The position numbers and the translations under genes were made by a program. A stretch of 37,602 nucleotides of DNA. It comes from Alphaproteobacteria bacterium. Its GTDB lineage: Bacteria > Pseudomonadota > Alphaproteobacteria > 43-37. Where the stretch lies: the NCBI GenBank assembly GCA_947488045.1, contig CANLAL010000001.1:1-37602 (forward strand), in the 5' to 3' direction. The notes below the pieces were generated by a model that was not told where the DNA came from, searched no databases, and was given only the letters and a program-made list of their open reading frames with translations. Shown here piece by piece: positions 1 to 37,602 of the stretch. Positions within the stretch are counted from its first letter, which is position 1. Each line of letters opens with the position of its first letter.

Positions 1-737
1 ACTAAGGCCCCACAAAATACCGCGAGTTCGCCGCTTCCCGGAACGAAATGAAGTTGCAAATAGTGGGCAAATACGTGGTTTCCCACTAAATAGGCAATCA
101 GGCAATAACAACCTGCCACGATCATTACGGGGACGATGGCTAAGCCATCTAATCCATCGGTCAGGTTGACTGCATTCGAGGCTCCCACCACCACAAGCAT
201 GGCAAAAAGGGTGTAAAACCAACCCATATGAATCAGCACATCTTTAAAAAACGGTACACTTAGACCATTTTGAAGGGGGTGAGCATGATTGAGGGCAATC
301 AAAATGCAGGCTATCGCACTCACTGAAAATTGAAGAATCAGCTTTTTTGTTCCAGAGAGACCCTTTGCATTCCGCTTTGTAAGCTTTAGAAAATCATCCA
401 TGGCCCCTATTAAGCCAAAGCCTAAGGTCAAAAGTAGCACGATCCACATAAAGGGGTTATGCCAATCACTCCAGAGCAATGTGCTAATTGTTAAGACTGT
501 TAAAATTAATAGGCCACCCATGGTGGGAGTGCCTTTTTTAACAAAGTGGGTATGTGGGCCATCATCTCGAATAGGCTGACCTTCCACTTGTTTGGATTTG
601 AGCCAGCTGATAATCTTGGGCCCAAGGAAAAAACTGAGAATGACTGCAGTAATGGTAGCCCCTCCCGTACGAAATGTCAGGTATTTAAAGACATGAAGCA
701 CCCCCCAATCATGGGCTAAAGGCAACAATAGATGCAT
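1..737 (-). CDS. mraY: phospho-N-acetylmuramoyl-pentapeptide transferase MraY, N-terminal ~245 codons; the gene runs off the window start
   Basis: Not in the ORF track because no stop lies in the window. Hand translation from the ATG at 737-735 gives MHLLLPLAHDWGVLHVFKYLTFRTGGATITAVILSFFLGPKIISWLKSKQVEGQPIRDDGPHTHFVKKGTPTMGGLLIL, matching the MraY N-terminus. Its ATG overlaps the murF TAA (TAATG). Position after murF is the canonical dcw order. Confidence 0.9.
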   Translation of the reverse strand, partial: MHLLLPLAHDWGVLHVFKYLTFRTGGATITAVILSFFLGPKIISWLKSKQVEGQPIRDDGPHTHFVKKGTPTMGGLLILTVLTISTLLWSDWHNPFMWIVLLLTLGFGLIGAMDDFLKLTKRNAKGLSGTKKLILQFSVSAIACILIALNHAHPLQNGLSVPFFKDVLIHMGWFYTLFAMLVVVGASNAVNLTDGLDGLAIVPVMIVAGCYCLIAYLVGNHVFAHYLQLHFVPGSGELAVFCGAL

Positions 738-2182
738 TAACATAAGGTGACTTCCTTCTGTTTTCCATGAGCATTCATGAATTGGATGGCCTCTAATACA
801 CGGACCATTTTCATACTATTTGAGCCCTTGATCAGAATGGTATCGCCCCCTTTAATTTGGCTGACTACTTTTTGGGAGAGCTGCTCAACATCTGCTGCCC
901 AGTAGGCGGATAATGAGGTAGAGGCAATCTTATGCAGATGGTGCATCATGGGGCCGCATACGTAAAGTTGATCTACACCTGCTTTTACAAGATGTTCTAG
1001 TACCGCCTCATGGAGCGCTTTTGAATCATGCCCTAATTCCAACATATCGCCTAAGACAGCAATTTTACGGCCTTCACTGCCTGCCAATACAGCGATACCT
1101 GCTGCCATAGATGTAGGATTTGCGTTATAACTATCATCAATTACGGTAACCGTTCCTCCACTGCTGAGTGGAATTTTGATTTCCATGCCACGGCCTTCTA
1201 TTAACGTGAGGTTTTTTATGTCATTGGCGGCTTGAATCAAATCTGCTCCGGCTGCATGCAATGCTGCAAAGATACCTAATGTATTTGAAACCCAATGATC
1301 TCCTTTAAAACCTAGATCTACTAAATAATCTTTTCCAAAAGCCGTGAGCACAATCTGCTGACCTTCTGCCGAAACCCTGTGTGACTTCAAGTGCACATCC
1401 CACTGAGGTGCTCGACCAAAGGTCATTACATGTGCGACTTGAGCTTCATGGGCACGCTTAAGGAGTAAGTCAAAACAAGGGCTATCACCATTAAGGACAG
1501 CCACACCTTTTTGGCGATCCAAACCCACAAAAATTTCTGCTTTTGCATTGGCGATGGCTTCCATTGATCCCAACCGTCCCATGTGGGCCATTCCAATGAT
1601 GGTGATCAACGCCACCTGAGGACGGACTTGAATGGTAAGCCGTCGAATTTCACCCAAAGCATTCATCCCCATTTCAAAGACCCCATACGCCGCATCTTGC
1701 TCAAAATTAGCTAAGCTGAGGGGAACGCCCCAATGGTTATTATAGCTTTTCTGGCTGGTGTTTGTTTTTTTCTGAGCCCCTAAAAGAAAACCCAAAGCAT
1801 GGCGTACACTGGTTTTTCCCACACTTCCCGTGACACCAATAATTGTGGCTGCGCTCCGCCCGCGGGCTTCATTGCCCAATAGTTCTAGCGCTTTGAGCGT
1901 ATCAATCACCATCAGATGAGGTTGCCCTGCGAGAACATTTTGCATTTTTTGAGCCTTAAGATGATCCACGATCACGAGGCTTGCGCCACGCTCTAGGGCT
2001 TGCGATACATAGGCATGCCCATCTGCAACTTCACCTTCGATAGCCACAAAAAGTTCGCCAGGTACAAGGGTTCGGGAATTAATTGAAACCCCGGTAATTG
2101 AGGTGCATGTATCAGGTAAATGTGATTCTTTTACGATGGGGCTTAAAGTCTTGATTATGTCTTCCTTGATCCATAATGTCAT
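737..2182 (-). CDS. murF: UDP-N-acetylmuramoyl-tripeptide--D-alanyl-D-alanine ligase
   Basis: 481-aa ORF with the Mur ligase ATP-binding loop IIGVTGSVGKTS and DDSYNANP. It sits between murE and mraY. Confidence 0.93.
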   Translation of the reverse strand: MTLWIKEDIIKTLSPIVKESHLPDTCTSITGVSINSRTLVPGELFVAIEGEVADGHAYVSQALERGASLVIVDHLKAQKMQNVLAGQPHLMVIDTLKALELLGNEARGRSAATIIGVTGSVGKTSVRHALGFLLGAQKKTNTSQKSYNNHWGVPLSLANFEQDAAYGVFEMGMNALGEIRRLTIQVRPQVALITIIGMAHMGRLGSMEAIANAKAEIFVGLDRQKGVAVLNGDSPCFDLLLKRAHEAQVAHVMTFGRAPQWDVHLKSHRVSAEGQQIVLTAFGKDYLVDLGFKGDHWVSNTLGIFAALHAAGADLIQAANDIKNLTLIEGRGMEIKIPLSSGGTVTVIDDSYNANPTSMAAGIAVLAGSEGRKIAVLGDMLELGHDSKALHEAVLEHLVKAGVDQLYVCGPMMHHLHKIASTSLSAYWAADVEQLSQKVVSQIKGGDTILIKGSNSMKMVRVLEAIQFMNAHGKQKEVTLC

Positions 2183-2188
2183 TATATA

Positions 2189-3691
2189 TCACCTACACAG
2201 CATTTTTGTTACTTGAATATCGTCAAAAGGGAACACCTGATCGCCCACGATTTGGCCTTGTTCGTGACCTTTCCCTGCAACAACGATGATATCCCCTTTT
2301 TGTGCCTGCGCACAGGCTTTTTCGATTGCAGCACGACGATCGCCGACTTCCATGGCGTGAGGACCACATCCCTGCAAGATGTGGCTGCGAATGGCTGCAG
2401 AATCTTCAGATCGAGGATTATCATCTGTCACAATGACTTCATCGGCATTACGTGTTGCCGCTTGGCCCATTAAGATCCGTTTTGTAGGGTCACGATCCCC
2501 GCCACATCCAAAGACCACCCAAAGTTTCTCAGAAGTATGGCCCTTCAGAGCTTCTAGGGCTGTAGCAAGGGCATCAGGCGTATGGGCGTAGTCAACGAAT
2601 ACGGTGGCACCTTGAGCAGTTTTCCCCACCAACTCCATACGCCCCCGCACACTTTTGAGATGCTCCAGTGCCTTTATTGCACTGGGCAAATCCACACCTG
2701 TGGCCAAAGCCAGACCTAATGCACATAGGGCGTTCTGAATTTGAAAAGGACCTAGTAGGGGCAATGAAAATGTATATTTTTTGTCAAATACCTCACAAGT
2801 CACTTCAAAGCCGTGGGATGTTGGATTTATATTTTCAATCCGCAGGTGATGAGCTTGATACCCATAATCAAACACACGGATATGGCGGCGTTCGCATATT
2901 TTTTTCAAGGGCTCAAACTCTGGAACATCTGCATTTAACACAGCAGTTCCTGCGGGCAATAAAACTTCTTCAAATAAACGGATTTTAGCCTTGAAATACT
3001 GCTCCATTGTACCATGGTAATCTAGGTGATCTTGACTCAACTGGGTGAATCCTGATGCATTCATTGATACCCCTGAAAGGCGATACTGCTCTAACCCAAT
3101 GGATGAAGCTTCCAAACTCACATGCGTTATTCCTGCTTCTGCAAGATTTTGTAAAGTTTGGGAAAGGGTGAGCGCATCAGGTGTGGTTAATGTGGAGTCT
3201 ACCTCAACCTCTCCTACGTCAGCCTCTAAGCCTACAGTCCCCCAATAGGCAGAAATATGACCCGCGTAGGACCATATTTGCCGCACAAAGCTGGCCACTG
3301 AACTTTTTCCATTGGTGCCCGTTACGGCCACAAGCGTTTTTGGTACATTGGGATACATATGGGCAGCAATCTGGCTTAGAGCATAGCGAACGTTCTCAAC
3401 CTTGAGAAGGACAACGCGATGATATGCTGCCTGTTCTTGCACTTGAATAGGAAGGGCAACACCTGATTCCATCAGGACAACCTGAGCCTGTCGAGCAATG
3501 GCCTCCTCGATATATAATGTCACACGCTCACATTCTTGGGCTAAGCAGACATAAAGACCACCTGGATGGATCTTGCGTGTATCTGAGGCAATATGGCCGA
3601 TGTCATGATAGGGAAGGCCACCGGGGGTAATGTGATCGCCATAGTGCGTCACATTGAGACCGTGCAGCAAGGAACTTAAGGTGTTAGCCAT
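2189..3691 (-). CDS. murE: UDP-N-acetylmuramoyl-L-alanyl-D-glutamate--2,6-diaminopimelate ligase
   Basis: 500-aa ORF with P-loop VAVTGTNGKSS and a DDNPRSEDS motif typical of meso-DAP-adding MurE. dcw order fits. Confidence 0.93.
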   Translation of the reverse strand: MANTLSSLLHGLNVTHYGDHITPGGLPYHDIGHIASDTRKIHPGGLYVCLAQECERVTLYIEEAIARQAQVVLMESGVALPIQVQEQAAYHRVVLLKVENVRYALSQIAAHMYPNVPKTLVAVTGTNGKSSVASFVRQIWSYAGHISAYWGTVGLEADVGEVEVDSTLTTPDALTLSQTLQNLAEAGITHVSLEASSIGLEQYRLSGVSMNASGFTQLSQDHLDYHGTMEQYFKAKIRLFEEVLLPAGTAVLNADVPEFEPLKKICERRHIRVFDYGYQAHHLRIENINPTSHGFEVTCEVFDKKYTFSLPLLGPFQIQNALCALGLALATGVDLPSAIKALEHLKSVRGRMELVGKTAQGATVFVDYAHTPDALATALEALKGHTSEKLWVVFGCGGDRDPTKRILMGQAATRNADEVIVTDDNPRSEDSAAIRSHILQGCGPHAMEVGDRRAAIEKACAQAQKGDIIVVAGKGHEQGQIVGDQVFPFDDIQVTKMLCR

Positions 3692-5385
3692 TAATGATGC
3701 TCCACCAGTGCATTGGCTTTAAAAATTTCATATTCTGGAGATGTTGCCTCTTCTTCCTCAATGGGGGTAACGCCGAGCATGGAGGCACTGCGCGCCACCA
3801 CATTCTTAACGATGGGCGCCGCTATCCAACCTGCGGTGGCGAATCCGTGAGAGTCCTTATTCCCTTTTGGTTTATCCACCATCACCATCACTAAATATTT
3901 AGGATCAGACATGGGAAAGGCCGAAATAAAAGTAACAATATTATCGCGACTGTACTTGCCATTTACAACTTTTTCGGCTGTTCCTGTTTTACCGCCGATA
4001 TCATATCCCATGGCTTTTGCATTGCGCCCCGTTCCATGTTGAACCACCAATCTCAACAAATTGCGCATGGTGTGCGATGTTTTTTCTGAAACCACCCGAA
4101 TACCAGGGTCTTTATGACCTTCCTTGATCTTTAAAAGAGTTGGTCGTCTTAAGATACCACCATTAATTGTGGAGCATACGGCGTTTGAGATTTGCATGGG
4201 GGAAATGCATATACCATAGCCATAGGCCATACTCATGGAATTAAGCTCTTTCCACTCCCCTGGAACAATGGGCGCGCCCACCTCAGGTAACTCTAATATT
4301 GGGGCTTGCAGCAACCCAAATTTTTTCAGGTAATCTTGATGAGCAGGAACACCTACGGCTTTTACCATATGAATCATGCCAATATTGGATGAATGCAAAA
4401 AAATCTGAGGAATATCAGCAACAATTTTTTTAGGGTGGTAATCCCGAATTTTGAACCGCCCCACGCGGATGGGTTCTGAAATATCGAAACGACTATTTAT
4501 TTTAACCGCCCCACTTTCCAATGCCAATGCCGTGGTTAAAATTTTCATGCTGGACCCTACCTCATAAACCCCTGAGGTCACCATATTGAACATATTTTCC
4601 GGCGCCGTTTTGGCTATCTCATGGGGGTTGTAATCGGGCAAAGAACACATGGCCACCACTTCACTCGTATCCACTTTCATAATGAGGCCTGCGCCCCCGA
4701 TGGCCTTAAACTGTTTCATTTTTTCTTGAATTTCGCTCTTCAGAATATGCTGAACCCGCATATCGATGGAAAGTTCTAAAGGACTTTTATCGCTAATCAA
4801 AGCCTCATCAAAATACTTTTCAATGCCTGAGACGCCTTTATTATCAACGTTTGTGCACCCCAAAACATGAGAAAACAGAGAACCATGCGGATACACACGC
4901 TTTTCCTCACGCTGAAAACCAATACCAGGCAGGCCCATCTCATAAACCGCACTTTGCTGTTGCGGAGTCAGATTTCTTTTAATCCAGGCAAAACCTTGCT
5001 GAGACTTCAATTTAGTCAAAACTGTTTCATATTTTAGATCAGGCAAAACCTGAGCCAATTGTTTGGCTGTTATTTCAGGGCTAATCACATTTTTGGGATT
5101 CACATAAAGAGATTGGGTTACAAGACTTGTAGCCAGAATTACACCATTCCGATCAACAATATCTGCGCGTGCAATTTCTTCTTTGATTCCTGCATTTACA
5201 AATTCGGATTCATCTTCAGGGGACAAAAGCATCAACTGCCCTAATCGTCCTCCAATCACCAGAAAAGCCACAATGAATCCGACCATCACAATGGTCAGGC
5301 GGGTTTTTGCCATATCATCGGAAACAGCGGCTTTTTTCACTCTGTTCGCGTTTAGTGCAGAAGGAGGGTTGCGCAGTTCTTTCAA
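3691..5385 (-). CDS. ftsI: penicillin-binding protein 3 / peptidoglycan D,D-transpeptidase FtsI
   Basis: 564-aa ORF with an N-terminal TM anchor and the transpeptidase triad SxxK (GSSMKI), SxN (HSSNIG) and KTG (GGKTGTAE). It overlaps the murE start by 1 nt. Confidence 0.92.
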   Translation of the reverse strand: MKELRNPPSALNANRVKKAAVSDDMAKTRLTIVMVGFIVAFLVIGGRLGQLMLLSPEDESEFVNAGIKEEIARADIVDRNGVILATSLVTQSLYVNPKNVISPEITAKQLAQVLPDLKYETVLTKLKSQQGFAWIKRNLTPQQQSAVYEMGLPGIGFQREEKRVYPHGSLFSHVLGCTNVDNKGVSGIEKYFDEALISDKSPLELSIDMRVQHILKSEIQEKMKQFKAIGGAGLIMKVDTSEVVAMCSLPDYNPHEIAKTAPENMFNMVTSGVYEVGSSMKILTTALALESGAVKINSRFDISEPIRVGRFKIRDYHPKKIVADIPQIFLHSSNIGMIHMVKAVGVPAHQDYLKKFGLLQAPILELPEVGAPIVPGEWKELNSMSMAYGYGICISPMQISNAVCSTINGGILRRPTLLKIKEGHKDPGIRVVSEKTSHTMRNLLRLVVQHGTGRNAKAMGYDIGGKTGTAEKVVNGKYSRDNIVTFISAFPMSDPKYLVMVMVDKPKGNKDSHGFATAGWIAAPIVKNVVARSASMLGVTPIEEEEATSPEYEIFKANALVEHH

Positions 5386-5717
5386 GAGCCCTCTCCTGAT
5401 ACCACATGCCCTTGGAGAACAGCTTGGACAAGGTTTTCCTCTTCTACCACGCGCATGACCTCATATAGATCAACCACTTGGTTGTGAAGAAGCGGTTTTA
5501 GCCCCAAAAACTGATCAGAGAGCTTTTGCAGCCGATCTGGTTGCGTGAGATAACTCCACTCCGCCTGACAAACCTTGATAATTTCTTGGTTGTCGGCAAT
5601 CTTTTTTTCTACCACTTGGAGCTGAGACTCTAAGGAAGAGACCCTGTATTTTACTTGAAAAAGAACCACACCAAATAATATGGAACCGATCACAAAAATA
5701 AAAGTGACTAGCTTCAT
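5382..5717 (-). CDS. ftsL: cell division protein FtsL (small bitopic membrane / coiled-coil protein)
   Basis: 111 aa with a single N-terminal TM helix (LVTFIFVIGSILFGVVLF) followed by a coiled-coil-like segment. There are 4-nt overlaps with both rsmH and ftsI. It occupies the canonical slot between rsmH and ftsI. Confidence 0.8.
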   Translation of the reverse strand: MKLVTFIFVIGSILFGVVLFQVKYRVSSLESQLQVVEKKIADNQEIIKVCQAEWSYLTQPDRLQKLSDQFLGLKPLLHNQVVDLYEVMRVVEEENLVQAVLQGHVVSGEGS

Positions 5718-6670
5718 GGTCCCATCACTCCTTCTTCCCTAACCACCTCCATGCGCATTGCAGCACGTAATTTAGCAGATCTCGACCGAGGATTGATTGT
5801 GATTTCAGCTTGTGTAGCTGATTGAGGCTTGGGAGTAAGCACATGCCATACACGGGATGGGGCTTGACGCCCGCCTGGATGATAGCGAGAAGCACAGGTT
5901 TGCAGTTCAACTTTCTCACTTAAGGCATTTTTTACAATGCGATCCTCCAAAGAATGGAACGATACCACAACAATACGCCCCCCAGGAACAAGCAAGGCTT
6001 CAGCAGCTTTCAACGCCCTCTCTAACTCTCCCAATTCATCGTTTACATAAACCCTTAGCGCCATAAAGGTACGCGTCGCGCCATCTAAGCCAGGTTGATA
6101 GCCTACGATTTTGCGAACAATATCTGCCAGCATTTGCGTCCGATCAATCGGCGTTTCTTCACGTACGCGTACAATAGCTTTGGCGATAGCTCGGGAACGC
6201 CGTTCTTGCCCATATTTCCAAATAATATCTGCTAGTTCTTTTTCTGAATGATCCGCCACCACATCCGCTGCTGACAAACCTTGACCGGACATGCGCATGT
6301 CTAAAGGCCCATCTGACTGAAACGAAAAGCCCCGCTGGGCTTCATCCAATTGTGGGGAGGAAACGCCTAAATCAAGCACGATCCCATCCACCTGGGTTAC
6401 ACCTTGAGTGGCTAAAAGCCCCTGCATGTTGCCAAATTCACCTTCTATCAAGGTTAGGCGATTGTTATATTCTGACTTTAACGCTAACCCCCGTTTTATG
6501 GCATCTGGATCACGATCAATTCCAAGCACGTGCACATCTGCTTTTTCCAAAAGCGCTCGGGCATATCCCCCTGCGCCAAAAGTACCGTCTACATAGGTCT
6601 GTTTTGGCAATGGGTTCAATAAGGCTACAACTTCTTGGCACATAACTGGGAAATGGACAGATTGCATCAA
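5714..6670 (-). CDS. rsmH: 16S rRNA (cytosine1402-N4)-methyltransferase RsmH (MraW)
   Basis: 318 aa carrying HFPVM, the SAM motif DGTFGAGGY, plus GIDRDP and DLGVSSPQLD. Confidence 0.94.
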   Translation of the reverse strand: MMQSVHFPVMCQEVVALLNPLPKQTYVDGTFGAGGYARALLEKADVHVLGIDRDPDAIKRGLALKSEYNNRLTLIEGEFGNMQGLLATQGVTQVDGIVLDLGVSSPQLDEAQRGFSFQSDGPLDMRMSGQGLSAADVVADHSEKELADIIWKYGQERRSRAIAKAIVRVREETPIDRTQMLADIVRKIVGYQPGLDGATRTFMALRVYVNDELGELERALKAAEALLVPGGRIVVVSFHSLEDRIVKNALSEKVELQTCASRYHPGGRQAPSRVWHVLTPKPQSATQAEITINPRSRSAKLRAAMRMEVVREEGVMGP

Positions 6671-7134
6671 GCCTGCCCTCCTTTGATCACATGAAAAGGC
6701 AAACTCATTTCACCCTGTTGAAGACGCAAACGGGCTTGTTCTTTATGATGGGCAAAGGCTGCTGGTTCCCACATTTGAAAGGTTGACCCACACCCCACAA
6801 AAGCAACCTGGCCATGAATATTCGCATGTTTAACTAAGCTTTCGGGGAGCGTAATACGTCCCTCAGAGTCAAAGGCAAGATGTTCGCAATCGGCAAAAAT
6901 TGCAGAGGTATAATCACTTCTTTGCGATGAAAACATGGGCATTTGATCGACTTGGCTCACCATACGTTCCATGATATCACCCCCAAAAACCTCAATGGCC
7001 TTTGTCGCATAAGAACGTAAGGCAACAAGACCTGAAACAGGTTTTTTTTCCAAGGCTGTACGAAAGCTTGCAGGAACGGAAACACGGCCCTTTTTATCCA
7101 GCTTATTGACATATGTTGATACAAATATCGACAT
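6667..7134 (-). CDS. mraZ: transcriptional regulator MraZ
   Basis: 155 aa with two SpoVT/AbrB-type repeats, DKKGRVSVP and DSEGRITLP. It is the first gene of the dcw block. Confidence 0.93.
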   Translation of the reverse strand: MSIFVSTYVNKLDKKGRVSVPASFRTALEKKPVSGLVALRSYATKAIEVFGGDIMERMVSQVDQMPMFSSQRSDYTSAIFADCEHLAFDSEGRITLPESLVKHANIHGQVAFVGCGSTFQMWEPAAFAHHKEQARLRLQQGEMSLPFHVIKGGQA

Positions 7135-7214
7135 TTTTGACGGTTACCTTGGTCCAAACTTATATTAATGCACCCCACCTTATGACAGGATTGAGGCATA
7201 CGACCCCTTAGTTT

Positions 7215-7269
7215 TGGGATAACATGGGATAGCATGGGAGTCAATGGGATTTTTTGGGAAACCATGGCA
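7215..7269 (+). promoter_or_regulatory. putative MraZ operator: five perfect and one degenerate TGGGA-N5 direct repeats with exact 10-bp phasing
   Basis: TGGGA occurs at 7215, 7225, 7235, 7245 and 7255, and TGGCA at 7265 (tgggataaca tgggatagca tgggagtcaa tgggattttt tgggaaacca tggcaa). The array lies 81-135 bp upstream of the mraZ start at 7134. E. coli MraZ is reported to bind direct GTGGG/TGGGN repeats separated by 5-nt spacers. Confidence 0.65.
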
Positions 7270-7551
7270 AACCCTTATTCAGCGCGTGTATTTTTAATAT
7301 GGGAGCTGACCCATTAAAGTTTAGTTAAGATTTCTATTCAAACCCCTTGTTTTTAAGGAGTTTCTAATTTTCTTGAATGATAAAATGCAGCTTTATGATT
7401 CTATTATTTGTTCGTTATTGACACTTATTTTTCATCCTAAAGAATAAAAGGATATTAATGCTTGCATCTAACCAATTGATTTCCTAGCATGAATAGTTAA
7501 TTTTTTCTTAATCCCTTATTTCGACAAGTAATGTATAGGGCATGATGAGCC

Positions 7552-8706
7552 ATGACACGTAATATTGTTTTTGCAGGATTTGCTATTTTTGCCATGTTCT
7601 TTGGCTCTGGAAATATCGTCTTCCCCTTAAGCTTGGGGCGAACTTCAGGAGATGTCTGGGCATATGCAATGGTAGGATTTTTTTCTACAGCTGTCATTGT
7701 GCCATTCTTGGGCTTAATTGCCATTGTGCTTTTAAAAGGCAGTAGCGCCCGCTTTTTTGAAATTGTAGGCACAGGGTTAGTGTATTTGGGTCACAAATGC
7801 GGACTTCCTAAAAAACCCGTGGCTTTTGTTGGGGCGAAAATAGGCGCCCTCATGCAACTCTTCATCATTGCGCTTATCGGGCCATTTTGCATCATTCCTC
7901 GCTGCATTACTGTAAGTTACGGCGCATTTAAATTTACGCATTTGGCGCTGGAAGAATATATCTTTGCGGGCCTGTTTTGCTTGAGTTTATGGGCACTGAC
8001 TCTGCGCCGCGAACAAGTCATCCCTATCATCAGTAAGTTTTTAACCCCCATTAAGTTTTCACTCATTTGGCTATTAATTGGCTTAGGCATATATTATGCG
8101 CCTATAACACAATTGGATGCATGCAATGCCGCTGAAACTTTCCAGTTAGGTGTGCTCAGTGGTTATAATACGATGGACCTTTCTGCAGCCATCTTTTTTG
8201 CAGCTGCAATAATGGGATTTTTTAAGAGCGTTGATGGGAATAATACAAAGGCTCTTCTTAAAGATGGATTTTATGCCAGCATCATTGGTGCCAGTTTACT
8301 CACGGCTGTATATATTTGCTTTGTCTATTTAGGAGCAATATATGCCCCTCTTACCTGCCATGTTCCCAATGTGGAAATTCTTCCTACCATTGCTCAGCAC
8401 GCCCTAGGGCCATCAGCGAGTATTATTTTTTGCATCACGATTGTTTTTTCATGCCTTACCACTTCTGTGGCTTTAACGACTTGTTGGATGGACACGCTGA
8501 AGGAACTCAACATATTCAATGAAATTTCTTATCAAACCAAGCTCTTGATTAGCCTAGTCATTAGCTACACGATTTCCATATATCTTGGTTTTGATAAAAT
8601 TCTTAATCTGATGGGCCCGGTTCTTGAGGTGCTTTACCCTGCGTTGATTCTCATAGCTATCATTCACATTCTGAGAGAAGTCTCAGCCATGAAAATTAAG
8701 CGCTGA
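7552..8706 (+). CDS. brnQ: branched-chain amino acid transport system II carrier (LIVCS family, BrnQ-like)
   Basis: 384-aa polytopic membrane protein. The N-terminal signature FAMFFGSGNIVFPLSLG matches the BrnQ GAGNLIFPP motif. It is shorter than the roughly 430-440 aa I recall for BrnQ. Confidence 0.75.
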   Translation: MTRNIVFAGFAIFAMFFGSGNIVFPLSLGRTSGDVWAYAMVGFFSTAVIVPFLGLIAIVLLKGSSARFFEIVGTGLVYLGHKCGLPKKPVAFVGAKIGALMQLFIIALIGPFCIIPRCITVSYGAFKFTHLALEEYIFAGLFCLSLWALTLRREQVIPIISKFLTPIKFSLIWLLIGLGIYYAPITQLDACNAAETFQLGVLSGYNTMDLSAAIFFAAAIMGFFKSVDGNNTKALLKDGFYASIIGASLLTAVYICFVYLGAIYAPLTCHVPNVEILPTIAQHALGPSASIIFCITIVFSCLTTSVALTTCWMDTLKELNIFNEISYQTKLLISLVISYTISIYLGFDKILNLMGPVLEVLYPALILIAIIHILREVSAMKIKR

Positions 8707-8746
8707 GTTGATGCACCTTTGCTGAGCTAAGGGAATGCTGTTTTCT

Positions 8747-9286
8747 TTAAGAATCATCTCCGTCGTCCAAATCCTCTGATGTGTCATCAAGAGAGGTATC
8801 GGGTGAAGTGTCACCACTTCTGGCTAGAGCATCCTCATCTAAATCTAGGCCAGCATCGGTGCTGGAATCAGAATCATCATTGGAACTTGAGCTGGAATCA
8901 GAATCATCATCTGTAATAGCAGAGTCATCAGAAAGAGATTTGACCGCACCTAACCCTACTGGTTTAGGACAATTTCCTGGAGGAGGTAACATTTTTCCGC
9001 TTTGAGCTGCATCGGTTGCTGCTGCAACGGACACCCCAGAGGCAGCCATCAAACACCCTGGAATAATTTTTTGAGGGCACTGCTTGCACCGATCAAATAA
9101 GGTTTTACTTGAAGCACATGCCGCAGGTGTACAGGCGAAACGGCAAAAAAATGTGCCTTTATCAACGCTTGAAACAACACCTTGTGGAGAGTCAGTCGAC
9201 GCTGTATTTTGGCTATAGCTTGCTCCGGAGAAACACAAAATTCCTAAAAGAATCGCGAGCGCATAATTTGAAAAACGTGAGACCAT
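8747..9286 (-). CDS. secreted Cys-rich protein with Asp/Ser-rich acidic C-terminal tail (orphan)
   Basis: 179 aa with a signal peptide (MVSRFSNYALAILLGILCFSGASYS). The mature part has 9 Cys (FFCRFACTPAACASS..CKQCPQKIIPGC..GNCP). The last ~70 aa are about half D/S/E. I recognise no family. Confidence 0.6.
   Translation of the reverse strand: MVSRFSNYALAILLGILCFSGASYSQNTASTDSPQGVVSSVDKGTFFCRFACTPAACASSKTLFDRCKQCPQKIIPGCLMAASGVSVAAATDAAQSGKMLPPPGNCPKPVGLGAVKSLSDDSAITDDDSDSSSSSNDDSDSSTDAGLDLDEDALARSGDTSPDTSLDDTSEDLDDGDDS
8861..8910. repeat. in-frame tandem duplication inside the acidic tail coding region
   Basis: The 20-mer gctggaatcagaatcatcat occurs at 8861-8880 and again at 8891-8910. The period is 30 nt (10 codons) and it encodes the repeated DDSDSS motif. 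Confidence 0.8.
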
Positions 9287-9393
9287 TGTTCAACCTACCT
9301 TTTAACCCATCATTTCCTTTAGGGAATGACCATAAAATCTGATAAATCCATCGTAATCATGAACTCTTAAAAAGCCGTTAATGCTTGCAATTC

Positions 9394-9756
9394 CTAATAA
9401 CTGCTTATCCCTGCATCTCCAGGCAAACTATTCATGCCCCCCATCACTTGGGAAAATACTCCCCCCGTTGGAGGCTCGGGATCAGTATCATTTTTACGCG
9501 TAAAAAAAGATGAATATGTGCCTGGTTTCATTTGATAGTCACGATACAATTCCTGTATTTTTTTAAAGAGAGGCGCCAATATATAAAAAAGATTATCCTT
9601 CCCCCCCAAGCCCAGTCTTGATTGGCTGACCGCAAGCTCACTTGAAAGAGCAGAGTGAAGCCGTTGCAGATCAAAACCTATCGCCGCTATTTCTGTTTCA
9701 GACCCTAAAAGCTGAACCAAATGATGTATCACTTCTTGCCAATTTTCTTCCTGCAA
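9394..9756 (-). CDS. hypothetical protein; probably the C-terminal part of a frame-disrupted gene together with 9729..10136
   Basis: The 120-aa frame opens only 8 codons upstream of a TTG and has no ATG until residue 75. It overlaps the upstream ORF by 28 nt. See the finding on the A5 run at 9773-9777. Confidence 0.4.
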   Translation of the reverse strand: MQEENWQEVIHHLVQLLGSETEIAAIGFDLQRLHSALSSELAVSQSRLGLGGKDNLFYILAPLFKKIQELYRDYQMKPGTYSSFFTRKNDTDPEPPTGGVFSQVMGGMNSLPGDAGISSY

Positions 9757-10136
9757 AGCATGGTTGAGCGAGAAAAATGCCTACGAAGGCCCGCCCTGCA
9801 ACCTACCTTAACAGCCGCTTGCATTTCACTTTCAATTTGCTCTTGCAACCCCTCTTCAGTTTCCATTCCATCCCGAATCATCACAGCCAAGGCTCTGCGA
9901 ATTAGTAAGGAACACCAGCGCAAATCTGCTCTCACAGGAATATTTAATTCGAGAGTTGATAAATAACTTTCATAGGGAGTATCGCCGAATAACTCATTCA
10001 AAAGCCCATGCCCAAAATGAGCGAAAGTTTCACCTGTCTCATCATCTGTATATAGTGTGGGATTCAACCACCCATCAGAAAAAGATTGTTTTCCGCCAAG
10101 AATTGAGCAGGCGTAGAAAGATGGTTTAGATGCCAT
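9729..10136 (-). CDS. hypothetical protein without signal peptide; possible N-terminal part of a split gene
   Basis: 135-aa ORF whose ATG is immediately preceded by an in-frame TGA. The last ~25 aa (RRHFSRSTMLCRKKIGKK) look out of frame. Confidence 0.45.
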   Translation of the reverse strand: MASKPSFYACSILGGKQSFSDGWLNPTLYTDDETGETFAHFGHGLLNELFGDTPYESYLSTLELNIPVRADLRWCSLLIRRALAVMIRDGMETEEGLQEQIESEMQAAVKVGCRAGLRRHFSRSTMLCRKKIGKK

Positions 10137-10279
10137 TCAATGAACGATATATCATTGGTAAGCGGGAGGCTTGGCTCGTGACCTAAAGGAACAGTAGAGT
10201 CTAACTCAATGGATGCGACAGCCTCACTTATAACGCTCTCATCCGGATCATCTGACCGCGCTTCATGTAATTGAGCGAG

Positions 10280-10678
10280 CTAATCATTTCTTTCAGCTGC
10301 CATTGCCCTGCGGATTTCAACCTTATTTTCTGCATATACTGCATTAGTACGAGTATGCAATATTTGAGTGGGGCTTACGTTAGAACACGCAGGAACCCTA
10401 GGCGCTCGAGGAGCGCCACCACCTTCCTCCTGTCCGTTTCTTTTATGCCATTCACGAACACGTTGGCGCCATTCTTCAGACGGAACCAAACCCGCATGAT
10501 GTGCATTCCAATCTGCGATCTCCTGATATTTTCTACCCGCAATGCCATATGTGTTATACGTTGGAGGTTTTGGAGGATCACTTTCCATCTGCGCCTCAGA
10601 TGAGAATGATCCACAGATCATCAATAAACAGCAGAATTTTTTTAAGAAATAAGCGGTCATTCGGTCTTTCATGCTCAT
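10280..10678 (-). CDS. small secreted orphan protein
   Basis: 132 aa with a signal peptide (MTAYFLKKFCCLLMICGSFSSEA) and a W/R/E-rich mature region. I recognise no family. The opposite-strand ORF 10271..10603 looks like a shadow. Confidence 0.5.
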   Translation of the reverse strand: MSMKDRMTAYFLKKFCCLLMICGSFSSEAQMESDPPKPPTYNTYGIAGRKYQEIADWNAHHAGLVPSEEWRQRVREWHKRNGQEEGGGAPRAPRVPACSNVSPTQILHTRTNAVYAENKVEIRRAMAAERND

Positions 10679-10751
10679 TTCTCCAAGATTTATTGCACAT
10701 GGTTAAGCATGTAAGACTATTCTTAACAGCACGTTAAAATAAAAATGACAA

Positions 10752-11135
10752 CTATTCGCTTGATCTTTCTTCCGCAATCATGGCCACAACTCGATTAAGC
10801 CGCCGCTCTGTACGCGTCAATTCCTGTTGAATTTTATCTAATCGCATTTTCTTATCGTATTGGATCCTTCGGGAAGGTGCAGTTTGTGCTTTTAACGTTC
10901 TAACAAATTCCATTTCCAACCTCTTCTTTTTTTCTAACAGCTGTGTACTTTCCTCTAAAAGCCTTAAATACTCTTGGCTTTGCAAGCTGTGCAAGTGGCT
11001 CCGGCATAGCCAACAGGTTACGGATACTCTCATTTCTTGGAGTATAACTCCATCGCTTTCTCTGCACCTTGAGAGGAGCGCTTCCAGTACACCCTGCCTG
11101 CTCTTCTGCCTGAGCACACGCACCTGACATCCCAT
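10752..11135 (-). CDS. coiled-coil ORF overlapping 10900..11550 in another frame; either the 3' part of a frameshifted gene or a short gene starting at ATG 10913
   Basis: The C-terminal 80 aa are strongly coiled-coil-like (LQSQEYLRLLEESTQLLEKKKRLEMEFVRTLKAQ...ELTRTERRLNRVVAMIAEERSSE). An internal ATG at 10911-10913 is preceded by AAGAGG-N6. Confidence 0.35.
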   Translation of the reverse strand: MGCQVRVLRQKSRQGVLEALLSRCRESDGVILQEMRVSVTCWLCRSHLHSLQSQEYLRLLEESTQLLEKKKRLEMEFVRTLKAQTAPSRRIQYDKKMRLDKIQQELTRTERRLNRVVAMIAEERSSE

Positions 11136-11550
11136 CCTCTTGTTGTTTCTCTAAAGGTAACTGCCCTAAGGTCGACTGCTTTGCCCTCGCCTCTGCTAAT
11201 GACTGACGATAATATGCTTCAGCTTGAACTCTAGGCCTTCCTACTACAATCTCCCATAAACTCAATCTTTCAGCCTCATGGAGCCCTGTTGCTCTTTCTT
11301 CAAATTTTTTTTGAGCAGACTCTAAATCACACCTAACCGCACTGAACAACCTCTCTTTAATGTCAAGCTCGTCCATATGGGGCCTCATTAGAGTCCCCAC
11401 TCTTGCAGCATGTTGATAGTCGATGCCAGAACTTTGACTAAGAAAACTTGGCTGTGCAGAACATATTGTTGTTTGAATTGCTGCAATGGGGAGAAACCAC
11501 TTAGCCTTTAAAATATTGCTTGTCATTGGCTTATCCTTTCCTTTTGGCAC
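10900..11550 (-). CDS. secreted coiled-coil orphan protein
   Basis: 216 aa. A signal-like segment (MTSNILKAKWFLPIAAIQTTICSAQ) is followed by a helical E/R/A/Q-rich region. The last ~75 aa overlap a second open frame. Confidence 0.5.
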   Translation of the reverse strand: MPKGKDKPMTSNILKAKWFLPIAAIQTTICSAQPSFLSQSSGIDYQHAARVGTLMRPHMDELDIKERLFSAVRCDLESAQKKFEERATGLHEAERLSLWEIVVGRPRVQAEAYYRQSLAEARAKQSTLGQLPLEKQQEDGMSGACAQAEEQAGCTGSAPLKVQRKRWSYTPRNESIRNLLAMPEPLAQLAKPRVFKAFRGKYTAVRKKEEVGNGIC

Positions 11551-11940
11551 ACATTTTCACCCAGACACAAATTTACTTTGTTTTAAGAGAAAAGTTTAAT
11601 CACACCCAATTATTGGGATTTCTGCTACCGCTGGATATCTAGGCAAATTATTTTTAAAAGTACATGCTAGGTAATTTTTCTCATCTCTCATTCATTGATT
11701 AATTTATGCATTGTGGTCTGTTATGAGAGGAGCTCTAAACTTAATGAAAAATGTGTGTTTGATTTGCTTTTTGTTGGGCGCTTTTATAGCCCCTGCTGTT
11801 GCTTAGTGTTATATAAACTTTAACTTGAAGCACAGCAATGCTTCGCTCAATGTTTTATTTAACTTGAACTTTAATGTAATTTTATAGTTCAACGCTTAAT
11901 ATATGGTTAATTACTTGTCATTTATGGGCATCCAATCCTA

Positions 11941-12735
11941 TCATATGTATAAGCTAACTCCTATCAAGAGTATTCCCAACACCACGCGATAGAGTGCAAA
12001 TGGTAATAAGCTTATCCTTTTAAAGAGTGGCATTATCACGCTGATTGCAACCAAACCAATGATTGCAGAGAGGCTTGCAACCAGAATGAAATGAGGCGTA
12101 AAAAGAACTTCACCAAATTTTTTGGCTTTGAAGAAAATTAATATTCCAGCTGCTGCAGTCACAGGCAATGACATCAGAAATGAAAAGTGGAAGGCTTCGT
12201 CTCGAGCAAAGCCTAGTATTCTTGCCATACTCACTGTTGTGCCAGATCGACTTGCTCCTGGAATTAACGCACAAACTTGCGCACATCCGATAAGAAAAGC
12301 TTGCAAAACAGTCATTTGATCTCTTTTGAATTTTTCTGGCTGAACTCGATCTACATACCCCATCGCCGCCCCAAAAATCAGGCTCGCTAAACCAATAATA
12401 AAAAGTGAAGGGCCCATTTCTACGCCACGCCCACTCCACAATCCACCCACTACTATGGTAGGGATTGTGGCCACGACAATCAAAACTAGTTCTTTTGGAT
12501 ATTTCCTTAAAGTCACTAATTCTTTGATTTCATAAATAAAATTAACCACATCTTTTCGAAAGTAGAGCATAACTGCGCAAAACGTCCCCATATGAGCAGC
12601 CATGTCCATTGTTATCCCCTGGTCATGCCAACCTGTCAGCAAGGGGAGTAACATTAAGTGGCCACTTGAACTAATCGGTAAAAACTCAGTAATTCCTTGT
12701 ATAAGAGATACTATAACCAATTGTATGGTGGACAT
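11941..12735 (-). CDS. uppP: undecaprenyl-diphosphate phosphatase
   Basis: 264-aa polytopic membrane protein carrying the BacA/UppP motifs LPISSSGHL and PGASRSGTT. Confidence 0.93.
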   Translation of the reverse strand: MSTIQLVIVSLIQGITEFLPISSSGHLMLLPLLTGWHDQGITMDMAAHMGTFCAVMLYFRKDVVNFIYEIKELVTLRKYPKELVLIVVATIPTIVVGGLWSGRGVEMGPSLFIIGLASLIFGAAMGYVDRVQPEKFKRDQMTVLQAFLIGCAQVCALIPGASRSGTTVSMARILGFARDEAFHFSFLMSLPVTAAAGILIFFKAKKFGEVLFTPHFILVASLSAIIGLVAISVIMPLFKRISLLPFALYRVVLGILLIGVSLYI

Positions 12736-12849
12736 GGTGGCTTCCTCTTCTTATAATGAGGGACGCTCGTCCCTTTGCAAAAAAAATGTTATTGTCATGA
12801 CAAATCCATAAGGTATGTTTGTCAAGATATTATAGGTCACACATAAACA

Positions 12850-13518
12850 ATGAGAACTCTCTACCATACATGGCTTTGCCCCTTTTCAAGAAAAATCCGC
12901 CTACAACTTGCGGAGAAAAAGCTCGATTTTACTCTAACTTTTGAAAAAATTTGGGAAAAGCGGCCCGCATTTCTTGAAATGAATCCTACGGGTCAAACGC
13001 CTGTTCTAGTGGATTTAGATGGGACTGTTGTTGTGGGAAGCATTCCCATAGGGGAATACATTGAGGAAGCTTATCCTCAGCATCCTCTCATGAGCTCTGG
13101 GCCTGCTGAGCGGGCTGAAGCCAGACGTCTCATCTGTTGGTTTGAGGATAAGTTTTATCATGAGGTCACTCATAATCTTGTATTTCAAAAAACCATCAAA
13201 CGCCATATTGAGAAAGTCGGACCTGATTCTAACCTGATTCGAGAGGGCCAAACCCGCATCCATGACCATTTAGAATATATTTGCTATCTCACAGACCACC
13301 GTAAATGGCTGGCAGGAGAAAGTATTAGCCTTGCAGATATTACTGCGGCAGCACAGCTTTCTGCCATTGATTATCTTGGGGACGTTCCCTGGAGCAAACA
13401 TATCCTCGCCAAAGATTGGTATGCACGCATTAAATCGCGCCCATCCTTTCGATCCTTATTACAAGATCGATACCCTGCCCTTACACCTGCAAGCCATTAT
13501 CATGACCTCGATTTTTAA
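12850..13518 (+). CDS. glutathione S-transferase family protein
   Basis: 222 aa. It has an N-terminal thioredoxin-like GST fold with a CPFS active-site-like motif (LYHTWLCPFSRKIRL), plus QTPVL and a C-terminal helical domain. Confidence 0.8.
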   Translation: MRTLYHTWLCPFSRKIRLQLAEKKLDFTLTFEKIWEKRPAFLEMNPTGQTPVLVDLDGTVVVGSIPIGEYIEEAYPQHPLMSSGPAERAEARRLICWFEDKFYHEVTHNLVFQKTIKRHIEKVGPDSNLIREGQTRIHDHLEYICYLTDHRKWLAGESISLADITAAAQLSAIDYLGDVPWSKHILAKDWYARIKSRPSFRSLLQDRYPALTPASHYHDLDF

Positions 13519-14374
13519 AACAGGCTCACTATTTTGTTTCGGCTTAGGCTACGTAGCGCAGCATCTATTTGCCACATTAAATCAAGAGGGCATAAGGACC
13601 CAAGGCACACACCGTATTGGGCCCTTAGGATTTGACGGGAACTCTAGGAATTCTCAATTAATTCCTGCGATCCAAGAAGCTTCTCACATCCTTATCTCAA
13701 TTCCTCCTAATGATGATGGAGATCAGGTATTGGCACACTACGCTGACGTTTTAAGGGAGGCCACACCTTCATGGATTGGCTATTTATCCAGCACCAGCAT
13801 TTATGGAGATCATCAAGGCGCATGGGTTGATGAAACAAGCCATTGCCATCCTACATCTCCAAATGGCAAGGCACGCTTAATTGCAGAACAACAGTGGATT
13901 GAAAGCTTTCACTCAGTGGGGCTGCCTATCCATATTTTCCGGCTTTCCGGTATTTATGGGTTAGGCCGCAGTGTTTTTGACACGCTAAAGAATGGCACAG
14001 CACAAAACATTATCAAACAAAATCATGTTTTTTCTCGTATTCATGTGGATGATATTGTCAAAACACTTCTAACTAGCATAGAAAATCCTATGCCAGGTGA
14101 AATTTACAATGTAAGCGATGATTTGCCTGCTTCCAGCAGCGATGTTCTGTCCTATGCTTGCCAAATCAGCGGCCTTCCCTGCCCTGAACCCGTTGCTTTT
14201 GAAAAGGCCATATTGAGCCCCATGGGAAAAGGATTTTATAAAGATCACAAAAGAGTTAGCAATCACAAAGTCAAAGAAAAGCTAGGGCTAACTCTCGCAT
14301 ACCCTAGCTATAGAGAAGGATTACAGAGTATTCTTACAAGCAAATTGGCTTTGAAAGCAGACAGCTTTAAATAA
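13502..14374 (+). CDS. NAD(P)-dependent epimerase/dehydratase family (SDR) protein
   Basis: The track ORF starts at 13331 inside the GST gene. The plausible start is ATG 13502 (MTSIFKTGSLFCFGLGYVAQHL, a Rossmann GxGxxA). The motifs SSTSIYGD and RLSGIYGLGR are typical of this family. It overlaps the GST stop by 17 nt. Confidence 0.75.
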   Translation: MTSIFKTGSLFCFGLGYVAQHLFATLNQEGIRTQGTHRIGPLGFDGNSRNSQLIPAIQEASHILISIPPNDDGDQVLAHYADVLREATPSWIGYLSSTSIYGDHQGAWVDETSHCHPTSPNGKARLIAEQQWIESFHSVGLPIHIFRLSGIYGLGRSVFDTLKNGTAQNIIKQNHVFSRIHVDDIVKTLLTSIENPMPGEIYNVSDDLPASSSDVLSYACQISGLPCPEPVAFEKAILSPMGKGFYKDHKRVSNHKVKEKLGLTLAYPSYREGLQSILTSKLALKADSFK

Positions 14375-14400
14375 TAACTTTCCTGCTGAAAATAAACTCA

Positions 14401-15609
14401 TCACAGAAAGACGTGCAAGCCAACGCCTAGATAACGAAGGGGCTGACTATAAAACTGCCCATGCATTGACCGACCTTGATAAAACTCAAGCATCAGTTGA
14501 GTGACGTGCCTATTGAAGTGTTCATTTTCAAGCTGCACGCCCACTTTCATAGAAGTGTTTGGCCGCCAAGCTGCTTGTTCAGGGAAGGTGAGATCGATCC
14601 CCCCCACAGGCCTCAGTTGATCATGCCAGTAAGCATGTTTATGACGATACTCTAATCCACACTGGGCGTGTGCACGCTTAATATCTGTCGGCTCGGCATG
14701 TACTTTATAACCACCTCCGCCATAGAGGCGGACACCATTCGGCTGCTCATGGGAAATCAAATAAGAGAGTGTTTCATAACTCAAATTGACTCTCTTTGTT
14801 TTTTTTCCCTCAGGAGTGAGCATAAATTCATCTCCCAAGTGAGAACTTAAGTGGAAAACACGAATCATGTGAGCCCAAGAACCGTTAGTAAGTGCAGCAA
14901 AAGCCCCTCCCACATAATCTGCATTAATAAGCGCTGAAGGAGAACGTCCGATATCCATTACGGCAAAGAGTGCTGCTTGAACACCAATCTCTATCTGTAT
15001 GTCGTTATTTAACGTATGACGATAAAAAGGAAGTGTTGCACCAAAATTTGGAGAGAACACGTGAGTCGCTAAGGGACTCGTAAACAAATTATGATAAGCA
15101 AGAGAGAAACGAGGCCAGCGGGGATCAGCCAATAATGGTTTAAATATACTGGGTGATATCATAAACCCATCAGTAAATTTGTTTGTACCTAAGGGATCTA
15201 CAGTAACGTTTGGTTTAGAAGATGCCGGGACAATCGCTACGCTTTCTAAGGAAATCTCTGGCTTTTCAGCCCCTGAAATAGGCTGGGAAGCGTCCGCACG
15301 AAGCATTGAATGAACAGGCAAAAAAACGACGTGATTAACCCCACGGATTTCTTTTAATGCCTTCATAAATTTTTCACGCGTTGCAGATGAAGGTCCCTGC
15401 TTCGGTAAATATGGCGTAAGATAAACTGTATTGTTTTTTACAGAAAGCGCATAAGGGGTTGGGCTATAATGCATTTCCATCACGGCCTGGGCATATCCTT
15501 CTATATATGCGTCTTCTCGCTTGATAGAAGCTCCCTGTAAAATACTGTTAAAAGACCCCTGAAAAAGCAGCACAAGAACAATAGTTCTAGCAGAGATTTT
15601 TTTTAACAT
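14401..15609 (-). CDS. secreted/outer-membrane protein, DUF1207-like C-terminal domain
   Basis: About 402 aa from ATG 15609 (the track uses GTG 15624). It has a signal peptide (MLKKISARTIVLVLLFQGSFNSILQGA). The motifs FKPLLADPRWPRFSLAY and HLSSHLGDE, the ~400-aa length and the C-terminal aromatic residues resemble my memory of Pfam DUF1207. This is a family of ~410-aa proteins from Chlamydia and other intracellular bacteria. Not verified. Confidence 0.6.
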   Translation of the reverse strand: MLKKISARTIVLVLLFQGSFNSILQGASIKREDAYIEGYAQAVMEMHYSPTPYALSVKNNTVYLTPYLPKQGPSSATREKFMKALKEIRGVNHVVFLPVHSMLRADASQPISGAEKPEISLESVAIVPASSKPNVTVDPLGTNKFTDGFMISPSIFKPLLADPRWPRFSLAYHNLFTSPLATHVFSPNFGATLPFYRHTLNNDIQIEIGVQAALFAVMDIGRSPSALINADYVGGAFAALTNGSWAHMIRVFHLSSHLGDEFMLTPEGKKTKRVNLSYETLSYLISHEQPNGVRLYGGGGYKVHAEPTDIKRAHAQCGLEYRHKHAYWHDQLRPVGGIDLTFPEQAAWRPNTSMKVGVQLENEHFNRHVTQLMLEFYQGRSMHGQFYSQPLRYLGVGLHVFL

Positions 15610-16069
15610 GAACAGCAACCCCACTGTATAACTCCCCTACAAATGAGTTATTTTAAATATTTATAATAAAAATTTTTCATAACATTGAAGCTTTAACACA
15701 CTTCTTTGTGTGGATAAAATTTTAAACTACATATTTACTACTCATTGTAAAAATTTATTTCAATCACTAAAATATTGGGCTCGCATTTTAATCTTTAACT
15801 AAGGGTGAACTTGGGACTCCTCAAATTTTGAGATTAAACATTCTGGTGAAACACCTTTTTAACTTTGAGCAGCATGATACACTCAAATTCACTTTGTATA
15901 AACAAAACGGAAAAGCAAAAACGCTTCACCTGTCAAACTGAATATTGCCTTTATTGCAAAAGAAAGATTTTAATCCATTGAATTAATTTACTTTTATAGC
16001 GCTTTAAAAAAATATATTGCTAAAAACCCCTTATGAAACCTATCATGCCCCACGATAGAGCCTTATGAA

Positions 16070-18442
16070 TTGGAGTTATTTGTGATCGGCATTAAGTCTG
16101 GAAGCCCTTGCCCACTGTTACCACTACGTGACATTGTGATTTTTCCACATATGGTTGTTCCCTTGTTTATAGGCCGGGAAAAGTCCATTCGTGCATTAGA
16201 AGAGGTTTTAAAAGAAGATAAGCGTATTTTCCTTGTCACTCAAAAAACCCAAGCAGAGGAAAACCCATCCCCAAGCGACATTTATTCCGTTGGTACCATC
16301 GGGACTGTTCTACAGATTCTGAAACTACCTGACGGAACCGTAAAAGTCCTTGTGGAAGGAGGGCCAAGGGCCCGCATTCTTCAATACGTAGATAATGCCT
16401 CATTTCATCAAGTCTATGCTGAGGAGCTCCAAGAAACCATTGCCCCCTCACAAGAGCTGGAGGCTTTATCTCGTACAGTCATTTCTCAATTTGACCAATA
16501 TGTAAAACTTAACAAAAAAATTCCTCCTGAAGTCATTTCCGCGCTGTCCCAGATCGAGGAATATAGTCGCATTGCAGACACCATTGCGTCTCACCTCACA
16601 TTAAAACAGACTGAAAAACAACAGCTTCTTGAAATTGCAGATGTGAAGGCCCGTTTAGAAAAAGTATACTCCTTCATGGAAGTAGAAATTAGCGTCCTCC
16701 ATGTGGAAAAGCGCATACGCAACCGTGTTAAAAAGCAAATGGAAAAGACCCAACGAGAGTACTATTTGAATGAGCAAATGAAAGCTATTCAAAAGGAACT
16801 CGGCGAAGGTGACGAGGGAAAAGACGAAATCACTGAGCTTGAAGAGCGGGTCAAAAAGACAAAACTCAGCAACGAAGCGAAAGAGAAGGCATTCGCAGAA
16901 CTCAAGAAGCTTCGTTCTATGAATTCAATGGCAGCGGAAGCCACAGTAGCTCGTAATTACTTGGACTGGCTAATCTCGATTCCATGGAAGAAAAGATCCA
17001 AGATTAAACGTGACCTGGACCACGCAAAAGAAATTCTTGATGCCGATCATTACGGCCTTGAAAAGGTTAAGGAGCGCATATTAGAGCATCTAGCCGTGCA
17101 AAATCGTGTGGGAAAACTCAAAGGCCCCATTATTTGCTTAGTCGGCCCACCTGGTGTAGGCAAAACATCTCTGGGGAAATCCATTGCAAAAGCAACAGGA
17201 CGTAATTTTGTGCGGCTTTCTTTAGGGGGCGTTAGAGATGAGGCAGAAATTCGTGGACATCGGCGCACTTACGTGGGATCTATGCCAGGAAAAATCATTC
17301 AAGGAATGAAAAAGGCAAAAACGTCTAATCCACTCTTTTTGCTCGATGAGATTGATAAATTGGGTTCAGATTTGCGTGGAGACCCTGCCTCATCTCTTCT
17401 AGAAATTCTAGATCCTGAACAAAATATCGCCTTCAATGATCATTACCTTGAAGTGGATTATGACTTATCAGATGTCATGTTTGTAACTACAGCCAACAGC
17501 CTTAACATGCCACAGCCATTGCTAGACCGCATGGAAGTTGTACGTATTTCAGGATATACAGAAGCAGAAAAGCTTCAAATTGCAAAACAATATCTTATTC
17601 CTAAACACCGTGATTCTCACGGACTGAAAGAATCAGAATGGGGATTGTCGGATGAAGCTGTCTACACGCTTATCCGCAGCTATACAAGAGAAGCGGGCGT
17701 CAGAAGCTTGGAACGGGAAATTGCAAACTTAGCGCGCAAAGCCGTTAAAAAGCTGACTTCACCTGAAATTAAAACTGTCATGATTTCCAATGACAATTTG
17801 GAACAGCTAGCAGGCATCCCCCGTTTTCATCATGCATACGCTGAAGACCAAAACCAAGTGGGTGTAACAACTGGCCTAGCATGGACAGAAGCAGGTGGAG
17901 AGATCCTGATGATCGAAACTGCCATCTTACCTGGAAAAGGAAAAGTCCTCATTACAGGGAAATTGGGAGAAGTCATGCAAGAGTCAGCGCAGGCAGCTAT
18001 CAGTTTTATTCGCTCAAGAGCCCGAGTTTTCGGTATTGAAGACAATATCTTTGATAAGATTGATATTCACGTACATGTTCCAGAAGGCGCCACTCCTAAA
18101 GATGGTCCATCTGCGGGTATTACAATCTGTACATCTGTTGTTTCTGCACTCACCGGTATTCCAGTAAGACAAGACACAGCCATGACAGGGGAAATTACCT
18201 TGCGGGGTCGTGTCTTGATGATTGGCGGCTTAAAGGAAAAATTTCTTGCAGCGCATCGAGCGGGCATTAAACGAGTGATTATTCCAGAAGAAAACCTGAA
18301 AGACTTGGAAGAAGTCCCCAATGAAAGTAAAGAAGGCATTGAAATTCATACCGTTGTTAATGCGGAGACCGTACTTTCTCTGGCCCTGACGCACCCGCTG
18401 CAACCTTTAATCACACACCCAGCTGCTCCAGAAGGGAAATAG
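16070..18442 (+). CDS. lon: ATP-dependent endopeptidase Lon
   Basis: 790 aa with the Lon N-domain ([24 protein letters not shown]) and Walker [10 protein letters not shown]. The catalytic Ser is in [10 protein letters not shown] and the Lys in GGLKEK. The start is TTG 16070 or GTG 16082. Confidence 0.95.
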
Positions 18443-18660
18443 GTTAAATTTTACCCTGAAGCCCAGGGTTCAAAAAAACGCAAGAGAAAAAACGCACAAA
18501 TTAGTGAATTTTTTTAGGGTTTCCACCATAAAAACATCGGTTTTTTCGTTGACGTGTGGGTTTTTTTAGCACTAACATAAGGTTCTCGGTATTTGTGGCC
18601 AAAAGTTTTTGCGGTCACAAGAACGGAGAATGGATAGGTTGGAAAGTTAGGAAGCAGACA

Positions 18661-18933
18661 GTGAACAAAAATGATCTTATTGCATCGGTGGCCGATAAGA
18701 CTGGGCTCACCAAAACGGATGCCGGAAAAGCAGTTGACGGCGTCTTCAAGTCAATCTCTGAATTCTTGAAAAAGAAAGAAGAAGTCAGATTGGTTAACTT
18801 TGGCACATTTTATGTCGCCAAACGCCCTGCGACTGAGGGCCGCAATCCACGCACGGGTGAAAAAATCAAGATCCCCGCGAAAAATCAACCAAAATTCCGC
18901 GCTGGAAAAGGTTTAACCGAATCCCTTGCGTAA
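18661..18933 (+). CDS. hup: DNA-binding protein HU
   Basis: The track ORF starts too early. GTG 18661 is preceded by AGGAAG and gives a 90-aa protein, (M)NKNDLIASVADKTGLTKTDAGKAVDGVF...GRNPRTGEKIKIPA. The lon-hup-tRNA-Val order is typical of Alphaproteobacteria. Confidence 0.9.
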   Translation: MNKNDLIASVADKTGLTKTDAGKAVDGVFKSISEFLKKKEEVRLVNFGTFYVAKRPATEGRNPRTGEKIKIPAKNQPKFRAGKGLTESLA

Positions 18934-18946
18934 TGTGAGTTGACTT

Positions 18947-18985
18947 AAACCCCAGAGTTGCTCTATAAGCAGATCTGGGGTTTTT
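18947..18985 (+). terminator. hairpin plus T5 downstream of hup (terminator-like; abuts the tRNA)
   Basis: aaaccccaga (18947-18956) pairs with tctggggttt (18974-18983) across a 17-nt loop. A ttttt run follows, ending at 18985. Confidence 0.55.
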
Positions 18986-18988
18986 CAT

Positions 18989-27057: not shown

Positions 27058-28890
27058 ATGTGTGGCATTATTGGGATTACGAGCACAAAACCTGTGACTC
27101 AACGTATTGTAGATGGCCTCAAACGCTTGGAGTATCGTGGGTATGATTCCGCGGGTGTGGCCACACTTGAATCTGGCCATATTAATACACGTCGGTCTGC
27201 TGGTAAAATTGCAAACCTCCAAAGCGTCGTTGATGCGCATCCCTTGCATGGCCACATTGGCATTGGCCATATTCGTTGGGCCACCCATGGTGCACCTACT
27301 GAGAACAACGCACACCCCATCAGCAATGGAAAATTAAGCATTGTACACAATGGTATTATCGAGAATTTTGCCCAACTTCGGGAACAACTCACGGCTAAAG
27401 GACATGTCTTCCATAGCCAGACAGATACTGAGTCTATTGTGCATCTCATTACAGACCATTTGGATCATGGATCGAGCCCAAAGGAAGCCCTTCATAAAGC
27501 TTTGAACCAACTGGAAGGTGCCTTTGCCATTGGAGTTTTGTTCGAAGGACACGATCTTCTGTTAGGTGCCCGAAGGGGAAGCCCCTTAGTCATTGGTGTG
27601 GGTGAGGAAGAAATGTTTTTAGGGTCAGATGCTTTAGGGCTGGCACCCTATACAGATCGCCTGATCTACCTTGAAGAAGGGGATTGGGTTATCCTAAAAT
27701 CCAACAGCTATCAAATTTATGATCATAATGCTGCCCCTATCACCCGACCTATTGTGCATATTCCCACAGATAATTTTCAAATTGCAAAGGATGGATTTGC
27801 ACATTTCATGTTGAAAGAGATTCATGAACAACCCAGTGTCATTGGACAATCTCTTTCCAATGTTTTGGACCCTTGCTCCCGCTTACCTTCGTTTGAAGGG
27901 CTTAATTTTCCTCAAGTTAATGCTTTTGATACGATAAACATTGTTGCTTGTGGCACATCTCATTATGCGGCAATGGTGGCTAAATACTGGCTTGAAGGTC
28001 TTGCACACTTGCGTGTGAATGTGGACATGGCATCAGAGTTTCGATATCGTAAACCCACATTAATTTCAAATGACATCTGCTTATTCATCTCCCAATCCGG
28101 AGAGACCGCCGATACGCTCGCTGCCCTTAAACACGCTAAGGCGCATGGGCAATTTTGTATCGCCTTGGTGAATGTGGCAACCAGCTCCATGGCACGGGAA
28201 GCTGATGCGGTCATTCTCACCGATGCGGGGGTTGAAGTGGGTGTCGCCTCCACTAAAGCATTTACGTGTCAACTCATTGTTTTAGCAACGCTTAGCTTAG
28301 CTTTAAGCCTCCAAACCAAAGCATCCTCACCTGAGCAAGTGACCGTCCATGTTGAAGCACTGACTCACGTGCCGACACTCATGGGGCAACTTCTGACTCA
28401 AACAGAAACGTATAGCCAAATAGCACGCAAATGGCTTATGGGGGCAAAGGACATCCTTTATATTGGTCGCGGCACCCTTTTCCCCATGGCTTTAGAAGGC
28501 GCATTGAAACTCAAGGAACTTTCTTACATTCATGCGGAAGGCTTTCCGGCCGGCGAGCTCAAACACGGCCCCATTGCCCTCATTGACCAAGATCTACCTG
28601 TTATCGTATTAGCGCCACATGATCATTTATTTGATAAAACTCTCTCGAATGCTTTTGAAGTTTTGGCACGAGGAGCCCGGGTTATTTTACTCACAGATAC
28701 TATTGGTGCAAAAAAGATTACTCAAATCAATGATCACATCATTGTAATAACACTGATCGAAACAACAGACCTGACTGCACCCCTCCTTTATGCTTTGCCT
28801 TTACAGCTGCTGGCCTACTATACCGCCTTGCATAAGGGAACTGATGTGGATCAACCCAGAAACCTGGCGAAATCCGTTACTGTGGAATAA
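27058..28890 (+). CDS. glmS: glutamine--fructose-6-phosphate aminotransferase (isomerizing)
   Basis: 610 aa with the N-terminal nucleophile MCGIIGI, two SIS domains and the canonical C-terminus PRNLAKSVTVE. Confidence 0.96.
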   Translation: MCGIIGITSTKPVTQRIVDGLKRLEYRGYDSAGVATLESGHINTRRSAGKIANLQSVVDAHPLHGHIGIGHIRWATHGAPTENNAHPISNGKLSIVHNGIIENFAQLREQLTAKGHVFHSQTDTESIVHLITDHLDHGSSPKEALHKALNQLEGAFAIGVLFEGHDLLLGARRGSPLVIGVGEEEMFLGSDALGLAPYTDRLIYLEEGDWVILKSNSYQIYDHNAAPITRPIVHIPTDNFQIAKDGFAHFMLKEIHEQPSVIGQSLSNVLDPCSRLPSFEGLNFPQVNAFDTINIVACGTSHYAAMVAKYWLEGLAHLRVNVDMASEFRYRKPTLISNDICLFISQSGETADTLAALKHAKAHGQFCIALVNVATSSMAREADAVILTDAGVEVGVASTKAFTCQLIVLATLSLALSLQTKASSPEQVTVHVEALTHVPTLMGQLLTQTETYSQIARKWLMGAKDILYIGRGTLFPMALEGALKLKELSYIHAEGFPAGELKHGPIALIDQDLPVIVLAPHDHLFDKTLSNAFEVLARGARVILLTDTIGAKKITQINDHIIVITLIETTDLTAPLLYALPLQLLAYYTALHKGTDVDQPRNLAKSVTVE

Positions 28891-28934
28891 TATAAGCGAC
28901 TTACCTCCTGTATCCTCAAACGCTCTTTCCTGGC

Positions 28935-29381
28935 TCAATTTATTGCTTTGTATTGTTTTTTAAATTTCCGGACTTGGGCGTAGAACTGCTGCAACTGAAT
29001 AAGCAGAGGAATGATCCGCTGCTTATCTTGAGTTGTCGGCAAAAAGGTGTTTAATGGGGCGTCCACATATCGCCCCACCAACGCACGATCTGCAGGCGGA
29101 ATCATTAAACATAAGCACCGCCAGCAATGAAGAATCCAGACAGCCTCTTCATGATCAAAAGGCTCTGTGGCATGACACGGAGGTTGATCCACTCGCATGA
29201 AGGATGCTTTCTTTAAAGAAGGAGCCCCCATGAGTCCCATTGCTCTTCTATTAAGTGATCGATAGAAATGAGCCGCCCGTCGCATGGCGGGTTTAATATC
29301 CCCTCTCTCAAGCATCTCATCTAGTAAAGACTGAGAAATCTCATTCCTGACCGTTAAGTCAGGTGACTGTAATTGACCCAT
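28935..29381 (-). CDS. orphan Cys/His/Trp-containing protein, translationally coupled to the upstream HTH gene
   Basis: 148 aa from ATG 29381. A GTG at 29384 abuts the upstream TAA at 29385-29387. GGAG lies 9 nt upstream of the ATG. It contains AVWILHCWRCLCLMIPPADRALVGRYV. I recognise no family. Confidence 0.55.
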   Translation of the reverse strand: MGQLQSPDLTVRNEISQSLLDEMLERGDIKPAMRRAAHFYRSLNRRAMGLMGAPSLKKASFMRVDQPPCHATEPFDHEEAVWILHCWRCLCLMIPPADRALVGRYVDAPLNTFLPTTQDKQRIIPLLIQLQQFYAQVRKFKKQYKAIN

Positions 29382-29384
29382 CAC

Positions 29385-29912
29385 TTAAAACTCCGTGATC
29401 TCAAGAACATGAAAAATAGGAAGCCCTAAAGATAGCCTCAGTCGATTCGCCTCAACAACAACGCCATAAGCAGGCATTAAACGGCCTTTAAAATAATAAA
29501 GAGGTTGTTGCTGTTGGTCTGGTAAACGATATTGTGTTTTTGTGACTTTGATATTTTTTAAATTAAGCCAATTTTGTAATGATTGAAAATCTATCTGTGT
29601 GGGAAAACTTTCTAAATGACTTTTAGAAGATTTAACCTTTTGCTGCCGCAGAACGGTTACACAGGGTCTTGTCGTTTTTTCTCTAGAATGTTTGATATGT
29701 GTACGCACACGCAGCCCATAACGATCCAATGCGCTACTTATACTCATGGGCGTTCGCCCCATCGTTTTAGCCATTTCTTTCAAACTTAAGAAGTTCGTTG
29801 ATAAAACTTTAAGTCTGGATACATCTTGCTTAGACCATTTTATGTATGGATATTTTTGCTCTGCTATTGCGAGTGTAGATTCGGTGTTCATGTAATTGAG
29901 TTTGATTCCCAT
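29385..29912 (-). CDS. GcrA-like N-terminal HTH domain protein with unrelated C-terminal half
   Basis: 175 aa. WSKQDVSRLKVLSTNFLSLKEMAKTMGRTPMSISSALDRYGL follows the GcrA N-domain pattern as I recall it from Caulobacter (W-T-D-E-R-V..LKKLW..GLSASQIA..LG.VTRNAVIGKVHRLGL). The GcrA C-terminal Cys motif (CKWPIGDP..FCG) is absent. Confidence 0.55.
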   Translation of the reverse strand: MGIKLNYMNTESTLAIAEQKYPYIKWSKQDVSRLKVLSTNFLSLKEMAKTMGRTPMSISSALDRYGLRVRTHIKHSREKTTRPCVTVLRQQKVKSSKSHLESFPTQIDFQSLQNWLNLKNIKVTKTQYRLPDQQQQPLYYFKGRLMPAYGVVVEANRLRLSLGLPIFHVLEITEF

Positions 29913-29934
29913 GTTTTTTTCATCACTTTTTAGT

Positions 29935-29961
29935 AGTTAAAACAAATGCCCCTTGCGGGGC
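29935..29961 (-). terminator. hairpin terminator downstream of ihfA
   Basis: gcccc-ttgc-ggggc at 29948-29961. On the minus strand it is followed by ATTTGTTTTAA. Confidence 0.5.
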
Positions 29962-30084
29962 TAATATTGTGGGATTATGGATGGGTGCATTATTATGCTT
30001 TAAACCATCCTGTGATGACTCAATTTATTATTAACGGGCAAACATATACACTTATAAAATACAATGTCAATAAAAACTTAATAT

Positions 30085-30483
30085 TTAATCGTTTTCTAAA
30101 GAGCCTGATTTTGCATGCCCCTTTTGATATCGCGCTACAGGATAACTCACGTACATATTTTCTTTCTGTACGCCTCCTTTAACCGCCGAGAAAGACTTCT
30201 CCACTTGATGCTTTAGAATATTAGACGGTTTAAATACAACGACTCTGCGCGCTGTAATCACCGCATCATCCCCAGTCTTGGGATTGCGGCCCATACGACT
30301 TTTTTTCTGGCGCACTAAAAACGACCCAAATGAAGAAATTTTAATGGACGAACCTGTCTCTAGCTCCCCTGTCAGGATACGAAAAAAGCTCCTTAAAAGC
30401 AGTGCAACCTCATGCTTTTGCAAGGAACTATACCTCACTGCAGCATCAACAAGATCTGCACGTGTCAATGTTTGAGTATTCAT
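30085..30483 (-). CDS. ihfA: integration host factor subunit alpha, with ~35-aa C-terminal extension
   Basis: 132 aa. TLTRADLVDAAV...IKISSFGSFLVRQKKSRMGRNPKTGDDAVITARRVVVFKPSNILKHQV matches the IHF-alpha pattern. The tail EKSFSAVKGGVQKENMYVSYPVARYQKGHAKSGSLEND lies beyond the usual end. Confidence 0.85.
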   Translation of the reverse strand: MNTQTLTRADLVDAAVRYSSLQKHEVALLLRSFFRILTGELETGSSIKISSFGSFLVRQKKSRMGRNPKTGDDAVITARRVVVFKPSNILKHQVEKSFSAVKGGVQKENMYVSYPVARYQKGHAKSGSLEND

Positions 30484-30748
30484 TTCAATTACCTCCTATT
30501 GGTAAAAAATTGATTTCGTCAAATAAAATATAATAAAAACTATCTATATTTTCAATTATTATTATAAAATTACTTAAATTTCTATATTTTAAAATTAAAA
30601 ACCAATATTTAACTTCTATCTTACTGCATAATTATAGATATTTATTATGAAATTTGAGTTGAAGAGATCCTCCATTTTCTATAAGCAGCACCAACCCCCA
30701 TCAATAGATTATGGCTATAACTTGGCCGGGGAATATTAAATGAAAATT

Positions 30749-31930
30749 TTAATGCTGAGGATAGAAAATACGCAAACCAATATACGTAAGAAACGCCAAA
30801 GAGCTACTCGCCACCATACACGCAAGTAAAGGCCATAAAGTCCCATCATAATAGTGCGTTGATTGATTGATATACAGTGCGCCTACCAACAGCTGACCAC
30901 AGGTTATCATAGCTGCACCAGAACCTGATTCATGCCCTGCATTCTCCAAAGCACGCGTCATGGCATTACTTGTGGTAAGAGCAGCCCCAAACTGAGCGGG
31001 AGCTTTCACAAGGGCTAGCAAATATGGGTTTAAAGGAAGGAAGGCTTGCATCAAGGTCAAAAGCAAAATATCTAGAAGAACAATCACAATTCCCGTAATC
31101 ATCAGACGGTTAATACCCAATCTGCGTACCATCAATTGATTGACAATCGTCCCAATAAAAAAGGCAAGCACATTCAAACAAAGGAAGTATCCAAAGTTTC
31201 CTGCCGGAACATGGAGTGCCTCAATAAAGAGAAAGGGGATAGTTGCATACTCACCCCACAGCCATGCGATTGTAAGCACATTAATAATACCAAAACCTAA
31301 ATATTTAGGGCGCGTCAATAAATGTGCGTACCCGCTGAACAAATTCCTAAAGGAAAAATTCTGACGGTTGATAACCAAGTTGGTCTCAGGATAAAATCGC
31401 CAAATCACCATAAAGCAAATAAATGCCAAAAGGCCCAAAAGCCAAAAGGCCGTCCGCCAAGTGGCAAATCCAATGGTTGCACTCGCTACAATAGGGGCCA
31501 AACCTGGCGAAATTCCCATAATCATCTCCACTTGAGATGTGCGGCGGGCACTTTCAACCCCTTGAAAGCGATCGCGGATGGTGGCCATACCTACCACAAA
31601 GCAGGCGCCTCCTCCTAATCCTTGAAGAAAGCGCAGTGCAATAAGATTAGGGAATGAGGTTACAAATCCACATAAAACACTGGAAATACAGTAAATGGAA
31701 AATCCAATAATGATCATACGTCTGCGCCCATAATGATCAGATAGGGGGCCATACAGAAGTGCGGCTGTTGCCAAAGCTATAAAATTAATGCTTAAAATTA
31801 GGCTTGTTGAATGCTCTGAGATTTGAAAGTCATTGCCAATTACCGGTAGCCATGCCGTTAGCATATCCGTCGACATCTCTGTGACCGCAATCAGTGCGCC
31901 AATAAGCAGGGGAAGAATGGCAATGGGCAT
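30749..31930 (-). CDS. MFS transporter, Bcr/CflA-type drug resistance family
   Basis: 393 aa with about 12 TM segments and MFS motif A (GPLSDHYGRRRMIIIG). The N-terminus is typical of Bcr/CflA (TEMSTDMLTAWLPVIGNDF). Confidence 0.85.
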   Translation of the reverse strand: MPIAILPLLIGALIAVTEMSTDMLTAWLPVIGNDFQISEHSTSLILSINFIALATAALLYGPLSDHYGRRRMIIIGFSIYCISSVLCGFVTSFPNLIALRFLQGLGGGACFVVGMATIRDRFQGVESARRTSQVEMIMGISPGLAPIVASATIGFATWRTAFWLLGLLAFICFMVIWRFYPETNLVINRQNFSFRNLFSGYAHLLTRPKYLGFGIINVLTIAWLWGEYATIPFLFIEALHVPAGNFGYFLCLNVLAFFIGTIVNQLMVRRLGINRLMITGIVIVLLDILLLTLMQAFLPLNPYLLALVKAPAQFGAALTTSNAMTRALENAGHESGSGAAMITCGQLLVGALYINQSTHYYDGTLWPLLACMVASSSLAFLTYIGLRIFYPQH

Positions 31931-32244
31931 CTAGTATGCGGCCTCCTATGAAATTGCTAACGAAAACCTGAGAAAAAACGAATCATGAAACCCTCGTAAA
32001 AATCATTTCATTCTTTTATAGTCTATACCATGAATTTGCAAACATTCTCTTTACATTTTTTGCAGAAGTTTTTAACCAAAGTTGACAGTCCAAACGTAAG
32101 CGCTTTTATCCCTAGTAAAAAGGGGCAGTAATCAAGAAAATTGTGGCATTTCCAGACAAGTATGGCTATGATTTTCCCACGGTATTAAAAATGGTTTGAT
32201 GCCACTGGTGCAGTTGTATTTTTATAAAATAAAAGAGTTGCTAA

Positions 32245-35058
32245 ATGTCACACACGCGATCCCTTTCTCTCAACCTGCTCAATAGCGATCTTTCTTATCT
32301 GACCACACTTTATTTACAATTTTTAAACGATCCTAAAAGTGTGGATGCAGGTGTCGCTAGCTTTTTTAGAGATTTGGGAGACGAAGCGAAGGATTTGCTG
32401 CGTCAAGCTAAAGGGCCAAGCTGGACACCTCATTTTAAGCCAGAAATACAGGACCCTTTTGCACCTGAAGCCCCAACACCTTCAAAAAAACCAGATTCCA
32501 AAGGAGCGTCATCAGATGCAACCATCAAAAGCCTTACACTTGCTCTTAAGACCCTACAACTGATTGAATCCTATCGTCAATTTGGCCATTTGGCAGTCAC
32601 GTTAGACCCTTTAGGCATAGAAAGTCCTGTTGGACATCCAGAGTTAAATCCTAGTTTTTATGGCATTCAAGAGACAGACTTGGCCACCCCCATTCAATTG
32701 ATTCCCTTTTTTGGTGAAGAGCCCATCACAGTAGGGCAAGCCATTACTTGGATCAAAAGTATCTACACAGCGTCTATTGCCTATGATTATGCCCACATCA
32801 CGGATAGTGCTAAACGCCAATGGCTCATGACTCACATTGAGCATCCTCAGAGAGATCTTACCCAACCTGAGCGCACTCACATTCTTGAAGGCCTCTCAAA
32901 GGCTGAGCAATTTGAGCGATTTTTATCAATAAAATTTCCGGGAGCCAAACGTTTTGGCTTGGAAGGTGGCGACAGCATGATCCCACTTTTGGAAACTGTG
33001 TTGGCTACCCATGCAGGGCATGGCATACAAGAGTCAGTTATTGGTATGGCTCATCGGGGCCGACTGAACGTGCTGACTAATGTCATGAATAAGCCCTATG
33101 CTGCTGTTTTATCCGAATTCACTTTTGGTGTTCCCGTTCACAGTCACTTAAACAGCTCTGGTGATGTAAAATATCATATGGGTGCTTCTACAGATCGATC
33201 TTTCAATGGCCATCCCATGCATCTTACCTTAATGCCGAACCCTTCCCATTTGGAGGCAGTAAACCCTGTAGCCATGGGGAAAATACGCGGCCGAGCAGAT
33301 GACTTAGGACGAGACAAGGTCTTGTGCGTCTTAATCCATGGAGATGCCGCTTTTGCCGGCCAGGGGCTTGTAGCCGAATGTTTGGCCATGTCCACCTTAG
33401 CAGGGTATACGGTGGGGGGAACCTTTCACATTGTCATCAATAACCAAGTTGGGTTTACTACCAATCCCTCCTGCTCCCGTTCTTCTTCCTATACTACTGA
33501 TGTGGCAAAAGGGTTGGATATTCCAGTTTTTCATGTGAATGGTGATGATCCTGAAGCTGTGATTCGAGCGGGGTGGCTTGCTTGTGAATACCGCCATCAC
33601 TTTAAATCGGATGTGATCATCGATTTAGTGTGCTATCGCCGCCATGGTCATAATGAGATGGATGAACCAGCATTTACCCAGCCCAAAATGTATGAGCATA
33701 TTGCCAAGCACCCTACACCACGGGTTTTGTATGCAGAGCAATTGGCGGAACGTGGCTTTTTAGACAAAAATCAGAGCGATGCCATCAAAACCGAGATAGA
33801 AGCGACTTTAAATAAAGCTTTCTCACAGATTGAAACCTTTAAAAATCCTGAGCCAGATTGGCTTAAGGGCAGATGGTCTAAAATCAAGCCAGAGGAGGAC
33901 CGTCAAACTCCCATCACAGGCGTTGCTTTAGACCACCTGAAAAAGGACATGGACACTCTCACTCATATTCCCGAAGGTTTTACACTCAACGCCAAGATTG
34001 CACGATTACAAGATCAAAAGAAGCAAGCCATGTCGGCACAAATGGGACTAGACTGGGCCATGGGTGAGGCTTTAGCCTTTTCTTCCTTGCTCAGGGAGGG
34101 ACATAAAGTCCGTCTCACGGGCCAAGATTGCCAACGAGGAACGTTCACTCACCGTCATTGCGTGTGGACAGATCAAATCACAGAAAAACCATTTTCTCCT
34201 TTTGACGCTTTAGCCAGTAAACCTGGACAATTTGAAGTGGTAAATAGCCTTTTATCTGAAGCAGCAGTTTTGGGATATGAGTATGGTTACGCCTACAACA
34301 GCCCCGATGCATTGGTCATGTGGGAAGCTCAGTTTGGTGATTTTGCCAATGGCGCTCAAGTGATGATAGACCAATTCATCGGCGCAGGTGAATCGAAGTG
34401 GCTTCGCAAAAATGGTATTGTGCTGCTTTTGCCTCACGGGTATGAAGGCCAAGGACCAGAGCATTCATCCGCGCGCTTAGAACGTTTTTTACAAATGTGT
34501 GCTCAAGGCAATATGCGTGTGGTTAACTGCACCACACCTGCCAATATCTTTCATGTCTTACGTCGCCAAGTCCATAGCCAAACGAGGAAACCTCTTGTGG
34601 TGATGACACCAAAGTCGCTCTTGCGTTTGAAGACGGCCGTCTCTCCTCTGGCGGATTTTGGACCTAACACTACCTTTCAATCGGTTTTGGCATCAAGCAT
34701 TTCAAAAGATGTAGAGCGGGTTATTTTCTGCTCGGGCAAAGTGTATTACGACTTAGCTGCGTATGTTGAAACCTCAGGGGCGTCTGGCAAAGTAGCACTG
34801 GTGCGTTTAGAGCAGCTTTATCCCTTCCCTGAAGCTGAAATTGCTGCAATTTTAAAACCACTGAGCCAGAAAAAAATCGTCTGGTGCCAGGAAGAGCCCG
34901 CTAACATGGGTGCGTGGTCCTTTATTGCGCCGCGTCTTTCAGCCTATGGACCCGTGACTTATGCAGGGCGGCCTGAAGCCGCATCACCCGCCACGGGATC
35001 TGATAAAATTCACGCCAAAGAACAGCAGGCGCTTGTTGAAGCGGCTGTAAATGGATAA
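32245..35058 (+). CDS. sucA: 2-oxoglutarate dehydrogenase E1 component
   Basis: 937 aa, with the length and motifs ([35 protein letters not shown]) of SucA. sucB follows directly. Confidence 0.96.
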
Positions 35059-35090
35059 GATCAAAAATACGAACATCAATAGAGGATAGT

Positions 35091-36254
35091 ATGGCAACAG
35101 AAATTAAAGTTCCCGCATTGGGCGAATCAGTCACCGAAGCCACCGTTGCACGCTGGCTTAAACAACCCGGTGAAGCCGTCATCGCAGATGAGCCTTTAGT
35201 GGAGCTAGAAACGGATAAAGTCACATTAGAGGTTTTTGCGCCCGTCACAGGAAAACTTGTGTCCATTCAGGCTCCTACCGGTCAAACGGTTAACGTGGGC
35301 GCCCTTCTTGGAACTGTGGAAGCAGGTGCAGCTGGCACAACTGCTGCAGCAAAGCCTTCAGAAAAAGCTACCTCCGCTGCTGCACCTACAAAAGCTGCAC
35401 ATGCAACTGAAAGCGCGTTGGCACCCTCCGTACGTAAACTGGTTGTTGAACATCATATTGAACCCTCACAGGTGGCTGGCTCCGGAAAAGACGGCCGCTT
35501 AACTAAGGGGGATGTCCTCTCTCACATGAGTGGGAGTAGCTGTGCGCCCACCACACGTCAAGTGGAACGTGTCCCTATGACACGCCTGCGTAAGCGTATT
35601 GCTGAACGATTGAAGTCCGCCCAAAATACAGCAGCCATTTTGACCACATTTAATGAAGTGGATATGTCTGCTGTAATGGATGTGCGCAATCGTTTGAAGG
35701 AGCGATTTGAGAAAAGACACGGCACAAAACTAGGTTTCATGTCTTTTTTTGTAAAAGCCTGCACGACAGCCTTAAAAGAAATTCCTGCCGTTAATGCCCA
35801 GATTGACGGAGATGATTTGGTTTACAGTAGCTATTGCGACATGGGCATTGCTGTGGGTACGCCTCAAGGGCTGGTGGTTCCCATTGTCCGCAATGCAGAT
35901 CAAATGTCTTTCGCTCAAATCGAATCTGCTATTGCTGCCTATGGCCAAAAAGCTAAAGATGGGAAACTTTCCATGGAGGATATGACCGGCGGTACATTCA
36001 CCATTTCTAATGGAGGAACTTATGGCTCCTTGATGTCCACCCCTATTTTGAATCCCCCACAGTCAGCTATTTTAGGCATGCATAAGATTCAAGAACGGCC
36101 CATGGTCGTTAACGGACAAATTGTCATTCGACCAATGATGTATTTGGCGCTTTCTTATGATCATCGCGTCATTGATGGAAAAGAGGCTGTGACCTTCCTG
36201 GTACGCGTCAAAGAATGCTTAGAAGACCCCGAAAGGATACTCATTGAAGCTTAA
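35091..36254 (+). CDS. sucB: dihydrolipoyllysine-residue succinyltransferase (2-oxoglutarate dehydrogenase E2)
   Basis: 387 aa. It has a lipoyl domain ([13 protein letters not shown]), an Ala-rich linker, an E3-binding domain and the catalytic motif [10 protein letters not shown]. Confidence 0.95.
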
Positions 36255-36262
36255 ATTGAAAA

Positions 36263-36289
36263 GCGGAGTCTCCTGTTTGAAGACTCCGC
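36263..36289. terminator. 9-bp-stem hairpin between convergent sucB and the 36400..36792 ORF
   Basis: gcggagtct (36263-36271) pairs with agactccgc (36281-36289). The U-tract (TTTTCAATTT) is present only on the minus-strand side. On the plus side the hairpin starts 9 nt after the sucB stop but has no T-run. Confidence 0.5.
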
Positions 36290-36399
36290 ATCGCAAGAAA
36301 AGTTCAGGGTCAATAACTGTAAGCCGCGGCTAATTGAATATTTTCCTCACTTAGTTTAGCTGATATTCAGCATGATATAAGCACGTGGCACCCTTTTAT

Positions 36400-36792
36400 C
36401 TAAGTTGCTGCACGTATTCTTGCTATCAATTCAACTACGGATGCTTCAGACATTCTGTTTGCAGATGACGCAGCTTCAGCTAAAATTTCCAACAATTCAG
36501 CTAAAGTAGCTTCTGACCCGCTTTCAAGAAATGCTGATAGTGTTGTTTCAGATAATGTTGGGTTACATAACCCTGCGTCATATAATTTTGGAGAACAATC
36601 CGACCTTATGTAATCTTGAGGCGCATCAGCCTGCTTCTGAAGTATTGCAGGACAATCATGCTTTAAATATTGTTGGTAGGCTATATCCTGAATGCTTTCG
36701 TCACTGACTGAAGATCCTGGTGAAGCCGTAGATATTGACAATGCACTAAGCACTACTAGGAATAACTTGGAAACTGTTGATATACATTTCAT
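36400..36792 (-). CDS. small secreted orphan protein
   Basis: About 130 aa from the internal ATG (MKCISTVSKLFLVVLSALSISTASPG signal peptide). It has 3 mature Cys and an acidic helical C-terminal half. I recognise no family. Confidence 0.5.
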   Translation of the reverse strand: MKCISTVSKLFLVVLSALSISTASPGSSVSDESIQDIAYQQYLKHDCPAILQKQADAPQDYIRSDCSPKLYDAGLCNPTLSETTLSAFLESGSEATLAELLEILAEAASSANRMSEASVVELIARIRAAT

Positions 36793-36934
36793 TTTTAAAA
36801 TCCTTAACCATAAATAAACTTTTTGAATATTTTTCACGCGAAAAACAAGCTGTTTTATATTGCAAAAGAATAACTCTACAAGAAAACATACAAATGATAG
36901 TGTGGTTTCATGGGAGAATAGAACAGGATAGTTA

Positions 36935-36959
36935 TAAAAAAAGGGGGCTAGCAGCCCCC
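36935..36959 (-). terminator. rho-independent terminator after rplQ
   Basis: The minus strand reads GGGGGC-TGCTA-GCCCCC followed by T7. Confidence 0.85.
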
Positions 36960-36983
36960 CTGATCTTTAATTATAAATAAATA

Positions 36984-37403
36984 TTATGCAGCTGATTCTT
37001 CTATTGTTTGACCGTTAGTGTTGTCATAAGAACCCTTTGCATTCACATCACGATCAACAAACTCAATCACGGCCATCGGCGCCATGTCCCCATAACGGAA
37101 GCCGGCCTTGAGAATACGCAAGTAACCGCCCATGCGGGTTTTATAACGAGGTGCCAAAGTTGAAATCAACTTTTCAGCCAAGTCTTTGTCTTGCAATTGA
37201 CTAATCAGTTGACGGCGTGCATGCAAATCAGCCCGCTTTGCCAACGTGATGAGTTTCTCGACCACAGGCCTTAAGTCCTTTGCTTTAGGCAAAGTTGTGG
37301 TGATTTGCTCATTCTTGATGAGCGCATGAGACAAATTCTTGAACATGGCCTTACGATGGCTTGATGTACGATTAAATTTACGTCCAGACATACCGTGGCG
37401 CAT
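36984..37403 (-). CDS. rplQ: 50S ribosomal protein L17
   Basis: 139 aa starting [24 protein letters not shown]. It lies downstream of rpoA, as in the alpha operon. Confidence 0.96.
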
Positions 37404-37420
37404 TTTATAATTCTCCTAAT

Positions 37421-37602: not shown

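Follow-up and report, generated by a model that had tools for sequence, protein, structure and literature searches.

Three co-oriented genes for predicted exported proteins between brnQ and uppP of an alphaproteobacterium, two of them probably broken recently in one strain and intact in its sister

The window, by which we mean the whole stretch of 37,602 nucleotides that was analysed, comes from an alphaproteobacterial genome of which 1.2 Mb is assembled (~85% complete). In GTDB the whole order is represented by three species genomes. The locus lies between two housekeeping membrane genes, whose identification in the initial annotation is confirmed by Pfam, namely BrnQ (PF05525, E = 4e-57) and UppP/BacA (PF02673, E = 1e-61). 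Six minus-strand ORFs are found between them, all where that annotation had placed them. It counted them as five to six orphan genes. Their existence and coordinates hold, though the count does not, since comparison with a sister strain identifies them as fragments of three genes, named here gene 1, gene 2 and D (Table 1). As reconstructed, gene 1 is composed of ORF 10900-11550 (frame A) and ORF 10752-11135 (frame A2). Gene 2 consists of ORF 10280-10678, a previously unlisted open stretch at 10084-10279, ORF 9729-10136 and ORF 9394-9756. Codon-usage scores are above zero in every proposed frame of the three genes, and the in-frame scores resemble those of neighbouring genes. Thus, the possibility that these ORFs carry no coding signal, which had been raised at the outset, did not materialize. 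By an estimate from base composition, an open frame of 426 codons, the length of intact gene 2, would arise by chance at 44% GC with a probability of ~2e-11 per start position.

Table 1. Genes, spacer and disruptions at the locus (window coordinates)
Feature	Position	Strand	Description
Gene 1	10752..11526	-	Probable pseudogene in window strain; split by one extra base at 10986
Gene 2	9394..10672	-	Probable pseudogene in window strain; four pieces: TAG and two T5 runs
Gene D	8747..9286	-	Intact, 179 aa
Spacer	11527..11940		414 nt, non-coding, uppP to gene 1
Lesion, gene 1	10986..10986	-	Extra C (coding strand) relative to sister strain, from pairwise alignments; frame A to A2
Lesion, gene 2	10280..10282	-	Premature TAG; CAG (Gln) in sister strain
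Lesion, gene 2	10079..10083	-	T5 (coding strand) versus T6 in sister strain; frame change
Lesion, gene 2	9773..9777	-	Second T5 versus T6 in sister strain; frame change

The sister strain (strain 2) shares 93% nucleotide identity with the window and was assembled from one of the window's own metagenomes. Its contig L020 aligns collinearly with the window for 11.1 kb, at 93.4% identity. Here, gene 1 is a single open ORF of 257 codons across both window frames, encoding an intact protein of 257 aa, and the frames join between ...LLAMPEPxAQL and QSQEYLRLLEE.... Gene 2 is also a single ORF in L020, of 426 aa. A fused reading of gene 2 that ignores the TAG and bridges the two T runs, made independently of any relative, matches the L020 ORF at both junctions. 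The ~250-aa product described earlier as cytoplasmic corresponds to the C-terminal two thirds of this 426-aa protein, which has a predicted signal peptide. Past the TAG, ~65 codons of gene 2 are still open in the window, with a positive coding score and no start codon. The initial annotation had noticed frame irregularities and attributed them to turnover. The irregularities are real, though there are four of them instead of two (an extra base, a premature TAG and two T runs that are one base short), and the attribution agrees with the broken state of genes 1 and 2 in the window strain and their intact state in the sister strain. We suggest that both genes were recently knocked out in the window strain, gene 1 by insertion of one base and gene 2 by mutation of CAG to TAG together with the loss of one T from each of two T6 runs. 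The intact state would then be ancestral. Programmed frameshifting and stop-codon reassignment were considered and rejected, because TAG is the normal terminator of both genes and the sister strain has CAG in place of the premature TAG.

If the four disruptions were sequencing or assembly errors, genes 1 and 2 would be intact in the window strain too. Two of the three indels affect T5/T6 homopolymers, which differ in length by a single base, and such runs are a classic site of sequencing error. Two contigs are 100% identical to the window across all four lesions, i.e., L022 (ENA), which covers window positions 1-15341, and L025 (Logan, run ERR5863204), which covers 6884-11487 and has the window sequence at 10986; both may come from the reads that gave the window's assembly. 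If they do, the independent support consists of two short contigs, with the TAG and the gene 1 insertion lying outside both of them. One is the 573-nt L024, from a different sample, which has both T5 states at 99.65% identity (2 mismatches); the other, of 612 nt, is in ERZ21849424 and encodes the exact 135-aa fragment. However, the TAG is due to a base substitution, the extra base in gene 1 lies outside any homopolymer, and two different assemblers give the same sequence across the lesions. In addition, the three frameshifting indels and the nonsense codon all fall within the 2.06 kb of genes 1 and 2, and none occurs in 11.4 kb of other, neighbouring coding sequence, even though homopolymers of at least 5 bases are no commoner in the region (6.2 per kb, versus 8.1 per kb genome-wide). 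Under uniform error such clustering has P = 0.0036 for the three indels and P = 0.0005 with the nonsense codon included. Since the lesions recur in the Logan contig and in a contig from another sample, and the flanks are free of frameshifts, we regard genes 1 and 2 as most probably real pseudogenes, and an origin of all four disruptions in error as very improbable. Chimerism of the strain-2 contigs was also rejected, as the sole identical run as long as the MEGAHIT k of 141 is where the contigs break.

The remaining fragments of genes 1 and 2 are presumably functionless in the window strain. Alternatively, the N-terminal fragments, of 130 aa in gene 2 and 208 aa in gene 1, could still work as short exported proteins, or slippage at the T runs could rescue the full-length products. 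Both N-terminal fragments do retain a start codon, a ribosome-binding site and a signal-like sequence; upstream of the gene 1 start ATG at 11526 the window reads AGGAAAGGA. Endosymbionts rescue frameshifts at long poly(A) tracts via transcriptional slippage, which offers a precedent. However, the T runs here have just 5 bases, no canonical slippery heptamer is present, and the upstream TAG would halt translation ahead of either T run. Moreover, the N-terminal piece of gene 2 differs between the strains by 13 non-synonymous versus 2 synonymous changes and so gives no sign of constraint. Working fragments are therefore unlikely, and we favor loss of function.

The three proteins are predicted to be exported. 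Signal peptides were judged by hydropathy (11-aa Kyte-Doolittle) and by eye. The description of the ORFs as encoding mostly Sec-signal proteins is borne out insofar as all three genes have signal-like N-termini, with a prediction that is clear for D, plausible for gene 2 and marginal for gene 1. The gene 1 protein begins with a weakly hydrophobic signal-like segment (maximum score 1.6), with SAQ followed by P, so that a Pro lies just past the likely cleavage site; a helical, coiled-coil-like sequence rich in E/R/Q/L follows. In the gene 2 protein, a predicted Sec-type signal peptide (score 2.3, with SSEAQ followed by M) precedes a W/R/E-rich segment, and the remainder is largely helical. D has a strong predicted signal peptide with a score of 2.97. 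Though Sec export and a role at the envelope or the host interface would fit these features, they are predictions for all three proteins.

No ORF could be assigned to a family, as had been the impression from the start. Searches of Pfam, NCBIfam, PHROGs and PADLOC with the fragments, the read-throughs and the intact sister proteins gave nothing above threshold and only noise below it (AAR2, HofO, DUF6927, IS66), and sequence searches of the PDB gave no match. For gene 1, a word-indexed search of 5.8 billion proteins with the long fragment returned only the window's own protein, and 400 alphaproteobacterial genomes gave only chance-level matches (15-19 bits, mostly interrupted by stops). For gene 2, the C-terminal read-through found nothing in the same kind of search of 5.8 billion proteins. 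HMMER with the intact protein against 1.84 billion representative proteins found only three fragment-sized proteins from window-type contigs, and there was no match in JGI metagenomes, IMG/VR or plasmids. An AlphaFold2 model of gene 2 from the single sequence (pLDDT 38) is too poor for use. The sub-threshold noise includes one match that would make gene 2 a relic of an IS66-family transposase, i.e., DDE_Tnp_IS66 (PF03050) at residues 270-330 of the intact protein, with E 0.006-0.0075 and 16.1-16.4 bits. However, the score is below the curated cut-off of 23.1 bits, and the alignment spans only ~55 of the profile's 284 positions. The genome has no IS66 anywhere, the ends of gene 2 lack inverted repeats, its protein has a predicted signal peptide, and the HMMER search returned no transposase. 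We consider a transposase origin effectively refuted.

D differs from its two neighbours. It is intact, its length is 179 aa in both strains, and orthologs occupy the same uppP-D-brnQ slot in strain 2 and in G001, the only other genome of the same family; a fourth member is P0004. D and the G001 protein are 46% identical over the whole alignment and 51% over the matched core. This core of ~65 aa has seven invariant Cys (FFCxFACTPxACA...RCKxCPQ...GCLMAASGV...LPPPGNCP). It is followed by an acidic, Asp/Ser-rich tail of ~60 aa, which contains a 30-nt tandem duplication at 8861-8920 that is present in equal copy number in both strains. Within the family the composition of the tail is kept and its sequence is not. 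At the thresholds of this analysis, no other ORF in the genome that reaches 100 aa has an acidic tail of this kind. Its dN/dS between the strains is 0.14 overall (0.08 in the core and 0.26 in the tail). The homology check thus upholds only part of the orphan label: D has no match in Pfam, in the PDB or by fold, yet it is conserved in the family and is not an orphan at that level. The fold search used an AlphaFold2 model from a 4-sequence alignment that is too poor for use (pLDDT 50), and Foldseek with it gave nothing below E = 3. These comparisons indicate that D is an old, family-wide gene, fixed between uppP and brnQ, on which purifying selection acts. Sec is the probable export route of its product. 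We propose that D combines a small Cys core, which may hold disulfides or a metal, with a polyanionic Asp/Ser tail. The tail resembles the SD-repeat tails of Gram-positive surface proteins in its ~60 residues of DDSDSS type and its recent 30-nt tandem duplication. Unlike those proteins, D has a short, irregular tail and neither a sorting signal nor a wall anchor.

The order of genes in G001 is SDR-GST-uppP-D-brnQ-mraZ-rsmH, so that only D lies between uppP and brnQ. Genes 1 and 2 were found nowhere in G001 or G002, and no paralogs were found in the window's own genome. Because D alone separates uppP from brnQ in G001, it is read as conserved and syntenic, and genes 1 and 2 as a taxon-restricted, genus-level addition between uppP and D. 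Gain in this lineage and loss in G001 are not separable without an outgroup that carries genes 1 and 2.

This bears on the proposal that the entire 2.8 kb arrived horizontally as a foreign island of effector or surface proteins. Absence from the relative's slot and from every other source searched, together with a silent divergence below that of the flanks, which could mean later arrival or exchange, would suit such an island as far as genes 1 and 2 are concerned. The suggestion that the island separates brnQ from uppP thus survives for these two genes and fails for D, which is ancestral to the slot. Nor does composition show a foreign origin: the region stands at the 41st percentile for GC and the 48th percentile for tetranucleotide distance among 941 genome windows, and its codon usage is genome-typical. 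We found no integrase or transposase, no flanking direct repeat pair, no tRNA gene or other Rfam match, and no Pfam or PHROG mobility domain above threshold. Plasmids, IMG/VR and JGI metagenomes hold no similar sequence, and a VirB4/CagE secretion ATPase (PF03135) was not found in this 85%-complete genome. A foreign island of this extent is thus improbable. Instead, we suggest with good confidence that the three genes of the locus, all in one orientation, encode proteins that are probably exported, that D is conserved, and that genes 1 and 2 are taxon-restricted, recently broken in the window strain and intact in its sister.

The intact copies appear to be under little constraint. In pairwise comparisons of the strains, which pool both branches, genes 1 and 2 have dN/dS values of 0.60 and 0.63, respectively, versus 0.04-0.19 in eleven neighbouring genes. 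The values for genes 1 and 2 fall just short of 1 (P = 0.02 when the two are pooled), which points to weak or recent selection on the intact copies. Comparison of the spacers gives a ratio of ~1 indel to 8 substitutions between the strains, from which ~6 indels per lineage would be expected in genes 1 and 2 under neutrality. Strain 2 has none, and its ORFs therefore appear to be maintained. Divergence between the strains is greatest in the spacer that separates uppP from gene 1 (13.8% and 4 indels). This spacer contains a hydrophobic mini-ORF of 20 codons on the plus strand (11744-11806), open in both strains with 3 amino-acid changes. One odd point is left, which is the silent divergence of genes 1 and 2, at 0.06-0.08 versus 0.19-0.40 in the flanks, i.e., 2-4 times lower. 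It is conceivable, though doubtful, that the two genes moved between the strains as a cassette by recombination, which would give them a younger common ancestor than the rest of the locus. Four hits in one strain only would then indicate selection for loss. If true, an obligate intracellular bacterium would have been selected to lose an exported, host-exposed protein pair, comparable to the loss of avirulence or antigen genes.

The broken genes are best understood as ordinary gene turnover in a shrinking genome, which is expected reductive-genome biology and not a new kind of system. The host-associated setting proposed earlier is corroborated by a TLC ATP/ADP translocase (604 bits), which marks the organism as host-dependent in style. 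We take it to be intracellular, and its host is probably a protist. Among obligate intracellular alphaproteobacteria, the split genes of Rickettsia conorii and R. prowazekii are an example. As in Rickettsia, short ORFs on the same strand are pieces of one gene, the damage consists of single-base indels and a nonsense change, a close relative has the intact gene, and the genome is small and host-dependent. The present case differs in that the broken genes belong to no family, that intact and broken alleles occur in one metagenome at 93% genome identity, and that silent sites have diverged less in genes 1 and 2 than in the neighbouring genes. Genes 1 and 2 also resemble the ORFan Sec-exported proteins of intracellular bacteria in their predicted N-terminal signal, helical or coiled-coil and low-complexity sequence, fast evolution (dN/dS of 0.6) and patchy presence among close relatives. 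In contrast to those proteins, the search for VirB4 was negative here, and export of the products of genes 1, 2 and D is predicted from sequence.

For annotation, the outcome is one conserved gene and two probable pseudogenes in place of six "hypothetical proteins", and the fragments need not be miscounted as small secreted effectors. D is the better target for further work, since, besides its conservation in the family, its seven invariant Cys and its polyanionic tail, it has no match to any known fold or family. In addition, the co-occurring intact and broken alleles of genes 1 and 2 represent a natural knock-out pair for orphan function in a barely studied, translocase-bearing lineage.

The six minus-strand ORFs that the initial annotation placed between brnQ and uppP are all there as described. 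The flanks are confirmed as BrnQ (PF05525, E = 4e-57) and UppP/BacA (PF02673, E = 1e-61), and the orphan status of the ORFs holds, with no family above threshold in Pfam, NCBIfam, PHROGs or PADLOC and no paralogs found in the window's own genome. With codon usage modelled on 497 long ORFs of this genome, in-frame scores are positive along every one of the six. The ORF list is nonetheless incomplete, since past the TAG of ORF 10280-10678 the same frame stays open for ~65 codons with a positive coding score and without a start codon. Read from the window alone, this overlooked stretch and ORFs 10280-10678, 9729-10136 and 9394-9756 form one gene of ~428 codons (gene 2), interrupted by the TAG and two T5 runs.

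Features of the brnQ-uppP region and its surroundings, with two-strain divergence
Feature	Coordinates	Strand	dS	dN/dS	Remark
Gene 1	10752-11526	-	0.080	0.60	frame A, 10900-11550; frame A2, 10752-11135
Extra base in gene 1	10986
Gene 2	9394-10672	-	0.064	0.63	post-TAG stretch, 10084-10279
TAG in gene 2	10280-10282
T5 runs in gene 2	10079-10083; 9773-9777
D	8747-9286	-	0.40	0.14 (core 0.08)	intact
Tandem duplication, D acidic tail	8861-8920				30 nt; second copy 80% identical
Mini-ORF, uppP-gene 1 spacer	11744-11806	+			20 codons, hydrophobic (MKNVCLICFLLGAFIAPAVA)
Conserved block adjoining mini-ORF	11790-11900
Mur ligase ORF	2189-3691
Eleven flanking genes			0.19-0.29	0.04-0.19

A single metagenome assembly (ERZ27280207) contains two strains of the organism together, about 93% identical: the window's strain (contig L022) and a sister strain, strain 2 (contigs L020 and L023). 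The 11.1-kb ENA contig L020 aligns collinearly with the window (93.4% identity). It carries a D homolog (88% identical) and gene 2 as an uninterrupted 426-codon ORF, with CAG for the window's TAG and T6 for each T5. Both gene 2 junctions agree with the prediction made from the window, ...FLAENNLFSDGWLNP... and ...GLRRHFFSLNHALQEENW... The second contig, L023, contains uppP together with the beginning of gene 1; its overlap with L020 is 55 nt. In the joined contigs gene 1 is one 257-codon ORF, in which frame A (...PEPxAQL) runs directly into frame A2 (QSQEYLRLL...); the extra base of the window lies at this junction. Since the ORFs of strain 2 are open across the breaks in the window, we interpret the region as three genes, two of which bear four predicted inactivating lesions in the window's strain. 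Thus, the open frames of the initial annotation exist, but the five to six separate ORFs reduce to three genes. A k-mer chimera origin of the strain-2 contigs was rejected, because they break exactly at the sole identical 141-nt run shared with strain 1 (11008-11150).

The lesions recur across assemblies. L022, a contig of the ENA assembly that also contains L020, is 100% identical to window positions 1-15341, and contig L025 of the Logan assembly of run ERR5863204 is 100% identical to 6884-11487; each covers all four lesions. In another sample (ERZ28593842), a 573-nt contig spans both T5 sites with 2 differences from the window and no gaps, and a contig of ERZ21849424 encodes the exact 135-aa fragment delimited by both shifts. 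In the 15.3-kb two-strain alignment, frameshifting indels within coding sequence are confined to genes 1 and 2 (P = 0.0036 under uniform error). A 2-nt length difference between the strains at ~2189-2197 changes the C-terminal end of the Mur ligase ORF (500 aa in the window, 504 aa in strain 2).

Judged from the two-strain ratios, constraint on genes 1 and 2 is weak; the neutrality test for both combined gives P = 0.02. Spacers in this alignment show ~1 indel per eight substitutions, and the strain 2 ORFs of the two genes have none. Because several would be expected under neutrality by our own calculation from the spacer ratio, this suggests that these ORFs are still maintained in strain 2. 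The mini-ORF of the uppP-gene 1 spacer is open in strain 2 too, where it differs by 3 amino acids and by an indel that falls between its ribosome-binding site and its ATG, and the adjoining block is the best-conserved part of this otherwise fast-evolving spacer.

Silent-site divergence between the window and L023+L020 at 9500-11300 is 2-4 times lower in genes 1 and 2 than in every flanking gene (dS 0.06-0.08 vs 0.19-0.40), with steep rises in divergence near 9500 and 11300. At four-fold degenerate sites, 21 of 246 differ in the two genes and 309 of 1677 in their neighbours (Fisher P = 6e-5). This pattern is suggestive of a tract of recombination or exchange. Most simply, it is read as a more recent coalescence of the gene 1-gene 2 cassette, i.e., recombination between co-occurring strains, and all four lesions would then postdate the exchange, in one strain. 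The comparison of composition proposed in the initial annotation does not set the island apart: its GC content (43.6%) lies at the 41st percentile and its tetranucleotide profile at the 48th percentile of genome windows. No flanking repeats were found around the region, no Rfam match within it and no IS66 anywhere in the genome, and terminator-like sites are not enriched over shuffled sequence. The region is without any mark of foreign DNA.

D departs from the island picture first drawn. In G001, the only other genome of the family in GTDB, the order SDR-GST-uppP-D-brnQ-mraZ-rsmH mirrors the window, and the single gene between uppP and brnQ is a 180-aa D ortholog. Because of this shared slot, D is a conserved, syntenic gene, which the initial annotation itself had named as evidence against its reading. 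The four members of its family have seven invariant Cys, motifs such as GCLMAASGV and LPPPGNCP, and acidic tails that are not alignable. A recurrent acidic-tail architecture in this genome is not supported at the thresholds used, which D alone passes among ORFs of at least 100 aa. D is 179 aa in both strains, so the copy number of the tandem duplication does not vary between them, and evolution is faster in the tail (dN/dS 0.26) than in the core (0.08). Its signal peptide is strong by hydropathy; the structure prediction is too poor to use (pLDDT 50) and gave no fold match. D would be a Sec-exported periplasmic or surface protein with a Cys core held by disulfides or metal. A role of the polyanionic tail in binding cations or basic partners is a tentative and rather doubtful proposal.

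Genes 1 and 2 have no match in G001 or in G002, the one further genome of the order in GTDB, and gene 1 has none among 400 alphaproteobacterial genomes. With gene 2 as the query, full HMMER over 1.84 billion representative proteins turned up just three hits, all fragment-sized and from window-type contigs, and there was no match in JGI metagenomes, IMG/VR or plasmids. Family and homology searches used read-through versions of both broken genes and found no resemblance to known families of toxins or effectors. Sequence searches of the PDB gave no match, and the structure prediction for gene 2 is too poor to use (pLDDT 38). By hydropathy, a signal peptide is plausible for gene 2 and marginal for gene 1.

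The genome (1.21 Mb in 89 contigs, 85% complete, 44% GC), of which the window is one entire 37.6-kb contig, has no VirB4 match. A TLC-type ATP/ADP translocase, a hallmark of energy-parasitic intracellular bacteria, is intact (G000:C6:9440-10879, plus strand; 604 bits, 501-aa open frame). Because of this gene, the genome indicates a putative energy-parasitic intracellular lifestyle. We consider the structural account of genes 1 and 2, as two genes broken in the window's strain, to be probable. They would encode accessory exported proteins located in the envelope or at the interface with the host, dispensable and lost in this strain.
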